A stretch of 64,000 bases of DNA from NCBI GenBank assembly GCA_023476545.1, contig JAMCYP010000014.1, forward strand, positions 2,297-66,296, written 5' to 3'. Origin of the DNA: Candidatus Marsarchaeota archaeon. Its GTDB lineage: Archaea > Micrarchaeota > Micrarchaeia > Micrarchaeales > CABMGC01. The notes under the pieces were generated by a model. That model was not told where the DNA came from, did not search any database, and saw nothing but the letters and a program-made list of their open reading frames with translations. Below, piece after piece: positions 1 through 64,000 of this stretch (position 1 is the stretch's first letter; each line of letters opens with the position of its first letter). The position numbers and the translations under genes were made by a program.

Positions 1-2789
<2,789 letters not shown>

Positions 2790-2793
<4 letters not shown>

Positions 2794-4619
2794 TCCTCCA
2801 TTCCCACCTGCGGCCTTATGTGCAGGCTCTTTATCTCGTCAAGTAGCAGCTTGAACGCGTAGCTTATCTCCACATCGGAGAGCTTGTTGCTTCCGCAGAG
2901 AGGGCAGACCTCCACGCGCTTTGCGAAGTCGTGGTAGCCTATGCTGCCGCACTCCTTGCATATTAGCACCGTTGCCTTGTCGCTCTGGTCGAGCATTCGC
3001 TCCTTGAGCAGCAGGCTCGCTCCGTATGCTACGAGTACGTCTCGTTCCATCTCTCCGAACCTGAGTCCTCCGAGCCTCGCCTTTCCTTCGGTAGGCTGGT
3101 GGGTGAGTATCTGCACAGATCCCCTCGACCTTACCTGCATCTTGTTGCTGACCATGTGGTGCAGTCTGTTGTAGTAGACCACTCCCTGGAAGATCTTTGA
3201 CTTGAAAGGCCTGCCGGTCACGCCGTCATATAGCACCTCCTCGCCGTACTTGTCGAACCCGTGCGCCTCGAGAAGCTTTCCATACTCCTCTATTCTTGTG
3301 GTGCCCTTCTCCGAGAAGGCCGTCCCGTCCATCCTTGTGCCCTTCATGGCACCGGCCTTGGCGCCGAGCGTCTCAAGCAGGTGGCCGAAGGTCATTCTCG
3401 CAGGTATGCTATGAGGGTTGAACATCAGGTCTGGCACCACTCCCTGCTCGGTGAATGGCATGTCCTCGTGAGGAACCACGAGCGCGACCACTCCCTTCTG
3501 CCCGTGCCTGCTTCCGAACTTGTCCCCGGCTTCAGGTACTCTCAGGCTCCTGACCCTTACCTTTACGGTCCTTGTCGCTCCAGGCGACTCGGTGAATATG
3601 ACACCGTCTACGACTCCGTTGTCTCCTGGCTTCAGCGAGACCGAGTCGTCTCTGGTCTTCTCCTCAAGTCCTCCGGCTCCTATGCTCTCTTCCAGGAATC
3701 TAGGCGGTGCGACCTTGCCTATAAGCACGTCGCCCTCGCCGACGTTCATCTCCGGCTCTATTACTCCGTCGTCGCTAAGTTTGGAGTAGGCGTGTTCGCC
3801 GAGATAGCCCTCGGTTGTCGCTGGCGGTACCTTTATCAGGTCCTTCTGCCCTCCAGGATACCTCCTCTCCTCGTCCGAATACATCTTGTAGAACATGCTT
3901 CTTGCCAGGCCCCTATCCACTGCCGCCTTGTTGAGCACAACCGCGTCCTGCATGTTGTAGCCGTAGTAGGTTGAGGTTGCGACCACGAAGTTCTGGCCCG
4001 ATGCGTGCTTGCTCAGCTTCATGCTCTCGTAAGCTGTCGTGGTTATCATCGGAGCCTGCGGATAGAAGAGTATGAATGCCCTGGACTCGAACCTCAGGTT
4101 GAAGTTAGTAGCGTAAAGGCCCTGCGCCTGCTTGATGTAGCTCGCGAACATGAGGTGTCGCGGTGCGCTGTTCATCTCTGGGAATGGGGCTGTGTTGACA
4201 GTCACTCCGAATATCGAGACCGGATCCACCTCCAGGTGCGTGCTCTTCTCTGTTATGTCGGCCTCTGTCATCGCGACCAGCGCGTTCTCCTCCTCTTCAG
4301 CGTCTAGGAACTCGATTATCCCGTTCCTTATCAGGTAGCCGAAGTCCACCTCCTTCTTCTCCATCTTCTCTGCTATCTCCTTGGTCAGCTTTGACTTGCC
4401 GTTCTCGACAAGCACGTACGGCTTCCTTACTCTGCCCCTGTCGGTGTTGATGTGGACCTCGTTCAGCTTCTCCAGGTAGGCGACGTTTATCTCTCCAGAG
4501 AACACGCCCTTGCGCCTGGCTGCCCTTACCTCGCCGACGTAGGCGAACGGGTCGGCCACGTAGCCGATCGCCCTTCCGTTAAGGTGAACATAACATTTCT
4601 CGCTTACCTTCCTTGCCAT
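2790..4619 (-). CDS. rpoB1: DNA-directed RNA polymerase subunit B' (C-terminal half of split B)
   Basis: 609 aa with GDKFGSRHGQKG, RFGEMERD and a C-terminal CKECG...CPLCG zinc ribbon. 4-nt overlap with rpoA1. Confidence 0.97.
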
Positions 4620-4623
4620 GCGA

Positions 4624-6099
4624 TCAATCCTCCTCTATCTTGCCAAGCTCCTTGAGCTTGCCCTCCACGAGTTTCTCGTCTGCCCCGACGCTTACCTTGG
4701 CCATTATGGCAAGATATTTCGTAAGTCCTACGTCGAGTCCTTCCGGGGTCTCTGACAGGCAGATCTTCCCCCACTGCGTGCCGTGAACCTCTCTTGCGTT
4801 GAAGTGAGGATGCTTCTTCGCAAGCGGCGACTTTACTCGCCTCAGGTTCGTGTATGTGCTGACAAGGTTCGTCCTGTCAAGCACCTGCGACACTCCCGTC
4901 TGTCCGGCAACCCATGTGCCGGTTCCCATCGCGTAGCTTATCTTCTCTGTTATTGTCTCTGGGCTGATTATCGTAGGTATGCTGAGCTTCCTGCCCCTTG
5001 CGCTCGCCCTCTCTATCTGGTACTTAACGTCCTTGACGAAGAACCTGAACGCGTATGCGAAGAGCTCTTCCATGAGCTGGCCCGCGTACTTGACTCGCTT
5101 GTTTGAGTAGTGGTCCTTGTCGTCCTGCGGCGCGAGCTTGTTTGCAACTATGCTCGTGCGCCTCGCCATCTGAAGCAGGTATCTGCCCTTGGCCTTCCTG
5201 TCCTCAGGCTTTGTGCCTATGTGAGGCAGAAGGTAGGTGTCAATCTGCGTCTCTGCGCGCTTGACCTGGTACTCCTTTGCCTGGCCGGGCGCGGAGAGCT
5301 TCCCCATCTCGAGCAGCGAGTCGCTTGGGCCGAGCTCCTTGACGTCCCCCTGCTCAGTGTTCAGAAGCATGTCGTTCCTGTACTGGGGCACGTCGCTCGC
5401 GGATTCTACCATGTCTGCGACCTGCATTCCAAGGGCGCGCAGCAGCAGCGTCATGCCAACGGCCTTGTGCAGCGTGGGGAACTCGACGCTGAATATACCG
5501 TTCTGGTTCCTCGAGACTACGGTCCTCGCCCTGAAGCCCGGAGCAGTTGAGAATACCTTGCTTGTAGTCTCAGCGCCGCCCTTCTCCTTGCTCGTGATTA
5601 TCCTATTAGGCGCCAGGTCCTCCAGGCCGATCAGCACACGTTCGGTGCCCTTGATTATGAAGTAGCCGCCAGGGTCTTCCGGATCCTCCCCGTTCTCTAT
5701 GAGCTGGTTCTTTGTAAGCGTTCTGAAGTGGCAGAGATTGCTCCTGACCACTATGGGCAGCTCGCCGACGAAGACCTCTCCGTACGACGCCTCCTTCTCT
5801 ATGCCTCTTATGACTGGCACGAACTCGAGGAACATTGGCGAGGAGTATGTGAGGTTCCTGAGCCTAGCCTCGTTAGGCAGTATGCTCCTCCTCGAGCTGT
5901 CGGCCTCTATTACCGACGGCTTGTCCAGCCTTATCTTTCCGAGCTTGAGCGAGAAGCCTTCCACGCTAGGCTCTATCGTCCCCTGCTGGTCTATTATCTT
6001 CTGTATGTCCTGCTCTGCGAAACGGTTGAAACTGTCGATCTGGTGCTGAACCAGAGAGTTGGAACTAAGGTAGGATTCCAATATAGTGTTCTTTCTCAT
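4624..6099 (-). CDS. rpoB2: DNA-directed RNA polymerase subunit B'' (N-terminal half of split B)
   Basis: 491 aa with typical RpoB N-terminal blocks (SFNRF, GYFIIKGTERV). Ends 4 nt upstream of the rpoB1 start. Confidence 0.96.
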   Translation of the reverse strand: MRKNTILESYLSSNSLVQHQIDSFNRFAEQDIQKIIDQQGTIEPSVEGFSLKLGKIRLDKPSVIEADSSRRSILPNEARLRNLTYSSPMFLEFVPVIRGIEKEASYGEVFVGELPIVVRSNLCHFRTLTKNQLIENGEDPEDPGGYFIIKGTERVLIGLEDLAPNRIITSKEKGGAETTSKVFSTAPGFRARTVVSRNQNGIFSVEFPTLHKAVGMTLLLRALGMQVADMVESASDVPQYRNDMLLNTEQGDVKELGPSDSLLEMGKLSAPGQAKEYQVKRAETQIDTYLLPHIGTKPEDRKAKGRYLLQMARRTSIVANKLAPQDDKDHYSNKRVKYAGQLMEELFAYAFRFFVKDVKYQIERASARGRKLSIPTIISPETITEKISYAMGTGTWVAGQTGVSQVLDRTNLVSTYTNLRRVKSPLAKKHPHFNAREVHGTQWGKICLSETPEGLDVGLTKYLAIMAKVSVGADEKLVEGKLKELGKIEED

Positions 6100-6112
6100 T
6101 GGATCTTGCCGT

Positions 6113-6343
6113 TTATTTCTCGACCACGTACCTGTAGTGCTTGTAGCTCTTGCCGAAGTCCTCCCTCTCTATCTCTATCACGTCGCCAGGTTTGGCTTCG
6201 AGCTTCTTCGCCTGCGGATCGGTCACGAGTATCTTGGGGAGGTTGTGCGTTCCTATGCCCAACGATGACAGCATCGCGCTGACATCGGTGTGGCTCATGA
6301 TTTTGTGTATTGGTACGAGCTCGTGTTCCCGTTTACTCAACAA
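6113..6343 (-). CDS. rpoH: DNA-directed RNA polymerase subunit H (Rpb5 homolog)
   Basis: 76 aa with HELVPIHKIM...LPKILVTDPQAK...YRYVV. TTG start preceded by AGGTGG; first gene of the rpo operon. Confidence 0.9.
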   Translation of the reverse strand: MLSKREHELVPIHKIMSHTDVSAMLSSLGIGTHNLPKILVTDPQAKKLEAKPGDVIEIEREDFGKSYKHYRYVVEK

Positions 6344-6550
6344 TCCACCTAAAAGAAGGGTAGGACTAACGTTATCGAGAGTCTAAAGTAGTATAAGTAG
6401 GGAAAGGTATATATAGATGTTCATACGCGCGGAGAGTGCCGGTATTGACAGCCAGCATGCCTGCGTCTTTAGAGGGTTGCGGCGATTACGAGTGCCTCAA
6501 CGCCTGGAGCAGATCGCTCCTCTGGCGCTCTATCTCTCTGAGTATCTTGC

Positions 6551-6745
6551 TTACCTCCCTTGCCCCAGTGCCTCTTTGTTCTTGCCGCGCAGGTCTACCT
6601 GAGTGGAATGTGTGCCGTTCTTCTCCCTCATCAAGGCGTGGTCCCCTCTCATGCGCACAACGTCGAATCCCTGCCTGCCGAGTGCTTTTACCGTATCTCT
6701 TCCAGAGACCACGATTCGGCTGTTGCCACCATCCCTTTTGGGCAT
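6551..6745 (-). CDS. hicA: HicA/YcfA-like toxin domain protein, possibly frameshifted
   Basis: 64 aa: VVSGRDTVKALGRQGFDVVRMRGDHALMRE fits the HicA pattern (vsGke..kaL.k.GF..vRq.GSH). The C-terminal family segment appears only in a shifted frame (see findings). Confidence 0.6.
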   Translation of the reverse strand: MPKRDGGNSRIVVSGRDTVKALGRQGFDVVRMRGDHALMREKNGTHSTQVDLRGKNKEALGQGR

Positions 6746-6773
6746 AATCTTCTCTGCGATGATGTTATGGAAC

Positions 6774-6779
6774 TATATA
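6774..6779 (-). promoter_or_regulatory. TATA-box candidate for hicA
   Basis: The minus strand reads cctatatagtt, 29-34 nt upstream of the hicA ATG (6745). Confidence 0.4.
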
Positions 6780-7111
6780 GGTGTTACTTTTGTTTTCGCA
6801 AAATGAGCACAAGGACATTGACAAACTTCGACGTACAGTGTGACTGTAGAAAATGCTTAAATATCAGGAGATGCATATTAACTTTAGGTTGAGGCAATGG
6901 CAAACATTCAGGAATACGTGCCCAAGTGGTCGGTGTCCGACAACGGTACACCGAGGTCATTCGGTTACTGAAAGCCACGGCCTAAGAACACAACCCTTCT
7001 TTTAACAAATCTCGCTCGGCGCGGGTTCGGGGATCCTGCTGCTGAGACCGTTAAACAAAAAGCAAGCGCCATCTCTGGCTGCTGCTCCTTGGCTTGGCAA
7101 ACGAAAGGTGA

Positions 7112-7387
7112 ATGGAAATGATGGACGATGATGTGTTTGAACTGCGTGAGATGCTTGCACGGCGCTGCGCCGTATGCGAGCGCGAGCTTGCAGAAGGCGA
7201 GGAGAGGGTCATCCTGCCTGCATATGTCCAGGAACGCGACGCATACGTACGCGACGGAATGGCAGATCAGAGGATAGCGTGCGTCGAGTGCGCCATGAGC
7301 CTGAAGCACAAGGAGAAAACAAGGATGCACACTACAAGAGCCAGCGAGGAGAAGCGCGTGATGGCCTTCCTTCGCATGCTGCAGTGA
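7112..7387 (+). CDS. hypothetical small protein with two CxxC pairs (zinc-ribbon-like)
   Basis: 91-aa ORF, CAVCERE...CVECAM, with GGTGA just upstream of three clustered ATGs. It is the only plausible gene in the 6746-7472 gap. Confidence 0.4.
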   Translation: MEMMDDDVFELREMLARRCAVCERELAEGEERVILPAYVQERDAYVRDGMADQRIACVECAMSLKHKEKTRMHTTRASEEKRVMAFLRMLQ

Positions 7388-7481
7388 ATGACTGGCGCTG
7401 CCGCTCCTCTTCGGCAGCGCTAACTTAATATAAACTGTAAGCGGAATAGGCTCACGGACTGCAGGTGATCTATTGCTCGTA

Positions 7482-8447
7482 ATGGGAATTGAGAGCAGCG
7501 CGCATACGTTCGGCGTTGGGATAGTAGATAATGGCAGAATGCTCGCCAACGAGAAGATGATGTACGACGTTGGGACGCACGGCATGATACCGGCGAAGGT
7601 AGCTGAGACGCACGTGAAGAACGCGGGTACGGTAATAGAGACGGCGCTGGGCAAGGCAAAAGTCTCGATGAGGGAGATAGAAGGCGTAGGCTACACGAAG
7701 GGACCTGGCATAGGGGCATGCCTGCAGATCGGACAGCTTGCTGCAAAGACGATAGCAATAGGGCTCGGGGTGAAGATAACCCCGGTCAACCACGCAGTCG
7801 CGCATGTGGAGATAACGAAACATGAGTCGAAGATGAAGGACCCAATAGCACTATACGTGAGCGGCGGCAACTCGCAGATACTGAAGCTCGCCCAAACGCC
7901 ATTCCCGCATTATCAGATCCTTGGTGAGACGTTCGACGTGGGAGTCGGCAACATGCTTGACGCATTTGCGCGCGAGATAAAACTGAAGCCAGCGTGGGGC
8001 TCTACTGTTGCGAAGCTGGCGGCAAACGGCAGGTACGTGGAGATGCCGTACACGGTGAAGGGCATGGACTTCGCGTTCACCGGCTTGCTGACATACGCGT
8101 CTGAGCTGGCGGGGAAGAGAAGCAACGAGGATCTCTGCTACTCGATACAGGAGACCTCGTTTTCGATGCTGTGCGAAGCAACCGAGCGTGCGCTGCTCTT
8201 GACAAACAGCGACGAACTCGAGCTATGCGGAGGCGTAGCCCAGAGCTCAAGGCTGCAGGAGATGCTGAGAAGCGTTTGCAAGGAGCATGGAATGAGGTTC
8301 GGTGTCGCCAAGAACGAGTATAACGCAGACAACGGCGGCATGATAGCATACGTGGCGGAACGCATGTTGAAGAAAGGCGCATCGGAAACGATAGCCAAAT
8401 GCGACATACAGCAGAAGTACAGGATAGACAAGGCGGTGGTGGTATGA
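7482..8447 (+). CDS. kae1: tRNA N6-adenosine threonylcarbamoyltransferase Kae1 (KEOPS)
   Basis: MGIESSAHTFGVGIV... N-terminus and ASKHA-fold blocks (YVSGGNSQ, CGGVAQS). Start taken at ATG 7482 inside the 7473 ORF. Confidence 0.95.
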   Translation: MGIESSAHTFGVGIVDNGRMLANEKMMYDVGTHGMIPAKVAETHVKNAGTVIETALGKAKVSMREIEGVGYTKGPGIGACLQIGQLAAKTIAIGLGVKITPVNHAVAHVEITKHESKMKDPIALYVSGGNSQILKLAQTPFPHYQILGETFDVGVGNMLDAFAREIKLKPAWGSTVAKLAANGRYVEMPYTVKGMDFAFTGLLTYASELAGKRSNEDLCYSIQETSFSMLCEATERALLLTNSDELELCGGVAQSSRLQEMLRSVCKEHGMRFGVAKNEYNADNGGMIAYVAERMLKKGASETIAKCDIQQKYRIDKAVVV

Positions 8448-9031
8448 GGAAGCTGAGCGAGGGGGCGGAGGCGAAGGTCTTCAGCACACGGCTGTTCGGC
8501 GTCGATGCCGTGGTGAAGCAGAGACACGCGAAGGCTTATAGAATAAAGGAGCTTGATGAGACCCTGAGGGCGACACGCACAAAGAAAGAGGCGAAAGCGA
8601 TGCTGCGCGCCTACGAAGCAGGAGTCAATGTTCCGAGAATCTTGGGAGTCGGTAAATTCTCGATATACATGGAGAGGAAGAGCGGCAGGCTTATGAAAGA
8701 CTCGCGGATGAAAGATATGGATTTCAGGAAGCTAGGAAGCCTGCTGGCCTTGATGCACGGTGCAGACGTGGTGCACGGGGACTTCACCCCGGCCAACGTA
8801 ATGATCCACGGAAAGGAGCTGTGCGTGATCGATTTCGGGCTCTCGGACATAAGCAGCAGCGTTGAGGACAAGGCACTCGATCTGCTCCTGATGAAACGGT
8901 CCGTAGGAGAACCACAGTACAGGATCTTCGCGAGGGCTTACGCTAAAGGCCTTTCCAATTCGAAGCAGATACTCGCAAGGCTTGCAGAGGTTGAACGCAG
9001 GGGACGCTACCAAACGCGAACTCTCGCGTGA
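8444..9031 (+). CDS. bud32: Bud32 (KEOPS) atypical small protein kinase
   Basis: MRKLSEGAEAKVF...VVKQRHAKAYR...VVHGDFTPANVMI...IDFGLS. The ATG overlaps the kae1 stop (ATGA), so the genes are adjacent and unfused. Confidence 0.9.
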   Translation: MRKLSEGAEAKVFSTRLFGVDAVVKQRHAKAYRIKELDETLRATRTKKEAKAMLRAYEAGVNVPRILGVGKFSIYMERKSGRLMKDSRMKDMDFRKLGSLLALMHGADVVHGDFTPANVMIHGKELCVIDFGLSDISSSVEDKALDLLLMKRSVGEPQYRIFARAYAKGLSNSKQILARLAEVERRGRYQTRTLA

Positions 9032-9083
9032 CTACAGTTCGCCGACCCTCCTCTTCTGGGCCCTCTTCATTCTCTTCCTGCGC

Positions 9084-9129
9084 TTCTTCTTCCACTTCCA
9101 GCGCATCCTTCCTTTCTTCTTCCACTTCC
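9084..9129. repeat. perfect 16-nt direct repeat ttcttcttccacttcc (x2, 30-nt period) inside a ~90-nt polypyrimidine tract
   Basis: Copies read by eye at 9084-9099 and 9114-9129; the surrounding 9040-9130 is almost pure C/T on the + strand. Confidence 0.7.
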
Positions 9130-9185
9130 TAGGTATGCTTCCCAAGCGTAAACACCAACGATGTCAACATCATTTTTATTAGTGT

Positions 9186-9194
9186 CTATTTATA
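9186..9194 (+). promoter_or_regulatory. TATA-box candidate (CTATTTATA)
   Basis: 16-24 nt upstream of GTG 9210. The same 9-mer recurs upstream of 12798 and 13368 on the minus strand. Confidence 0.4.
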
Positions 9195-9209
9195 TTAAGC
9201 TGTGGTTCG

Positions 9210-10001
9210 GTGCACAAAGGCATAGCTGCGTATTTCATCATATTGGTGCTGCTAGTCATAGCCGCGTTCTACCTGTACTCATCGGGCAGCGGAGGCAAGC
9301 ACCAGACCAGCACCATAACCACGTTCACAACAGTGCCAGGTTCGAACACCACGTTCACAACCACCATAGCCGGAGGGACCTCCAACTCCAGCACAACCAC
9401 GCAGAGCACGAGTACCGTGTACTATGCGGGATGCGTGTCCGGCAGCCCTTCCGTACAGATACCTAACGGCAACTTCTCAACTGGAACGTACGCAGACTGG
9501 ACGGAATACGGGCCGGGCTTCGGTTCTGCGCCGTTGAATCTCAGCAACGCGAACAACCAGGGATCGTACTATGCTGCCCCATGGAACGGATACAACGGCA
9601 ACTACGCAGCGACTACATACACCACTGGGACCGCTCTGCAGGCGGGCAACCTCACCTCTAAGCCTTTCTCTGTGACGCAGCTCTATCTCAACTTCAAGAT
9701 CGTGTCCTCGGCGAGCTCATCGCTGTATGTTGAGATACTCAGGGACAACAAGAGCGTGATAATCACGCACTACAACACCTACACATCGCCTCCAGGAATC
9801 GAAAACCAGCAGAGCACATTCGTGAACGCAAGCATACCGCTGGCCTCATTCCTCTGCCAGAATGTAAGCATCAGACTTGTAGCAGGGGTCACGGGATCTT
9901 CGGAACTGGGCAAAGGGTACATTGCGGCAGGAGACTTCTATCTGAGCAAGACGCCTGGCACAAACCTGAGCCAGCCTGCAAACCAGACTATATCGGGCTA
10001 G
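9210..10001 (+). CDS. membrane-anchored Ser/Thr-rich putative surface glycoprotein
   Basis: 263 aa: N-terminal TM (AAYFIILVLLVIAAFYLY), a T/S-rich stalk, then an N/Y/G-rich domain with 10 N-x-S/T sequons counted by eye. GTG start. Confidence 0.7.
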   Translation: MHKGIAAYFIILVLLVIAAFYLYSSGSGGKHQTSTITTFTTVPGSNTTFTTTIAGGTSNSSTTTQSTSTVYYAGCVSGSPSVQIPNGNFSTGTYADWTEYGPGFGSAPLNLSNANNQGSYYAAPWNGYNGNYAATTYTTGTALQAGNLTSKPFSVTQLYLNFKIVSSASSSLYVEILRDNKSVIITHYNTYTSPPGIENQQSTFVNASIPLASFLCQNVSIRLVAGVTGSSELGKGYIAAGDFYLSKTPGTNLSQPANQTISG

Positions 10002-10431
10002 GCTCGGTCGCGCTCTCCGCTTCTCCGGAGTTTCTTCCCCCGCGCTTCGCCTGCCTCCCCGTGTTTGCGTTCGCAAAGAGCACATCAGCGTCTTCGCCGT
10101 CGTTGTGGTCCATCCACGCCTTTATGTAGAGTGCTATGTTCTTGAAGGGCTTGGAGTACCTGTCTGTAAAGCTGTAGGCGCTCTCCTCGTGCTTTAGCAT
10201 CCCGACGTTCACGCCGTAATCCAGGTACCTCTTCCACGTGGCAATCGGCAGGGAGGCGTCGCAGTCCTTGAGCCTCAGCGGCTGCTTCTTCTTCACCTCA
10301 AGCAGAGCCTTCGCAAACCTGTATGCCCGAGTCTCGTTCTCGAAGTATATCTTTGCCAGTTCGCGCACGTTTGGGCTCTTAAGCTTCTCCCTGAGCGGTG
10401 CGTCTTCGAACTCCCAATACTTGATCGCCAT
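9988..10431 (-). CDS. hypothetical protein (possible winged-helix)
   Basis: 147-aa ORF with coding-like composition; no motif I can name. 14-nt convergent overlap with the previous gene. Confidence 0.5.
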   Translation of the reverse strand: MAIKYWEFEDAPLREKLKSPNVRELAKIYFENETRAYRFAKALLEVKKKQPLRLKDCDASLPIATWKRYLDYGVNVGMLKHEESAYSFTDRYSKPFKNIALYIKAWMDHNDGEDADVLFANANTGRQAKRGGRNSGEAESATEPSPI

Positions 10432-10504
10432 ACTTCGTATTCCATGGTTTAGAAATTTTAAGCTTTCTGTCAGGTCAGTAGTTGCCTGTGTGTTTTGATG
10501 GTAC

Positions 10505-11803
10505 TCACTTGGGCATGAACTTCGAGAACTGCTTGCGTACGTTGCGGTCGTTCTTCATGAGCTTGTACATCTTCTTCATCTTGTTGAAGTCGGCTATCAT
10601 CTCTCTCACCTCCTTCTCAGTGGAGCCGCTTCCGTTGGCTATGCGCTTTATTCTGTTAGACTGGCTTATCAGGCTGCCTTCCTCCCTCTCCTGAGGCGTC
10701 ATCGAGTCTATTATCGACTTGTACCTCTTGAGCTTGTTCTCGCTCTGCTCCAACGCCTCCTTTGGCGCGGAGACGCCCAGGGACGACATCATTCCGCTCA
10801 GCGGACCCATCTTATTAAGCGCCTTGAGCTGCGTGTAGAATGTGCTGTAGCTCAGTTCATCGCTCTGCATCTCCTCCGGCTTGACGTTCGCGTCCTTTAT
10901 CGCCTGCTGCACATTGGCCACTAGCGACTCGAGGTCAGGCATGCCCAGAAGCCTTCCGACAAACTTCTTAGAGTCGTATAGTTCGAGCGCGTTGAGCTTC
11001 TCTCCAGTTCCTATGAACTCTATGCCCACCTTGGCAGCGCTTACTGCGCTGAGTGCGCCGCCGCCCTTCCCAGACCCGTCCAGCTTGGTGACAATGACTC
11101 CGGTAAGCTTCACCGCGTTGTCGAACTCGCTGGCCTGCTTGCCCGCGACCTGACCTGTGTCCGCATTGATTACAAGCGTTTTCTCGTCGGGTTTGAACTC
11201 AGCGACCAGGACCTTCAGCTGCTCTATCAGCTCGGAGTCCAGCGCGTTCCGGCCGCTCGTGTCGCAGATTAGCACCTTCTTGTCCTTCAGCGCCGATTTC
11301 GCCTCCTTTATTATCTTCCTTACGTCGCTTTCTCCCTTTATCCCGAAGAATCCGACTCCGGCCTGCTTAGCGAGAGTCTCGAGCTGCTCGTATGCTGCTG
11401 GCCTGGATACGTCGCAGGCTATCAGCGCGCTTGACAGGCCGCGCTCCTGGTAGTACCTGGCTAGCTTTGCCGATGTGGTCGTCTTTCCAGAACCGTACAG
11501 GCCTAGAAGCAGTATCCGCTTCGGCTTCATTACCGGCTCGAACGATTCGCCCATGAGGCTGATGAGCTGTTCGTAGAGCATGTTGGTTATGTAGTCCTTT
11601 GCGCTTACTCCGCCGGGGATTTTCTCCTTCAGGGCTGCGTCCTCGAGCTTCTTTGTGAGCGCGAGCACCAGCTCCACGTTCACGTCCGCGGATATGAGGG
11701 CGCGCTGCAGCTCCTTGTTGAACTCGCGTATCGTCTTGGCGTCGATAATCGTAGCTCCTGTAAGCCTTGCAATCGCTTTTCTTAGCCCTTCGCCCAAGTC
11801 CAT
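10505..11803 (-). CDS. srp54: signal recognition particle protein SRP54
   Basis: GLYGSGKTTTSAKLARYY, DTSGR, a Met-rich M domain (GMMSSLG, FNKMKKMYKLM). Start taken at MDLGEGL (ATG 11803). Confidence 0.95.
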   Translation of the reverse strand: MDLGEGLRKAIARLTGATIIDAKTIREFNKELQRALISADVNVELVLALTKKLEDAALKEKIPGGVSAKDYITNMLYEQLISLMGESFEPVMKPKRILLLGLYGSGKTTTSAKLARYYQERGLSSALIACDVSRPAAYEQLETLAKQAGVGFFGIKGESDVRKIIKEAKSALKDKKVLICDTSGRNALDSELIEQLKVLVAEFKPDEKTLVINADTGQVAGKQASEFDNAVKLTGVIVTKLDGSGKGGGALSAVSAAKVGIEFIGTGEKLNALELYDSKKFVGRLLGMPDLESLVANVQQAIKDANVKPEEMQSDELSYSTFYTQLKALNKMGPLSGMMSSLGVSAPKEALEQSENKLKRYKSIIDSMTPQEREEGSLISQSNRIKRIANGSGSTEKEVREMIADFNKMKKMYKLMKNDRNVRKQFSKFMPK

Positions 11804-11844
11804 GCTCTGCACTTTTATTTTGGGTAATATATTGCCTCTCAATG

Positions 11845-11852
11845 TTTAAATA
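11845..11852 (+). promoter_or_regulatory. TATA-box candidate (TTTAAATA)
   Basis: 23-30 nt upstream of ATG 11875; fits a leaderless arrangement. Confidence 0.4.
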
Positions 11853-11874
11853 CAGTCACAGCACAGAAGCGATC

Positions 11875-12240
11875 ATGGAGAGAACCGTGGTAACCAATGC
11901 GAGTCCTATGGAAGCGCTTAGAGCGCGCCAAGCGCAGGACACGTTGATAAGGGTGGGCAGGGACCTTGCGGGGCTGGCTGACGAAACAAAGCTGAAGAAC
12001 CCAAGGATAAGAGACAACGCGTTCGTGAAAGCAGCTGAGTCTCTCAAGAGAAACCCGATGCTCACGCACAAGACTCTTGCAAAAGCGGTTTTCTATCTTG
12101 CGTTGGAGGAAACGTCTCCGGAAAATATCAAAGACAGCGACGTGGTTCGCACGCTGAACACTGTCCTGGACCAGAATGAATCATGGTGGTTCACGCTGGC
12201 ACAGACACTACGCAGAGAGTTGGCAAACGCCCACCGCTAG
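11875..12240 (+). CDS. hypothetical protein
   Basis: 121 aa from ATG 11875 (inner Met of the 11767 ORF, whose 5' part overlaps srp54). Helical-looking; no recognised motif. Confidence 0.5.
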   Translation: MERTVVTNASPMEALRARQAQDTLIRVGRDLAGLADETKLKNPRIRDNAFVKAAESLKRNPMLTHKTLAKAVFYLALEETSPENIKDSDVVRTLNTVLDQNESWWFTLAQTLRRELANAHR

Positions 12241-12279
12241 GGAGCAGGCTTTTATTCCTTAAATCTCATCATTAGTCGA

Positions 12280-12354
12280 GGGCTCGTAGCTCAGCTTGGT
12301 TAGAGCGGCGGTCTTATAAGCCGTAGGTCCGGAGTTCAAATCTCCGCGGGCCCA
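12280..12354 (+). tRNA. tRNA-Ile (anticodon UAU)
   Basis: Hand fold: acceptor GGGCTCG/CGGGCCC, D arm GCTC/GAGC, anticodon stem GCGGT/GCCGT, loop CTTATAA, T arm CGGAG-TTCAAAT-CTCCG, discriminator A. Confidence 0.9.
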
Positions 12355-12363
12355 CTGTAGGGA

Positions 12364-12798
12364 TTAGCCGGTTACGCGGCGTTGGGACCTTATGCTTTCC
12401 TGCTCCAGGGAGAATGTGTCCAGGGTTCTCAGCAGAGATATCATGATCTCGTGGTCATTGTTTTTATCCCCGTGTGGAATCAGGACTATCTTTGCACACC
12501 CGCCTGCCCAGTCAAGATTCGCGCTGACGAAATCAAACTTACGCAAGTTGGGATCATCGACGCCTTTGATCAGCACCCTGTAGAGGCGTAGCTCTTCGGC
12601 GAGACGGAAGAAAGAGTCTAGCTGCCTGTAACCGTCCTTGTCCTTAGAGTCACCAGGATAGACTGTGAAGGTGAGCCGCTGCTTCAGGTTCCTTATGCCT
12701 ATCAGCCTGGCCTTCTTGTCCGGCGTACTTTCTACCGCCACAAACGCTTCGCTGAGCTCATGCGGGGCGTGTCCTTCCTTCTCTGCGTTAGGGCTCAT
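12364..12798 (-). CDS. hypothetical protein (orphan)
   Basis: 144-aa ORF with its own TATA; no motif recognised. Confidence 0.6.
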   Translation of the reverse strand: MSPNAEKEGHAPHELSEAFVAVESTPDKKARLIGIRNLKQRLTFTVYPGDSKDKDGYRQLDSFFRLAEELRLYRVLIKGVDDPNLRKFDFVSANLDWAGGCAKIVLIPHGDKNNDHEIMISLLRTLDTFSLEQESIRSQRRVTG

Positions 12799-12820
12799 TA
12801 CCGAACCTTCTCTGTGATTT

Positions 12821-12829
12821 TATAAATAG
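12821..12829 (-). promoter_or_regulatory. TATA-box candidate (CTATTTATA)
   Basis: 23-31 nt upstream of ATG 12798 on the minus strand. Confidence 0.45.
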
Positions 12830-12861
12830 TTTGGCTTGATGTAAGGTGGCTGACGTAGCGG

Positions 12862-13368
12862 TCAGCTCCTGACGCTTTGTTTTAGCGGGATGCTGATCTC
12901 GATCACTACCTTGAACTCATCGTGTGCGCCAATGGATCTGTTGTACCTTGAAGCCTTGAAGATTAGCTCCGGATTGGCCTCTGACTCAGTTGCCCACCAG
13001 AACCACATCCGTGTGTTCTCAGTGTCCATGAGAATTTGGTGCGCTTCGGTCATCCCGACAAGCTTTTGCGGGATCTGTATTGCAGATAGCTGCATGTCAA
13101 AGGGCGTATTGCTGAGCCGTTCCAGCATGCCTATGGTTTTGGCGAGTTTCGCACGTCTATCTATGCCGAGATCGGCTATGACGCTGGGATGTACTTTGAA
13201 CTCGTATATGGCCTTGTTGTCAAGCGTCTCCGCGCTGAAGTCTTGCTTGTCTGCGAACGCGAAGCGCATTGTTGCGGAGTCGGCGCCGTCTCTGGAAACC
13301 GATACCAATACCTGCTCAAGCGCTTGGGTAAAGAGCCTCCGTTCGCCGCTCTGAAGCCAGTAGTGCAT
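12862..13368 (-). CDS. hypothetical protein (orphan)
   Basis: 168-aa ORF with its own TATA; no motif recognised. Confidence 0.6.
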   Translation of the reverse strand: MHYWLQSGERRLFTQALEQVLVSVSRDGADSATMRFAFADKQDFSAETLDNKAIYEFKVHPSVIADLGIDRRAKLAKTIGMLERLSNTPFDMQLSAIQIPQKLVGMTEAHQILMDTENTRMWFWWATESEANPELIFKASRYNRSIGAHDEFKVVIEISIPLKQSVRS

Positions 13369-13396
13369 GCTATCTGATAATGTCGGCTTACCTTCC

Positions 13397-13405
13397 TATA
13401 AATAG
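13397..13405 (-). promoter_or_regulatory. TATA-box candidate (CTATTTATA)
   Basis: 29-37 nt upstream of ATG 13368 on the minus strand. Confidence 0.45.
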
Positions 13406-13434
13406 ATTTCTATAATTTTTGACGTATTAACATT

Positions 13435-13755
13435 GTGAAAAACTCTGAGCTTTCACGCAAAATTGCGATTGGGAGGATAGGAAGGCTTGCCAAGCTGGCT
13501 GAGGACAGGACCTTGGAAGGCGATACGGCTTCGAGAAGGCTGGCAAAACGCTACGTTGACTTGGCTCGCAGGATAAGCCAGCACTACAAGGTGAGCATAC
13601 CCAAGGAACTGAAGCAGCGAGTATGTAGGAACTGCGGAAACTTTCTGGTGCCCGGGGTGAACTGCACTGTGAGGCTTGTAAGTTCACGCGGCTATGCCGC
13701 CTATGTGTGCGAGTGCGGTGAGGAAAGGCACATATTCTACAAGAAGGCACACTGA
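13435..13755 (+). CDS. rnp4: RNase P protein component 4 (Rpp21)
   Basis: 106 aa: N-terminal helical RRLAKRYVDLARRIS followed by CRNCGNFL...CECG zinc ribbon. GTG start. Confidence 0.85.
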   Translation: MKNSELSRKIAIGRIGRLAKLAEDRTLEGDTASRRLAKRYVDLARRISQHYKVSIPKELKQRVCRNCGNFLVPGVNCTVRLVSSRGYAAYVCECGEERHIFYKKAH

Positions 13756-14268
13756 TTACTGCTCTTCCTGAATAAGGCTCGAGACAAAATCGGCTATGTT
13801 ATCAACGCCGGTGGCTGTGACTATGTTCTTGTCCGCAACCACGAAATCCTGTGCCGGTTTGCCCCTGTAGAGTACCACCAGCTTCTCCGTCTCCTCATCC
13901 GTCTTTGCTATCTTGGCGTCCTTGATTATGTTCGCGCGGGCGACTACCTTGATCCCGTTGCCTATGCCGGCTATCTTCCTCTTGCTTTCGTGGAAAGCCT
14001 TGAGAAGATCCAGGAGGGGCCTATAATCGTAGAGCTTAAGCGAGTCCACCCCTGGGCCGTCGGCTACCAGAATGGCGTCGAATGTGTTGGGCTCAAGAGC
14101 CTGGGCCTCTATCTGCGGCTTGACAACCGCGCCGTGGTATCCCGTGCACGGCTTCAGGGAGAGGCTGGCAATCTGCGTCTCTACATCCTTCTTTCCCAGA
14201 AGCAGCTGCAGGTGCGATACCGTCTCGTCCTTGAAATCGCGTGGTGCAATGAGAATCGCTACTCGCAT
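13756..14268 (-). CDS. DJ-1/PfpI-family protein lacking the nucleophile Cys
   Basis: 170 aa, MRVAILIAPRDFKDE..., with the nucleophile-elbow position reading IAGIGNG instead of aaiCHG. Confidence 0.7.
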   Translation of the reverse strand: MRVAILIAPRDFKDETVSHLQLLLGKKDVETQIASLSLKPCTGYHGAVVKPQIEAQALEPNTFDAILVADGPGVDSLKLYDYRPLLDLLKAFHESKRKIAGIGNGIKVVARANIIKDAKIAKTDEETEKLVVLYRGKPAQDFVVADKNIVTATGVDNIADFVSSLIQEEQ

Positions 14269-14311
14269 TCTATCATGGTTATTTGTCTATAAAAGAAAAT
14301 AAAGCTTGCCG

Positions 14312-16117
14312 TTACTGCTGCCTTGGCCTCTGTGCAGGCTGTGGCTGCTTGGCACCTTGGTTTGGAACCAGCCCCTTTCTGTTCCTTTCGAACACATAGA
14401 TGAAGATTCCGGCAAGTACGAGAAGCTCTATCACGTTCAGGGGCGATAGGATCGATATCCTTGATGCAACGCCGTTGCTTACTATCGCGCTGCCCTTCAT
14501 GAGGAAGTAGGTTGCGGTGGCATTGGCAAATCCATCGGGAACGTCGTTTATCGTGAGCATGCCGTCAGGTCCGGAGTACATGGTGGTTTGGGTTCCGTTC
14601 TTGAACGTGATGGCCACAGACGCGTTGATCGGAAGGCCAAAGAGCCCCGTGGTTCTTAGTGTCACGTTGTATATTGGCAGAGGTACGTTGACCGCCTCAG
14701 GGGAATCCTGAGTGACGTCGGTGCTTGCCGCAATCCACACTCCTTTGTAGAATGCTCCAGAGATGACCGCGGTTGAGTTGGCCTCGAGGAATGGAGTGGC
14801 GTTGACCTGCTGACCGTTGACTAGGTACTGGGAGACGTTGACTCGTTGGCCAGATGAGTCTACACCGAGTAGCTCGCTCTGGTACTGCCACAACGCGCTT
14901 ATGTTGAGCGGGCCGTGCACCAGCGTCTGGTTTGCGGTTCCAGTGGCTCCATTGCTCCACTTCTCGAACCTGAAGGGCTGCGCTCCGTTGCGCAGGAATG
15001 TTGAGTTTGCTATGCTGAACTTAACCTCGCTGCCGTTTGCGTACCATCCAGCACCGCTTGCGAAGCTGTACGGCGAGTTGACGTTCACCCAGTACTGCTT
15101 CTGCCAGTTTGCCGTCTCGGTGATGTTGGCGGTCATGAGCAGCTGGACGTTGTTCTGGCTGCCCGAATAGTATCCAAGGCCGCTGCCCGTCCACCCAGTA
15201 AACACGACACGGGTATCGTTTGTCAGGTTTATTGCTGAAGGCGCCGAAAGCTGCTGCACCGTATATGCTATGTATGATATCTTGCTTGAGAGATTGCCGT
15301 ACTTGGAGTTGATTGCGAGCGTGTATCCCAGGCTCCAGAGCTTGGTGCTGTTTGTCGATGTGGACAGGCCGGACCCCACCATGAAGTAGTTGGTCCTGGA
15401 GTCGATCTCCTGAACGCCATACGGGTTCGCCAGGTTCTTCCTGCTGCCAACGCCGTAGTTGATTGTGCCGTACGCGGTCTGCACCGGCAGGAACATATCA
15501 TACTTGTATGCGGAGAGGTTCGCGAAGATCACGGGCTTCATGTACGTCTTCGCGTTGCTCGTGTTTGCTATCTCGCCTATTGCGAGAGGGGCGTATGGCC
15601 CAGAGTCTGCCGCGCCAACATTTACGCTGCCAACGGTCTTGTTGTTGAACTTGAAGTACCAAGTATTACCCAACGAGTAGAAGGAGTAGGTATTGAACGT
15701 CCCGTTGGTCCCCGCAGAGCCGTCTGGGCCCGTGGAGCCGAAGAAGGTTGAGTTGTTTCCAGGAGGGAAGTACTCATAGAACCATTCGGCATCGCCGGCC
15801 TTGACGAATGTGCTGCCGGCGCAGCCAGTCGTGGTGCATTCTGTACTGAGATTTCCCGTCTGGTTAGATATTGTGTAGCCTATCTGCAGGAATGCGCCGT
15901 TGGAAAGCGTTTCGCCGACCCAGAATGCCATAGATCCGATCGAAAGGTTCTGCGTAGTTATGGTCTGTATCTGCACGCTAGCGCCGTTGTTGCTGTTCGA
16001 ATTGCCAGCAGCCCTGGCTCCACTCTGAAACCAGTATTCTGCGTGGGCCACGCCTGGCAGTGCTAAGAATGAGACGAATACAAGCAGTACAAACAGCTCA
16101 GACTTTCTCATTGTCAA
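14312..16117 (-). CDS. secreted, C-terminally anchored surface glycoprotein (S-layer candidate)
   Basis: 601 aa: signal peptide (LLVFVSFLALPGVAHA), at least 25 N-x-S/T sequons by eye, InlB-B-repeat-like FTGWTGSG / FEKWSNGATG segments, and a C-terminal TM plus basic tail. Confidence 0.8.
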   Translation of the reverse strand: MTMRKSELFVLLVFVSFLALPGVAHAEYWFQSGARAAGNSNSNNGASVQIQTITTQNLSIGSMAFWVGETLSNGAFLQIGYTISNQTGNLSTECTTTGCAGSTFVKAGDAEWFYEYFPPGNNSTFFGSTGPDGSAGTNGTFNTYSFYSLGNTWYFKFNNKTVGSVNVGAADSGPYAPLAIGEIANTSNAKTYMKPVIFANLSAYKYDMFLPVQTAYGTINYGVGSRKNLANPYGVQEIDSRTNYFMVGSGLSTSTNSTKLWSLGYTLAINSKYGNLSSKISYIAYTVQQLSAPSAINLTNDTRVVFTGWTGSGLGYYSGSQNNVQLLMTANITETANWQKQYWVNVNSPYSFASGAGWYANGSEVKFSIANSTFLRNGAQPFRFEKWSNGATGTANQTLVHGPLNISALWQYQSELLGVDSSGQRVNVSQYLVNGQQVNATPFLEANSTAVISGAFYKGVWIAASTDVTQDSPEAVNVPLPIYNVTLRTTGLFGLPINASVAITFKNGTQTTMYSGPDGMLTINDVPDGFANATATYFLMKGSAIVSNGVASRISILSPLNVIELLVLAGIFIYVFERNRKGLVPNQGAKQPQPAQRPRQQ

Positions 16118-16916
16118 GTCCTATTTCATTTAACTTCTTAATTGTTTGCTCCTTCATCGTCGCGTTTAGGCTCTTCCAGTCTATCACCGCGGTTTCCGGT
16201 TCGATGTCTGACCTTTCCAGAGTCTGCGCTAGCACGTCAAGATTGTCTGTGCCGTCTTCGTTCAGTATCGCGTACTTAGGCATTATGTGAGTGAAGGCGT
16301 ATCCTTTGGAAAGCGCTAGCCCCGAAAACTTCTCAGGGTAGTGGTTGCTGCCTATTCCGATCGCCGTCTTCTGCGGGATGGCATCTCCATCAATCGCATC
16401 GGTGATGGCGCCCATTGTTGCATCCGCGACAAGTGCTGCGGCCGCACTGCTTTCTATCATTGAGTCACTGCCGCCGCTCTCGGCGAAGAGGCAGGGGGTC
16501 TTGAGGAGGGGTCCGTGGTGCGTGGCCTCGAACGTCTTCTCTACTTGTTTGTCTATGGCGCTGATTCTTTTCAGAACCGCAAGCATTAGCGATGACGCAG
16601 CCCACGAAAGCTGCTTGGGCTTTCCTCCAAAATCCGCGCTGCCTCTCCAATTTCCCAGAGAATGCGTGGTGAACGCGTCAACCGCGGCTTCGCTCTTGTG
16701 TCTGCTGAGGAATACGAGCGCATCGCAGCCGAATTCATCTGCGAAATCCGCCATGAATGGAAGTACATCTACCTCGTAGATGCGCAGTTCGTCAGTCTCG
16801 TACCTCAGGTACTTGTGGTCTTCGATCTTCTCGAGCTCGTGTGTCTCGATTATGCGTGATGCCATGTTCGCGCCTACGACATCAAGCTTAGAATAGACGA
16901 TGCCTATCATGGACAT
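16098..16916 (-). CDS. dtdA: D-aminoacyl-tRNA deacylase, archaeal type
   Basis: 272 aa with FLSRHKSE...TTHSLGNW...FEATHHGP...GIGSNHYPEKF...THIMPKYA, matching the DtdA family blocks. Confidence 0.9.
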   Translation of the reverse strand: MSMIGIVYSKLDVVGANMASRIIETHELEKIEDHKYLRYETDELRIYEVDVLPFMADFADEFGCDALVFLSRHKSEAAVDAFTTHSLGNWRGSADFGGKPKQLSWAASSLMLAVLKRISAIDKQVEKTFEATHHGPLLKTPCLFAESGGSDSMIESSAAAALVADATMGAITDAIDGDAIPQKTAIGIGSNHYPEKFSGLALSKGYAFTHIMPKYAILNEDGTDNLDVLAQTLERSDIEPETAVIDWKSLNATMKEQTIKKLNEIGLDNEKV

Positions 16917-17066
16917 GCAACGCCAGATAATGGGAGCTATGGTTTATAGTTATGGTTGGCGCTGCAGGAGTTCGTCGGCATAGAAGCATCTGCCGTGCGA
17001 GCGCTTCTGTCATCATGCTATAGCTTATATATTTATCACGTCAACAAATAATTGCAAGGGGGTCAG

Positions 17067-17813
17067 ATGTCTTTTGAGCTAAAGCTAGACAACGCCAGAT
17101 ATTGGAGAGATTGCGTTGAGGCAATCGTGAGTCTTGTTGACGAGGGCACATTCAACATAGGAAAGGAGGGAATCTCGCTGAGGGCGATGGACCCATCAGG
17201 CATAAGCATGATCTCGTTCAACATGCCGAGCAAGGCATTCTCGAAGTATGATATTGACAAGAGCGTTGATATCGGGCTGAACATAGACAACCTGAGCAAG
17301 ATAATGTCGAGGACAAGGGACGACGAGGCGCTGATGATAAAGGATGCAGACGGCAAGCTCCTTCTAGAGTTCATAGGCGCGAAGAGCAAGCGCAGGTACA
17401 GGCTCCACCTCATAGACGTGAGGAAGAAGGACGACAAGGAGCCGAAGGTCGAGTTCGACGCCAACGTAGAAGTGGACGGCGAGCACCTCAAGAACGCGCT
17501 AAAGGACGCATCGCTGATCTCATCGTATATCGCATTCAAGGCAGGCAAGGGCCACTTCACCATAAGCGCAAAGGGCGATTCGGGTGACCTTGAGGAGCTG
17601 AACGAGGTGGACGGCGCAGGCATAAAGAAGCTTGACGCGAGCAAGGACGCCGAGTCTGTATTCAACCTTGAGTTCCTGGAGAACATGGTGCGTTCGAGCC
17701 CGATGGGCAACGCCATCAAGCTCTCGATAAAGAGCGACCAGCCACTCAAGCTGAACTACAGCATAGGAGACGCTTCCGTAACCTATTTCCTCGCTCCGTA
17801 CGTAGAGGAGTAG
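17067..17813 (+). CDS. pcn: DNA polymerase sliding clamp PCNA
   Basis: MSFELKLDNARYWRDCVEAIVSLVDEGTF..., about 248 aa. ATG 17067 is preceded by GGGGGT. Confidence 0.95.
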   Translation: MSFELKLDNARYWRDCVEAIVSLVDEGTFNIGKEGISLRAMDPSGISMISFNMPSKAFSKYDIDKSVDIGLNIDNLSKIMSRTRDDEALMIKDADGKLLLEFIGAKSKRRYRLHLIDVRKKDDKEPKVEFDANVEVDGEHLKNALKDASLISSYIAFKAGKGHFTISAKGDSGDLEELNEVDGAGIKKLDASKDAESVFNLEFLENMVRSSPMGNAIKLSIKSDQPLKLNYSIGDASVTYFLAPYVEE

Positions 17814-17814
17814 G

Positions 17815-18267
17815 CTACTGCTTTCTTGGTTTTAGTATCACTGCGAGCTCATGAGCTGCGGCGCGAAACTCGTCCTCTTCCTCTCTTGTGTCGTATTTGA
17901 CAGCAAGCAGGCTTTCCGCCTCTGACCAGAGGCTCGGATTAAAGGTCACGCTATTGTCGAGCATGTCAAGCCCTATCTGGCCTGAAAAGACCCACATCGA
18001 GCCAAGACTACGTTCAAGATCAACTGACCACGGTGCTATTCTGGTGTCAAAGGTCACTCCTTCTAGTACCTTCGGGTGGCTCTTGCCCACCTCATAGAAC
18101 GCTTTGTGTATATCTTTCATGCTGGCATCAAACTCGTTCACTCCTTCTTGTTCCCTCACAAGCCCGAGAAGTATCGTAAATCTCTCACCGGGATACTTTG
18201 CGGCCAGCACCGTAGCCTCCAGTACTTTCGCCTCCTGTTCGGCCAGTTTCCTGCGCAATGAAACCAT
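17815..18267 (-). CDS. hypothetical protein
   Basis: 150-aa ORF between pcn and priL; no recognised motif. Confidence 0.55.
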   Translation of the reverse strand: MVSLRRKLAEQEAKVLEATVLAAKYPGERFTILLGLVREQEGVNEFDASMKDIHKAFYEVGKSHPKVLEGVTFDTRIAPWSVDLERSLGSMWVFSGQIGLDMLDNSVTFNPSLWSEAESLLAVKYDTREEEDEFRAAAHELAVILKPRKQ

Positions 18268-18346
18268 AGCGACTCCGTTTTACATATGGCACGCAATCTT
18301 ATATGATCTCTTATTGGGTTATAAACCTTGAATCCTACATAAAATC

Positions 18347-19267
18347 ATGCAGCTGGACAAACTCGACTTTGCCTACAAGTACCCTTTTTCCAAGGAGGCA
18401 AAGGAGGTAGTGGCGTCTCTGAACTCAACCGCGGTGGAGGCAAAGTACATCCAAGAGGGCATGTCGCAGCTCAACGGGCTCATGAAGTACGGCCGGATAA
18501 CCCACGAGAGGGCGAGGGGAATAACCGAGGTAAAGGTCAGGTACATAATGGGCTACGCGTATGCGCGCATGCTTGTGAGCGCGCTTGGGGACGGCTACTC
18601 TATATCAAGGTTCGCGGCGGCTGAGGCAGATTCATCATCGGAGTTCCTCGCACTGAGCGTTGACGACATGCTCAGGATATGCAACGAGTTTGGACTTGGA
18701 GTGGAGCGGAAGCAGGCTGAATTTCTGATAGGATTTGAAAGTTTTGTGTCTGTGCCGAAACGCGATGCTGCGGTACGGCTGATAAACCAGAAACTCTCCA
18801 AGGGCACGGTTAGCGTCAGCGTGAGCCAGCTTCTTGCCCTGGCGCGGGGTGTCATTGAGAGAGAAGTGGCCAAGGGACTGCCGATAGAGAGGAAGCTACT
18901 GCCGAAGGAGGTGGTAGAGGCCGCAAAGTCGCTGAAGCCCAAGGAGCGCAAGGCTGCCCTGGGTGCCAGAGCAGGTTCGTATGCATGGATAGAGAAGCTG
19001 TTGGCTAACCCCATAGCCGACGTGCGGCACAGGTCTGTCAACCTCATACTAGCGCCGTATCTTGTCAACGTTAAGGGCATGGACGAGGAGAGCGCAGCGA
19101 AGGTAATAATCGACTACATAGAGCGCTGCAAGCAGATCAACCCGGCAACGAAGATAAACGAGTCTTACATAAAGTACCAGTGCAAGTATGCCAAGAACAA
19201 GGGCATGAGGCCGCTTTCGCTCACAAAGGCAAGGGATCTGCTCAAGGAGGTAGCGGAATTTGAGTGA
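18347..19267 (+). CDS. priL: DNA primase large subunit PriL homolog (Fe-S cysteine ligands missing)
   Basis: 306 aa with a PriL-like N-terminus (FAYKYPFSKEAKE...YAYARMLVSAL) and CTD (RHRSVNLILAPYLVNVKGMDEE...YIKYQCKY). Only 2 Cys sit in the CTD, and the PPC and PPSC positions are not Cys. Confidence 0.8.
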   Translation: MQLDKLDFAYKYPFSKEAKEVVASLNSTAVEAKYIQEGMSQLNGLMKYGRITHERARGITEVKVRYIMGYAYARMLVSALGDGYSISRFAAAEADSSSEFLALSVDDMLRICNEFGLGVERKQAEFLIGFESFVSVPKRDAAVRLINQKLSKGTVSVSVSQLLALARGVIEREVAKGLPIERKLLPKEVVEAAKSLKPKERKAALGARAGSYAWIEKLLANPIADVRHRSVNLILAPYLVNVKGMDEESAAKVIIDYIERCKQINPATKINESYIKYQCKYAKNKGMRPLSLTKARDLLKEVAEFE

Positions 19268-19271
19268 TTAC

Positions 19272-19427
19272 ATGGAAGTAAGGAAATCAATCGGGATGTG
19301 CCACGTCTGCGGCAGGCTCGCATCGAATTCATGCGCGAACTGCGGAAAGCTGGCGTGCGACAAGGACTTCGATTCCAGGCTCGGCATCTGCATGGCCTGC
19401 AAAAGAGGAAGGATGATGGTCAAATAG
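19272..19427 (+). CDS. small Cys-rich (7 Cys) zinc-finger-like protein, absent from the ORF track (<60 aa)
   Basis: Own translation: MEVRKSIGMCHVCGRLASNSCANCGKLACDKDFDSRLGICMACKRGRMMVK*. Its ATG lies 4 nt after the priL stop. Confidence 0.5.
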   Translation: MEVRKSIGMCHVCGRLASNSCANCGKLACDKDFDSRLGICMACKRGRMMVK

Positions 19428-19448
19428 CGAATCAATTGCTTGACAGTC

Positions 19449-19925
19449 TTATTTTTTAACTGGAATGAAGATGTACTTGCTAAGCAATGCGCCAGCTAAG
19501 CCAGAAAATCCGGTGATAAGAAGAAGAGTGAGGCCCTGCCAGGCGAGGAATAGAGCTCCTAAACCTGTTAATAATGACGGCAGGATAAATCCTAGGATAG
19601 GTATGATAAAACTAGAAAGCAGCACCGACGCTTTTCGGCTTTTTGTTATTGCACCTATAGCAAGTCCGCAAAATACAGCGCCGAGTAGAAATCCAGCCAC
19701 AATACTCAACACGAGTCCTGCAAGGATGCCTAAAGCGAAGCGTCGAACATCTGCCGTTAGGTCAACTGTTCGAGATACGATGTAATACAGCAAAGATCCA
19801 AGCACTACCACAACGATAGCGATTAAAACCTGAGTGTTTAAGAGAGAATTCACGGCGCTATTTAAACTGCTGTTTTGTGGGATTACTGTTATGTTGAAAA
19901 GAGCATAGAGTAACAATGATAACAT
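19449..19925 (-). CDS. hypothetical polytopic membrane protein
   Basis: 158 aa with about 4 hydrophobic helices; visibly AT-richer than neighbours. Confidence 0.6.
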   Translation of the reverse strand: MLSLLLYALFNITVIPQNSSLNSAVNSLLNTQVLIAIVVVVLGSLLYYIVSRTVDLTADVRRFALGILAGLVLSIVAGFLLGAVFCGLAIGAITKSRKASVLLSSFIIPILGFILPSLLTGLGALFLAWQGLTLLLITGFSGLAGALLSKYIFIPVKK

Positions 19926-19969
19926 TCGATTTAACGTTTGAATGCAAGCATTTAAGTCTTTGGGCTGAT

Positions 19970-20236
19970 TTAGTTTTGTTGGAAATCTGATGCGCTTTTG
20001 CCGTGCGGAAACGCCTTGCCGTTTGACGCCTCTACGGGCAGACCCGTCTCTTCAGATATCTTGGCCAGTTCCGCAAGCTCTATCTGCCTGTCGGTGAACA
20101 GTTCAACGTATTCTATGTTCCCAAGCTTCGTCATCCTTACCTTGAACGTGAGCTGCTGGAACATGCCGCTGCGGTTTACGCGCAGCTTGATGCTGCCCTG
20201 TCTTATAACCTCCTCTGCCTTACTTGAAAGTTTCAT
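19970..20236 (-). CDS. hypothetical protein
   Basis: 88 aa from inner ATG 20236 (MKLSSKAEEV...), which leaves a 65-nt divergent promoter region with nuoA. No motif recognised. Confidence 0.5.
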   Translation of the reverse strand: MKLSSKAEEVIRQGSIKLRVNRSGMFQQLTFKVRMTKLGNIEYVELFTDRQIELAELAKISEETGLPVEASNGKAFPHGKSASDFQQN

Positions 20237-20301
20237 GCAATCTGTACCTGCGTTAGTTAAATGCCAACGAATATTAAGATTTTGAGCCATTACCTTATCT
20301 G

Positions 20302-20658
20302 ATGGCTGACCAATACCTGCAGATGCTAATTTTTGCCGCGATAGCGGTCTTCGTCCCCTTATCCACGCTGATGTTCTCCAAGATGGTAAGGCCTAGGAGC
20401 GACAACAATGATGTGAAGACGCTAACATACGAGAGTGCGGAGCAGAGCGTGGGGCAGAAGGTGGAGGTGATGCACGAGTACCTGCACTATTTCGTCGCGT
20501 TCTTGGCTTTTGAGATAATAGGAGTGATCGTTATAATATGGTCTACATTTGCAAGGAGCGTGCAGAGCTCAAGCGGCCAGTATATCGTGCTGCTGGTCGT
20601 GTTCGGCTTTGTGTTTGAGGTATTCCTGCTGGGAATGAGCAGGAGCAAGGTGAGATAG
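20302..20658 (+). CDS. nuoA: complex I-like subunit A (NuoA/ND3)
   Basis: 118 aa, 3 TM, with a TYESAEQ...FLAFEIIG core. First gene of the nuo block. Confidence 0.85.
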   Translation: MADQYLQMLIFAAIAVFVPLSTLMFSKMVRPRSDNNDVKTLTYESAEQSVGQKVEVMHEYLHYFVAFLAFEIIGVIVIIWSTFARSVQSSSGQYIVLLVVFGFVFEVFLLGMSRSKVR

Positions 20659-20802
20659 ATGGAAGTATTGAGATGTGGATGCAGGGTAGAAAACGGAACC
20701 TTCATAGTGGGAGACAACTGCGCGTACTGCAAGGAGTGCAACACAGTAGCGGAGCTCCACCCGTTTGGGGATATGAGGCTGGACGAACTGGAGGGGAAGT
20801 GA
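20659..20802 (+). CDS. small Cys-rich ORF between nuoA and nuoB, absent from the ORF track (<60 aa)
   Basis: Own translation: MEVLRCGCRVENGTFIVGDNCAYCKECNTVAELHPFGDMRLDELEGK*. Its ATG abuts the nuoA TAG, AGGTGA lies upstream, and it ends 4 nt before the nuoB ATG. Confidence 0.45.
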   Translation: MEVLRCGCRVENGTFIVGDNCAYCKECNTVAELHPFGDMRLDELEGK

Positions 20803-20806
20803 GAGC

Positions 20807-21376
20807 ATGGAAGCGCCGCCTTATGAAAAGGAGAGGTTTCTCAACGCCGAGAAGGAGATGAGCGAGCTCGTGCGCGCCTCGATGTCTAAGTACGAGAGCA
20901 AGCCGAACGTTATGTTTGCAAAGCTCTCGGAGGTAAGCAAGGCGCTCTCGAAAGGGCTGGTGAACTGGTCCAGGGTCAGGTCGCTCTGGCCCCTGCAGTT
21001 CGGACTCTCGTGCTGCGCAATGGAGCTCATGGACTTCGGGTCCGCAAGAATAGACGCCGAAAGGCGCGGATACCTATTCTTCAGGGCGACGCCCAGGCAG
21101 GCGGACGTGATGGTCGTCGCTGGCTGGGTCACCAAGTCGATGGTGCCTGAGATAAAACGGCTCTATGAGCAGATGCTTACGCCCAAATACGTGATTGCTT
21201 ACGGGGAATGCGCTACTGCCGGGGGGCCCTGGTGGGAGAGCTACAACATAATCAAGGGCATAGACCAGGTGCTGCCGGTGGATGTGTACGTCGTGGGCTG
21301 CCCGCCCAAGCCCGAGAATCTTTACGCAGGGTTCATGAAACTGCAGAAGAAGATTGGTGGAGAGATTGAAGATTGA
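20807..21376 (+). CDS. nuoB: complex I-like subunit B (NuoB, N2 Fe-S)
   Basis: GLSCCAMELM and GCPPKPE cysteine motifs. Confidence 0.95.
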   Translation: MEAPPYEKERFLNAEKEMSELVRASMSKYESKPNVMFAKLSEVSKALSKGLVNWSRVRSLWPLQFGLSCCAMELMDFGSARIDAERRGYLFFRATPRQADVMVVAGWVTKSMVPEIKRLYEQMLTPKYVIAYGECATAGGPWWESYNIIKGIDQVLPVDVYVVGCPPKPENLYAGFMKLQKKIGGEIED

Positions 21377-21734
21377 GAGAAACGAGATCACGCAGAAGAT
21401 CAGCGCAATGAAGGCGCAGGGCTACTCGTATCTCATCAAGATAACGGCTGTCGATTATGAGAAGTACATAGAGATAGTGTACATGCTCAGAAACATGGAG
21501 CAGAACAAGGACGAGACGCTGGAGGTTGACGTGGATCCGTCAGATGCGTGGATACCGACCGTAATTGACCAGTTTGACGCGGCGGACTGGTACGAGAGAG
21601 AGCTCTTCGAGATGTTCGGGGTGCAGGTCAAGGGCAGGCACGTGGAAAGGCTGCTGCTTGAGAAGTGGGACGGGAAGCCTGCTCCGCTCAGAAAGAACTT
21701 CGTATGGAACGGACCGTACGAGACTGGTAGTTGA
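21354..21734 (+). CDS. nuoC: complex I-like subunit C (NuoC), short form
   Basis: AADWYERELFEMFGVQVKG motif; 126 aa. The TTG start is uncertain (alternatives at 21357 and 21366). Confidence 0.85.
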   Translation: MVERLKIERNEITQKISAMKAQGYSYLIKITAVDYEKYIEIVYMLRNMEQNKDETLEVDVDPSDAWIPTVIDQFDAADWYERELFEMFGVQVKGRHVERLLLEKWDGKPAPLRKNFVWNGPYETGS

Positions 21735-21735
21735 G

Positions 21736-22827
21736 ATGGTTACTAGAATCAACATAGGACCTGTGCACCCGAGCACTCACGGAGTGCTTCGCCTTGTGGC
21801 AGACATAGACGGCGACACCGTGGTCAACCTCGAGCCGCACATCGGTTTCCTGCACAGGGGTGTCGAGAAGCTCGTGGAGACCAGAATGTACATGCAGAAT
21901 CCTCCGTACATGGAGAAGCTGGACTACGTGGCCCCCATGTCGTACGACGAGGCATACGTGGCTACGGTCGAGAAGGCGATGGGCGTGGAGGTGAAGGAGA
22001 GGGCGCAGTGGGTGCGTACCATACTGCTTGAGCTGCAGAGGATAGCAAGCCACCTGCTCTGGCTCGGCACGATGGCAAACGACGTGGGCCAGTTCTTCAC
22101 CGTGTTCATGTGGACGTTCACCGACAGGGACAGGATACTGCGCCTCCTTGAAGAGGCGTCGGGAGCAAGGATGTTCTACGTCAACATGAGGATTGGAGGC
22201 CTGATACGCGACCTGCCTCCCGGATTCGACGAACGCGCACGCGAAGTGCTTAGCTATATTGAAAAGAAGATGAAGAAGTACGAGGACTTTCTGGAGAAGG
22301 ACCCGCTCTTCACTGAAAGGATGAAGGGCGTGGGGGTGCTGAGCCGGGAGAGGGCCATAGCGCTGGGGGTCACTGGCCCTGTGCTTAGGGCGTCTGGGAT
22401 AAACTATGACGTAAGGAAGGACAACCCATACTATGTGTACGACAAGCTTGGCTTCCAGACACAGGTAAGGAGCGATGGGGACTGCTTTGCGAGGTACAAG
22501 GTCAGGATGCTTGAGATGACTGAGAGCATCAGGCTCGTTAGAGCCGCGCTGGACAAGATTCCAGAGGGAGATGCGCTTGGAATGCCCGTGAAGCTCATAC
22601 TGCCGAGCGCGAAGAACAGGATGGTGACGCTCAGCAGGGAGCTCCCGCGGGGCGAGTGCCTCATGTATATGGTGGCAGACTCGCAGAGGCCGTATAGGCT
22701 GTCTATTCGCTCGCCCACTTTCATCAACCTCGCCGCGCTGAAGGAGATGTCGAGGGGCTGCAAGACCGCGGACATATTCGCCATAAGCGGCAGCCTGGAT
22801 CTCATAATGGGAGATGTGGACAGGTGA
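21736..22827 (+). CDS. nuoD: complex I-like subunit D (NuoD, 49 kDa)
   Basis: MVTRINIGPVHPSTHGVLRL... Start at ATG 21736, 1 nt after the nuoC stop; the tracked 21565 start is a shadow extension. Confidence 0.95.
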   Translation: MVTRINIGPVHPSTHGVLRLVADIDGDTVVNLEPHIGFLHRGVEKLVETRMYMQNPPYMEKLDYVAPMSYDEAYVATVEKAMGVEVKERAQWVRTILLELQRIASHLLWLGTMANDVGQFFTVFMWTFTDRDRILRLLEEASGARMFYVNMRIGGLIRDLPPGFDERAREVLSYIEKKMKKYEDFLEKDPLFTERMKGVGVLSRERAIALGVTGPVLRASGINYDVRKDNPYYVYDKLGFQTQVRSDGDCFARYKVRMLEMTESIRLVRAALDKIPEGDALGMPVKLILPSAKNRMVTLSRELPRGECLMYMVADSQRPYRLSIRSPTFINLAALKEMSRGCKTADIFAISGSLDLIMGDVDR

Positions 22828-22828
22828 G

Positions 22829-23827
22829 ATGGTGCCGATACTCTCTTTGGCTTCAAGCTACCTGAACCTGACAGGAACCGCCGCAACCATAGTCGACACG
22901 CTCGTGTACGCCATAGCCGTGTCCGTACTGATAATAGCCTTTGATTACATCTTCGGGTGGCTGGAACGCAAGACGATAGCAAAGATACAGCGAAGGCACG
23001 GACCAACGTATGCCGGAAAGTACGGACTGCTGCAGAACATGGCTGATTTCGTGAAGTTGCTCGCTAAGGAGCACGTAGCCCCAAAGAGGGCCGACAAGCT
23101 GCTGTTCCTGAGCACTATACCCACGATGCTTGCCCTGACCATCTTTCTGGTTTTCCTGATCCCGCTCGCCCCAACGCTGATCGAGACAAACGTAGGCCTC
23201 GGACTGCTGGTTGTCTTCGTGCTTCTCTCGTTCATGCCGTTGATAATATTCGCAAACGGTTTCGGGAGCGGAAACAAGTTTGCTGCGATAAGCGCCCAGC
23301 GTTCCGTGGTGATGCTGCTCAGTTACGAGGTGCCTCTCATCTTCGTCATAGCAGCGGTTGGCGCGCTGGGAGGAAGCTACAGCCTTGCGGGGCTCGTAGG
23401 AGCTCAGAACCCGTGGTGGTTCGTAGTGCTCATGCCGATAGGTTTCGTCGTGTTCTTCATAGCGATGCTGGCTGAGGTCGAGAGGCCTCCATTCGACATA
23501 CGGGAGGCTGACAACGAGCTCATAGCTGGTTGGCTTACTGATGTGAGCGCACCCTATTACACCCTCGCGCTCTTTCTCGATTACAGCCGCATGCTCCTCG
23601 GCAGCCTGCTCATAGCAATACTCTTCTTCGGAGGATGGAGCGGCCCTCTGCTGCCGCCTTTCGTATGGCTGCTGCTGAAGGCTTTCGTGATAAGCTTCTT
23701 CATAATGATAATCAGGGCCACGATGGTGCGTATGAGGATAGACAGGTTGCTGCGTTTCGGATGGGCGCTCCTGCTGCCGTTATCTCTGATTAATTTAATA
23801 CTTACCTATCTAGTATTTATCAGGTGA
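22829..23827 (+). CDS. nuoH: complex I-like subunit H (NuoH/ND1)
   Basis: Polytopic; GLLQNMADFVKL and ERPPFDIREADNELIAGW motifs. Confidence 0.95.
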   Translation: MVPILSLASSYLNLTGTAATIVDTLVYAIAVSVLIIAFDYIFGWLERKTIAKIQRRHGPTYAGKYGLLQNMADFVKLLAKEHVAPKRADKLLFLSTIPTMLALTIFLVFLIPLAPTLIETNVGLGLLVVFVLLSFMPLIIFANGFGSGNKFAAISAQRSVVMLLSYEVPLIFVIAAVGALGGSYSLAGLVGAQNPWWFVVLMPIGFVVFFIAMLAEVERPPFDIREADNELIAGWLTDVSAPYYTLALFLDYSRMLLGSLLIAILFFGGWSGPLLPPFVWLLLKAFVISFFIMIIRATMVRMRIDRLLRFGWALLLPLSLINLILTYLVFIR

Positions 23828-23831
23828 CCCA

Positions 23832-24197
23832 ATGGTTTTGAAACCGCTGCTTGAAAGCATAAAGAGTCTGGGAGAAGAGAGGTTCACCGTTGAGTTTCCC
23901 GAGACCAGGGAGGCCCTCGACGACCGCGAGAGGTACCTGTTCAGACTGGACATGGACACATGCATAAGCTGTTCAGCGTGCGAACGCATCTGCCCGAACA
24001 AGACAATAACCATGGTGGAGGTCATAACCGCGCGTGGGCCGAAGGTCATGCCCCAGATAGGGATAGAACGCTGCCTCTTCTGCGGGCTCTGCGAGGAGGT
24101 CTGCCCTCCCAAATGCCTGACTCTCACGAAAGGCTATGAGTTCGAGGAGTACGACAAGAGGAAGTTCATCAGGAGGCCCGAGGAACTGCAGGGATAG
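23832..24197 (+). CDS. nuoI: complex I-like subunit I (NuoI, 2x[4Fe-4S])
   Basis: CISCSACERICP and CLFCGLCEEVCP ferredoxin motifs. Confidence 0.95.
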   Translation: MVLKPLLESIKSLGEERFTVEFPETREALDDRERYLFRLDMDTCISCSACERICPNKTITMVEVITARGPKVMPQIGIERCLFCGLCEEVCPPKCLTLTKGYEFEEYDKRKFIRRPEELQG

Positions 24198-24200
24198 GCG

Positions 24201-24674
24201 ATGCCTTTCGACCTCATATCAGCAGTCGTTGCCGCCATAACCGTAATATCAGGAACCACACTCTTCCTCCAGGGGAGGCTTACACGGTCCGTAATCTTAC
24301 TTGCGATGGCCGCGGTCGGCAGCTCTCTCATCTTTCTCTATCTTGGGCAGACCCTAGTCGCGCTGCTGCAGCTGCTCGTGTTCGTCGGTGGTCTGTCTAC
24401 ATACCTCATCGTAGCCATTGCGGCTGAGGAGAAGAGAGCGAGTATGCGCAGCGGAGTCGCGTTCGCTGTGGCCGCTGTGCTTATCTCGGCGGGGCTGCTG
24501 CTTGCGCTGGCGGGGCTCCCCGAGGCTCAGCCCTTAGGAAACAGCTTCTCTGCTGCGGCCGAGACGGCGTTCTCGAGCTCATACGGCCTGCTGTTCGTAT
24601 CGGCGTTCCTGCTGTTCGCCACAGCGATAGGCAGCGTGGTTGTCATAAAGAGGTTTGCAAAGCTGGTGGTCTGA
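24201..24674 (+). CDS. nuoJ: complex I-like subunit J (NuoJ/ND6)
   Basis: 157 aa, hydrophobic, with LLQLLVFVGGLSTY; position between nuoI and nuoK. Confidence 0.85.
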   Translation: MPFDLISAVVAAITVISGTTLFLQGRLTRSVILLAMAAVGSSLIFLYLGQTLVALLQLLVFVGGLSTYLIVAIAAEEKRASMRSGVAFAVAAVLISAGLLLALAGLPEAQPLGNSFSAAAETAFSSSYGLLFVSAFLLFATAIGSVVVIKRFAKLVV

Positions 24675-24976
24675 TGATAAGTCTCCTGATAGTTGCCGCG
24701 GTTGTCCTTCTTGCTGTAGCGCTAGCCGGCATAATCTCCGACAGGCATTTCGTGGTGATAATGCTGGCCGTAGAGCTCATGCTTATCGCAAGCAGCATCC
24801 TGCTGGTATACTTCTTCGCCTCGGCGCAGGACCCTGGATCTTCCGCTGTCACGATGATAATCGCCATATGGACCGTGGCCGCAGTAGAGGTGATAACGCT
24901 CATAACGTTCTACGTGTTCATGAAATCCAGAGGCTTCGACTTCGATGTCACGAGGCTCTCGAAACTAAAGTGGTAG
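24674..24976 (+). CDS. nuoK: complex I-like subunit K (NuoK/ND4L)
   Basis: 100 aa, 3 TM with membrane Glu residues (LAVELML, AAVEVI). 1-nt overlap with nuoJ. Confidence 0.9.
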   Translation: MISLLIVAAVVLLAVALAGIISDRHFVVIMLAVELMLIASSILLVYFFASAQDPGSSAVTMIIAIWTVAAVEVITLITFYVFMKSRGFDFDVTRLSKLKW

Positions 24977-24977
24977 C

Positions 24978-26732
24978 TTGACGCCTTTCATAATACTTGT
25001 TCCTTTGCTCGTTGCGATATTCGCAATAGCGCTGGACAGGAGCTACAGCAGGGCAAAATACGTTGCCGCTGCGGCAGCCCTTCTCAGCCTGGCACTATTT
25101 CCATTGGTGGGCAGCGGAACCCAGAGCACCAGCTGGTTCTCCGTGGGCAGTACGTCAATTACGCTGACAACATCCGTGCAACCGCTGAACTCGCTGCTGC
25201 TGCTTGTGGTAATGGCGATAGGCGTACTCATAATGGTGTACTCTTGGGGGTACATGAACCTGCCGAGCGAGCAGAAACGCTACTACATAGAGATGCTTGC
25301 GTTCGAGGCGGCGATGCTGACGTTCGCGATGGCCGGAGACTTCATAGTGCTGTTCATAGCATGGAGCTTCCTCAGCATGACGAGCTACCTCCTGATCGGG
25401 TTCTGGAGTAACAGGGAGAGGGCCACTGCGGCCGCAAGGAAGGCGATCACCGTGGTGCTGATAGGAGACATTGCGCTTCTGGCATCGATAGTCATGTTCC
25501 AGAACATCTTCGGAAGCCTTCAGTTCAGCGTAATACTCTCGGGAATAGGAGGAAACCCAGTAGCCGCTCTTCCGGTGGCGCTTCTCTTCGTAGCGGTGAT
25601 GGCAAAGTCTGCGCAGTTTCCACTGCAGGAATGGCTGGCTGACGCAATGGAAGGCCCAACTCCTGTGTCGGCGTACCTGCACAGCAGCACGATGGTAAAG
25701 GCAGGAGTCTTCATAGTGCTCGTGCTCTTCCCGCTCTTCCAGGCAGCAGGCCTGCTGCAGGCGATACTTGTAATAGGGGCCATAACAGTCTCTATTGCGA
25801 TCTTTGCCGCTGCTACAGAGAACCACGTAAAGCGTGTGCTTGCCTACTCTACTGTGGAAGAACTGGGACTTATGCTTGTGGCGATAGCCAGCAACGCGCT
25901 CCTTGCGGCAATTTACTTCTTCTTCGTGCAGAGCTTCTACAAGGCGCTCCTGTTCTTCAGCGCTGGCGCCTCAATGAAGGCCACCGACAGCGAGAATCTT
26001 GACGAGATAAAGGGAATGAGCAGCAACAAGCTCCTCCTCATAACCACCGTCTTCGGGGTGCTTGCTCTTGCAGGATTTGTCCCGTTCGGGGGATTCTTTG
26101 CGGATGTGGGCCTTGACTATGCCTTCTCCACAAACCTGGTTACGTACGCACTAATATCCCTGGTCAGCCTGACCACCAGCTTCTTCATATTCAGGTGGTT
26201 CTTCCTGCAGGCCAGGAAAGGCGCGAACAGGCAAGCTCAGCTCAACTACTCGGCCACGCCACGAAGTATGAGCTACAGCATGGCGATTCTTGCCGTAGCC
26301 GCACTAGCGTCAAGCGCGGTCTTCTTCTTCGTATCAGGGATATTCACAGGCGAGGGCGGGCTTCCGATAGGCTCCAGCCTTACGATGAGCGATGCGGTGA
26401 TAGAGACCGCGCTGGTTGCGATTGGCGCTGCAATAGGGTTCTTCCTCTATCTGAGGAAGAGGAAGACTGCACAGCCAAACCGGCTTACGCGCCCAGCCTA
26501 CACCGCGCGCGCGGTTAATGCTGCGTACTTCCACTTTGCAGGGTTTGTAGAGGCGATCGCAGAGGCAATGGATTACACTGATATGAAGATAAACGGAGCG
26601 TTTGACTGGGTAGGCCACTTCACGATTGGGATTGCAAGAGGGGCAAGAAGGTTCGCGAGCGGAAGCATAAACGCATATGTGGCGCTCTTTGCGATAGGGA
26701 TGGTGGTTCTGGTCATAGTGGTGGTCATCTGA
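24978..26732 (+). CDS. nuoL: complex I-like subunit L (NuoL/ND5, antiporter-like)
   Basis: 584 aa with MAKSAQFPLQEWLADAMEGPTPVSAYLHSSTMVKAG. TTG start. Confidence 0.95.
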   Translation: MTPFIILVPLLVAIFAIALDRSYSRAKYVAAAAALLSLALFPLVGSGTQSTSWFSVGSTSITLTTSVQPLNSLLLLVVMAIGVLIMVYSWGYMNLPSEQKRYYIEMLAFEAAMLTFAMAGDFIVLFIAWSFLSMTSYLLIGFWSNRERATAAARKAITVVLIGDIALLASIVMFQNIFGSLQFSVILSGIGGNPVAALPVALLFVAVMAKSAQFPLQEWLADAMEGPTPVSAYLHSSTMVKAGVFIVLVLFPLFQAAGLLQAILVIGAITVSIAIFAAATENHVKRVLAYSTVEELGLMLVAIASNALLAAIYFFFVQSFYKALLFFSAGASMKATDSENLDEIKGMSSNKLLLITTVFGVLALAGFVPFGGFFADVGLDYAFSTNLVTYALISLVSLTTSFFIFRWFFLQARKGANRQAQLNYSATPRSMSYSMAILAVAALASSAVFFFVSGIFTGEGGLPIGSSLTMSDAVIETALVAIGAAIGFFLYLRKRKTAQPNRLTRPAYTARAVNAAYFHFAGFVEAIAEAMDYTDMKINGAFDWVGHFTIGIARGARRFASGSINAYVALFAIGMVVLVIVVVI

Positions 26733-28102
26733 TGCTGGAAGTCTATGCGCTTGGAGCCATGCTAGCGGCCCTTGCGATAGGCAACGTGCTGCTTAGCGCA
26801 GCAGGAAGGAAGCTTTGGCAGCTGGCTTTCAACGTTGTGGTGCTGGGCGCGCTAATCCCGGTAAGTTATCTCCTGCTGGATAGCAACTCCGTCTACTTCG
26901 GAATCACTCTGATAAGCCAGTTCTCTGCGTTCTTCTTCATCCTCTTTGCAGCATCGATGCTACTTCTCAACCTCCTCGCCTATTCGAGGGCGAAAGGCTA
27001 CGGCAACTTCGCCCTGCTCGCGTCGTTCGGGATGGTCGGGATGTATACTGTAGTGTCATCGACGTCGCTGATAGGCATCTTCCTGGGACTCGAACTCATG
27101 AGCATACCCAGCGCGTTCATAGTGCTGCTGTCCAAGAGGGACAGCATCGAAGCCGCGACCAAGCTTTTCATAATGGCCTCGATAGCCATAGCGTTTATCT
27201 CGTTCGCGATCGTGCTGGTCTACGGAGCGGTAAACTCGCTAACGCTGACAGGAGCGCAGCAGAGCGGCGTCATGTACTTCGCTCTCGCTCTGTTCATAGC
27301 ATCCCTGGGGTTTGAGGCGTCTGTGTTCCCGTTCAACGTGCTGCTTCCTGACGTATACCAGGGATCCGCAGGTTACGCTACAGCGATGCTTGGAGGCCTC
27401 AACAAAAAGGTGGGATTGGTTGCGCTTATGCAGGTGCTCGTGCTGATATTCATCGCCTTCCATCTCGCGTTCGTCATTGTTGCGGCTCTTGCGGTGCTGA
27501 CTATGTTCTACGGAAACCTCGTAGCGCTTATGCAGACGAATTTGAAGAGGTTGCTCGCCTATTCCTCGATATCGCAGGCAGGCTACATACTTATCGGGAT
27601 TGCGGTCGCGACGGATGCCGGGCTGGGCGCCAGCATCTTCCAGATTTTCGCTCATGCGTTCCTGTTCATAGGCGCAATGGCCATTGTTTCGTGGCTGGAG
27701 AGCAGGGGCAGGGAAGACATCAATGGGCTGCTCGGACTTTACAAGGAGAACAGGTTTGCGGCCATAGCGCTGACCGTGTTCATGCTCTCATTTGCAGGGC
27801 TGCCGTTCACCACGGGCTTCGTCGGAAAGTTCCTGATCTTCCTGAGCGCGGTGAACAACAACCTAGTATGGCTCGCGGCTCTCGGAGTAGTAAACAGCGT
27901 TATCTCGATCTTCTACTACGCCAAGGCCATTACTGCGATCTACACGAACAAGTATGGAGCCTACCACCTTAAGCTAGACATACCCACGCTTGCCGTTGTG
28001 ACGGTCTGCCTTGCTGTAACGATAATCATAGGAGTATACCCTCAGCCAGTCATACAGCTTGCAACTGGAGCAGGGAGTGCCCTGCTGGCCGGTCTGCCGT
28101 GA
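26732..28102 (+). CDS. nuoN: complex I-like subunit N (NuoN/ND2, antiporter-like)
   Basis: 456 aa with KRLLAYSSISQAGYILIG. 1-nt overlap with nuoL. Confidence 0.88.
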   Translation: MLEVYALGAMLAALAIGNVLLSAAGRKLWQLAFNVVVLGALIPVSYLLLDSNSVYFGITLISQFSAFFFILFAASMLLLNLLAYSRAKGYGNFALLASFGMVGMYTVVSSTSLIGIFLGLELMSIPSAFIVLLSKRDSIEAATKLFIMASIAIAFISFAIVLVYGAVNSLTLTGAQQSGVMYFALALFIASLGFEASVFPFNVLLPDVYQGSAGYATAMLGGLNKKVGLVALMQVLVLIFIAFHLAFVIVAALAVLTMFYGNLVALMQTNLKRLLAYSSISQAGYILIGIAVATDAGLGASIFQIFAHAFLFIGAMAIVSWLESRGREDINGLLGLYKENRFAAIALTVFMLSFAGLPFTTGFVGKFLIFLSAVNNNLVWLAALGVVNSVISIFYYAKAITAIYTNKYGAYHLKLDIPTLAVVTVCLAVTIIIGVYPQPVIQLATGAGSALLAGLP

Positions 28103-30886
28103 CTAGCGCTTGCCGTACCTGCTGAAGAACGCAAGATACCTGCCCAGCACCATCGCTGGCGCAGACGGCCTCGCCTTCTGGATCAGCACCATTATGTCTC
28201 CAAGCTTTATGTTCAGCTCGTTGCCGGATATCAGGCTTGCTTCCAGCGTGTTAAGCTTTACCTGCCTGCATATGTTTGCTATGTCTGCTCCTGTGTATCC
28301 TTCTGTAGAAGCGGCAAGCTTGGCGAAGTCCACGTCCACGTCCAGAGGTGCCTTCTCGAGGTTCAGCTCGAAGATCTTAGCCCTGTCCTCAGCGCCGGGA
28401 GGCGGCATAAAGATGAGCCTGTCAAACCTGCCCGAACGGAGTATGGCAGGATCCAGCGCATCGGGCCTGTTTGTCGCTGCTACTACCACAACCCCAGTGG
28501 TGTCCTTTATCTTGTCGAACTCCTCCAGGAACTCTCCAGCCAGCTGCAGGCCGTTCTGGTGCGCCGTGTCACGGGAAGGGACTATCGCATCTATCTCGTC
28601 CACGAAGACTATCGCGGGCGCGTTCTCCTTGGCGCGGTCGAATATCTCCTTTACGGCAGCGGTGGCCTGGCTGGGCCCGTACTTCGATATGTCATAGCCT
28701 GATATGGAAAGCACGTGCACGTCTCCTATCTCGTTGGCCACAGCCTGCATGAGCATCGTCTTGCCGGTACCGGGAGGGCCGAATAGGAGTATGCCCTTTA
28801 TGTTTCCTATGTCATACTTCTTGAGAAGCTCTGGATGCAGTATGGGCACCTCTACTGCTTCGTGAAGCGCAGTCTTCGCGTCTTCGGCGTCGACAACGTC
28901 ATCAAGGGTTATCCTCTTCTCGTCCTCCACCTTGCTCTCAGGGTGCATCCTCCTCTCATAGTCTAGCCTGAATGTGTTGTACTCCTCTAGCTGGGCGAGC
29001 GATGTTGACGGTTTCGTGCCCTTGATCACGTGCACCAGGTCTGACATTTTTATCGCCAGCACCTCACGTTTTGATACTGCCTTGTCTCCAACCTGCCTGC
29101 TGACCTCCTCGCAGATGTTCTTTATGTCTGCAGCAGAGAACCTGTTCGTGAGGCTCGCGAGCTTCGGATAGTCAATGTCCTTGGCGATGGGAAGGTTTGT
29201 GAGATAGTGCTGGAAGATCTTCTGCCTGCCGGGCTGGTCCGGCAGCGGCATGAAAAGTATCTTGTCGAACCTTCCTGGTCTGAGGATGGCGGGATCGAGC
29301 AGCTGCGGCACGTTTGTGGCTCCCACGATGGCAACGTCCGATACTGCCTTGAAGCCGTCCATCTCGCTGAGCAGCGTGGTTATGAGCTCCATCCTTCCGC
29401 CGCTGTCCTGCCTGTCCCTCCTGCCCGCGATGCTGTCTATCTCGTCGAAGAAGAGGACGCATGGCGCATGCTTCTTCGCGGTTATGAATATCTTCGACAG
29501 CGCCTGCGAGCCTTCGCCGGCGTACGGGGAGAGAAGCGACGAGGCGCTAACGTAGAAGAATCCGGCGCGGATCTCGTTAGCCAGAGCCCTCATTATTAGC
29601 GTCTTTCCAGTTCCTGGAGGGCCGAACAGCAGTATTCCCTTGGCTGGCTTGACGTTGTACGCTCCAGATATCTCCCTGTGCTCTATGGGGCCGAGTATAG
29701 CCTCCTTCAGCTCCTGCTTCGTCTCGTCGTAGTTGGCCACATCGGCCAGAGTCTCTGAGGTACCGGTGGTGAGGTCTTGCAGGGCCACTCCGAACTTTCC
29801 AAGTATGTCGCGCTTCATCACATCGAGCGCCTGCACCACCTCTATGTCCATAGATTCGAGGGCGAAAAGGAGCACGGGGGTCGCGATGAAGCTGACCAGC
29901 ACCAGTAGGTTGAAGTCCATTCCTTGCATTCTTGCAAAGATAAATGCGGATACCGGAATGACGACGCCGAACAGGCTGGCGATGGCTCCTTTGTATGGCG
30001 AGCGGCTCTTGATCGCGTAGTTGGCTACGCTGAACGCCACGAATATCCACACGATTAGCTGCAGCAGCGTGTACTGGATGTCATAGGCAATGGCAGCTCC
30101 GGCATAGAAGAACGCGTTGAACAGGTTGCTGACCACCTCCGTGCTGACGAACGTGCCAAGAGACGATGAGAGGGCGCTGAAGAAGTTGCCTATGCTGGCC
30201 GCAGGCTTGGTAACCGCGAGGTACTGCTCAAGAGGATGCCCTTGGATCAGCGCGTGGCCCTGGAGCGAGTTGTAGATTATCGGGGAGGCAACAGGCACGT
30301 TGGCCAGGTTCGAGACCATCGCCACTATCAAAATCACCAAAACGCCTATCACTGCGCTCCTTCTGAAGCCGAGGACAAGCACCGCCAGGATGAATCCAGG
30401 AATCTCAAACATCAGCCCCAGGTAAGAGAGGGGGAGCGATGCCAGAGCATAGGCGTACGCTATCGACCTGTAGTGTTTGTACCCAAGGAAGAGCGATGCG
30501 CTTATTATCAGAGTGACTATCCATGCGAGCAACGGTGCCTGGTATATGATCATCGGCAGGGTAAGCAGCAGCAGCCCCATCAGCCCGACCGCGGGTATGA
30601 GATAGGTAAGCGCGAAGACGGTTACGGCAAGAGCAATGAAGACAGGAAGCGGGAAGAAGGGAAAAGCTATGCCAAGGCTGAGGAAGGCGAACGTCGTGGC
30701 TATGGAATCGTGGAAGTTCTTGTTGGCCATTATCTGCTTCAGGAAGTCCTTCAGCCAGTAAACTGAGAGAGGCAACCGTATTCGCATGCGTGATGGCGAG
30801 TCATCGTCATTCTGAGCGTAGCTGTGCTGCTGCGCACCGCCTCCCCTCTTCGTGCCCCCGCTCCTCGGCATAACCTTTACTCTCAT
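28103..30886 (-). CDS. membrane-anchored tandem AAA+ ATPase (Cdc48/VAT-like D1-D2 with a polytopic N-terminal domain)
   Basis: 927 aa. Residues ~55-355 hold about 8-10 hydrophobic helices. Two full AAA modules follow: GPPGTGKT twice (DNA ~29600-29625 and ~28757-28780), FFDEID/FVDEID, and ATNxPxxLDPAILRxGRFD twice. Confidence 0.9.
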   Translation of the reverse strand: MRVKVMPRSGGTKRGGGAQQHSYAQNDDDSPSRMRIRLPLSVYWLKDFLKQIMANKNFHDSIATTFAFLSLGIAFPFFPLPVFIALAVTVFALTYLIPAVGLMGLLLLTLPMIIYQAPLLAWIVTLIISASLFLGYKHYRSIAYAYALASLPLSYLGLMFEIPGFILAVLVLGFRRSAVIGVLVILIVAMVSNLANVPVASPIIYNSLQGHALIQGHPLEQYLAVTKPAASIGNFFSALSSSLGTFVSTEVVSNLFNAFFYAGAAIAYDIQYTLLQLIVWIFVAFSVANYAIKSRSPYKGAIASLFGVVIPVSAFIFARMQGMDFNLLVLVSFIATPVLLFALESMDIEVVQALDVMKRDILGKFGVALQDLTTGTSETLADVANYDETKQELKEAILGPIEHREISGAYNVKPAKGILLFGPPGTGKTLIMRALANEIRAGFFYVSASSLLSPYAGEGSQALSKIFITAKKHAPCVLFFDEIDSIAGRRDRQDSGGRMELITTLLSEMDGFKAVSDVAIVGATNVPQLLDPAILRPGRFDKILFMPLPDQPGRQKIFQHYLTNLPIAKDIDYPKLASLTNRFSAADIKNICEEVSRQVGDKAVSKREVLAIKMSDLVHVIKGTKPSTSLAQLEEYNTFRLDYERRMHPESKVEDEKRITLDDVVDAEDAKTALHEAVEVPILHPELLKKYDIGNIKGILLFGPPGTGKTMLMQAVANEIGDVHVLSISGYDISKYGPSQATAAVKEIFDRAKENAPAIVFVDEIDAIVPSRDTAHQNGLQLAGEFLEEFDKIKDTTGVVVVAATNRPDALDPAILRSGRFDRLIFMPPPGAEDRAKIFELNLEKAPLDVDVDFAKLAASTEGYTGADIANICRQVKLNTLEASLISGNELNIKLGDIMVLIQKARPSAPAMVLGRYLAFFSRYGKR

Positions 30887-30929
30887 ATGGCTATATTATT
30901 AATATTGGCTAATTGCTATAATTATGTTT

Positions 30930-31029
30930 CCCGCAGTAGCTCAACGGCAGAGCGCTCGCCTGTAGTTTTTGACTGCTTCTATCAAGAGAAGAAAGCGAGA
31001 TGTTGCTGGTTCAAATCCGGCCTGCGGGA
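30930..31029 (+). tRNA. tRNA-Tyr (anticodon GUA) with a canonical-position intron
   Basis: Hand fold: acceptor CCCGCAG/CTGCGGG (C1-G72, the archaeal Tyr identity pair), D arm GCTC/GAGC, anticodon stem CTCGC/GCGAG, CT-GTA-G then the intron, T arm GCTGG-TTCAAAT-CCGGC. Confidence 0.85.
30966..30993 (+). other. tRNA-Tyr intron (~28 nt, after position 37; boundaries +/-2 nt)
   Basis: Sequence between G37 and the 3' anticodon-stem strand: tttttgactgcttctatcaagagaagaa, containing a CTTCT/AGAAG hairpin. Confidence 0.7.
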
Positions 31030-31055
31030 CTCACAGGACCAATAGCGGCGACCAG

Positions 31056-31313
31056 ATGGCAGACGTTGCGTCTTTGCTCGGATACGGGGCTGGAATCCTA
31101 ATAACAGTAGCGTATGTGCCGCAGGTTGTACGCGCATATCGCAGCAAGTCCACCAAGGACCTATCTAAACTGTGGCTCGTGATACTGGTAGTCGGCGACC
31201 TGGCATGGCTTGCGTATGGAGTTGCGCTTGCTTCTCTGCCACTCATTGCGTCGAACGGAGTTCTTCTTGTCCTCACCGCAGCACTGCTTGCGATGAAGCT
31301 CAGGTACGGCTGA
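31056..31313 (+). CDS. SemiSWEET / PQ-loop sugar transporter (single 3-TM unit)
   Basis: 85 aa: LLGYGAGILITVAYVPQVVRAYRSKSTKDLS...GDLAWLAYG...LPLIASNG, a typical PQ-loop pattern. Start at ATG 31056, after the tRNA. Confidence 0.85.
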   Translation: MADVASLLGYGAGILITVAYVPQVVRAYRSKSTKDLSKLWLVILVVGDLAWLAYGVALASLPLIASNGVLLVLTAALLAMKLRYG

Positions 31314-31365
31314 AAGGCGGACAGCAAATTAACACTTATAAACCTAGAACGAGAACTCATACTGC

Positions 31366-31438
31366 GCCTTGGTAGTGTAGTGGTCTAGCATACGAGCCTG
31401 TCACGCTTGTGACCCGGGTTCGAATCCCGGCCAAGGCG
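31366..31438 (+). tRNA. tRNA-Asp (anticodon GUC)
   Basis: Hand fold: acceptor GCCTTGG/CCAAGGC, anticodon stem CGAGC/GCTTG, loop CTGTCAC, T arm CCGGG-TTCGAAT-CCCGG, discriminator G. Confidence 0.9.
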
Positions 31439-31505
31439 TCCTATTCTTACGCCGCAGCGCCGGGTTCGAAAAAGCAAGATGGTTGCACCCTAGCTAGATT
31501 CTGAT

Positions 31506-31519
31506 TCTGCGGCCGCAGA
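31506..31519. repeat. perfect 14-bp palindrome TCTGCGGCCGCAGA
   Basis: Verified base by base. Lies between tRNA-Asp and the 31577 gene, about 60 nt upstream of its ATG. Confidence 0.8.
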
Positions 31520-31576
31520 GCTCAAACGTCGCGTTGTCGCACAAGCGTATTAAAACTTACGCTACATATCGACATC

Positions 31577-32158
31577 ATGGTGTCAACAAAACTTCTGGGA
31601 GGCGTCATAGCGGCAGTCATAGTAATCGTAGTCGTAGCATTGGCGTTTACTTCTCTCCATAAATCAAGCAATCCGCAGTACCTTATAACATCCTCCGCGA
31701 ACAGTACCGCAGCTTATTCGGCCGGGCCGTACCTTACCTCCGGCCAAGCTGAAGGATTTATAGGCCCTGTGCAGACAAGCGGCATAAAGGCGCTTAATAC
31801 CTCCGCTGCAATCGCCAATTTCAGCAAAAGCTTAGTAGCAAATGCGAGTGCAGTGTGGGTGGCAATCTACGCAGATGCGCGAAACGCCAGCATTTCTGAG
31901 GAGGTTGTAGAAGCAATAAATTCTAGCAAGGCACAAGCAATGTATAGTTTAATGACGGCGTCCGCACAACAGCATCCCAACTACAACTTTGGCACGTATG
32001 ACAACATGGCATACGTTGAAGTACCATACAACCAGACCACACACACCGCAGGGTTTATGGGCTGGAAAGGGCGCTATGACGTCTTAGCATTTATATCAAA
32101 TGTGAGCGCGGTGAACGTTACCAACCTAGTGCATGTAGCGGCAGGAGACCTGAAATGA
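31577..32158 (+). CDS. membrane-anchored hypothetical extracellular protein
   Basis: 193 aa with an N-terminal TM (LLGGVIAAVIVIVVVALAF) and several N-x-S/T sequons; no recognised domain. Confidence 0.6.
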   Translation: MVSTKLLGGVIAAVIVIVVVALAFTSLHKSSNPQYLITSSANSTAAYSAGPYLTSGQAEGFIGPVQTSGIKALNTSAAIANFSKSLVANASAVWVAIYADARNASISEEVVEAINSSKAQAMYSLMTASAQQHPNYNFGTYDNMAYVEVPYNQTTHTAGFMGWKGRYDVLAFISNVSAVNVTNLVHVAAGDLK

Positions 32159-32473
32159 GATGGCCGAAGCTCAAATGCCACATGGTTGCCTCAAACTGGT
32201 TGCACTCCTGGCTAGCTAAGTTCTGGCTCTGCAACAAGTCCAAAGAGAGGGATATAACACCTAAAGAAGGCAGATTTTTATTGGCTTTATGGCCGACCGA
32301 AACAAATTTGCCAGTATGATGAAGAAATGATGTTTTGGTGAGACTATGAACAAAACAGAGATAGTTAGGCCGAGGCGTAATCCTTTGGTGCGACGCGGGC
32401 GCGTATGCAGGTAAATCTGCTTTGAACTCTGCTTTAAAAACTTTCAACCCCAATTTCAGTACATGGTGGGTTG

Positions 32474-32953
32474 ATGCAAGAGATATATGGCAAGCCTTTG
32501 ACAGAGACCGAGGCGAGGTCGCTGGTGGTGAGGGACATAATGAGCTATCCGGTAGTGACTACTCACGAGAAAGCGAGCATCAGGGAAGTGGCGAAGCTTA
32601 TGAAGAAGCACAACGTTGACGCGGTTGTGATGACCGACAAGTCCGGCGCGCCTTCTGGAATAATAACAGAGGGAGACATAGTGAGGAGACTCGTGTCAAC
32701 GAAGAGGAACCTGTGGTTCGTCAAGGCGGCGCACGTGATGAGCAAGCCGCTCATAACGGTAAGCAGAGACATGAGCATTGAGGATGCTGCGAAGTTCATG
32801 GCGGAGAAGAAGATAAAGAAACTATGCGTGGTTGACCAGGGCAGGAAGCTGATTGGTATGCTCACCACAGAGGACATAACGAAGAACGCCGGCTACCTCA
32901 TCAATGTGCTTCAGGAAGTTATACATACCGGCTACTACATGGGCCTGCTGTAA
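32474..32953 (+). CDS. CBS-domain pair protein
   Basis: Two CBS repeats (VRDIMSYPVVT...GIITEGDIVRR; HVMSKPLITV...GMLTTEDITK). ATG 32474 sits just after TTG 32471. Confidence 0.85.
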   Translation: MQEIYGKPLTETEARSLVVRDIMSYPVVTTHEKASIREVAKLMKKHNVDAVVMTDKSGAPSGIITEGDIVRRLVSTKRNLWFVKAAHVMSKPLITVSRDMSIEDAAKFMAEKKIKKLCVVDQGRKLIGMLTTEDITKNAGYLINVLQEVIHTGYYMGLL

Positions 32954-32961
32954 CTCGCTGG

Positions 32962-34374
32962 CTAGGCGAACGGCGCGAGGAGTAGGAATGGCGCGATACC
33001 CAGTGTGATCGTTGAGATAGCGAGGAAGACCATCGCAGCCTTTATGCCAATTCCAGGGCTCGAGAAAGGCTCGATCGCTTTTGACGCGCTGAAGAACGCT
33101 CGCTCGATCACCAGGAAGAAGAGTGCTCCGATTATCAGCACTGCGGCAAGCGGCACCACACCCCCAGCGCTGTATGCGCTGAAAGCTCCAATGAAGACAA
33201 GCAGGTCGCCCACAAAGCCGCTGGTCAGCGGTATGCCAACAAGCGCAAATGTTCCGAAGACAAAGCCGTAAGCCAGTGAAGGAAAGTTCTTCACCACTCC
33301 TTTTATCTTTGCCACCAGCATCGTGCCGTATACCTCGTCTAGCGTTCCGACGATGAGGAAGAGAAGCGATATGGCGATTCCGTGGCTCAGCATCGCGTAT
33401 ATCCCGCCCACTATCCCCACCCGGGTCAGCGAGGCGATTCCGAGAGACGCGATTCCCATGTCAACGATGCTTGTGTAGGCGATCATGCGCTTCAGGTGCG
33501 CCTGACGCATCGCCACCAGCGCGCTGTAAAGGGCGGATATCCCGAAAAGCACCGCAAGGGGAAGCGCGTAGCTAGATGCTATTGGCAGCATGAGAAAGAC
33601 GAGAAGCAGGCCGTATCCGCCCAGCTTCAGAAGTATGCCGGCAAGTATCATGCTTCCTGTGGTAGGCGCCTCGGTGTGCGCGTCTGGCAGCCAGCTGTGG
33701 AATGGGAACACTGGTATCTTTATCAGGAATGCCGTGCCCAGGAGCACGAGTGCCAGAAGCTGCAGGCTCTGCGGCATCGTGCCCGCCTGCGATATCACCG
33801 ATGCTATCTCGAAGGTATGAGCAGGCAGACCGGAGTATATCACAAGTATGCCCAGCAGGAGCAGCAGGCTTGCAGCAAGAGAGTATATGAGGAACTTTAT
33901 CGCCGCGTACCTCCTGTCGTAGCCACCGAAGATGTAGATTATGAAGAACATGGAGATCTCGCTGATCTCAAAGAAGATGTAGAACAGGAAGAGGCTGCCT
34001 GCAAAGAAGACACCAAGCACCGAGCCCGATACCAGCAGGAAGAGCAGGCCGTATATGCGCTGCGACTCTTTGATGAAGCTCCTGGCAACCAGCGCAGAGG
34101 CGAGTATCACTATGGCGGCCATCACGGCGAATATGTTGCTGTACTGAGTCAGTGCAAGGCTGAAGGTTATGCCAAGCGTCTGTATGTATGTCTGGGAGAA
34201 CGAGAGCGGCGCAAAACCTGAGGTAAGGCCTACGTACGCTGAGCCTATCACTGCGAAGAAAACGGCGATGGAAGAGACAAGCGCAACATTGAACGAGTGG
34301 CGCTCAGGGAGGACAAGCAGCGGAATGACGAACAGGAAGGGAAGGAGTACTGAGAGCAAGAGCAATGGGAACAT
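32962..34374 (-). CDS. nuoM: complex I-like subunit M (NuoM/ND4, antiporter-like), detached from the nuo block
   Basis: 470 aa with FHSWLPDAHTEAPTTGSMILAGILLKLG and LKRMIAYTSIVDMG (compare AYSSVSHMG). Confidence 0.88.
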   Translation of the reverse strand: MFPLLLLSVLLPFLFVIPLLVLPERHSFNVALVSSIAVFFAVIGSAYVGLTSGFAPLSFSQTYIQTLGITFSLALTQYSNIFAVMAAIVILASALVARSFIKESQRIYGLLFLLVSGSVLGVFFAGSLFLFYIFFEISEISMFFIIYIFGGYDRRYAAIKFLIYSLAASLLLLLGILVIYSGLPAHTFEIASVISQAGTMPQSLQLLALVLLGTAFLIKIPVFPFHSWLPDAHTEAPTTGSMILAGILLKLGGYGLLLVFLMLPIASSYALPLAVLFGISALYSALVAMRQAHLKRMIAYTSIVDMGIASLGIASLTRVGIVGGIYAMLSHGIAISLLFLIVGTLDEVYGTMLVAKIKGVVKNFPSLAYGFVFGTFALVGIPLTSGFVGDLLVFIGAFSAYSAGGVVPLAAVLIIGALFFLVIERAFFSASKAIEPFSSPGIGIKAAMVFLAISTITLGIAPFLLLAPFA

Positions 34375-34496
34375 CAGATCACGCGCGCCTACTGTCTATA
34401 CCTACCTCAAAGCTTTTATTTGATCACGCTGGGAGAAGGGCGGAGCACGAGCTGAGATACGATACTATACGACATCGGAACAGGAGAGCGTGCGGA

Positions 34497-34805
34497 TCAG
34501 CTTGCAGCGTCTATGCTTCCTTCAGGGAAACCGAGGTTGACGAGCTCCTTCTTCGCCTCTGCGATATGCTCCCCCTGAAGCTCTATGACTCCCTTCTTGT
34601 GGGTCCCGCCGCAGGCAAGCTTGTTCTTCAGCGCAACGGTGGTCTTGTCCAGCTCGTCGCCAGCGAGTCCCTCTACTATGGTGACAAACTTGCTGAACTT
34701 TGCCTTGGCCTTGTAGATCTTGATGCGTTTTGTAGCCTCTCTGTCCAGTATTTCGCAGACGCAGATTTCCTTTGGCAGACCGCACCTTGGGCACATCTCA
34801 GGCAT
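34497..34805 (-). CDS. sui1: translation initiation factor aSUI1 (eIF1)
   Basis: 102 aa: CPRCGLPKEICVCE zinc knuckle plus SUI1 core (KLACGGT...IELQGEH). TAATG overlap with rpl29. Confidence 0.9.
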   Translation of the reverse strand: MPEMCPRCGLPKEICVCEILDREATKRIKIYKAKAKFSKFVTIVEGLAGDELDKTTVALKNKLACGGTHKKGVIELQGEHIAEAKKELVNLGFPEGSIDAAS

Positions 34806-35002
34806 TAGTTGGCAACACCTTTCTCTTTTAGCAGCGTGAGGATCTGAGCCCTGGTCCTCTTTATCTCCCTGACCTTTACCTTCTTGCTCTGCACTCCTGT
34901 GGCCGCTATCTTGCGCTTCTCTATTGACAAATCGAGGGTGAGCTGCTGAAGCTTGTTCTTAAGCACGTCAACGCTCATTGCCCTTAGTTCCTTTATGCGC
35001 AT
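34805..35002 (-). CDS. rpl29: 50S ribosomal protein uL29
   Basis: 65 aa: MRIKELRAMSVDVLKNKLQQL...REIKRTRAQILT. Confidence 0.9.
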   Translation of the reverse strand: MRIKELRAMSVDVLKNKLQQLTLDLSIEKRKIAATGVQSKKVKVREIKRTRAQILTLLKEKGVAN

Positions 35003-35038
35003 TTCATCATCTATTGTGCATTTGCTTATATTTATACC

Positions 35039-35665
35039 TTACTTGGAGCCCTCGAGGCTCTTCGGCAGCGCCATCTTTGCTATCTGCCTGTCAGGGAACG
35101 ATGTCCCTGGCTGGACTATCATCACCTGTATCCCGATCGCCCCGTACTTCGGGTATGAGGTGACGCGCGCCTTGTCCACGAGTTTGACCGAGTCGCCGGC
35201 CTTGGGAATGTAACCGAATCTCACCTTTATCTGCTTGGCCTTTGCGCCCTTCGCTGCCAGCTTTCCAGTTGCTATTATCTCAGCGCCGAGGGCTCCGTTC
35301 TCCATGACGGTCCTGAGCGCCGAGTGAAGCAGGCTCCTCGCATTCGCTCCCCTCTCGAGCGCGTTTGCTATATGCCTTGCGACCAGCCTCGGCTCCAGGA
35401 GCTCGTTCTTGACTTCAGCCACGCTGATCTGCGGATTGTCTATCTTGAACTTGGACTTTATGTCCTGGGTTATCGCGTCTATTGTTGAGCCGCCCCTTCC
35501 TATGACCCTGCCCGGGTTGGTCACGTATGCGGTTATTCTTGTTATCACTGGCGTCTTCTGTATCTCCACCCTGGAGAAGCCCGCCCTGCTGAGCGTCTTC
35601 TCGAGATACTTTGTTATCTCGTGCTTGACCATTGCGTCTTCGATGAACTTCCTCTCTACTACCAT
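35039..35665 (-). CDS. rps3: 30S ribosomal protein uS3
   Basis: KH domain with GRVIGRGGSTI. Start taken at MVVERKFIED (35665), 13 nt after the uL22 stop. Confidence 0.95.
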   Translation of the reverse strand: MVVERKFIEDAMVKHEITKYLEKTLSRAGFSRVEIQKTPVITRITAYVTNPGRVIGRGGSTIDAITQDIKSKFKIDNPQISVAEVKNELLEPRLVARHIANALERGANARSLLHSALRTVMENGALGAEIIATGKLAAKGAKAKQIKVRFGYIPKAGDSVKLVDKARVTSYPKYGAIGIQVMIVQPGTSFPDRQIAKMALPKSLEGSK

Positions 35666-35678
35666 ACTATCTCTCGTT

Positions 35679-36341
35679 TCACTTCTTTGCGGTTGCATCT
35701 GCCTTGGCTTCCGCTTTTGGTTCTACCTTCGCTTCGGGCTGTTTGGCTGCCTTCTGCGTCTTTTGCTGCTTCGGCGCGCTTGCTGCAGGCTTCGGCTTTG
35801 AAGCACGCTTGGGGTTCCTTACCCTAATCATGCGCTTCATGTTCTCGGTGAGAGAGGACGCATCGGCGTTCGCCAGGCCTATCTCCACCTTTGCATACTC
35901 GAGGTCGCTGTGCGTTCGCGCAGACATGCCGTACATTCCCCTGCCCCATGAGGCTGATCCCTTTGATGGCATCCTTCTTGCTATCACGGTCTTGTTTGCA
36001 GAAGCGTGTACAACGTAGAGCGCAGTGTCGTCAAGCCCCTTGCTCCTTGAATTCGCTATGGCGTTGAGCAGAATCAGCCTGACTATCTTCGCCGCCTTTA
36101 TAGGGAAGGCGCCCTTTCTGCCGCCGAGCTCGCTTCTGGATCCCATGTGCTTGTTGAACTTGTGGAAGAGTATGGGCTTCTCCAACGCCACTATTCCCGC
36201 TATGACGTCCATGGCGTTGTCTGTGTTGAGATACCTTATCGCATCGCAGACCACGCAGAGGTCCTTGTAGCTGGCGTCGATGTCGTGACCCTGAGCCAGG
36301 CCCATCTGGTCGCTTGCTATGTTTATCGAGTACCTCATCAC
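35679..36341 (-). CDS. rpl22: 50S ribosomal protein uL22 with a ~60-aa Lys/Ala/Pro/Gln-rich C-terminal tail
   Basis: uL22 core covers roughly aa 1-160; the tail reads KRASKPKPAASAPKQQKTQKAAKQPEAKVEPKAEAKADATAKK. Confidence 0.9.
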   Translation of the reverse strand: MMRYSINIASDQMGLAQGHDIDASYKDLCVVCDAIRYLNTDNAMDVIAGIVALEKPILFHKFNKHMGSRSELGGRKGAFPIKAAKIVRLILLNAIANSRSKGLDDTALYVVHASANKTVIARRMPSKGSASWGRGMYGMSARTHSDLEYAKVEIGLANADASSLTENMKRMIRVRNPKRASKPKPAASAPKQQKTQKAAKQPEAKVEPKAEAKADATAKK

Positions 36342-36724
36342 TTCACCGCGAGGAACTTGCTTCCTCTTGTTGCCCTGATTCCTGGAGCTGAATGGACCAC
36401 TCTCTTCGTAGAGAATGCGAACTCGCCGAGCCTGTGCCCCAGCATCTCCGGAGCTATCACCATCTCCTTGAACTCCTTGCCGTCGTGAACCCCGAACCTC
36501 ATGCCGACCCAGCTCGGGAGTATGACTGCTTCGCGGAGCTGCGTCTTGACGAGTTTGTTGCCCTTCTTCGCCTCCTCAACCTTCTCAATCAGCTGCTTGT
36601 AGCCGAAGCTCATCCTCTTCAGGGCGCGCCTCTCTCTCGCGTTGATGAGCTTGGCGTACTCGTCCATGCTGAGCTTCTGGAGCTCTTCCAGAGTTTTCCC
36701 TCTAAAGCTAAATATCCTTGGCAT
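36338..36724 (-). CDS. rps19: 30S ribosomal protein uS19
   Basis: 128 aa with GVHDGKEFKEMVIAPEMLGHRLGEFAFSTK. Confidence 0.95.
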   Translation of the reverse strand: MPRIFSFRGKTLEELQKLSMDEYAKLINARERRALKRMSFGYKQLIEKVEEAKKGNKLVKTQLREAVILPSWVGMRFGVHDGKEFKEMVIAPEMLGHRLGEFAFSTKRVVHSAPGIRATRGSKFLAVK

Positions 36725-36726
36725 TC

Positions 36727-37446
36727 TCAGCTCCTCTTCTTCCTTCCTACACGCCTCGCTGCGATGTGTCCTACCTTGGCGCCAGGAGGCGCGTGGCGGG
36801 ACGTCATGCTAGAGGCACCCTTGTGGTGCTGCTTGCCACCGAATGGGTGGTCGACAGGGTTTGACTTTACTCCGCGGTTGCGTGGCCAGTAAGCATTGAT
36901 TGCGTGATGCATGTGATGGCTCTTTCCGGCCCTGAGTATGGGCTGCGCGTCTGCGCCGCCTCCTGCTACAGCGCCCACCTGGGCCCTGCAGATTGAGCTT
37001 ATGTCCACAACCTTCTTCGAAGGCATGAGCACGCTGACAGTGTTCTGCGTGTGCGATACTACAGTGGCGTACGCTCCGGCGGACCTGGCAAGCTTGCCTC
37101 CGTCTCCAGGAGTCACCTCTATGTTGTAGACAGGCGTGCCGTCTGGTATCGAGGTCAGGGGCAGTACGCTTCCGAGCGTGACGTCAGCCTGCATACCCTC
37201 CTGTATCCTTGACCCTACACGTATGCCCTCCGGGGCTATGAATATCGTCTCGCTGTTGTCCTCGTAGACGACGCGCATGAGCGGAGCCTTGTGTCCGGGG
37301 TCGTCGATGAGTTCGAGCACCTCTCCTACCATCTTCGAGTCAACCTTCCTGCTCGGGAATACGACATCGGCCTTGAAGGTGTTTGGAGGCTTCCTGAATG
37401 CGTTGGTGCCCCTGCCCCTTCTCTGCATGTGTAGGTTCTTTCCCAT
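36727..37446 (-). CDS. rpl2: 50S ribosomal protein uL2
   Basis: 239 aa with NPVDHPFGGKQHH and GGGADAQPIL blocks. Confidence 0.97.
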   Translation of the reverse strand: MGKNLHMQRRGRGTNAFRKPPNTFKADVVFPSRKVDSKMVGEVLELIDDPGHKAPLMRVVYEDNSETIFIAPEGIRVGSRIQEGMQADVTLGSVLPLTSIPDGTPVYNIEVTPGDGGKLARSAGAYATVVSHTQNTVSVLMPSKKVVDISSICRAQVGAVAGGGADAQPILRAGKSHHMHHAINAYWPRNRGVKSNPVDHPFGGKQHHKGASSMTSRHAPPGAKVGHIAARRVGRKKRS

Positions 37447-37456
37447 TATCTCACCT

Positions 37457-37708
37457 TCATACCAGCTTCAGCTTGAGCGCTATGTCGCTCGCCTTGAACT
37501 GTTCGCTTATCTTTATGTAAGCCCTCTTTCTGTTTCTTGGCTCTATCGCGACGTTTACGCGTGCGACCTTCACCTTGAACGTGTCCTCGAACTCCTTCTT
37601 TATCTGTGGCTTCGTTGATCTCATGTCAACCATGTACGTGATTATGTTGTTCCTCTCGATCATGTTGATCGCCTTCTCGGTTGCTATCGGATACATGAGC
37701 GCGTTCAT
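37457..37708 (-). CDS. rpl23: 50S ribosomal protein uL23
   Basis: 83 aa; ILYPIATEKA-like N-terminus (MYPIATEKAINMIE). Confidence 0.93.
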   Translation of the reverse strand: MNALMYPIATEKAINMIERNNIITYMVDMRSTKPQIKKEFEDTFKVKVARVNVAIEPRNRKRAYIKISEQFKASDIALKLKLV

Positions 37709-37712
37709 ATGA

Positions 37713-38528
37713 TCACTGTTTGTAGTTCGCAGTTGACTTTGCTATCCCGTCCTTTACTGATTCAAGCGCAGCCTCAGACCACAGCGTTAGCCTTGGCCTC
37801 GCGCCAGGAGCCAGTTTCCCTATGTTCATCCTGTCGACTTCGAGCACGTCAACGCCAGGTATGTTTCTGCCTGCCTTTTCAACGGACTTGGCGTCCTTCG
37901 CTATTATAAGTACGGTGCTCCTGAAGTATCTCTTCTTACTCCTCCTTCTTGTGCCGTCGTTGGTCCTGGGCGCGTGCGATCTCTCCATGTCGTCGGCGAA
38001 GCCTAGCACTCCAAGAACCTTGGTGAGCTCCTTTGTTCTCGCTATCTTCTCTATCTGGTTCGAAACGACTACCGGGAATGGTTCCTTCTGGAAAGCGTAA
38101 CTCTTCTTTATCATGGGTGCGTTGGCTGTAGCAGCTACTGCTATGCTCAGCGCCTTGGCGTACTCCTTCCTGTTTATCCTCTCTCTTATTATCTTCTCGA
38201 CCTTGTGCGGATGGGCCCTCCTTCCCTTCACCGAGGAAGGTATCTTCCTTACGTCGCCTGAGCCTCCCTTGGCCAGCCTCTGCCTGGGCCTCGGAGGTCG
38301 TCCTGTGTGCCTCTGTGTTCTGTAGGTTCCGTACCTTCCAGTATAGGATGCGGAGGTGTCCATTCCAGCAAGCAGGTAGTGGCCCTGGGGCTGGTATCTG
38401 GCGCTCTGCTCCGCGAGCAGCGCCCTCCTCACTATGTCCTCGTTGAACGCGATGCTGAACACCTCCGGTAGTGTGATCTTCTTCTCCACCTTCCCGTCGG
38501 TTTGGTAAACGTTGGCCTCCATTCTCAT
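37713..38528 (-). CDS. rpl4: 50S ribosomal protein uL4
   Basis: 271 aa in operon position; ATGA overlap with the rpl3 stop. An alternative start exists at 38522. Confidence 0.93.
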   Translation of the reverse strand: MRMEANVYQTDGKVEKKITLPEVFSIAFNEDIVRRALLAEQSARYQPQGHYLLAGMDTSASYTGRYGTYRTQRHTGRPPRPRQRLAKGGSGDVRKIPSSVKGRRAHPHKVEKIIRERINRKEYAKALSIAVAATANAPMIKKSYAFQKEPFPVVVSNQIEKIARTKELTKVLGVLGFADDMERSHAPRTNDGTRRRSKKRYFRSTVLIIAKDAKSVEKAGRNIPGVDVLEVDRMNIGKLAPGARPRLTLWSEAALESVKDGIAKSTANYKQ

Positions 38529-39490
38529 GCACCCTGCTTTGACTCGAGCGATACGTAAGTTATCTTAGGAACTGCTGACTTGCCCTTCGGGCGCAGCGCC
38601 CTCCTTATCCTGACCAGCCTCTTGGAAGCTCCTGGTATGGAGCCGTCAACTAGGAGGTAATCGTTATTTATCATGCCGAACCTCAGGAAGCCTCCCGCGG
38701 GAGTGACCGTGTTTGCGTCCTGGACTGTGCCTACCTTAAGCACGCGCTTGTTTATCTCAGTTCGATAGTTGAACCCCAGGTGGCCTGCTTGCGGAACCGA
38801 GAAGAGCACCTTCGCCGGGTGCCAGGCGCCCAGGCTGCCCACGTGCCTTGTCTTTCCGGTGGACTTGTGGTAAAGTTTTGCGACGTGGAACCTGTGCACA
38901 GGGCCCTCCCATCCCTTTCCTTTCGAAACGGAAGTCACGTCTATCATGTCGCCGCTGTTGAGCAGTTCCGCGAGCTTCAGCTCCTTGCCCATAACCTTCT
39001 CTATGAATGCGATCTTGCCAGATATGTCCTTGCCACCTACAGGAATCTCGAACCTCAGCGTCTTCTTTATACCCATCTTGAGACTCTCAGGGTCAGCATA
39101 TGCGAGAGCCACAACATCAGAGTACTCGCTGGCCTTCTTCTTTGTCTCCTCCATGCTGCTCTGCTTTGCGTTCTTCATGCCGAGCTTCTGCGCCGCTGCC
39201 GTATCGAAGACGTCAGTGGCTGCCTGAGAGTAGAGATAGTTCTTCTTGTAGAACCTGGCTCCGTATACGAACATCTTTGGAATTACGAGAACAGTGGCCG
39301 CACGGGAAACCTCCTGGCCCTTGGAAGGCGAGTTTGAGTCGTCGATTATGCCGACGTGCGTCATTCCTGCCTTGAACGCTACGAGCGTGAGCACGCCGGG
39401 CTCTGCTGTTGCAGGCCAGTTCCTCACTCTCGGAAGTAGCCTATGCGCCCGTCTATGGGGCCAAAATTCTAGCGAACCTTTATGACTCAT
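38525..39490 (-). CDS. rpl3: 50S ribosomal protein uL3
   Basis: MSHKGSLEFWPHRRA... Start at inner ATG 39490 of the 39559 ORF. Confidence 0.95.
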   Translation of the reverse strand: MSHKGSLEFWPHRRAHRLLPRVRNWPATAEPGVLTLVAFKAGMTHVGIIDDSNSPSKGQEVSRAATVLVIPKMFVYGARFYKKNYLYSQAATDVFDTAAAQKLGMKNAKQSSMEETKKKASEYSDVVALAYADPESLKMGIKKTLRFEIPVGGKDISGKIAFIEKVMGKELKLAELLNSGDMIDVTSVSKGKGWEGPVHRFHVAKLYHKSTGKTRHVGSLGAWHPAKVLFSVPQAGHLGFNYRTEINKRVLKVGTVQDANTVTPAGGFLRFGMINNDYLLVDGSIPGASKRLVRIRRALRPKGKSAVPKITYVSLESKQGA

Positions 39491-39610
39491 GCCTATGCAC
39501 TTGGAAAAGTAGCACAGTGTGCTGCTGTCAACGCCGAAAACAGCTAACCTATAGGGCAATTTAGCTTTATAAAAGTGTCGGGAAGCGGGTATTTGTGGAA
39601 GTGAGCGTCC

Positions 39611-39994
39611 GTGAACAGCGCATCTTTAGTATCTGAGGAGCCAATAACGTGCATGGGGTACTGCGGTCCTCAGTTATACACGGTGATAAAGGACGGACAG
39701 TTAGTCCTAAGCGAGGTGCCCGGAGCGTATGCAGGCATCGTCACCAAGGGCATCTTTGGCAGGCTGGAATGCAAATCTGGCATGTATGCGAAGAGGGAGA
39801 ACAGGGTGTTCTTTGCAACGTTGGAGGACGCGGTGAAGATGGGCTTCAGGCCCTGCAACAAGTGCAAGCCTCTGGACGAGGAGCATTTCGAGAGAGTAAA
39901 GAGCCTGGTGAGGGAACCTACACTGAATGATTTCTACCACAGGCCCATGCGCCGGATAGACCCGCCTACTTTATCAGAGAGTCTACGCTGGTGA
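39611..39994 (+). CDS. Ada-type metal-binding domain protein (stand-alone)
   Basis: ECKSGMYAKRENRVFFATLEDAVKMGFRPCNKCKP resembles the N-Ada Zn domain (CRPSC...eNrvfF...A...GfRpCkrCrP). GTG start uncertain. Confidence 0.6.
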   Translation: MNSASLVSEEPITCMGYCGPQLYTVIKDGQLVLSEVPGAYAGIVTKGIFGRLECKSGMYAKRENRVFFATLEDAVKMGFRPCNKCKPLDEEHFERVKSLVREPTLNDFYHRPMRRIDPPTLSESLRW

Positions 39995-40193
39995 CTACCT
40001 TTAGCTGCTTCACTGCGCTTGAGACCGACGCCAGGAGCGCGACGGGGTCGCTCGCCTCCACCTTTATCTCTATACTGTCCTTTGACGCATTGAACGACAG
40101 GCTGCCCCTCTTGTACTTGGCGCCCTTGCCCACTATCCTAACGTAGTCCTTGGATCTCGGGCCCAGAGCCAGCTTGATCGTAGCGCTTGGCAC
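39966..40193 (-). CDS. pcc1: KEOPS subunit Pcc1
   Basis: 75 aa; SIEIKVEASDPVALLASVSSAVKQLKVV matches the Pcc1 pattern (l.i.i.A.D..aLRa.vns.lr.l.v). Confidence 0.7.
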   Translation of the reverse strand: MPSATIKLALGPRSKDYVRIVGKGAKYKRGSLSFNASKDSIEIKVEASDPVALLASVSSAVKQLKVVTSVDSLIK

Positions 40194-40197
40194 GCCG

Positions 40198-40779
40198 TCA
40201 CCTGTATTCGGCGCGTCTGCTCATTCCCTGTGTAACGCTTGGCCTGTTCCTGCTAGTGCCGAATCCTTTCTTTATCAGCCCACGGAACTTCTTCCCTGAG
40301 CTTGTGAGGCCGCGTGTCGCCCTTCCGTGCTGGGCTATGACTTTCGCATATATCGGATCGTTGGCCACCGAAGGATGAGTCCTGTCAAGCAGGATAACCT
40401 CGAAAAACTTGTAGTTGCCGTCCTCTCCCACGAAGTATGAGTTGAGCACTTCGCAGTTCGTAAACTTGTTGGACGCGCGCTCCTCAGCCCTTGCCTGAAG
40501 CGACTTCCTGAAAGCATAAAATCTTCCTGACTTTGAGGGCTTCCTGCCGGCCTGTATCTTTCTCCTCTTGCTGAGCCCGCGGTCTATCCTGACCCTGGCG
40601 ATGACGACACCCTGCTTTGCCTTGTAGCCGAGCTCTCTCGCCCTGGCCACGTTCGTGGGCTTCTCCACGCGCTGCACTGGCGACTCTCTCCTCCATGTGA
40701 CTATGCGCAGCTTGAGCTGCTGCGACCTTGTGTTGTAGGCGCCCTGGAATGACCTGTTTATGTACCTGTAAGCGTTCAT
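40198..40779 (-). CDS. rpl15e: 50S ribosomal protein eL15
   Basis: MNAYRYINRSFQ...RVEKPTNVARARELGYKAKQGVVIARVRI. Confidence 0.95.
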   Translation of the reverse strand: MNAYRYINRSFQGAYNTRSQQLKLRIVTWRRESPVQRVEKPTNVARARELGYKAKQGVVIARVRIDRGLSKRRKIQAGRKPSKSGRFYAFRKSLQARAEERASNKFTNCEVLNSYFVGEDGNYKFFEVILLDRTHPSVANDPIYAKVIAQHGRATRGLTSSGKKFRGLIKKGFGTSRNRPSVTQGMSRRAEYR

Positions 40780-40815
40780 ACTTTCACCGAGAGAAAAAGC
40801 TTGCTAGCTGAATCC

Positions 40816-41973
40816 TCATTTGCTATCTACTATATCTGCTAATCCTTTTAAATATAAATAGGTTGCCGCATACGTTGGCAGTGTCTTCTCCTCGTTCTTG
40901 TATGGCCCGAACTCCGCGCCATTTATTGTCAGTTTGTATTTAGAGTCGACCTTGACCTTCAGTTCGCCCTCCCTGAAGGCCACCGCCCCCTTCATCGGGT
41001 CGAATATGTCGAGCGCTGCAAGCGACGGCACCTTCTTTGCGATCAACCCAGTACCGCCGTGTATGCTGTTTGGCAGGCGCATGAGGTGTGAGGGGTCGTT
41101 GGTCACGCCCTTGTCTATCCTATTGCCCTGGTTGATGACCTGCCTGCTGAGAAGGTTCTCGAAGACGCTCTCCCTGTTGGGTATGCGCACGAAGTCCCAG
41201 TTTCCTTTCGACACCTCCTCTCGGACCTTTGCCACGTTCCTGAAGATCCACGAAGCAGTGGTCTTGTCTATCCCCAGCGATGTAAGATCCTCCTTGCTGT
41301 GCGCCGCATCCAGGAAGGCCTTTGCGACCTTCCCTCTCCAACCGCCATCGTTCGGCGAGGGACCCATCTGCTTCTCGTGCCTTGCGTCCACGCGCGTGGT
41401 GTAGAAGAATGCGGCGTAGTCGGGCTCATTTCCGAATATGTAGCTGCTTATCTCCTCCCTCGCCGACTTGCTGAGCGAGAGGACGCTCTCTTTCCTTATG
41501 TGCACGTGATAGCCGCGGTTGCCGCTGAAGTTGATCTCCATCTCCCTCTGCGAGAAGCCGAAATCCGGTACAAGGAAGTTCTCTATAAGCTTGATGACTT
41601 CTTCTTTTGCTGCCTTTAGGCACTTGTCGCACGACCACTCTTTACCATGCTCTATCCTGCACGGCAGCTTCACTATGTCTCCGGCGTCGATGTCGAACCT
41701 CAGTTCCGAGCCGAGCCACTCTTTCTTGTCCATCTGTGCTGCGGGGTGCCGGTAGTATGCTGCCGAGTAGTCGACGTGCAGCGGAGCGGAATCTGCCAGA
41801 TAAGAATGCAGCTCGCGTTCGGTGGCAAATGAGGTGTGCCTTACCGCTATCCTGCTCGAGAAGCTGCCAAAGCCGAACTCCCTCTCGGCAAGCCTGTCAG
41901 GGGCCATGTTCAGGGCTTTGGAATAGTAGTTTTTGATCAGGCCTGATACTGTCTTGTTGCCGAAGTCAGACAT
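40816..41973 (-). CDS. priS: DNA primase small (catalytic) subunit PriS
   Basis: 385 aa with ELRFDIDAGD, NFSGNRGYHVHI and RLPNSIHGGTGL motifs. Confidence 0.9.
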   Translation of the reverse strand: MSDFGNKTVSGLIKNYYSKALNMAPDRLAEREFGFGSFSSRIAVRHTSFATERELHSYLADSAPLHVDYSAAYYRHPAAQMDKKEWLGSELRFDIDAGDIVKLPCRIEHGKEWSCDKCLKAAKEEVIKLIENFLVPDFGFSQREMEINFSGNRGYHVHIRKESVLSLSKSAREEISSYIFGNEPDYAAFFYTTRVDARHEKQMGPSPNDGGWRGKVAKAFLDAAHSKEDLTSLGIDKTTASWIFRNVAKVREEVSKGNWDFVRIPNRESVFENLLSRQVINQGNRIDKGVTNDPSHLMRLPNSIHGGTGLIAKKVPSLAALDIFDPMKGAVAFREGELKVKVDSKYKLTINGAEFGPYKNEEKTLPTYAATYLYLKGLADIVDSK

Positions 41974-42082
41974 GCGGAAATATTGGCTGGCGAAGTATTT
42001 ATGCTATACGCAGCGTGCACCACCTAGCTGCATCACTGACGCAAGCTCACTGATATAAAAAGGTTAGAAGATAAACCAGCAC

Positions 42083-42439
42083 ATGGACGACGTAAAGCAG
42101 GTCATAGTTGTCAGGAAGGACCTGAAGATGGGGGTGGGAAAAACCGCCGCTCAGTGCGCACATGCCGCGATGCTGAGCTACACGGAAGCGCTGAAGAAGG
42201 ACAAAGCTATCGTCAACGCCTGGTTTCAGAGCGGCCAGAAGAAGATAGTGCTCGAAGGCGACGACGAGAAGATGCTAGAAAAACTTTACAAGGCATTCCA
42301 GTATGAGAATGTGCCGTGCGCGCTTGTAAACGATGCTGGTTTAACTCAGCTGCCTCCAGGAACCACGACGGCGCTGGGAATAGGGCCAGATATCGCGGCA
42401 AAGATAGACAAGTTCACCAAACCGCTAAAGCTTCTTTGA
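42083..42439 (+). CDS. pth2: peptidyl-tRNA hydrolase Pth2
   Basis: 118 aa with KQVIVVRKDLKMGVGKTAAQCAHAA...TALGIGP. Confidence 0.92.
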   Translation: MDDVKQVIVVRKDLKMGVGKTAAQCAHAAMLSYTEALKKDKAIVNAWFQSGQKKIVLEGDDEKMLEKLYKAFQYENVPCALVNDAGLTQLPPGTTTALGIGPDIAAKIDKFTKPLKLL

Positions 42440-42462
42440 TACACTATTTTAATAAATGCCGA

Positions 42463-43416
42463 ATGGCACTAAGTATCTGTGGGATCTTGAAAGGCAAAAA
42501 AATAATAATTACTGGCGGGGCGGGATTTGTAGGCAGCAACGTTGTGGAAGAGCTTGCAAAGGACAACCAGGTGCTGGTGCTCGATAATCTGCACACAGGA
42601 AATGTGCTCAACATAGATGCGTTCCTTAAAAACGAGAAGGTAACATTCAAGCAGCTAGATGTATCTGACATAGCCAAGTGCGCATTTGTACCGGACGTGA
42701 TATTTCATCTAGGCATGTATTCTTCGACTCCGATGTACAAGGAAGATCGTAATCTTGTGCATAAGGTGATTGATGGGGCGATACAGGTTCTGGAATTTGC
42801 CAAGGACACCAAGGCAAGAGTGGTCATCGCGTCATCATCCTCCGTATATAATGGCCATCCCGTGCCTCAAAAAGAGGACATGGTGCCCAAGGTGACTGAT
42901 TTTTACACAGAAGCAAGGTATGAAGTTGAGCGGCTGGCTGAACTCTACAATAAGATATTTGGAGTTGGAACTATTTGCATGCGATTTTTCTCTGTCTATG
43001 GTCCGAGGGAAAAAAGCAAAGGAAGATTCGCAAACCTCATCTCTCAGTTCATATGGGACTTGCAGGATGGAAAGGATCCGGTAATATATGGAGACGGACA
43101 ACAGACCCGTGACTTCATCTATGTCAAGGACATTGTTGCTGCGCTGGTTACCGCAGCAGAATCTGACAAGACTGGAGTGTACAATGTTGGCACAGGCAAA
43201 AGCCATACCATAAATGAGATGCTGAAGAAGCTTGGTGAGCAGATGGGCAAGAAGGTGACGCCCAAGTACATAGAGACTCCGTTCAGCAACTATGTGATGC
43301 ACACGTGCGCAGACATGAGCAAGACCAAACGTGAACTGGGTTTTGTCGCAGAACATTCGCTTGATGAAGGCATAAAAATTACTATAGAACACAACCTCAA
43401 GCAAGAGAACAGATAG
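42463..43416 (+). CDS. NAD-dependent nucleotide-sugar epimerase/dehydratase (extended SDR)
   Basis: GGAGFVGSN Rossmann motif. The SDR YxxxK position reads YTEAR. Start at inner ATG 42463. Confidence 0.88.
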   Translation: MALSICGILKGKKIIITGGAGFVGSNVVEELAKDNQVLVLDNLHTGNVLNIDAFLKNEKVTFKQLDVSDIAKCAFVPDVIFHLGMYSSTPMYKEDRNLVHKVIDGAIQVLEFAKDTKARVVIASSSSVYNGHPVPQKEDMVPKVTDFYTEARYEVERLAELYNKIFGVGTICMRFFSVYGPREKSKGRFANLISQFIWDLQDGKDPVIYGDGQQTRDFIYVKDIVAALVTAAESDKTGVYNVGTGKSHTINEMLKKLGEQMGKKVTPKYIETPFSNYVMHTCADMSKTKRELGFVAEHSLDEGIKITIEHNLKQENR

Positions 43417-43421
43417 CGAAG

Positions 43422-43778
43422 GTGCACTTTGTGCTAAGCAAAAAGGTCGTAGACGTCAGGCCGTGGGGATCGGAAGATTGGTTCGTGACAAACGAAAAGT
43501 GCACGGTGAAGCTCCTTTATGTGAAGAAGGGGAAGCGCAACAGCTACCAGTACCACAACAACCGCGAGTCTGAGTTCTGGCACATTGTTTCCGGACAGGT
43601 GCTGGTTACCCTGGACGACAAGGAGCTGACTCTTGGGCAAGGAGAAGATATAATGGTGCCAAAGCGGGCAAAACACAGGTTCTATGGAATAACAGACGCA
43701 ACCATTCTTGAGATAATAAGCGGAGAGTTTGACGAACGTGATATCGTCAGGCTTCAGGACGACTTCAGCAGGAAGTAG
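43422..43778 (+). CDS. cupin-domain protein (type II phosphomannose-isomerase-like)
   Basis: 118 aa with VRPWGSEDWF...SYQYHNNRESEFWHIVSG...AKHRF. GTG start. Confidence 0.75.
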   Translation: MHFVLSKKVVDVRPWGSEDWFVTNEKCTVKLLYVKKGKRNSYQYHNNRESEFWHIVSGQVLVTLDDKELTLGQGEDIMVPKRAKHRFYGITDATILEIISGEFDERDIVRLQDDFSRK

Positions 43779-44693
43779 TCACGTCACGTAGGTAAGCCAG
43801 CTGGAGAAGTCATCATTACTTCCAGAGACAACCTCGTCATACGCATCAAGAAGCATCTTTGTCACAGGTCCCGTCATCCCGGTGCCTACCTTTCTTGAGT
43901 CGATCTTAACTATCGGCGTAAGCTCTGCGGCTGTGCCCGTGAAGAAGAGTTCGTCGCTGGTGTAGAGCTCTTCCCTGTGGACCTCGCGCTCCTCTACCAC
44001 GAGCCCCTCGGCTTCGGCTATCTTTATGATGCTGTCGCGTGTTATCCCGAGCAGTATGTCAGCCGTTTTGGATGGCGTGACGAGCTTGCCGTTTTGGACA
44101 AGGAAGATGTTCTCCCCCGGCCCTTCTGCGACGTAACCGTCGTGAGAAAGAAGCACGGCTTCGTCGGCTCCGTCCTTCTTCGCTTCCATAGAGGCGAGTA
44201 TAGAGTTGAGGTAGTTGCCGCTCCCCTTGGCCTCGGGAGGCATTATCAGCGAGTTTATCCTCTGCCATGAGGACACCTTGCACCTTATTCCCTTGTCCTT
44301 TCCTGTGAAATAGTTCCCGAAGGGAACCGCGGCTACCGCCACGCTTACCTTCTTGCCCATTGGATTTAGGCCTATGTGCTGGTCATTATAGAAGCCGAAG
44401 GGCCGTATATAACATGAGTCGAGCTCGTTCTTTGAGACAGTACTCAGAATTGCCTTCTCAAGTTCCTTCTCTTTGATGCTCAGCGGCATGCCATAGATCT
44501 CGGCAGTGCGGAAGAACCTCTTGGCGTGGTCCTCTAGCCTGAATATCGCCGGGCCCTTGGCCGTTTTGTAGGCGCGTATGCCTTCGAAGATGCCGCTTCC
44601 GTACTGGAGGGAGTGCGTCAGGAGGTGCACCTTCGCGTCCTGGAATGCGACAAACTTGCCGTCAAGCCATATGTAAGACTTCGCATCTTTCAT
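43779..44693 (-). CDS. ilvE: branched-chain amino acid aminotransferase (class IV)
   Basis: IWLDGKFV...HSLQYGSGIFEGIRAY...ELFFTGTAAELTPI. Start at ATG 44693. Confidence 0.9.
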   Translation of the reverse strand: MKDAKSYIWLDGKFVAFQDAKVHLLTHSLQYGSGIFEGIRAYKTAKGPAIFRLEDHAKRFFRTAEIYGMPLSIKEKELEKAILSTVSKNELDSCYIRPFGFYNDQHIGLNPMGKKVSVAVAAVPFGNYFTGKDKGIRCKVSSWQRINSLIMPPEAKGSGNYLNSILASMEAKKDGADEAVLLSHDGYVAEGPGENIFLVQNGKLVTPSKTADILLGITRDSIIKIAEAEGLVVEEREVHREELYTSDELFFTGTAAELTPIVKIDSRKVGTGMTGPVTKMLLDAYDEVVSGSNDDFSSWLTYVT

Positions 44694-44728
44694 GCTATAC
44701 TTTCGCAAAGCAAATTTAAAATACGCGC

Positions 44729-45079
44729 TTAGAGTAGGGGGCCAAGTCTGACTCCGGAGAGCGGATTATTCCGCCCTCCAGTTCCGCTCTTCCTCGCGTC
44801 GCTTATGTACGCGCGGAATGCCTCCAGTCCCTTGTCGGTCATCCTGAGAGGCTTCTGCTCTTCCCCTCTTTCTGTGAATTCCACCACACCCTTATCCTTG
44901 AGTTTCTTCAAGCAGTACCACGCTCCGCTGCGCGATATCTCATAGCGGTCGCACATGTACTCCACGAAACTCGTGGCCGTGGAGCCCCAATCCATTCCTA
45001 TCTCAGCGAGGACCTGCGCCTCCTTGCCGCTAAGTCGGAGCACTTCAAGAGTATAACTACTAGTTCGACCCACTTGCAT
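44729..45079 (-). CDS. winged-helix transcriptional regulator
   Basis: 116 aa; ISRSGAWYCLKKLKDKGVVEF...RMTDKGLEAF is a wHTH pattern. Confidence 0.6.
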   Translation of the reverse strand: MQVGRTSSYTLEVLRLSGKEAQVLAEIGMDWGSTATSFVEYMCDRYEISRSGAWYCLKKLKDKGVVEFTERGEEQKPLRMTDKGLEAFRAYISDARKSGTGGRNNPLSGVRLGPLL

Positions 45080-45289
45080 AAGAGCACCAGGAAGAAAGAC
45101 AGACCGTGGCCCTTACGCCGTGGGCTTAATATTAATTACAAAGCCGCATGTCAGAGGCATGCTTGTGGCTATCCTTGAGAATGAGCCGTACCACAGCATT
45201 GTTCTCTCGCGTCTTTGCATTCGAACACAGTAATTTAACTATTCTCGGTTAATCATATTTAAATCTTTTGTACTGATATTCGTGAGCCT

Positions 45290-46141
45290 ATGGATTACGC
45301 TACAACCGTTTCGTTGCTGTCACTCATAGCGATATCAGTGATGTACGCAGCCTTTGACGTCTTCAATAAGAGGAATGTGCCAGACGTCTTCGCATACGCG
45401 AGCGTGGCTGTTGGCATAGCCATAACATTGGCCTTCCACCAGAGCGAGCTTGTCTTCAGCCTAATAGTGGCACTTATAGTCGGCACCATAGGCTATGTGG
45501 TCTACAGGCTAGGCCTCTGGGGTGCGGGAGACTATTTTGAGCTCGTTGCGATAAGCCTGATCCTTCCTGTGCAGCCAGCACCGCTGTTCTTCGGAGTGGC
45601 GCAGCTTGGCCTGCCTTTCATACTGTCTGTTTTTGTTGGCACCGGATTTGCCGCGATATGGATAGTGCCGATATACTACCTCTTCTTCATGAAGAGGGCT
45701 TGGGTGAAGAAGCCAGACGCAAAGCACGTGTACTATGGCCTGTCACTGTTCGTCCTCTACATGCTTCTGCTCCTCTTCATATACTACTTCTACGGATATG
45801 CCCTGGGCAGGCTTGCGCTTATAATGATAGTCGCTGTGCCCTCTGCCCTGACCTTGGTGTTCGAGGAAGAGATCACATCCAGGATGGTCGAAAGGATACC
45901 GACAAAGAAGCTGGAGGAGGGCGACATCATTGCATTCAACATGATGAGCAAGAACGAGATGCGCTACTTCTCCAAGTACTCCGGATTCGGAAGGCTTGCG
46001 ACCCGCAGCCTGATAGCCCGGATAAAGAACGCGAAGATGCAGCTGCCTGTGTATAGGAACGCCGCGCCGCTCGCCCTGTTCATACTGATAGGAATAGGTG
46101 TGTCGCTTTTCTTCGGAAATGTGGTCCTCTTTATGGTGTAG
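45290..46141 (+). CDS. A24-family prepilin/preflagellin peptidase (PibD/FlaK-like)
   Basis: 283 aa, polytopic. First Asp motif AAFDVFNKRNVPD and second GLWGAGDYFEL (GxGD). Confidence 0.72.
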   Translation: MDYATTVSLLSLIAISVMYAAFDVFNKRNVPDVFAYASVAVGIAITLAFHQSELVFSLIVALIVGTIGYVVYRLGLWGAGDYFELVAISLILPVQPAPLFFGVAQLGLPFILSVFVGTGFAAIWIVPIYYLFFMKRAWVKKPDAKHVYYGLSLFVLYMLLLLFIYYFYGYALGRLALIMIVAVPSALTLVFEEEITSRMVERIPTKKLEEGDIIAFNMMSKNEMRYFSKYSGFGRLATRSLIARIKNAKMQLPVYRNAAPLALFILIGIGVSLFFGNVVLFMV

Positions 46142-47014
46142 TCAGTACACCAGATTCAGCAGCTCCTCTTCCGACTCTACTGTCTTCATGTCGTTCTTGC
46201 CCACAATAGGCACCCCCATCACCTTCCCCTTCTTCTTGCTGCTGATGAAAAACGGATAGTTGTTCTGGAATGTATCCCTTATGGCATTGAAGAGCTCTGC
46301 TCGTTTTACCAGCGTCCGAAAGTTTGCATCAAGGCTTATCTCGAAGTAGTTGCGGTCCTTGGCCACTATGTCAAAAGGAGGATGCATGAGCCGCAAAGCC
46401 CGCAGCCCTGTATTTTCGAGCAGACCTGCCTTTGGCTGCTCTTTTGAATTGTTGCCCGCGCTCTCATCGGCGCGTACTGTTCCGAGCACGCGCTCCAGTC
46501 GGGAAACTGTCGCAATAGAGGCGTAGTCTGTCTCCTTTTCGTGCTTGTATAGCGTAGAGCTTGAAACAGAGACGCGGCGTGCCAGTTCTGTTACAGACAT
46601 CCCGGACATCTTACGCAGCGCATGCAGCCTGCTGCCTTCTATCTTTACTTTTATGCCAACTGATTTTGATGCAACCAGGGTCCTGTCTCCTGAAGCCACC
46701 TCGGCAAGCATCTCTGGAGAGATGCATCTTATCGAGAATCGATAGTAGCTTACCCCGCGCTCCAGCTTGCTCTTCTTTGATGCTTCCCCGACAACCAAAG
46801 GCTCTGCGCCCATGAACTGAGAAAGCCTGGAAAGCGCAACGGCCTCCTTCTTGGTTATGGAATCGATGTTGCGCACTGCCTTGATTATGAACTTGCCTCC
46901 AGGTCCCTCGGCAAACAGGTCCACGAAGGTATGCATGTTGCTGGCCAGTACAGTGGCGAAGCCGCTCGATGATAGCTCGCGCTCGGCGTCCTTCGCTATG
47001 CGGTCCCTTTTCAT
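46142..47014 (-). CDS. conserved archaeal HTH (XRE-type) transcriptional regulator, COG1395-like
   Basis: 290 aa with a central HTH (LRKMSGMSVTELARRVSVSSSTLYKHEKE) and the family's characteristic N-terminal FDL...IKAVRNIDS...LVVG region. Confidence 0.8.
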   Translation of the reverse strand: MKRDRIAKDAERELSSSGFATVLASNMHTFVDLFAEGPGGKFIIKAVRNIDSITKKEAVALSRLSQFMGAEPLVVGEASKKSKLERGVSYYRFSIRCISPEMLAEVASGDRTLVASKSVGIKVKIEGSRLHALRKMSGMSVTELARRVSVSSSTLYKHEKETDYASIATVSRLERVLGTVRADESAGNNSKEQPKAGLLENTGLRALRLMHPPFDIVAKDRNYFEISLDANFRTLVKRAELFNAIRDTFQNNYPFFISSKKKGKVMGVPIVGKNDMKTVESEEELLNLVY

Positions 47015-47029
47015 AACAACACATTGCTG

Positions 47030-47743
47030 CTAAAGGCTTTTATCATGTGTTGACGGTGCTGCTGGCGTCAGGCTCTGGAAAAGAAAAGCGTGATTGGTCT
47101 CAGTGTAGAACCTGTTGAAAGGAACGAATCCGGCATCGTGCATCATTCCGATAATCTCTATAGGAGAGTAGTACCTGTAAAAGGTCTGGTAGCTGCGGCC
47201 CTCTCCAAGCCACACTCCATCCCTGCACTCCCTGCCTTGTGCGCGGAGTTTTGCATAACGGTCATCATCTCTGAGCCAGAACACAAGCGCGAACTTCCCA
47301 TCGCGAAGTTTGTCGTGGAGGAGCCCCATAACCGAGGCGCGTTCGCTCTCGTACGGCATCGTCGCTATAACGTTCACCAGCATCGCTAGGTCATATCGCC
47401 GTTCATCGTCTTTGAACTGCGCTGGCGTAAGCCTCCTGAAAGCACCATCGTGGCGTTGGCAGAGGGCATAGTTGCTGCGCGTTACGGGGTTGGAATCAAG
47501 GCGGTCGAACTCTACCGCGCAGAGCGTCTTGCCCATAGTGAGCACAAAGGGATCGTTCTTCAGCTTTCCAGCTCCGAAATCAACGACGTCGTTTATATCG
47601 AGAGCTCTGTTGGTGAGGACATCACGGAGAACCGTTCTGATCCCTCTGCCCATGTGCGACGCTGCTGATTTAGTTACGTCAATCTCTATCTCCTTCCGAT
47701 GGCCGTGATCCATAACGGTAAGATTATACAGAGGGCCTGACAA
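47030..47743 (-). CDS. class I SAM-dependent methyltransferase, substrate unknown
   Basis: 237 aa with motif I VVDFGAGKL, post-I CAVEF, and later LVNVI. Confidence 0.7.
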   Translation of the reverse strand: MSGPLYNLTVMDHGHRKEIEIDVTKSAASHMGRGIRTVLRDVLTNRALDINDVVDFGAGKLKNDPFVLTMGKTLCAVEFDRLDSNPVTRSNYALCQRHDGAFRRLTPAQFKDDERRYDLAMLVNVIATMPYESERASVMGLLHDKLRDGKFALVFWLRDDDRYAKLRAQGRECRDGVWLGEGRSYQTFYRYYSPIEIIGMMHDAGFVPFNRFYTETNHAFLFQSLTPAAPSTHDKSL

Positions 47744-47758
47744 AGTGATGCACCATGC

Positions 47759-48118
47759 CTATTCAATGTGGTTGGGCAGGTCAGCGAGTTTCTTGTCAAG
47801 CTTGCCCCTGGCTATCATCTCCTCTGTGTGTATCGCTCCGGCGATGTTCCACATGGCCTGAGCCAGGTGATCCTCATCGCGCTTTCCTTCTATGTGCTGG
47901 TTGATATGCCGAAGAGCAGAGTCAAGAAACCGCGATACCGGCATACCCTTCTCCCAATTTCTTTCACCGTACTTCTGCGCTCCTTTTTCATATATTATCG
48001 CCAGCCTGCGGAGGGCAGTGTTGGGTATAAGATCATACCTTCCTTTCCCATCGCGCGAATCACGATGGGCCCCCGAAACAAAAACCTGCTTCTTCCCAGA
48101 ATCTTTCAGATCAGACAC
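47759..48118 (-). CDS. DUF5664 / dATP-dGTP diphosphohydrolase N-terminal-domain protein (all-alpha NTP pyrophosphohydrolase, phage-associated family)
   Basis: 119 aa; SGAHRDSRDGKGRYDLIPNTALRRLAIIYEKGAQKYGERNWEKGMPVSRFLDSALRHI...EDHLAQAMWN matches the family pattern DSGK.r.dLip..al..la.v...Ga.KYg..NW..G. Confidence 0.7.
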   Translation of the reverse strand: MSDLKDSGKKQVFVSGAHRDSRDGKGRYDLIPNTALRRLAIIYEKGAQKYGERNWEKGMPVSRFLDSALRHINQHIEGKRDEDHLAQAMWNIAGAIHTEEMIARGKLDKKLADLPNHIE

Positions 48119-48180
48119 AACAACCCCTAATAAGAGAAGAGAGTTTGAAATATAAACGCGACGGGATTTTGTGTTGAGTT

Positions 48181-48255
48181 TGCTCCCACCGGGATTTGAA
48201 CCCGGGTTACAGGGTTGAAAGCCCTATGTCCTTGGCCGGACTAGACGATGGGAGC
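48181..48255 (-). tRNA. tRNA-Glu (anticodon UUC)
   Basis: Hand fold of the reverse complement: acceptor GCTCCCA/TGGGAGC, anticodon stem TAGGG/CCCTG, loop CTTTCAA, T arm CCGGG-TTCAAAT-CCCGG, discriminator A. Confidence 0.9.
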
Positions 48256-48288
48256 CGGCATATACTCGGCTCTTGGCTTATTTATTGC

Positions 48289-48939
48289 TTACCTTCTCGC
48301 AAGAAACTTGTCGACTATGTCGGCGACTTCCCTGCTCGTCTCGGCCACGTCCTGCTCCCCGTTCACCATCCTGAATCTGAACCTCTTGGCGAGATTAAGG
48401 TACGCCTTCCTCACCTTTCCCAGCGTCTCCCTCTTCTCGAAGAGCTCGCGCTTCTCCCTCCCGCTGCCTATCCTGGACATTGAGATGTCTGGGCTTATGT
48501 CTATGAATATGGTCAGGTCGGGCATCCGGAACTCCCGGTTAACGTTGAAGAGCCAGTGCGTGTCCACCCCTGCCGCGAAACCGTACGCGAGCGTGGAGAA
48601 CATGTACCTGTCGCAGATCACTATCCTGTCCTTGTCCAGCGCGGGCTCTATCTCATCCTCCAGGTGCCTCGCCCTGTCGGCGCAGAACAGCAGCTGCAGT
48701 GACTTGAACGATGTGTTCCAGTTCTCCTTGAGCGCGGCGCGTATCATGCCGCCTATCAGCCCAGTGGTGGGCTCCTTGGTAAGAAGCGTCTTGTAGCCCT
48801 GCTGCCTCAGGCGTGTTTCTAGATACGTCGCCTGGGTGGATATGCCAGACCCGTCCAATCCTTCGAGAACGATGAATGCTCCGCGCTTCACAGTATCCCC
48901 GATACTGTTGAAGACTTCGGAAAACAGTTTAATAAACAT
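48289..48939 (-). CDS. thymidylate kinase-like protein with Walker-A Lys replaced by Ile
   Basis: 216 aa with FIVLEGLDGSGISTQ (canonical EGxDGxGK[ST]T), CDRYMFS and a lid region. The Ile codon ATA lies at 48843..48841. Confidence 0.85.
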   Translation of the reverse strand: MFIKLFSEVFNSIGDTVKRGAFIVLEGLDGSGISTQATYLETRLRQQGYKTLLTKEPTTGLIGGMIRAALKENWNTSFKSLQLLFCADRARHLEDEIEPALDKDRIVICDRYMFSTLAYGFAAGVDTHWLFNVNREFRMPDLTIFIDISPDISMSRIGSGREKRELFEKRETLGKVRKAYLNLAKRFRFRMVNGEQDVAETSREVADIVDKFLARR

Positions 48940-49067
48940 GCATAGGAGATTCGTTTATATCGGTTGTTTTACGCGCAGAAAAAAAGTCAACAGCAAGCAG
49001 TAAAAACATCAACCATCAACTATTCTGGATTCTTCGAGGTGTTTTTATCGGGGGGCTTCTGATTGCT

Positions 49068-49691
49068 ATGGAGGGGGCGGACGGCGTAGGCAAACACACC
49101 CAGGTGACAATGCTTGAGAGCGGCCTCAGGGAAGAGGGACACAGCGTGAAGCTTCACGGCTTCCCCAACTACTCCTCGGTGTTTGGACGCGTGATAAGGG
49201 ACCGCCTGACTGGAAGCGTAAAGATGAGCAACAAGGGGTCGTTCTTGATGTACCTTGGAGACATGGTGGAAGACGCACCGATGATCGAAAAGTGGCTGGA
49301 TGAGGGCCACACGGTGCTAGTGGACAGGTACAACCTAAGCACAATAGCCTATGGGGTGGCAAACGGATTCGACTATGATGATGCCAAGAAGGTTGAGGAG
49401 ACGTTCAACCTCCCGCGCCCGAACCTTGTCATCTACATAGACATGCCTGTGGAAAGGTCGATGCTGCTGAAGGCGAGACAGCGGTCCCTGGAGCAAGACA
49501 AGGCTGACATATACGAGTCAAACAGGAAATTGCAGGAGAACGTCAAGCCGGTGTATGAGAGAATGTTTTCGGAGAGCCTTTTTGCAGACAAATGGGTGAA
49601 GATTGACGGTAGCGGATCGATCGAGGAGGTGCATAAATCCATAATGAACGCCGTTAACTCCATGTTCACAATCAACAAGCTCAGGTACTGA
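49068..49691 (+). CDS. tmk: thymidylate kinase (start codon uncertain)
   Basis: 207 aa, M-EGADGVGKHTQ, VDRYNLS. The in-frame upstream codons read ...RGVFIGGLLIA with no ATG/GTG/TTG. Confidence 0.85.
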   Translation: MEGADGVGKHTQVTMLESGLREEGHSVKLHGFPNYSSVFGRVIRDRLTGSVKMSNKGSFLMYLGDMVEDAPMIEKWLDEGHTVLVDRYNLSTIAYGVANGFDYDDAKKVEETFNLPRPNLVIYIDMPVERSMLLKARQRSLEQDKADIYESNRKLQENVKPVYERMFSESLFADKWVKIDGSGSIEEVHKSIMNAVNSMFTINKLRY

Positions 49692-49699
49692 CCCAAAGG

Positions 49700-50185
49700 T
49701 CACTGGTCGGGATACTCCTCAACCTTGTCCTCCATATACACTATCGGTATCTTCGCCTGCCTGAAGAACTCGCGTGTCAGCTTCGCAGCGTGGTACTTCT
49801 TCTGGCAGACCACGCGCGTCGCGCCGGCGTTTATCAGCATCTTCGTGCACGTGAAGCACGGCTCGAACTTCACGTAGAGCGTGGATCCCTCGACCGAGAT
49901 GCCATGCAGCGCGGCCTGCAGTATTGCATTCTGCTCCGCGTGTATCGTCCTTATGCAGTGCTTCGAGATCGTGCCGTCGGGATTGACCTCGTCGCTCATG
50001 AGGTGGCCAACCTCGTCGCAGTGCGGCATGCCCCTCGGGGAGCCCACGTAGCCGGTGGTGAGTATCCTCTTGTCCTTCACCAGCACGGCGCCGTTCCTGC
50101 CCCTGTCGCAGGTGCCCCTCGTTCCTACCACGTGCGCGATGTTTAGGAAGTACTCGTCCCACGAAGGTCTCTTGTACTCTGCCAT
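49700..50185 (-). CDS. dCMP deaminase
   Basis: 161 aa with HAEQNAILQA and PCFTCTKMLINAG zinc motifs. Confidence 0.92.
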   Translation of the reverse strand: MAEYKRPSWDEYFLNIAHVVGTRGTCDRGRNGAVLVKDKRILTTGYVGSPRGMPHCDEVGHLMSDEVNPDGTISKHCIRTIHAEQNAILQAALHGISVEGSTLYVKFEPCFTCTKMLINAGATRVVCQKKYHAAKLTREFFRQAKIPIVYMEDKVEEYPDQ

Positions 50186-50273
50186 AGAACCACAAGAGAG
50201 ATTATTTGCAAAAAAGAGCTTTAAAGAGCTGAGGCTAGAACTTTTATCTTGGGAACAGTCCGAAGTCTACGGA

Positions 50274-50552
50274 TCACTTAGAGAGGTCGTTTACCTCTTC
50301 CTTTGTGGTCTCTTGTCCGTTCGCTGAAGGGGCTGAGACCAGAACCACATCGCCGACGTTCTTTACGCTCTTGTACAGCACGCTCTTCTGCATAAGCGTC
50401 CTCCTCATGTCGCCCTTCATTCCCTTCATAGGGATCATGAGAAGCCTGCTCACTTCGCCCTTCTCCAGATCAACTATTATGTCCTGTACCTCGCCCAGAT
50501 ACTGCCCGGAGTCGCTGTATATGTCCATTCGGTAAATCTCGGAAAGCTTCAT
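50274..50552 (-). CDS. PRC-barrel domain protein
   Basis: 92 aa from ATG 50552: MKLSEIYRMDIYSDSGQYLGEVQDIIVDLEKGEVSRLL. Confidence 0.7.
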   Translation of the reverse strand: MKLSEIYRMDIYSDSGQYLGEVQDIIVDLEKGEVSRLLMIPMKGMKGDMRRTLMQKSVLYKSVKNVGDVVLVSAPSANGQETTKEEVNDLSK

Positions 50553-50846
50553 TTTCTCGCCTTGTCGCCAGCAATATACTCGACGGATAAATTTATAAGG
50601 ATTCAACAATAGCGGAACGGCAAAATCGCGCGATAATTCCTGAATTCCTGTAACTTTCTTGTATCATAAGATATTTTCGGGCTGCGGCTCTTTATAAATT
50701 TAATTTGAGAGTTTAGATTCAATAGATAGGTTGTGGATCGGGGAGGATTTTGAGCAGCAGATTTGTTTGTCCGAAAGAAAGCGGAGACGGATCTGTGCTC
50801 GAATATCGGGAGATGAGTGCGACCGATGTCACGTACCTGAGAGTGC

Positions 50847-53771
50847 GTGTTTGGAGTGATTAGAAAGGTCGTAGCCAGGCAGAAGGAAGCGGTGGAGGCG
50901 GGCATAGCGCAGACACTGGATACTTTCTATGAGGTTGAGAACGGGGCAGCTTCCACTACGTCAGTCACAAAGGAAGATGCTCATGAGAGACCAAAAAGCG
51001 TGTTGTTGGACTCTGGGACAGGAACCGGCAAAACCACACAGATGATTGCAGGGCTTGTAGATCTGCTGAAGGAAGGCGAAAAGACAAATGGGAAGATGGG
51101 CGCCAGGCCCGAAGACATATTGTTCATAACATGGTCCAGGGAAGCCAACGAGGAGGTCAGGGAGAGGCTGACCAAAGTGCTTGCTGAAGAAGGGGCGCCA
51201 AAGGTCAGGGAGTCGGACATCGAGATACGCACTCTGCGCAGCTATACTTCTGGCTTGATGCGCGAGCAGGCGGGGGAGACGATAGCGGAGATAAGCGACA
51301 GCAGGGCAGGAGTAATAATACTAGAGGGGCTGCGCGCCAACAACCCGCAGAGATACAGCGACGAGTACCTGCGCGTCATGGCCAAGGACATGAAGCGCAC
51401 CATAGACTTCATAAAGGGGTTCGGCCTGTCGTCGACCGAGGTCGACATGAAGCTGGTGGGCGAGGAGATAGAGAGGGTATGCAAGGAGAAAGAATTCAAC
51501 GAGACGAGAACCTCGAAGAACATGCAGTACTTCGACATGTTCATGAAGGTCTTCGACCACTACGAGAAATCCCTGGAGGACGCAAGCCTTCTTGACCAGA
51601 ACGACATACTCATGTTGCTGAAGGAGAGGATGGACAAGGGAGAGAGCCCGTACAAGAGATACAAGTACGTGTTTGTTGACGGAATACAGGACATGAATGT
51701 GCTCGAGTCCCAGGTAATTGCCAAGTCTGGAGAGAGTCAGATGCTCGTGAGGGACGACAAGAAGGCCATATTCGGATTCAGGGGCGGAGGTGTCGAGAAC
51801 GCGTGGAGCTTCAGCGATGTGGATTCGGTAATAAGAGGGGGAGCCGGAAACGTCAACAAGCGGAATCTGAAGGAACTGTCTGATTATGCCAAGGACTTCT
51901 TTCTGGCGAATGTCACTGACAGGAAGGCTTATGAGAAGGACTTTGAGGGCGCGGTGAATGCCAGAACCGAGAGGAAGGGGGTGGTGCAGCTCGTAACAGT
52001 GGAAGACGGGGTAAACGACCAGGTGGAAGCTGCAGCCGCGATTATTGCAGACCTTGTAAAGAAGGGAGAGAAGGTTGGGGTGCTGGGCCGCAGCAACTAC
52101 CAGCTGGAGGTCATGGAGAAGAAGCTTGACTCGCTTGGCATACACTACATGTCAAAGAGGCACGGCGGCGCTAAGGACGCCAAGAACGACATAATAGACT
52201 ACCTAAAGGGAATGCTGTACAACGAGCCGGAGATAGTCATAAAGGCGCTCTTCACCCCGTTTGCCCAGGTAAGCTGGGCAGATGCATCAGACGCGGTAGA
52301 GAAGTACAGGACGGGAAAGATAACCTGGATAGAGCTGCAGAGAAGAGTGCCGAGCTTCTTCGCAAACAAGGCAACGTTCACGAGGAGCAAGATAGAAGAG
52401 CTATTCGGAAGCGTTGTCATCCCCATAGCAGTTGGCCAGGGCGAGGACTATCACAAGGCGGCTCTCGCGATACAGAGGAGCCTGCTTGACTATACCGGCA
52501 CGCGCACTGAGATAGACAGAACCTCTCTGTTCGACCATCTTGAGATGAGCACCGAGAGGTCCGAGCCTGCAGGCAAGGGGAATGGAGTACTCCTGGCAAC
52601 TGTGCACGGCGCAAAGAGCAAGTGGTTTGACACGGTGGTCTACCTGCCTTCGTACTTCAGGGGCACGCTGGACTACCCGGACATAACCAAGTACGCGATA
52701 ATGAAGGCCACAGCAGGGATAGACACGATAGCTGCTTCGCAGGACGAGCCGCTCAAGGTGGACTTCGTTGCCATAACCAGAGCCAGGAATGAGCTCTATA
52801 TCATTTCGAGCAAGAAGCAGCACCCGTGGTTCAACATACCTGGAAAGATAGTGTTGGCGGAGCCCAGGCGCGTGCCACAGAATGCAGAGGCGCAGGCGAC
52901 GGAAACACCAGAGTTGAAGAGCAGCGCGAGGGGGCTCAAGAGCGAGGGCCAGCGGATAAAGGAATCTTTCTTCGACCACTTCGCTCAGAGCGGGTCCGTG
53001 TCCTTTACGCAGGTGGAGACTTCAAGCAACCCGTTCAGGTACGTATTCAACTACATATACAAATCAAGGGAGCAGACCACCCCGATGAAGGTAGGGGCAC
53101 AGGTCCACGAGATAGCCGAGAGATTCTTCAGGAAGACTCTGTCAGAGGGCTCGCTCAACGAGACGGAGAAGAGGTTCCTGGACAACATAAAGGAGGTGTA
53201 CTCCCTGGTCACCGAGACATACGGGGTACGGCAGACAGATGCCGAGTATAATGTAGAGCTTGACATAAACGAGGTGTTTGAGGAATTCCCTCCGGGAACA
53301 CGATTCAAGGGGAAGATAGACGCAGTATACGAGAAGGCCACTCCGGAAGGCACGAAGTACATACTGCTCGACTACAAGACGGACAAGGATGGGACGTGGT
53401 TCGGAGGGCACGAGAAGCAGGTGGCGCTGTACAAGAGAGCGTTCGCGATCAAGAAGAAGGTAAGAGAGGAGGACATAGATGTAATAGTCGCGTTTATAGG
53501 AAGGAGCCAGGGAGGCCAGAGCTTCGGCATGAAGATGCACTCTTCGATACCCGCGAGGGGATTCGAACTGATGACCGAGAAGAGGCTTGCGGAGCGCCTA
53601 GAGGCGATAAAAGAGGATACGAAGACGTTCCTGGATTACAGAAATGACCCGAACAAGTTCATAGACGCGCTGCTCCACGCAGACCCACAGAACGCCAGGG
53701 AGAAGAGGCTACGCGAGGCCCTGCTGGCAGATAATGACATAGCGGCCAGGTCTGTAGCCAGGATAGAGTAG
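50847..53771 (+). CDS. UvrD/Rep-family SF1 helicase fused to a C-terminal PD-(D/E)XK (RecB-like) nuclease
   Basis: 974 aa. Helicase motifs: DSGTGTGKTT, FVDGIQD, IFGFRGGG, TVHGAKSKWFDTV, VAITRARNELYI. C-terminal nuclease: QVHEIAERFF, GKIDAVYE, ILLDYKT. GTG start. Confidence 0.85.
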   Translation: MFGVIRKVVARQKEAVEAGIAQTLDTFYEVENGAASTTSVTKEDAHERPKSVLLDSGTGTGKTTQMIAGLVDLLKEGEKTNGKMGARPEDILFITWSREANEEVRERLTKVLAEEGAPKVRESDIEIRTLRSYTSGLMREQAGETIAEISDSRAGVIILEGLRANNPQRYSDEYLRVMAKDMKRTIDFIKGFGLSSTEVDMKLVGEEIERVCKEKEFNETRTSKNMQYFDMFMKVFDHYEKSLEDASLLDQNDILMLLKERMDKGESPYKRYKYVFVDGIQDMNVLESQVIAKSGESQMLVRDDKKAIFGFRGGGVENAWSFSDVDSVIRGGAGNVNKRNLKELSDYAKDFFLANVTDRKAYEKDFEGAVNARTERKGVVQLVTVEDGVNDQVEAAAAIIADLVKKGEKVGVLGRSNYQLEVMEKKLDSLGIHYMSKRHGGAKDAKNDIIDYLKGMLYNEPEIVIKALFTPFAQVSWADASDAVEKYRTGKITWIELQRRVPSFFANKATFTRSKIEELFGSVVIPIAVGQGEDYHKAALAIQRSLLDYTGTRTEIDRTSLFDHLEMSTERSEPAGKGNGVLLATVHGAKSKWFDTVVYLPSYFRGTLDYPDITKYAIMKATAGIDTIAASQDEPLKVDFVAITRARNELYIISSKKQHPWFNIPGKIVLAEPRRVPQNAEAQATETPELKSSARGLKSEGQRIKESFFDHFAQSGSVSFTQVETSSNPFRYVFNYIYKSREQTTPMKVGAQVHEIAERFFRKTLSEGSLNETEKRFLDNIKEVYSLVTETYGVRQTDAEYNVELDINEVFEEFPPGTRFKGKIDAVYEKATPEGTKYILLDYKTDKDGTWFGGHEKQVALYKRAFAIKKKVREEDIDVIVAFIGRSQGGQSFGMKMHSSIPARGFELMTEKRLAERLEAIKEDTKTFLDYRNDPNKFIDALLHADPQNAREKRLREALLADNDIAARSVARIE

Positions 53772-53773
53772 CC

Positions 53774-54931
53774 TCAAGGCTGCATCCAGTCGATCTCGAA
53801 GTAGTCGTGCGCGCTTCCTTTTAGTTTTATGCGCCTGACCCTGTAGTAGGTCACTGCTGTTTCCCTGTCTGCTATCGCCAGCAGCAGGCCTAGCCCCTTG
53901 CCGCTCGCCTCGCTTATCGCATTGGACAGCTCCTGGCCGCTGAGGTACTCTTCCTCTCCCAGAGAGAGCATTGCAAATGCCGGGGGGTTTCTGCCAGGGG
54001 CGTCGGCCTCTCCCCCGTGCCTGTGGTACAGAACGTAGTCTATCTCCTTCTTCCCGCTCTTTGCCCTTCCAGGAAGGGCGAGTATGAATGTCTTGCGCAC
54101 GGAGTGCGCCACTCTTATGGCACGGGCCCATTCCGATATCAGCAGGCGTGAGTCTTTTGGAAAGACCTGGATCACATGCTTGGAGTGTGTCTGTTCGGCG
54201 TCGCTTGCGCCCATAGGTCTCGCCCCAGGGAAGTACACCCTGAAATGGGTTCCGAACTTGAAGCCCGTCTTTACCACGTACCCTTTCGCTCTCCAATCAC
54301 AGTACACCTCGTACAGGCTCATGAAGTCAGGGCGGCGCCCAGTTGCCAGGGACGCAACCTCCGCCCTTGTGGCATTTCTGAGGGAGAGGTCGCCGGCATC
54401 TATGAGCATCAGGGTCTCGTATACGTCAAGCTTGTTCAGGCTGCCCCTGTCCGCCGCCTTGTATGATCCGAACTGCCCTATCCAGAATCTGTCATACAGG
54501 TTCCTGCCCTTGTCCTGCTCGTCCAGTATAGAGATCATGTCGTTCTGGAAGAACGTGGCGTGGATGCTCTCCTTCGGAAGCTTCAGTGAAGAAGACGGAT
54601 ACTCTTTCGATTCTGGTTTCTGCGGTTTTTCGTACTTCCTGCCGCTTGGCACCGCGACAAGCCCGCGGTCTCTCCAATCCTTGTAGGTAAAGTACCTTGC
54701 CATGAACTTGCTTGACTTGGAGAACGCCGCGGCGATCTCTTCAAAACTCAACTCTTTTCCGGCACGCACGCATACCGCGTTTCTCATCTCGATGAGGTAT
54801 AGGGCTTCCTCAACTGAGAGGTGCTGCCCTTTCGCGCCGCGTTCTCCGTAGTGGCCCCGTCTAACTATGTCTGCTGTTGAGGCGTCGCTGACCGTTATCT
54901 CGTTCCTGCCTGACATCTCGAACCGCAACAC
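53774..54931 (-). CDS. endA: tRNA-splicing endonuclease, three-unit single-chain form (ARMAN-type, epsilon2-like)
   Basis: 385 aa. Unit 1: LSVEEALYLIE...YKDWRDRGLV. Unit 2 is a full catalytic unit: YCDWRAKGYVVKTGFKFGTHFRVY...HSKHV...VAHSVRK. Unit 3 is a structural unit: LLLAIADRETAVTYYRVRRI. Confidence 0.85.
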   Translation of the reverse strand: MLRFEMSGRNEITVSDASTADIVRRGHYGERGAKGQHLSVEEALYLIEMRNAVCVRAGKELSFEEIAAAFSKSSKFMARYFTYKDWRDRGLVAVPSGRKYEKPQKPESKEYPSSSLKLPKESIHATFFQNDMISILDEQDKGRNLYDRFWIGQFGSYKAADRGSLNKLDVYETLMLIDAGDLSLRNATRAEVASLATGRRPDFMSLYEVYCDWRAKGYVVKTGFKFGTHFRVYFPGARPMGASDAEQTHSKHVIQVFPKDSRLLISEWARAIRVAHSVRKTFILALPGRAKSGKKEIDYVLYHRHGGEADAPGRNPPAFAMLSLGEEEYLSGQELSNAISEASGKGLGLLLAIADRETAVTYYRVRRIKLKGSAHDYFEIDWMQP

Positions 54932-54999
54932 ACTACCAGCAGTATATCGCTAGCAAAGCACATATAAACTTCTAGCGCGTTTGGTCTAGTGGCGACAGT

Positions 55000-55998
55000 T
55001 TGGCAGAAAGCTATGCCTACAGGAAGAGAATGAAGCGTGCAAGGCTTGCGGTACTTACCATACTGGGTCTGAGCGTCGGCATGTTCATCGTGATCGCGGC
55101 GCTGGCCATGCTCAACGAAGGCGTTGGCAGGTTCGTCTCAACTATCGCGTCAATAAATCTCTTCTACTATGCCATTGCCCTGGCATGCGTGCTGATGAGT
55201 AGCGCTGTGGGTTTCCCTAAGTGGAGCATGTTTGTACACAAGCTTGGGATAAAGATAAACTGGAAGAAGAACTTCGCGATCTACCTCTCTATGTTTTCGA
55301 TGGACATAACGCCAGGGAGGTGGGGGCGCGCGGTTGTCGCATACACGATCAATAGGATAACAGGTGTAAGGTTCGGGAAGACGTTTCCTGCAGTGGTGGC
55401 AGACATACTCACCGACTTCCTGGGATTCATAGCTGTCGCAGTTGTTTTCTCATTCCTCGTGCATGATTACACAGTGGTATCTGTGGTCATAAGCATACTC
55501 CTTCTGATACCGTTCATCTTCATCTACGTCAGGCAGCCATACGAGTGGGTGAAGAAGAAGCTGCGCAGGATGAAGACGCTGCGCGGCATCTTCAAGGTGG
55601 CTGATCTATACTTCAGGAGCAGCCGGTCCCTTGATGCTGGAACCTATGCTTATGCTATGGTGTTTACAATACCGGCAGTTGTCCTGAGCAGCCTGGCACT
55701 ATATTTTGTGATACTCAGCTTCGGAATCGGAATATCCCCAGACCTGCTCCCCACCATTCTGTTCATTTACACATCGTCGTTGCTAATTGGAATGGTGACT
55801 GGCATACCAGGCACGCTCGGAGTCACCGACGCGGCGCTGCTCGGTTACCTTATCGCATTCTTCGGAGGCGCAGGGATAACGTTCGGTATCGCCTCTGCCA
55901 TAGTGATCTTCTTCAGGATAGCAAGCATGTGGTTCACGGAAGGGGTCAGTAGCGCATTTCTGTTATATACGATGCGATACTGGAGGCTTAGGAGGTAG
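55000..55998 (+). CDS. UPF0104 / LPG-synthase-TM (flippase-like) membrane protein
   Basis: 332 aa, polytopic, with ...MDITPGRWGRAVVAYTINRITG...ADILTDFLGF. TTG 55000 or ATG 55030. Confidence 0.7.
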   Translation: MAESYAYRKRMKRARLAVLTILGLSVGMFIVIAALAMLNEGVGRFVSTIASINLFYYAIALACVLMSSAVGFPKWSMFVHKLGIKINWKKNFAIYLSMFSMDITPGRWGRAVVAYTINRITGVRFGKTFPAVVADILTDFLGFIAVAVVFSFLVHDYTVVSVVISILLLIPFIFIYVRQPYEWVKKKLRRMKTLRGIFKVADLYFRSSRSLDAGTYAYAMVFTIPAVVLSSLALYFVILSFGIGISPDLLPTILFIYTSSLLIGMVTGIPGTLGVTDAALLGYLIAFFGGAGITFGIASAIVIFFRIASMWFTEGVSSAFLLYTMRYWRLRR

Positions 55999-56761
55999 AC
56001 GCGGCCCTGTCGAAGCTCTCCCTCTCGGCGAAGCTCATCTCCGCGGGAATCACTAGGGACAGCACCTTCCCCTCAAGCTCTGCGGCGTGTTGGGTCAGCT
56101 CGCCGATCTTGCTCCTCACAATCATCTTGTCGTCTCTTCCCAGGTTTGCCAATATCATGATCTCTTTTTCTGAGTTCAGCTGCGCTCCCTTCATGCCCGA
56201 AGTGGCTTTCGAAATGATGCCAGCGGCTTCCTCTATCTTCATGGGCCTGAAGCTCTTGTGCTCTATGTCAAGCAGCACCAGTGTGTGCTGCCCGTTTCTC
56301 AGGTTCCTCTCTATGGCGTCAATGAACGCTGTGGGCCTGTACCTCTCGGACCAGAAGGGGATGGTGACCGTGGGACCGAACTTATACACGTCGAGCCCGC
56401 TCTCACCTATCGCTATGGAGAAGACCGAAGGCGCGTGTATCACCCTGCATTCTATGCCCTGCCTCTTGGCTTCGTTCAGTATGATTCCGTGGGTCGTTGC
56501 GATGAGCGGGTCTCCAGGAACGAGGATCACCACCTTTGCCCCCTTTGCTGCTGCGACCGTCTTCGCAAGACCGTCTTCCAGGTCCTTCCTCACAAGCGGC
56601 GTGGGCTTCCTGCCGGCCTGCCTCTCTATGAAGTCAGCGTACTCTTTTGGGATGAACGCGGTATATGACTCGAGAAAGAGTGCGTCGGCTTCCTTTATCT
56701 CTTCCAGCGCCAGCGCTGACAGGTCCTTGTTTCCCAGCCCAAGTCCGATGAGAAAGAGCAC
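55988..56761 (-). CDS. dphB: diphthine synthase
   Basis: 257 aa: MLFLIGLGLGNKDLSALALEEIKEADALFLESYT..., VPGDPLIATTH. Confidence 0.93.
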   Translation of the reverse strand: MLFLIGLGLGNKDLSALALEEIKEADALFLESYTAFIPKEYADFIERQAGRKPTPLVRKDLEDGLAKTVAAAKGAKVVILVPGDPLIATTHGIILNEAKRQGIECRVIHAPSVFSIAIGESGLDVYKFGPTVTIPFWSERYRPTAFIDAIERNLRNGQHTLVLLDIEHKSFRPMKIEEAAGIISKATSGMKGAQLNSEKEIMILANLGRDDKMIVRSKIGELTQHAAELEGKVLSLVIPAEMSFAERESFDRAASTS

Positions 56762-56779
56762 GGAATCAACTGGCAGCGA

Positions 56780-57145
56780 CTAAGCAGCAGACAGGGAGCG
56801 TTCCCATTCCACAGCTGCTTCTTCCGACTTCTCGTCTCCCCTCTTCCGCGCAAACTCGATCAGATCCTGGCCTCCCTCCGCGGTCTCGTGAGCCAGCTGC
56901 CTCTGCTGTGCGATGTTAAGTTTGGTCTTCGCCAGCGTAACTCCTTCGATGAAGAGCGCCGAGTTGCCCTTGCGTATCGCGCCTGCGAGGAGGGGCCTCG
57001 ATATGGAACGGTCAAGGCTTCGGTTTGGGGTCTTCAGCAACTCGAATATTTCGTCCGCTGACATGTCATGTGTCGCGCTATCCAGAGTGGTCCATCCCTT
57101 GAGCAGCGCTTCTTTGGTATGCAGTATGCCGCTAGCGGTAGCCAT
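56780..57145 (-). CDS. hypothetical protein
   Basis: 121-aa ORF between radA and dphB; no motif recognised. Confidence 0.5.
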   Translation of the reverse strand: MATASGILHTKEALLKGWTTLDSATHDMSADEIFELLKTPNRSLDRSISRPLLAGAIRKGNSALFIEGVTLAKTKLNIAQQRQLAHETAEGGQDLIEFARKRGDEKSEEAAVEWERSLSAA

Positions 57146-57163
57146 GCTTACACCTGATTATCA

Positions 57164-58114
57164 TCAGTCCCTTACGCCGTCGGGCGTGATCTTTATGACG
57201 GTTTCGCCCTCAGGCATGCTGGGCGAATCAACAAGCCTGATTATCCTCTTCTCCTCCTTGCTCTTCCTGACGTAGAGCCTGGTGGTTGCCGCGTGGGCGA
57301 CCACGTTGCCTCCTACCGGAGTCGTGGGGTCCCCAAAGAGCATTCCTGGGTTGTCCATGACCTGGTTGGTTATATACACTGCAAGGGAGTAGTCGTCCGC
57401 GAGTCTCTGAAGCTTGTGTATGTGCGCGTTAAGCTTCTGCTGCCTCTCGTTGAGCGCACCCCTGCCTATGAACTCGGAACGGAACAGGGCCATGAGCGAA
57501 TCGACTATTATGAGCTTAACGTTCTTCTCCCTGATTAGCTTGTCTGCCCTCTCTATAGTGAGTATCTGCTGGTCCGTGCTGGTTACCCTGCTCACGAATA
57601 TGTTGTCCAGGACTGTCTTGGAATCAAGGCCCGCGCCTTCTGCATCGGACTTGATTCTTTCAGGCCTGAACGTTCCTTCTGTGTCAACGAACAGCACAGA
57701 TCCTCCCAGGCCTCCCTTCTCCACTGGCAGCTGTACGTTTACTGCAAGCTGGAAGCCCAGCTGCGTCTTCCCGCTGGCGAACCTTCCATACATCTCAGTA
57801 ATGCCGTTTGTCTCAACGCCCCCGCCGAGGAGCTCGTCAAGCCCCTTTGCGCTTGTGGTTATCCTACCTAGGGACTCCCTCTTCTCGAGCACGGCTGTGC
57901 CTGTCTGCACCTCAATATTGGTTGCCTCGCGCGCAGCGTCAACCGCCTTCTTTGCGTTCTCCGAGCTTATGCCCGTTACCTCTGATATCTGGTACGGGGA
58001 CGAGGCTGCCACCTTCTCTATGTTGTCGAAGCCATTAGCCCGCAACTTCTCGGCAGTGGTAGGCCCGATTCCAGGAAGGTCCTCAAGCTCATGAACGCCC
58101 TTGTCTTTTGCCAA
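57164..58114 (-). CDS. radA: DNA repair and recombination protein RadA
   Basis: 316 aa: HhH N-domain (LEDLPGIGPTTAEKL), Walker A GRFASGKTQ, Walker B LIIVDS. Confidence 0.97.
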   Translation of the reverse strand: MAKDKGVHELEDLPGIGPTTAEKLRANGFDNIEKVAASSPYQISEVTGISSENAKKAVDAAREATNIEVQTGTAVLEKRESLGRITTSAKGLDELLGGGVETNGITEMYGRFASGKTQLGFQLAVNVQLPVEKGGLGGSVLFVDTEGTFRPERIKSDAEGAGLDSKTVLDNIFVSRVTSTDQQILTIERADKLIREKNVKLIIVDSLMALFRSEFIGRGALNERQQKLNAHIHKLQRLADDYSLAVYITNQVMDNPGMLFGDPTTPVGGNVVAHAATTRLYVRKSKEEKRIIRLVDSPSMPEGETVIKITPDGVRD

Positions 58115-58205
58115 AAAAGCCCCATAGATTTAGCTCAATTTACAATATTAAAGCTTGCCCTCGGTGGGTTTATAAGAATTGGCACATCAGTAACGCTGAT
58201 GGTTC

Positions 58206-58244
58206 AAATAAAAAAAGGCCAGCACATGGTTCACATGCGCTGGC
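58206..58244 (-). terminator. hairpin (11-bp stem, 1 mismatch, 5-nt loop) followed by T7-A-T3 on the minus strand
   Basis: Stem 58218-58228 pairs with 58234-58244 (gccagcacatg/catgcgctggc). The plus-strand A-run at 58206-58216 becomes a U-tract 3' of the hairpin on the minus strand. Confidence 0.35.
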
Positions 58245-58295
58245 AAGGCGACCAGTTTCATACTTCTCCCCACAGTAGGAGGATACGTACGAGAA

Positions 58296-58320
58296 CCTAA
58301 AGGCATATGCCCTCTTTAGG
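58296..58320. promoter_or_regulatory. imperfect 25-nt dyad (CCTAAAg-GCATATGCc-CTCTTTAGG) abutting a TTTAAAAG TATA candidate
   Basis: Outer arms CCTAAA/TTTAGG and the inner 10-bp perfect palindrome GGCATATGCC were read by eye. Lies 47-71 nt upstream of ATG 58367. Confidence 0.3.
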
Positions 58321-58366
58321 TTTAAAAGACTATCTAACTTGTGGAAGTTTTCAAAAAGATGAAACG

Positions 58367-59032
58367 ATGACTAACGTATTGACCCTCGACGGTAAAGGGG
58401 CGGCGCTAGCGTTGGTTTTCGGCGTTGCGATCCTCTTTTTCGGCCGGAATTTAGGAGTGTTCTTCCTCTTCGAAATGCTTCTTTTTTTGATGCTGGCCGC
58501 ACTGGTAACCAGAGCCGGAATATACAAAAAGAAGCGCCTTGGGGTGTACGAGGCTACGCGTGGTTGGAAGAATGTAGTTGCGAACGGGCTGACGCCGCTT
58601 GCTGTATCTTTTGTCTACTTTATCAACTACAGTGCAGGGTTCTTGCCTAGGGAGACGGTTGCCATAGTATACGTTGCCAGCGTCGCTGCTGTTGCAGCTG
58701 ACAAGTTCGCCAGTGAGATAGGCATACTCGACGGGGATCCGGTGATGCTTATGAGTCTGCGACGGGTCAAAAAAGGCACATCCGGAGGCGTGAACGCGCT
58801 GGGGATTGCTGCTGCGTTAGCCGCGGCTGTTGTGATCGGGAGCGGCGTATACCTTATAGGCGGTTCGTTTGTTTCGATAGCAGTGGTTGCGGTTTCGGGA
58901 TTGGCCGGAGATATAGTGGACTCTGTGCTGGGATATTGGGAGGAAAAGAAGATCGGGAACAAGCATACTTCTAACTTCGCCTGTTCCGTTGTCGGCGCTG
59001 CTGCGTGCGTAGTCATTTTGGCGCTTTTGTAA
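58367..59032 (+). CDS. DUF92 (TMEM19-like) integral membrane protein
   Basis: AADKFASEIG...GTSGGVNALG...DSVLG blocks. Start at inner ATG 58367. Confidence 0.75.
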   Translation: MTNVLTLDGKGAALALVFGVAILFFGRNLGVFFLFEMLLFLMLAALVTRAGIYKKKRLGVYEATRGWKNVVANGLTPLAVSFVYFINYSAGFLPRETVAIVYVASVAAVAADKFASEIGILDGDPVMLMSLRRVKKGTSGGVNALGIAAALAAAVVIGSGVYLIGGSFVSIAVVAVSGLAGDIVDSVLGYWEEKKIGNKHTSNFACSVVGAAACVVILALL

Positions 59033-59112
59033 GCAGGTTTACTGCAGGAAACTTTCCCGATTTGGCATTATAAATAGGCGCGCGTTATAGTCAGATTGGT
59101 GTTTTAACGTCA

Positions 59113-60051
59113 GTGACAACCAAAAGTTTCGATGCAAAAGAAGCAATGATGTCCCGCGTGAAGAATCTTGAGGCGGACGCGCAAATCGGGATGGTAAGAA
59201 AGGTGCTCGACCACGGGGCTGTGATGCTTGTGGACTACATGGGTGGAGACGAGTCCATAGTGAGAGCAGCGAGGGTGTCATACGGAGCGGGAACAAAGAC
59301 TTTGCAGGAAGACAAGGCGCTCATAAAATACCTCCTGCGACACTCTCACACAACTCCGTTCGAGATGGTGGAGACGACCTTCTACCTGAAGATGCCGATT
59401 TTCGTAATGAGGCAGATTGTCAGGCACAGGACCGCGAACATGAACGAGATGTCGCTGAGGTACTCGATTGAGCTCGATGTTCATTACGTGCCGGAGCTTG
59501 ACGCCATACAGGGGCAGTCCTCATCGAACAAACAGGGCAGGGAGGAGAAAGGCTGGACGAAGGAGGCAAAGGAGGGGATACAGACCGAGATGCGGGACCA
59601 TGCGGAGGCGAGCTATGCCCTTTATCAGAAACTGATCCAGCAGGGTGTAGCCAGGGAGATCGCAAGATTTGTTCTGCCCGTTACATTCTACACCGAATGC
59701 TACTGGAAGATGGACCTCTGGAATATGCTCCACTTCCTCGCGCTCAGAATGGACGCACATGCGCAGTTCGAGACCAGAGAGTTCGCTAATGCTATGGCTG
59801 AAGTAGTCAAGAAAGTGGTACCTGTCGCTTTCGAAGCCTTCGAAGAGTACATAAAAGACGGGATGAGGCTCTCTAAAAAAGAAGAGACTGCAGTTGCGAC
59901 CCTGCTGAGAGGGGCTACGCAGGAAGATGCCTGCTCCGCAGCCGGGCTGACGCTATATAAGCCAGATGGGACACCGCTGATCACAGGGGAGGGGCCTGAA
60001 TTCCTGCAAAAGCTGGCGGCTATTAGGGAAAAGGAGGCAAGGAGAGGCTAG
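59113..60051 (+). CDS. thyX: flavin-dependent thymidylate synthase ThyX
   Basis: RHSHTTPFEM...RQIVRHRTANMNEMSLRYS (the RHR...SxR ThyX signature). GTG 59113 or ATG 59146. Confidence 0.93.
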   Translation: MTTKSFDAKEAMMSRVKNLEADAQIGMVRKVLDHGAVMLVDYMGGDESIVRAARVSYGAGTKTLQEDKALIKYLLRHSHTTPFEMVETTFYLKMPIFVMRQIVRHRTANMNEMSLRYSIELDVHYVPELDAIQGQSSSNKQGREEKGWTKEAKEGIQTEMRDHAEASYALYQKLIQQGVAREIARFVLPVTFYTECYWKMDLWNMLHFLALRMDAHAQFETREFANAMAEVVKKVVPVAFEAFEEYIKDGMRLSKKEETAVATLLRGATQEDACSAAGLTLYKPDGTPLITGEGPEFLQKLAAIREKEARRG

Positions 60052-60317
60052 GGGGCAGAGAACGGTTTCCATTCCTTGTGCTTCTCTAGGAAGCTGGGGA
60101 TGTACGGGCAGTCGGGCCTGACCTTGAACCCGTGGGCCCTGGCGTACTCGAAAGCGGCTATGGCGAGCTTCTCCGCTACACCCTTGCCCCTGTCAGCTTC
60201 AGGAGTGAAAGTATGGTAGAAGCTGAGCGTCTTTTCGTCTATCTTGGAGTACAGCAGCTCGGCCTCTCCGTGTTCGGTCTCGGAGTAGAATCTGCCATCT
60301 GTGTGCTTTATCTCCAT
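60048..60317 (-). CDS. small GNAT-like acetyltransferase (YjdJ/PF14542-like)
   Basis: 89 aa from ATG 60317: ...YHTFTPEADRGKGVAEKLAIAAFEYARAHGFKVRPDCPYI. The tracked longer ORF runs through tRNA-Gly. Confidence 0.72.
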   Translation of the reverse strand: MEIKHTDGRFYSETEHGEAELLYSKIDEKTLSFYHTFTPEADRGKGVAEKLAIAAFEYARAHGFKVRPDCPYIPSFLEKHKEWKPFSAP

Positions 60318-60326
60318 GTGAACACC

Positions 60327-60397
60327 TGCGCCAGCCGGGAATCGGACCCGGGTTTTGAGCTTGGGAAGCTCATGTCCGGCCACTAGACTACTGGCGC
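60327..60397 (-). tRNA. tRNA-Gly (anticodon CCC)
   Basis: Hand fold: acceptor GCGCCAG/CTGGCGC, D arm GTCT/GGAC, anticodon stem TGAGC/GCTCA, loop TTCCCAA, T arm CCGGG-TCCGATT-CCCGG (C at position 55), discriminator A. Confidence 0.88.
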
Positions 60398-60423
60398 GCA
60401 ATTGAGATTTGGCGTCAGCATTC

Positions 60424-61197
60424 TTATCTTATGTAGCTAGGGTCCCCTTTGAACTGCTGCCCCATCTCAGGAGGGAACTGCGCCTGCCTCGATTCCGCAA
60501 GCTCTCCAAGCATCTTCTCCGTCTCGCCCCTCAGCTTCTCTATGCTCCCTGGCTTTATCTGCCTGCCTATTATCTTGCTCACCACCTGGAGAACTGCCTT
60601 GGCGGAGTTGGCGTCTACATCAAGCATTCCCGTCTCGCCCATGATGCACGCGGCACCCATCTTGTGCTTCTTTGAGAACGCAACGATCATTCCCGCGGAA
60701 CCGAGGACCGACATGCCAGTGGCTTCCGTAGGAGTCACCCCGTATCCCTTTATCTTGGTCATTGTGGAGGGATCGGTTGCGAGTCCGAACACCTTGGGCG
60801 ACTTCACGTAGTTGGCGCCCATACTGAACCCTCCTATCGTGTATATCTTGGTGCCGCCGAGGTGCTTGAAGAACTCCACTATCTTCTCGTTGACCTCATA
60901 CTGTCCCTCCGGCGTGAGGGGTTGCGCGTCTCCAAGGAGTATCACAACGTCACTCTTTCCCTGCCTGCCCTTGGCGTAGAAGAACCGGTTGCTTATCATC
61001 CTGAACGCGCCGTTCTTGAGCATCAGGATCTGGTAGGGAAAATGAGGAGAGTACAGCGTGGCGAACTTCTTTGCGCCGAGCTCCTTGCGGAGGTGTTCCG
61101 CCACGAGGCTCCCAATACTCCCTATCCCGGGCAGGCCGACGAAGAGTATTGGCTTGTTCAGCTTGGTCTTCTTGTAGTATATTTTGGTGTCTTTCAT
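60424..61197 (-). CDS. PAC2-family proteasome assembly chaperone-like protein (COG1938)
   Basis: 257 aa with PILFVGLPGIGSIGSLVAEHL...SPHFP...ILLGD... 4-nt overlap with the aIF2-alpha gene. Confidence 0.78.
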   Translation of the reverse strand: MKDTKIYYKKTKLNKPILFVGLPGIGSIGSLVAEHLRKELGAKKFATLYSPHFPYQILMLKNGAFRMISNRFFYAKGRQGKSDVVILLGDAQPLTPEGQYEVNEKIVEFFKHLGGTKIYTIGGFSMGANYVKSPKVFGLATDPSTMTKIKGYGVTPTEATGMSVLGSAGMIVAFSKKHKMGAACIMGETGMLDVDANSAKAVLQVVSKIIGRQIKPGSIEKLRGETEKMLGELAESRQAQFPPEMGQQFKGDPSYIR

Positions 61198-61949
61198 GCC
61201 CCACGCTTCGTTATGTTTATGCTCAACGTTCCCTTATATTTCTCCAGTATCTTTTCGGCTTCCTTTATCTTGCCCTCTACCACTGGATAGCTGGGCCCCC
61301 TGGCCGAGAGCTTGTAGTGAGGAGCGCCTTCGTAAAGCACGTCAACTCCTATACCCGTGACCTCCCCGAACGCCTTCTTTATCGTTGCAACGCTGCCTTT
61401 TTTGTTTATGGCTCTGAGCTCTACCGCGTAGCCAACCTCGTACTCCTTTGGCTTGACGTTCTTGGCAACTATGGCCTCGAACTCCTTTCTCACGTCGGAC
61501 TCCATGGTCGCATCGGGGAGTTTCCCCTCGACTGCAAGGTCCAGCAGCTCCGAATATGTAGGGGCGACGAGCGCTGCCTTCTTCTCTATCTCTTCTATCT
61601 TTCCCTCTTTGTGGGCTGCCTGCACCGCCTGCGTGAAGAACTTCTCGGCCCTCTTCTCAAGGTTGAACTCGTTTATCTTGTCCTTCTTCTGTTTTGAAGT
61701 TACCTTCTTGAGCGAGACGTCAAGCGCCCTCCTTGACGGGTCGACGAATACCACCTTGGCGGCGTCTCTCTGGCCCTCTTTTATGAACTCGTGTATGTTC
61801 TTTATCCAGCCGGAGGCCACCTCATTGATCGGCAGGTAGGCATCTGCTTTGTACTCTACGAGCTCGCAGTATGCCCCGTGAGGCATTATTTTTGTTATGT
61901 GCACAAGGACGATCTCCCCAACGCCCGGCAGCTCTTTCTGTATTATCAC
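61194..61949 (-). CDS. eif2a: translation initiation factor aIF2 alpha subunit
   Basis: 251 aa: N-terminal S1 domain (LPGVGEIVLVHITKIMPHGAYCELVEY...) followed by helical and alpha/beta domains. Confidence 0.93.
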   Translation of the reverse strand: MIIQKELPGVGEIVLVHITKIMPHGAYCELVEYKADAYLPINEVASGWIKNIHEFIKEGQRDAAKVVFVDPSRRALDVSLKKVTSKQKKDKINEFNLEKRAEKFFTQAVQAAHKEGKIEEIEKKAALVAPTYSELLDLAVEGKLPDATMESDVRKEFEAIVAKNVKPKEYEVGYAVELRAINKKGSVATIKKAFGEVTGIGVDVLYEGAPHYKLSARGPSYPVVEGKIKEAEKILEKYKGTLSINITKRGA

Positions 61950-61954
61950 TCTGT

Positions 61955-62236
61955 TTACCTCTTGATCTCCACTTTCTTCTTAGTCCTGCCGAAAAGCGAC
62001 CTCTGTACCGTCTTCTTACACACTGTGCACTGAAGCAATAGCACCTGTCTCTTACCCAGCTTCTTGGCCCTGATCTTCGGCTCTACACTGCCGACGTACC
62101 CTTTGATTGACCTGTTGTGCGCCAGTGTGTGCCACGCAAGTCCTCTAGGTGCCTTCTTTGAGAAAACGCTCACTTTGTGGAGCGTGTGTTTGTTACAGTA
62201 GGGGCAGTATGTCATTATTTGGTTAGCTATTTTCAT
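61955..62236 (-). CDS. rpl44e: 50S ribosomal protein eL42 (L44e)
   Basis: 93 aa with a CPYCNKH...CTVCKK zinc ribbon. Confidence 0.93.
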   Translation of the reverse strand: MKIANQIMTYCPYCNKHTLHKVSVFSKKAPRGLAWHTLAHNRSIKGYVGSVEPKIRAKKLGKRQVLLLQCTVCKKTVQRSLFGRTKKKVEIKR

Positions 62237-62245
62237 AATATCACA

Positions 62246-62815
62246 TCATTGTGCTGTTGCTTCTCCTATCCTGTTCTTAATAATAAAGTCTGCGTCCTCG
62301 TTATCCATTACCTCTATTATCTCCCCCTGCTTGAAGGGGCCTATCTTTTTGCCTTTGGAGGTGAGCACCTCTGGCACGTCTGAAGTTATGCGCATTCTGG
62401 ACACCTTGATTCCTCCGTCGGTCTTGTTCATAACAGCGAATATTTTGTTGTAGAGGACTTCATCCTCTGCAGGAACCGGGGCTGGAAGGGGTTTGTTGTA
62501 TGCTATGTACAGCAGTATCTTCTGTTTCCTCCTGTTTTTTAATGTTGCGAGTATCTTTTCGGTATTGTCCAACGCGCGCGTTCCATCAGGCGTTTGGTCC
62601 TTCTTAAGTGAAGATAAAAACACCTGTGCTTGTGCGTAAAAGTCGTGCTGCAACGGCATAAGCTCTCCTGCAGACTTCTCCTGTTGGAGTGCAGAAAACA
62701 ACCCTTCTGTAGTAATACTTAACGCCAAAACGCCACCGATCCCGGTATACTTCCAGTAATTAATCTCTGATTTTTTATTAATACCTACCGTTCTGTTGTA
62801 TCTATTTAGATACAT
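62246..62815 (-). CDS. GINS subunit (Gins51/Gins15-type); start uncertain
   Basis: ELMPLQHDFYAQAQVFL...LKNRRKQKILLYIAYN...EDEVLYNKIF matches the GINS A-domain pattern, plus a small C-terminal B domain. Confidence 0.65.
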   Translation of the reverse strand: MYLNRYNRTVGINKKSEINYWKYTGIGGVLALSITTEGLFSALQQEKSAGELMPLQHDFYAQAQVFLSSLKKDQTPDGTRALDNTEKILATLKNRRKQKILLYIAYNKPLPAPVPAEDEVLYNKIFAVMNKTDGGIKVSRMRITSDVPEVLTSKGKKIGPFKQGEIIEVMDNEDADFIIKNRIGEATAQ

Positions 62816-62856
62816 ATAGTTATACTAAACGTCGCGATTAGTGGAACTGAACCGTC

Positions 62857-62931
62857 TAGCGAGGGGAGGATTTGGACCTCCGGTCTTCGGGTTATGAGCC
62901 CGACGGGTACTCCAGGCTACCCTACCTCGCT
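62857..62931 (-). tRNA. initiator tRNA-Met (anticodon CAU)
   Basis: Hand fold: acceptor AGCGAGG/CCTCGCT (A1-U72), anticodon stem TCGGG/CCCGA with three G-C pairs next to loop CTCATAA, T arm GGAGG-TCCAAAT-CCTCC (C at position 55). Confidence 0.88.
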
Positions 62932-62976
62932 ATGCTAAGGAATGGCAGTCAATGTATAAAAAGGTTAGATGCCGCG

Positions 62977-63723
62977 TCAGACCGAGGCGCTTACTGCGCC
63001 CGCGCTTTGTGCGGCCTCCTCATCAAACAGCGCCCTCGCCTCCTCCTTGCTGAGCTGCTTAAGCGCCTTTCCGCAGCCGTCGCACTTGAACGTCGCCTCA
63101 TACGCCGCGTCGAAAGGCAGTATCACCTTCGCCTCCTCGTAGCATCTGCCGCAGTAGAAGAAATCGTTGCAGTTCTCAGGCAGTTTGTAGCCGTTGTCGG
63201 CCTTTGCAGTTATCGCGCTCTCATGAAGCTCCGTGAGCTTCTCTCCGTCAAGATACCACTTGAAAGTCAGCCAGCCCTTGCTGTCCTTGTTGGTGTCGTA
63301 CCTGGCAACGCCATAACTGTCAAGCACGTTGAGTATGCGCCTTACCTCATTTATCTTCACACCGAGCTCGGCCGCTATCTTATCGTCAGTCTGGGGGGAA
63401 TTGAGTAGTTTTATTACGTTTATGGCCTTCTTTCCCACGTTCTTTGATATAAAATCAGAAAACTTTACGTTATCAAGCAGCCCCTCTACCCTGAGCTTCT
63501 CAGTCTCTGCGGCGATCGTCGCCTGCTTGGCCTGCTCCCTCAACACCTTCTTCTGCTCCTTCAGTCGCAGTGCCCTCCTCGCCTCAAGCCTGTCCTGCCT
63601 CTCCTTCAGGCTCATCACATGCCTTTTAGCGCCTGCCGGCTTGCTGTTTGGCGTCTTTCCTCTTGAAGCCCTAGGATTAGCCTTGTTAAACTTTGACATC
63701 TTCGCACGGGGATTCTTACTCAT
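62977..63723 (-). CDS. tfe: transcription factor E (TFE alpha) with a ~80-aa basic N-terminal extension
   Basis: wHTH (DDKIAAELGVKINEVRRILNVLDSYGVARY) plus Zn ribbon (FYCGRC...FKCDGCG). The N-terminus is K/R/A-rich: MSKNPRAKMSKFNKANPRASRGKTPNSKPAGAKR... Confidence 0.8.
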   Translation of the reverse strand: MSKNPRAKMSKFNKANPRASRGKTPNSKPAGAKRHVMSLKERQDRLEARRALRLKEQKKVLREQAKQATIAAETEKLRVEGLLDNVKFSDFISKNVGKKAINVIKLLNSPQTDDKIAAELGVKINEVRRILNVLDSYGVARYDTNKDSKGWLTFKWYLDGEKLTELHESAITAKADNGYKLPENCNDFFYCGRCYEEAKVILPFDAAYEATFKCDGCGKALKQLSKEEARALFDEEAAQSAGAVSASV

Positions 63724-64000
63724 ATATTGGACACCACACGAATAAATACACGACGCGTGTTATTCGCACATAACACTATGCCGTCTCTTATATTTAAACG
63801 GTAGCTTATTTAGCAAAACAAACGCAAAACATTGTTATCTTGCTAACACGCTCCATCTTCCAGTCGCCAATACCTATTATGTCTCTTCTGGTATTTAAAC
63901 AATTCTGAAGAGCGCCATCAAAGGAACGCGTTTAAACATACCAACCCCAGCAGTATAATTCGGTGTTCGAATGGATAACAAAAGCTGATACCTGTACCCG

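Follow-up and report, generated by a model that had tools for sequence, protein, structure and literature searches.

A conserved Cys5-His microprotein encoded between nuoA and nuoB in Micrarchaeota is a member of an undescribed DPANN family

Introduction

The window, by which we mean the whole 64,000-nucleotide stretch of archaeal DNA analysed here, carries an operon for a complex I-like (Nuo) enzyme in which a very short ORF with five Cys codons is wedged between nuoA and nuoB. Two questions arise: whether this ORF is a gene at all, and, if it is, whether its product has a part in the Nuo complex. An initial annotation had proposed that it is a real gene for an accessory subunit or an assembly or metal-delivery factor. 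The gene and its family prove to be solid and new, whereas the reading of a Nuo function is unproven and is weakened by the wider distribution of the family.

The nuo operon and the small reading frame

The ORF occupies 20659..20802 on the forward strand, with the ATG at 20659 and the TGA, which is included in these coordinates, at 20800-20802. The 47-aa product is MEVLRCGCRVENGTFIVGDNCAYCKECNTVAELHPFGDMRLDELEGK, with five Cys residues at positions 6, 8, 21, 24 and 27 in the arrangement CxC-x12-CxxCxxC. Upstream is nuoA (20302..20658, forward strand, 118 aa), which matches Pfam Oxidored_q4 at E 1.4e-7 and has orthologs that are 60-83% identical to it, and downstream is nuoB (20807..21376, forward strand, 189 aa), which matches Oxidored_q6 at E 4e-27. 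The names first given to the two flanking genes are thus borne out. In the alignment NuoB keeps the CC, GxC and GCPP cysteines that are ligands of cluster N2, its N-terminus M-E-x-P-P-Y-x-K-E-R-F is conserved, and all relatives except one have the ATG start.

The rest of the operon (21354..28102) is on the same strand, and each of its genes has a Pfam match: nuoC (21354-21734), nuoD (21736-22827, for which the start position was checked), nuoH (22814-23827), nuoI (23832-24197), nuoJ (24201-24674), nuoK (24674-24976), nuoL (24978-26732) and nuoM (26732-28102). The Pfam scan of the operon genes found no nuoE, nuoF or nuoG. The order is therefore nuoA-x-BCDHIJKLM, an EFG-less arrangement in which x is the microprotein gene, and the gene is, as had been claimed, one that canonical nuo operons lack.

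Both junctions are tight. The TAG of nuoA (20656-20658) is directly contiguous with the microprotein ATG, and a Shine-Dalgarno-like AGGTGA (20648..20653, forward strand), lying within the final nuoA codons (…SRSKV) and 5 nt 5' of that ATG, is a putative translational signal for the small gene. At the other end a 4-nt spacer, GAGC, separates the microprotein stop from the nuoB ATG at 20807, and the Shine-Dalgarno-like GGAGGGG at 20790..20796 (forward strand), which is still within the microprotein CDS, at its 3' end, may likewise serve nuoB. Every sequence-level statement of the initial annotation, on the ORF, on TAGATG, AGGTGA, the 4-nt gap and GGAGGGG, and on the five-Cys pattern, is correct. 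An Rfam search of the nuoA-nuoB gap gave no known RNA.

Evidence for a genuine gene

We estimate that an open frame of 47 codons in a gap of 148 nt would be met by chance in about 10% of cases, which alone is insignificant; the reading frame is significant because it is conserved and not because it is open. The ORF had been described as hidden, but this does not hold for the databases, as NCBI already has the identical 47-aa protein, annotated merely as hypothetical protein M1286_02030. Two further NCBI proteins, of 46 and 48 aa, are 73-77% identical to it, and on both of their contigs the order is nuoA, the small gene, and then nuoBCDHIJKL….

In all, the slot between nuoA and nuoB is filled by an ortholog of 46-48 aa in 12 distinct loci, that is 11 besides the window (the loci being the window, L001, L003, L006, L009, L010, L011, L012/L026, L014, L025 and L031), and the MAGs that bear them are labelled Ca. 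Micrarchaeota. A scan for NuoA relatives, which was blind to the small ORF, gave five species-level genomes, all with that same label, and an intact ORF of 46-48 codons was present in five of five. The other loci came from a scan of metagenomes, a protein search with NuoA and additional look-ups. NuoA identity to the window goes down to 60% in this sample, and there is no locus among the 12 of the sampled NuoA clade that lacks the microprotein gene or has it elsewhere.

The substitutions are those of a protein-coding gene. Pairwise comparison of three species gave dN/dS values of 0.08-0.16 (small ORF), 0.10-0.12 (nuoA) and 0.03-0.06 (nuoB), to be read with synonymous differences that are close to saturation (pS 0.62-0.72). 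When 10 orthologs are pooled over 41 gap-free codons, pN/pS comes to 0.18 in the annotated frame and to 1.07 and 1.79 in the shifted ones, and the variable columns are distributed as 35 of 41 at third, 19 of 41 at first and 8 of 41 at second codon positions. The spacer in relatives is thus conserved as a protein, with the ORF intact and dN/dS low. The Arg-rich ORF of 62 aa that overlaps the small gene (20673..20861, forward strand) is no gene, as its +2 frame has stops in 6 of the 10 orthologs and a pN/pS of 1.79, and there is no Pfam match; it had rightly been taken for a shadow frame.

The junctions vary in a way that is informative. In most loci the nuoA stop is contiguous with the microprotein ATG as TAGATG or TGAATG. 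Across the 11 listed loci one finds TAGATG, TGAATG, ATGA or a 2-nt gap, with TAGATG in L031. The small ORF is in frame with nuoA across the TAG in the window and in several relatives, but in L009 and L012 a 2-nt spacer follows nuoA and the frame is shifted (TGAAGATG and TGAAAATG respectively), and in L014 the two genes overlap (ATGATG). Relative to nuoB, the window and L001 show an offset of +1, and in L003 the two genes are in frame. Because these offsets differ among species the ORF must be an independent cistron, and both readthrough from, or fusion with, NuoA and an N-terminal extension of NuoB are ruled out. A motif (A/G)GG(G)TG precedes the microprotein ATG by 5-7 nt in all 11 listed loci; the same bases supply the K-V codons that are conserved at the NuoA C-terminus.

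We regard it as practically certain that 20659..20802 is a real gene, as first proposed, and comparison of the orthologs shows it to be a translated and independent gene for what would be a soluble protein of 47 aa. The statement that it lies within the operon with spacing of the kind seen in coupling also stands, and the placement is conserved across the whole lineage.

The protein family

The microprotein belongs to a family of proteins of about 40-100 aa from DPANN archaea that is shown by our searches to be undescribed and uncharacterised. A profile of three sequences, run exhaustively with HMMER against 1.84 billion representative proteins, gave 29 clusters at E<=1e-3, nearly all of them of 39-98 aa, and a profile search of a collection of 5.8 billion proteins gave 72 proteins, none of which has a Pfam domain. 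The few of the 72 that carry a name are annotated as hypothetical, from Nanoarchaeota, Pacearchaeota, Micrarchaeaceae or "archaeon", and our label "DPANN-wide" is based on the named members alone. One family member is on a contig of 2.1 Mb, to which no affiliation was assigned.

Its members share the signature L-x-C-G-C-x(11-13)-C-x(2-5)-C-x-E-C-x(6-7)-H-P-F-G-x-K-R-L. In an alignment of 69 sequences (A5) nine columns are invariant (C6, C8, C21, C24, E26, C27, H34, P35 and F36), and the window protein has all nine of these residues; M1, L4, G7, G13, F15, G37 and R40 are nearly invariant. Between the third and fourth Cys there are 2 to 5 residues, and in the window clade the Cys triplet has the form CxxCxxC. 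The C-terminal tails differ: they are acidic in the nuo clade, end as FK(M/F)NIG or DxxFK(L/I)(E/D) in others, are GFHNHEH in two members and include a hydrophobic segment in one. The His-rich GFHNHEH tails are consistent with metal handling. In the six-frame translation of the window the family HMM finds 20659..20799 (E 5.2e-23, 79 bits) and no second copy.

The window microprotein has no Pfam match at E<=1, and Pfam, NCBIfam, PHROGs and PADLOC gave nothing significant for it and up to 69 members. The best PHROGs match was at E 0.03 and PADLOC gave none at all, which speaks against membership of a phage or defence system. IMG/VR contigs had no relatives when searched with peptide patterns and with a degenerate DNA pattern for C-x-E-C-x6-HPFG, and we reject a viral or mobile origin on this ground. 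We found no report on the gene or its family in the literature.

Predicted fold and likeness to known proteins

The invariant Cys and His residues suggest, from their pattern, that the protein binds metal, and we consider it very probable that it is a metal-binding mini-domain. In treble-clef zinc fingers a knuckle is followed by a beta-hairpin and then by a helix with two ligands at its N-terminus. AlphaFold2, run on the family alignment, gave a model of pLDDT 92.1 and pTM 0.68 with a CxC knuckle (C6 and C8), a beta-hairpin at 9-16 directly following it, and two helices, of which that at 25-32 has C24 and C27 at its N-terminus and the C-terminal one, at 41-44, is short. The predicted secondary structure fits the treble-clef layout, and on this basis the microprotein looks like a possible treble-clef zinc finger. 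Foldseek with this model (pLDDT 92) had no matches in the PDB and none below E = 1.7 in BFVD, a search that has little power for so short a protein. The four residues C6, C8, C24 and C27 would then coordinate a single metal ion as in a treble clef, most probably Zn2+, and C21, H34 and E26, which are equally invariant, may form a second site that faces a partner or is bridging; the metal and its ligands are assigned here from residue pattern and secondary structure only.

Small zinc fingers are among the closest comparisons. The Haloferax CPxCG microproteins are archaeal zinc-finger microproteins, and the treble-clef and zinc-knuckle mini fingers share with the predicted structure a size of about 45-60 aa and the sequence of Cys knuckle, beta-hairpin and a helix that gives two Cys. 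However the knuckle is CxC in our protein, as against CPxCG or CxxC in the archaeal zinc-finger microproteins, and the mini fingers differ from it in that it has six invariant potential ligands (five Cys and one His) together with an invariant Glu and HPFG. Among the 69 members there is no match to a zinc-finger family in Pfam.

Iron proteins also come to mind, as the classical [4Fe-4S] ferredoxin motif (CxxCxxCxxxCP) opens with CxxCxxC, and the microprotein is like ferredoxins and rubredoxins in this triplet, in its small size and in its acidic character. It is not a 4Fe-4S ferredoxin by sequence, given that the fourth Cys-Pro is absent, the first spacing of the triplet goes from 2 to 5 and there is no Fer4 match. 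Nor is it a rubredoxin (PF00301), which has two CxxCG knuckles in place of the CxC…CxxCxxC pattern and which gave no match. The helix that AlphaFold2 puts at the Cys motif appears to suit zinc fingers better than ferredoxin.

There is one further resemblance, to cytidine deaminases. All six close orthologs match the cytidine deaminase NCBIfam NF004064 weakly (15.5 bits against a cut-off of 74), and the family profile, when run against the PDB, matches only CDA chains, with E of about 2 for 3ijf and 4wig. The likeness is local, over some 20-35 residues of the zinc-binding helix, GC(R/N)(V/I)EN…C-x-E-C…H, in which C24 falls on the Zn-ligand Cys, and E26 on the catalytic Glu, of the CAE motif. 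We treat it as a chance resemblance, as only about a quarter of the domain is covered, PCxxC is absent, VEN is not conserved in the family and the score is far below the cut-off. The microprotein is thus a full member solely of the newly defined Cys5-His family.

Family members outside nuo operons

Beyond the clade of the window the contexts of family members are unrelated to nuo and inconsistent with each other. Other Micrarchaeota include three such contexts. In L016/L017 the protein is 70% identical over 83% of the query and its gene is between two unknown ORFs of 140 aa, by a transposase and a DNA polymerase B gene; in L018 (Micrarchaeaceae) an Nre gene ends 25 nt upstream of the gene and a NUDIX gene comes next; and in L013 it follows a GFO_IDH_MocA oxidoreductase gene. 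It is near GlnRS in L020/L021 (Nanoarchaeota), near genes for RpoE, Spt4, S24e and S27e and an Mrr-like gene in L022, and near thiolase and DUF35-type genes in L023. In L024 (Pacearchaeota) it overlaps the stop of a DUF378 gene and precedes an AIRS-domain gene. An all-against-all BLAST of the flanking ORFs found Metallophos and AIRS-like genes, in L022 and L024, as the sole common partners, and Pfam gave no shared theme for the neighbours of the non-nuo members.

In an NJ tree, which is weak as it comes from only about 45 columns, the nuo-embedded copies group together with L013 nested nearby, while the nuo-embedded P0052 is just outside this group and P0077 and P0078 of Micrarchaeota are elsewhere. 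The most economical explanation is that a DPANN gene which already existed was captured once by the nuo operon of a single Micrarchaeota lineage and has since been inherited vertically.

The position of the gene should not be given too much weight. Upstream of nuoA the genes for a tRNA deacylase, PCNA and PriX and an ORF of 88 aa are equally syntenic across the clade, and with unrelated neighbours so placed, conserved position is weak evidence for a functional link. Nor is tight spacing special to nuo, as other family members are equally packed behind unrelated genes, that behind DUF378 in L024 being an example. An electron transport chain is absent from most DPANN archaea (PMC6349945), and it follows that the function of the family, including its ancestral function, is not intrinsically specific to complex I.

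Possible role of the microprotein

Small accessory subunits that are not part of the core are well known for complex I and NDH-1, and some are encoded with core genes. Lineage-specific examples are Nqo15 and Nqo16 of Thermus, NdhO, NdhP, NdhQ, NdhS and NdhV of cyanobacteria, and NDUFS6 of mitochondria. NDUFS6 binds Zn through Cys and His residues, and NdhS adapts an EFG-less complex to ferredoxin. Our microprotein is like these in being small, non-core and lineage-specific, but it has no sequence or fold similarity to them, what connects it with the complex is its embedding in the operon and its coupling-type junctions, and unlike them its family is also present in organisms without complex I. 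None of the 69 members matches the NDUFS6-type zf-CHCC (PF10276), or any complex I Pfam family, at E<=10, the PDB profile search gave no complex I chain, and there is no homology to a known assembly factor. What we have is a microprotein of a lineage-specific kind, with the look of a metal-binding protein, that is encoded within a complex I operon.

Our best explanation overall, and one that we would place slightly short of probable, is that this metal-binding microprotein is co-expressed with the Nuo-like complex and acts on it. Its gene would be co-transcribed and translationally coupled with nuoA and nuoB, and the protein would be made in step with the complex. In the lineage of the window it may act at the cytoplasmic face of the complex, near the C-terminus of NuoA and NuoB, as a small accessory module that gives structural or assembly support or that works as a docking or redox adaptor, and the enzyme so adapted would be a complex without its NADH-input module. 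Ferredoxin has been proposed, or presumed, to be the electron donor of the NuoEFG-less complex in Micrarchaeota (PMC5864196). Divergence of the microprotein is in step with that of NuoA and NuoB (66%, 66% and 71% identity respectively in comparison with L031). A functional tie to Nuo is nonetheless something we propose tentatively, and a role linked to complex I, be it as accessory subunit, as assembly factor or as electron or metal adaptor, is plausible and no stronger than that. Of the earlier proposal of an accessory, assembly or metal-delivery factor, the gene, its placement and the Cys and His set stand, but a role specific to Nuo does not follow from them in a family that is wider than nuo: although all 12 loci of the clade have the gene, co-occurrence with nuo breaks down in the members in non-nuo contexts, in Nanoarchaeota and in Pacearchaeota.

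It may equally well be that the gene is a passenger of the operon, which landed in the nuoA-nuoB spacer of an ancestor of the lineage and was kept by genome compactness and by need for its product and not for the sake of Nuo. The protein would then have a general job that is independent of complex I, for instance as a small zinc-finger adaptor for nucleic acid or protein. We find this possible, and about as likely as a role linked to Nuo, when the protein is taken as a general-purpose metal-binding one. The varied neighbours of the family elsewhere (DNA polymerase B, Nre and NUDIX, GlnRS, ribosomal and Spt4 genes, the AIRS-domain protein), with nothing in common at the non-nuo loci but the Metallophos and AIRS-like genes of L022 and L024, are as one would expect for such a job, and so are the general lack of electron transport chains in DPANN archaea (PMC6349945), the equal synteny of the unrelated PCNA and PriX genes across the clade and the single family copy within the 64-kb window. 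Against it, the gene is wedged between the first two cistrons of an essential operon with junctions that tie its expression to Nuo in 12 of 12 loci, it has been neither lost nor relocated at any locus of the clade, and it has diverged along with NuoA and NuoB. If it is indeed a passenger, then placement in an operon of a compact genome is by itself no proof of shared function.

A different proposal is that the five Cys and the His bind iron, either as a rubredoxin-like Fe(Cys)4 site or as a small Fe-S cluster that uses CxxCxxC and a distal Cys, and that the protein is a redox carrier of low molecular weight, in general use in DPANN archaea and serving here as donor or docking adaptor of the EFG-less Nuo. 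This would account alike for the variable contexts and for the capture by nuo, and it agrees with the ferredoxin-like triplet, with the invariance in 69 members of more ligands than one Zn site needs, and with the location of the gene in an operon without NuoEFG, beside an enzyme thought to be fed by ferredoxin, which is merely presumed to be the donor (PMC5864196). However even at E<=10 none of the 69 members has a Fer4 or rubredoxin match in Pfam, the spacing of the middle Cys pair goes from Cx2C to Cx5C, the closing CP of ferredoxin is missing, and in the AlphaFold2 model a knuckle and a hairpin lead into a helix that carries C24 and C27 at its N-terminus, the usual arrangement in zinc treble clefs, and we think the proposal unlikely. 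An allied suggestion, which we rate as improbable too, draws on the analogy with NdhS, which serves ferredoxin in cyanobacterial NDH-1: a lineage-specific subunit, metal-bearing or redox-active and recruited from a DPANN-wide family of mini-carriers, might dock on the peripheral arm and provide or gate electron input. There are also readings in which the ORF does not make a protein with a function of its own, namely a leader or upstream ORF that regulates nuoB translation, an extension of NuoA or NuoB made by readthrough, the fragment of a decaying gene or the precursor of a ribosomally made peptide. The shortness of the ORF, its tight fit between two cistrons and its being in frame with nuoA across the TAG in the window and several relatives might invite them, but the amino-acid sequence is under strong purifying selection, free-standing homologs exist far from nuo, the frame differs from that of nuoA in L009, L012 and L014 and varies among loci with respect to nuoB, the predicted fold is compact (pLDDT 92), and there is neither a radical-SAM or maturase neighbour nor a match to SCIFF or any other NCBIfam. 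These readings are effectively refuted by the conservation data and hardly deserve further weight.

Significance

Complex I-like enzymes that do without NuoEFG are common among archaea, and ideas on the route by which they receive electrons are largely conjecture. The microprotein is a candidate that can be tested, be it as an additional subunit of such an enzyme, as an aid to its assembly or as its input adaptor, and as a stable co-culture of a Micrarchaeota member has been reported (PMC5864196), proteomic tests are feasible. Apart from any role in Nuo, the analysis defines a previously undescribed and sharply conserved family of Cys5-His microproteins that is spread across DPANN archaea, and a protein so strictly conserved in small genomes is likely to be important.

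Genes flanking the nuo operon

Directly upstream of nuoA and divergent from it is a small ORF (window 19970..20290, minus strand) that is kept at 65-77% identity in all five of the related loci compared. Its true start is probably M19 (MKLSSKAEE…), which gives a protein of 88 aa. The ORF matches no Pfam family, and its product may act as a regulator or be a further protein linked to nuo.

On the other side of the operon there is a third antiporter-like gene, of NuoN type and with 28-30% identity to NuoL and NuoM (window 32962..34374, minus strand). It is outside the nuo operon, about 5 kb downstream and on the opposite strand, and is separated from it by a gene for a Cdc48-like double-AAA ATPase (28103..30886, minus strand) and two tRNA genes. 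A tRNA at 30930..31029 (plus strand) was found by Rfam and is absent from the ARAGORN calls; it is 100 nt long as against 71 positions in the model, and is probably an intron-containing archaeal tRNA.

Variation in NuoB

The conserved N-terminal segment of NuoB (…EEVAPYDRERFLNAEEE) opens with ATG in every locus except L001, a related Micrarchaeota locus with the same nuoA-x-nuoB arrangement. In L001 the segment is present at 6122..6200, on the same contig as locus L008, and there is no ATG, GTG or TTG from the upstream stop to the internal ATG chosen by the gene caller, leaving ATT or ATA as the only start candidates. The anomaly may stem from a non-canonical start codon, from an error in sequencing, or from NuoB being shorter in this relative.

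The window NuoB reads GECATAGG at about 21220..21240 where two relatives have GECATCGG (Ala vs Cys), and the presumed N2 cluster ligands in CC, GEC and GCPP are all retained.

With regard to taxonomy, the NCBI record of the identical microprotein is labelled Ca. Marsarchaeota archaeon, while all related genomes sharing the syntenic nuo locus are labelled Ca. Micrarchaeota, and one of the labels is probably wrong.

The wider family of Cys-rich proteins

Outside nuo the only repeated neighbourhood of family genes is in two loci, L022 (4340..6625) and the Pacearchaeota locus L024 (4201..6021), where the family gene adjoins genes for an AIRS-domain (HypE/SelD/ThiL-like) protein and a Metallophos phosphoesterase. 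The two Metallophos proteins are 68% identical, and the recurrence may simply reflect kinship of the two genomes.

Among family members outside the window, P0011, P0063 and P0010 being the examples, some have a His-rich C-terminal tail, GFHNHEH, and one has a hydrophobic C-terminal segment resembling a membrane anchor. Further subgroups share the tails FK(M/F)NIG or DxxFK(L/I)(E/D). The pattern suggests proteins whose metal-binding core is conserved and whose tails are specific to their partners.

Follow-up and report, generated by a model that had tools for sequence, protein, structure and literature searches.

Three tightly spaced genes beside a tRNA gene raise the question of whether they act together or only lie together. 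Such a trio is found in the window, the whole stretch of 64,000 nucleotides that we analysed, which comes from an archaeon of the Micrarchaeota type (DPANN) with a compact chromosome; the source MAG carries the NCBI label 'Candidatus Marsarchaeota'. The initial annotation had read the three genes as one operon, encoding a phage-type pyrophosphohydrolase, a methyltransferase and a helix-turn-helix regulator, that could form a nucleotide-pool sanitising or modification module. We examined each protein, the neighbourhood, and the fate of the genes in related genomes.

Layout of the locus

The open reading frames agreed with the described arrangement of three minus-strand genes. The first (47759..48118, GTG start) encodes a protein of 119 aa, referred to here as PPase; the second (47030..47743, TTG start) a 237-aa methyltransferase (MTase); and the third (46142..47014, ATG start) a 290-aa protein of the COG1395 type. 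The two minus-strand spacers, 47744..47758 between PPase and MTase and 47015..47029 between MTase and COG1395, are 15 nt each. The sequence motifs quoted earlier, GKGRYDLIP...YEKGAQKYGERNWEKG and VVDFGAGKL, were found in the translations. ARAGORN placed a tRNA-Glu gene (anticodon UUC) at 48181..48255 on the minus strand, 62 nt upstream of the PPase ORF, the distance that had been annotated. This tRNA gene has the same position in the related loci L001, L002, L007, L009 and L011, and it is the conserved upstream border of a variable slot, which is bounded on the other side by the conserved COG1395 gene.

Within the short interval after the tRNA we read a TATA-like box, TTTATATT (48149..48156, minus strand), 30 nt ahead of the start codon (GTG) of PPase, as a putative promoter for a PPase–MTase transcript. 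AT-rich boxes resembling TTTATATT were present in L002, L007 and L011, and such a box was absent in L001 and L009, in which PPase begins about 22 nt past the tRNA.

Pfam matches bore out the thymidylate-gene context as well. A canonical dTMP kinase, Tmk1 (48289..48939, minus strand; PF02223 166.6 bits, TIGR00041 169.8 bits), a divergent Tmk paralogue, Tmk2 (49068..49691, plus strand; PF02223 97.8 bits), and a dCMP deaminase (49700..50185, minus strand; PF00383 81.9 bits) lie beside the three genes, and the flavin-dependent thymidylate synthase ThyX (59113..60051, plus strand; PF02511 186.6 bits) lies 11 kb away.

PPase is a member of the DUF5664 family

PPase scored 80.2 bits in PF18909 (DUF5664, dGTP_diPhyd_N), for which the cutoff is 27, with its residues 17–99 aligning to profile positions 3–90 of 99. 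In the PHROGs it matched phrog_18716 (110 bits) and phrog_801, annotated as 'dATP/dGTP pyrophosphohydrolase' (74 bits). These results established the protein as a homologue of the DUF5664 dNTP pyrophosphohydrolases, with relatives mainly in phages, as had been proposed. It thus falls in the Pfam family that also includes the Arthrobacter phage Wayne enzyme and, through its N-terminal domain, the DUF5664–DUF550 diphosphohydrolase of Acinetobacter phage SH-Ab 15497. The AF2 model (pLDDT 87.5) shared with the phage proteins a predicted fold of a beta-hairpin and three long helices; it superposed on phage PF18909 proteins in BFVD with TM up to 0.85, and on the characterised SH-Ab 15497 dATP/dGTP diphosphohydrolase with TMq 0.64 (E 2.8e-3). 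When 33 PF18909 sequences including the window protein were aligned, R19, D20, K25, G26, N54, R70, H71, R80, E82, D83, H84 and N91 (window numbering) were invariant, and in stand-alone size the protein matches the Wayne enzyme.

By homology, PPase is predicted to be a dNTP pyrophosphohydrolase that converts dNTP to dNMP and PPi. Of the family members, only the Wayne and SH-Ab 15497 proteins have been shown to have this activity; the stand-alone DUF5664 protein of Wayne converts dATP, dUTP and dGTP to the dNMPs, and the characterised enzyme is inactive on dCTP (PMC12884076). The substrate range of PPase may differ, because the characterised PF18909 enzymes are only 20–40% identical to it. The window gene also differs from those of the phage enzymes in lying outside a Z-genome (PurZ) system, its neighbours being Tmk and dCMP deaminase rather than PurZ, DatZ and DpoZ.

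The MazG-like all-alpha NTP pyrophosphatases, such as cyanophage S-2L MazZ (7ODY) and AF_0060 (2P06), are alike in their attributed chemistry (NTP to NMP and PPi) and helical architecture, whereas the conserved N-terminal beta-hairpin region of the PPase family has no MazG counterpart. A search of PDB sequences with phmmer and with the 33-sequence profile gave no MazG-like match at E <= 10. These same two structures were the top two in a fold search of the PDB, with scores that were not significant (E 1.8–1.9, TM 0.35–0.5).

MTase represents a rare methyltransferase family

The AF2 model of MTase (pLDDT 85.6, pTM 0.85) showed a seven-stranded Rossmann-type fold after an N-terminal beta-hairpin, and Foldseek returned more than 1000 methyltransferase matches in the PDB at E <= 1e-3, the best at 6.9e-12. 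The protein is therefore a class I SAM methyltransferase, as first described. The matches were generic small-molecule and tRNA methyltransferases (TM 0.55–0.62), with small-molecule enzymes at the top, and those to Trm9, METTL6 and CmoM were no better than those to the small-molecule enzymes. The best Pfam match, Methyltransf_23, remained sub-threshold (19 bits, cutoff 27). NCBIfam gave no family at E <= 0.1, and thus no curated rRNA or tRNA methyltransferase model; the domain had neither a PADLOC model nor a PHROG match, and no relatives were found in IMG/VR viral contigs. In the family alignment F56, G57, A58, G59 and K60 of motif I and A76, V77, E78 and F79 at the end of beta-2 were invariant. 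The protein carries neither a (D/N/S)PP(Y/F/W) nor a PC catalytic motif, the sequence after beta-4 being LVNVIATMP (N124, V125 and P130 conserved), and 237 aa leave no space for a target-recognition domain.

Close homologues are few, 10 among 5.8e9 clusters. A profile search gave 578 matches, many of them fused to a PD-(D/E)XK domain (the C-terminal region of PADLOC PDC-M36A), a TIR domain or a trypsin-like protease. The ten fusion clusters examined were all metagenomic entries, nine of them singletons. HerA ATPases were encoded directly upstream of stand-alone relatives, and the C-terminal nuclease domain of the fusions was also found fused to Dcm in Bacillus plasmids. These defence-island proteins (PDC-M36A-like, MTase–TIR and HerA-associated) matched the family profile with domain E values between about 1e-74, for the strongest fusions, and about 1e-30. 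They have in common with the window protein the whole methyltransferase module, with its N-terminal beta-hairpin and its DFGAGK, AVEF and NVxxxMP motifs. The window MTase differs from them in having no effector domain or HerA neighbour and in lying among housekeeping genes; it is a stand-alone, effector-less member of a rare SAM-methyltransferase family. The family is basic (pI 7.8–9.5). We infer that MTase is an orphan methyltransferase that acts on a nucleic-acid-type substrate, not on free nucleotides.

Ancestry of PPase and content of the slot

The closest relatives of PPase outside its clade (72% and 69% identity) were encoded in unidirectional virus-like arrays, one to four genes from a dCMP deaminase and together with NDT, HAD_PNKP and UDG genes. 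In 75 other genomes the neighbours of PPase were enriched in DUF5906 primase-helicase, NT5C, NDT, RNase T and RNR. Unlike the phage PF18909 proteins, the window PPase resides in a cellular archaeal chromosome, is vertically inherited and is under strong purifying selection. It is 85–92% identical across sister genomes, which few other proteins of the block equal in conservation, and is retained in seven of nine syntenic genomes, although in L006 it reads in two frames. Purifying selection was evident from a dN of about 0.065 among sister genomes; dS was saturated, and the dN/dS values are therefore upper bounds only. The best reading is that PPase is a virus-derived enzyme that was domesticated by this lineage.

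The slot itself varies: an alpha/beta hydrolase, a GHMP kinase or a DUF2795 protein is encoded in it in different genomes, and HepT/MNT toxin–antitoxin genes occur nearby. Such variation, a PPase family that is mostly phage- or prophage-borne, and an MTase family found in conflict-system architectures would also suit an account in which PPase and MTase are cargo of a tRNA-side hot spot, a defence or viral-remnant islet, with PPase serving in virus–host conflict, for example by dNTP depletion, instead of in housekeeping metabolism. We regard this as unlikely. The sequence conservation, low dN and retention of PPase described above argue against it, as does the failure of PPase to match a PADLOC model, and the region lacks an integrase, an att repeat and any shift in composition. 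GC content was about 0.50–0.56 throughout, the ORFs and Pfam revealed no integrase in the PPase neighbourhood, and the 3′ end of tRNA-Glu occurred once in the window, which contained no att-like copy of it and no meaningful direct repeats. An integrated mobile element at tRNA-Glu was rejected on the same three grounds.

PPase and MTase vary independently

The comparison covered nine related genomes of the Micrarchaeota type that share the gene order of the window. Five carried PPase and MTase, two (L009 and L011) carried PPase without MTase at the site, and two (the P0009 contig and L094) carried MTase only. A 66-aa DUF2795-like ORF fills the MTase position in L009 and L011, and no MTase remnant was found in the gap between PPase and COG1395 there. 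In one genome (L004 and L009, on the same contig) MTase lies about 70 kb from PPase, adjoining SecY. Outside the clade, none of 75 PPase loci contained MTase and none of 79 MTase-family loci contained PPase. The three genes are thus neighbours, of which PPase and MTase are gained and lost independently by related genomes.

These data bear directly on the module proposed at the outset, which can be spelled out as a route where PPase would make a dNMP, MTase would methylate it and Tmk2 would re-phosphorylate the product, as a pre-replicative modified-base pathway or a sanitising circuit. In its favour, phages modify nucleotides with similar sets of enzymes; ThyX, dCMP deaminase and two Tmk paralogues are near; and in five genomes PPase and MTase are read in the same direction, with spacers of −1 to 16 nt between them. 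The spacing fits a bicistron and is also what is expected of a functional pair. However, each of the two genes occurs at the site without the other, the pairing is missing from the 75 PPase and 79 MTase-family loci compared outside the clade, and Tmk2, which is 38–55% identical in relatives, is present with or without MTase. Furthermore, the relatives of MTase partner with nuclease, TIR, protease and HerA rather than with nucleotide-metabolism genes, and MTase is absent from the viral collections searched, IMG/VR and PHROGs. We consider the pathway very improbable, and a single three-gene module is not supported, also in view of the promoter-like element that the COG1395 gene has of its own. 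The initial annotation had tied its reading to a conserved pairing and to a methyltransferase other than a known rRNA or tRNA enzyme; the latter held, whereas the former did not.

The COG1395 gene has its own promoter-like element

The third protein aligned over its full length to NF003162 (residues 1–289 to profile positions 1–309 of 317; E 4e-46), and HTH_31 and HTH_3 passed the Pfam thresholds, supporting its annotation as a member of the COG1395 type (PAB2104 family, PRK04140). It shares with this archaea-only family an architecture of an N-terminal PD-(D/E)XK-like domain, an Xre-type HTH and a degenerate C-terminal PD-(D/E)XK-like domain, and PF26553 (PDDEXK_19) is recorded for its orthologues. 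The score of 157 bits lies below the equivalog cutoff of 263 and marks a divergent DPANN version. To our knowledge, none of the COG1395 proteins has had its function demonstrated.

A BRE/TATA-type promoter-like element, GATAAAAGCCTTT (47032..47044, minus strand), overlaps the 3′ end of the MTase gene, including its final codons and stop codon. Each of the 8 loci compared has this element 19–20 nt ahead of the start codon (ATG) of COG1395, whether the upstream gene is MTase or the DUF2795 ORF. From this position GATAAAAGCCTTT is the putative promoter of the COG1395 gene, which is therefore likely to be a transcription unit of its own. Its product is best read as a neighbour, not as a dedicated regulator of the PPase–MTase unit.

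The family has been described in two studies (PMC1189080 and PMC3424549), one of which predicted a Type IIE-like nuclease (PMC1189080). Together with the adjacency of MTase and COG1395 in 7 of 10 close-clade MTase loci with known flanks, and the fusion of wider MTase relatives to a PD-(D/E)XK domain, this prediction would allow the two to be a restriction-modification-like or defence pair, in which MTase marks self nucleic acid and the PD-(D/E)XK–HTH protein is the nuclease or controller. The adjacency is explained by the place of MTase in the variable slot, which has a fixed gene as its neighbour, and COG1395 stays at the site without MTase in L009 and L011. The family is archaea-wide and vertically inherited (PMC3424549), whereas the MTase clade has about ten members, and MTase has neither the DPPY- or PC-type motifs nor the target-recognition domain of a DNA methyltransferase. 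In addition, an hhalign comparison of COG1395 with the nuclease domain at the C terminus of the fusions showed no specific similarity. We hold a defence pair to be highly unlikely. The Rosetta-stone idea that the fused nuclease domain corresponds to the N-terminal domain of COG1395 was rejected at an hhalign probability of 0.3%.

Proposed role of the locus

Our preferred reading, to which we assign a probability of about 0.55, is that PPase is a domesticated dNTP pyrophosphatase for pool sanitation, and possibly for dUMP supply, that is co-transcribed with an orphan MTase, the COG1395 gene being a separate unit. The slot would then hold two transcription units, a PPase–MTase bicistron and COG1395 expressed from its own promoter-like element. 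Judged from gene position and analogy, sanitation of the dNTP pool is the most likely role of PPase, which could plausibly also convert dUTP to dUMP and so feed ThyX and Tmk. The phage T4-type pyrimidine dNTP pathway combines the dCTPase/dUTPase gp56, dCMP deaminase, thymidylate synthase and a dNMP kinase, and the window locus has an analogous set in its NTP pyrophosphatase, dCMP deaminase, ThyX and Tmk, but no hydroxymethylase or other base-modifying enzyme.

Tmk1 is syntenic in all relatives. The dCMP deaminase slot holds a dCMP deaminase in L011 and a DCD/dUTPase-family Dcd in L007, and some relatives have neither. Relatives with Dcd retain PPase too, and PPase therefore seems to be no simple dUTPase substitute. 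Neither Tmk nor dCMP deaminase was found within 5 kb of PPase in any of the 75 other genome loci; the link between PPase and the thymidylate genes is positional and seen in one close clade only, and it may reflect inherited synteny. We give scarcely any credence to PPase and MTase as a working pair, in which MTase would act on the deoxynucleotide released by PPase or on DNA and Tmk2 would return the product to the dNTP pool. That reading, under which a DPANN archaeon would make a methylated base at the nucleotide level by a route derived from viruses, concerns the five genomes that keep PPase and MTase at most 16 nt apart.

If domestication of PPase is correct, a reduced-genome archaeon has captured a phage nucleotide-pool enzyme of the DUF5664 family and kept it under strong selection beside thymidylate genes, which bears on how clean, balanced dNTP pools are maintained in salvage-dependent DPANN archaea. 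The MTase family, rare and unnamed, may matter more than PPase, its effector fusions and HerA partners being the hallmark of a conflict system not yet described.

Two start codons deserve mention. The conserved beta-1 strand of Tmk2 (GGLLIAMEG) precedes the listed ATG in the same reading frame, in a region that contains no ATG, GTG or TTG, and the true start probably lies upstream of that ATG. The MTase deposited at NCBI has 227 aa and starts from the ATG at 47713; the TTG at 47743 is better supported, because homologues conserve a GPLYxL N-terminus upstream of the 47713 ATG and because a GGTG Shine–Dalgarno-like motif precedes the TTG.

Gene content of the locus and its variation among relatives

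The initial annotation had proposed that three minus-strand genes form a nucleotide-pool sanitising or modification operon, and its gene models were confirmed. A 119-aa predicted pyrophosphohydrolase (PPase; 47759..48118, GTG start), a 237-aa methyltransferase (MTase; 47030..47743, TTG start) and a 290-aa COG1395 protein (46142..47014, ATG start) are encoded with spacers of 15 nt each, and tRNA-Glu(UUC) (48181..48255), also on the minus strand, precedes PPase by 62 nt. Family searches also matched the neighbours it had named: two adjoining dTMP kinase paralogues, Tmk1 (48289..48939, 166.6 bits) and the divergent Tmk2 (49068..49691, plus strand, 97.8 bits), a dCMP deaminase (49700..50185) between a PRC-barrel gene and Tmk2, and ThyX (59113..60051, 186.6 bits) 11 kb away. 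The MTase deposited at NCBI has 227 aa and starts at an ATG at 47713. We consider the longer ORF, and with it the 15 nt spacer, the better call because a GPLYxL N-terminus upstream of that ATG is conserved among MTase homologues and the TTG has a GGTG motif ahead of it.

Identical proteins in the database come from a MAG named 'Candidatus Marsarchaeota archaeon', and the nearest relatives sharing this gene order were MAGs labelled Candidatus Micrarchaeota. Nine distinct relatives have in common a block of PRC-barrel gene, dCMP deaminase, Dcd or no gene, Tmk2, Tmk1, tRNA-Glu, a slot, COG1395, A24 peptidase, wHTH and BCAT. The slot holds PPase and MTase in the window and in homologous loci L001/L008 and L007, the same pair with an alpha/beta hydrolase in L002/L003/L010, PPase split over two frames with MTase in L006, PPase with a 66-aa DUF2795-like ORF and no MTase in L009 and L011, MTase with a GHMP kinase instead of PPase on the contig encoding homologue P0009, and MTase without PPase in L094. 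In the L009 genome, an MTase gene (L004) was found about 70 kb from the slot, adjoining SecY. Outside the clade, none of 75 PPase loci had this MTase, Tmk or dCMP deaminase within 5 kb, and PPase was absent from within 4 kb of MTase-family genes in all 79 loci. With slot content varying and no pairing outside the clade, the proposed module was not supported as a unit; the comparison showed that the three genes are gained and lost independently. PPase and MTase are probably a bicistron, since the spacers between them (-1 to 16 nt) are too short for a promoter; a TATA-like TTTATATT lies 30 nt before the PPase start.

Several further features of these loci were recorded. The DUF2795-like ORF (MGIPKSVEEH...; L009 5459..5659, with an equivalent in L011) scored 22 bits in Pfam, below the threshold of 25. 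The PPase homologue of L006 (2272..2627) was recovered as two tblastn segments in two frames and called as a 61-aa gene, so that it must be a pseudogene with a frameshift or result from an error in the assembly; just upstream of it, the Tmk genes are replaced by HepT/MNT toxin-antitoxin genes. Between the PRC-barrel gene and Tmk2, the dCMP deaminase of the window is also present in L011 (2939..3415), L007 has a dCTP deaminase of the DCD/dUTPase family (3512..4063), and L001, L002 and L009 have no gene, so that this one site appears to alternate between two enzymes that produce dUMP. The conserved beta-1 strand of Tmk2 (GGLLIAMEG, aligning with GLLVVIEG of homologues; region 48940..49100) lies in the same reading frame ahead of the listed ATG, where there is no ATG, GTG or TTG; Tmk2 may start at a non-canonical codon such as ATT or ATC, or have its first strand missing. 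A 974-aa protein of AddA-like architecture, a UvrD-type helicase with a PD-(D/E)XK nuclease domain (PDDEXK_1) at its C-terminus, is encoded at 50847..53771 (+), and genes of 945-1126 aa beside the PRC-barrel gene in several relatives have no Pfam match on record.

PPase belongs to a phage enzyme family

The assignment of PPase to DUF5664 was corroborated by PF18909 ('dATP/dGTP diphosphohydrolase N-terminal'; 80.2 bits against a cutoff of 27), and the protein already carries the NCBI label 'DUF5664 domain-containing protein'. Among PHROGs it matched phrog_18716 (110 bits) and phrog_801, 'dATP/dGTP pyrophosphohydrolase' (74 bits). This large family (1,520 matches) is conserved to an unusual degree, many matches being 60-70% identical, and bacteria and further DPANN archaea are among the sources of homologues. 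In the AlphaFold model (pLDDT 87.5), three long helices come after an N-terminal beta-hairpin, and the model resembled predicted phage PF18909 structures (TM up to 0.85) and the characterised dATP/dGTP diphosphohydrolase of Acinetobacter phage SH-Ab 15497 (TMq 0.64). Sequence and profile searches of the PDB found no MazG-like relatives; the top fold matches, S-2L MazZ and AF_0060, were not significant. In Arthrobacter phage Wayne, a stand-alone DUF5664 protein produces dNMPs from dATP, dUTP and dGTP, with a kcat of 0.48 s-1 on dATP, and SH-Ab 15497 has a DUF5664-DUF550 fusion that hydrolyses dATP and dGTP (PMC12884076). PPase adds a cellular member to this phage enzyme family, which is known and has recently been characterised.

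Identity to homologues from cultured phages did not exceed 48%. The flanks of the 75 other PPase loci had genes typically found in modules for phage replication and nucleotide metabolism, with DUF5906 primase-helicase (10/75), NT5C (5/75), nucleoside deoxyribosyltransferases (5 and 4 of 75), RNase T (3/75), ribonucleotide reductases, Dam, VapE and small terminase. Outside the clade, the nearest homologues (72% and 69% identity) are encoded in compact, unidirectional, virus-like arrays (L173, L174) with ADP-ribosylglycohydrolase, PTH2, NDT, HAD_PNKP, UDG and C5 DNA methylase, and with dCMP deaminase 1-4 genes from PPase. Further genes in these two loci encode YqeY, a class I release factor and NUDIX; the arrays may belong to large genomes of phages or viruses that have many translation-related genes. 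Between genomes of the archaeal clade, PPase is 85-92% identical, compared with 69-84% for Tmk1, 49-68% for COG1395 and 48-66% for MTase; its dN is about 0.065 with dS saturated, showing strong purifying selection. No GC shift, integrase or att repeat was found at the locus. On this evidence, we read PPase as a viral gene captured long ago and now under selection as a host function.

For the homologues, the established chemistry is dNTP to dNMP and PPi on dATP, dGTP and dUTP. The archaeal enzyme would keep the dNTP pool clean, and it may convert dUTP into the dUMP required by ThyX, a role proposed because of the adjoining Dcd or dCMP deaminase, the two Tmk genes and ThyX. That dCMP deaminase recurs beside the virus-like relatives strengthens this proposal, which is weakened because synteny in one clade may be simply inherited and Dcd-bearing relatives also retain PPase. 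MTase would be co-expressed with PPase yet functionally separable, and COG1395 would be an independent neighbour.

MTase belongs to a rare family that exchanges effector domains

The second protein proved to be a class I SAM methyltransferase, as annotated: its AlphaFold model (pLDDT 85.6, pTM 0.85) is Rossmann-type with a preceding beta-hairpin. The best Pfam match, Methyltransf_23, was sub-threshold (19 bits against 27), NCBIfam, PADLOC and PHROGs gave no match, and Foldseek returned only generic small-molecule and tRNA methyltransferases (TM 0.55-0.62). Invariant in the family are motif I DFGAGK and AVEF with an acidic residue ending beta-2; NVxxxMP follows beta-4, with no DPPY or PC motif. 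Only 10 close homologues were found among 5.8 billion clusters, and an exhaustive profile search raised the relatives to 578. IMG/VR viral contigs yielded no relative.

Examination of the wider set (P0132-P0279; loci L090-L092, L138, L147, L150, L159, L162) revealed that many strong matches are about 470 aa long, with the MTase module N-terminal and a PD-(D/E)XK-like domain (RIDLV...ECKNY) C-terminal. This domain matches the C-terminal region of the PADLOC candidate PDC-M36A; the MTase module itself is not covered by any PADLOC model. Of the 149 best representatives, about 50 extend C-terminally by at least 150 aa, and in the members examined this extension is PD-(D/E)XK-like. Other relatives are fused to TIR domains, in one case followed by AEP-TOTE/DEAD helicase, or to a trypsin-like protease. 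The nuclease domain is also fused to Dcm on Bacillus plasmids, amid AAA, Gabija-like and McrC genes, and in five metagenomic loci stand-alone relatives have a HerA-type (DUF87) ATPase directly upstream. Such effector swapping is typical of anti-phage defence systems, and MTase is an effector-less member of an apparent conflict-system methyltransferase family. The family is mostly basic (pI 7.8-9.5), and from its partners and charge we lean towards a nucleic acid substrate. MTase is an orphan member of this undescribed, rare and unnamed family, which offers the more promising lead.

COG1395 has its own putative promoter

The COG1395-type assignment with an HTH was supported by an Xre-type HTH and by a full-length alignment to NF003162/PRK04140, with an E of 4e-46 and a score under the equivalog cutoff, and orthologues in the relatives carry PF26553 PDDEXK_19. 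An almost invariant GATAAAAGCCTTT lies 19-20 nt upstream of the ATG in all eight loci compared (window, L001, L002, L006, L007, L009, L011, L094), regardless of the preceding gene, which suggests a strongly conserved putative promoter and a leaderless or near-leaderless transcript. In the window it occupies 47032..47044 (-) and overlaps the MTase stop codon, accounting for the short 15 nt MTase-COG1395 spacer without co-transcription. The PAB2104 family, to which COG1395 corresponds, comprises a PD-(D/E)XK, an HTH and an inactivated PD-(D/E)XK domain and is archaea-wide, without horizontal transfer or known function (PMC1189080, PMC3424549). With hhalign, COG1395 showed no specific relationship to the nuclease domain of the MTase fusion proteins. 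COG1395 has been reported to co-occur with a DUF1743 and tRNA_anti protein (PMC3424549). At 12280..12355 (+), ARAGORN identified a tRNA-Ile whose anticodon is TAT (UAU), unlike the CAU-agmatidine tRNA-Ile2 that archaea usually have, and this may be relevant because of that co-occurrence. In TiaS, the agmatidine synthetase, DUF1743 and tRNA_anti occur as a pair of domains.
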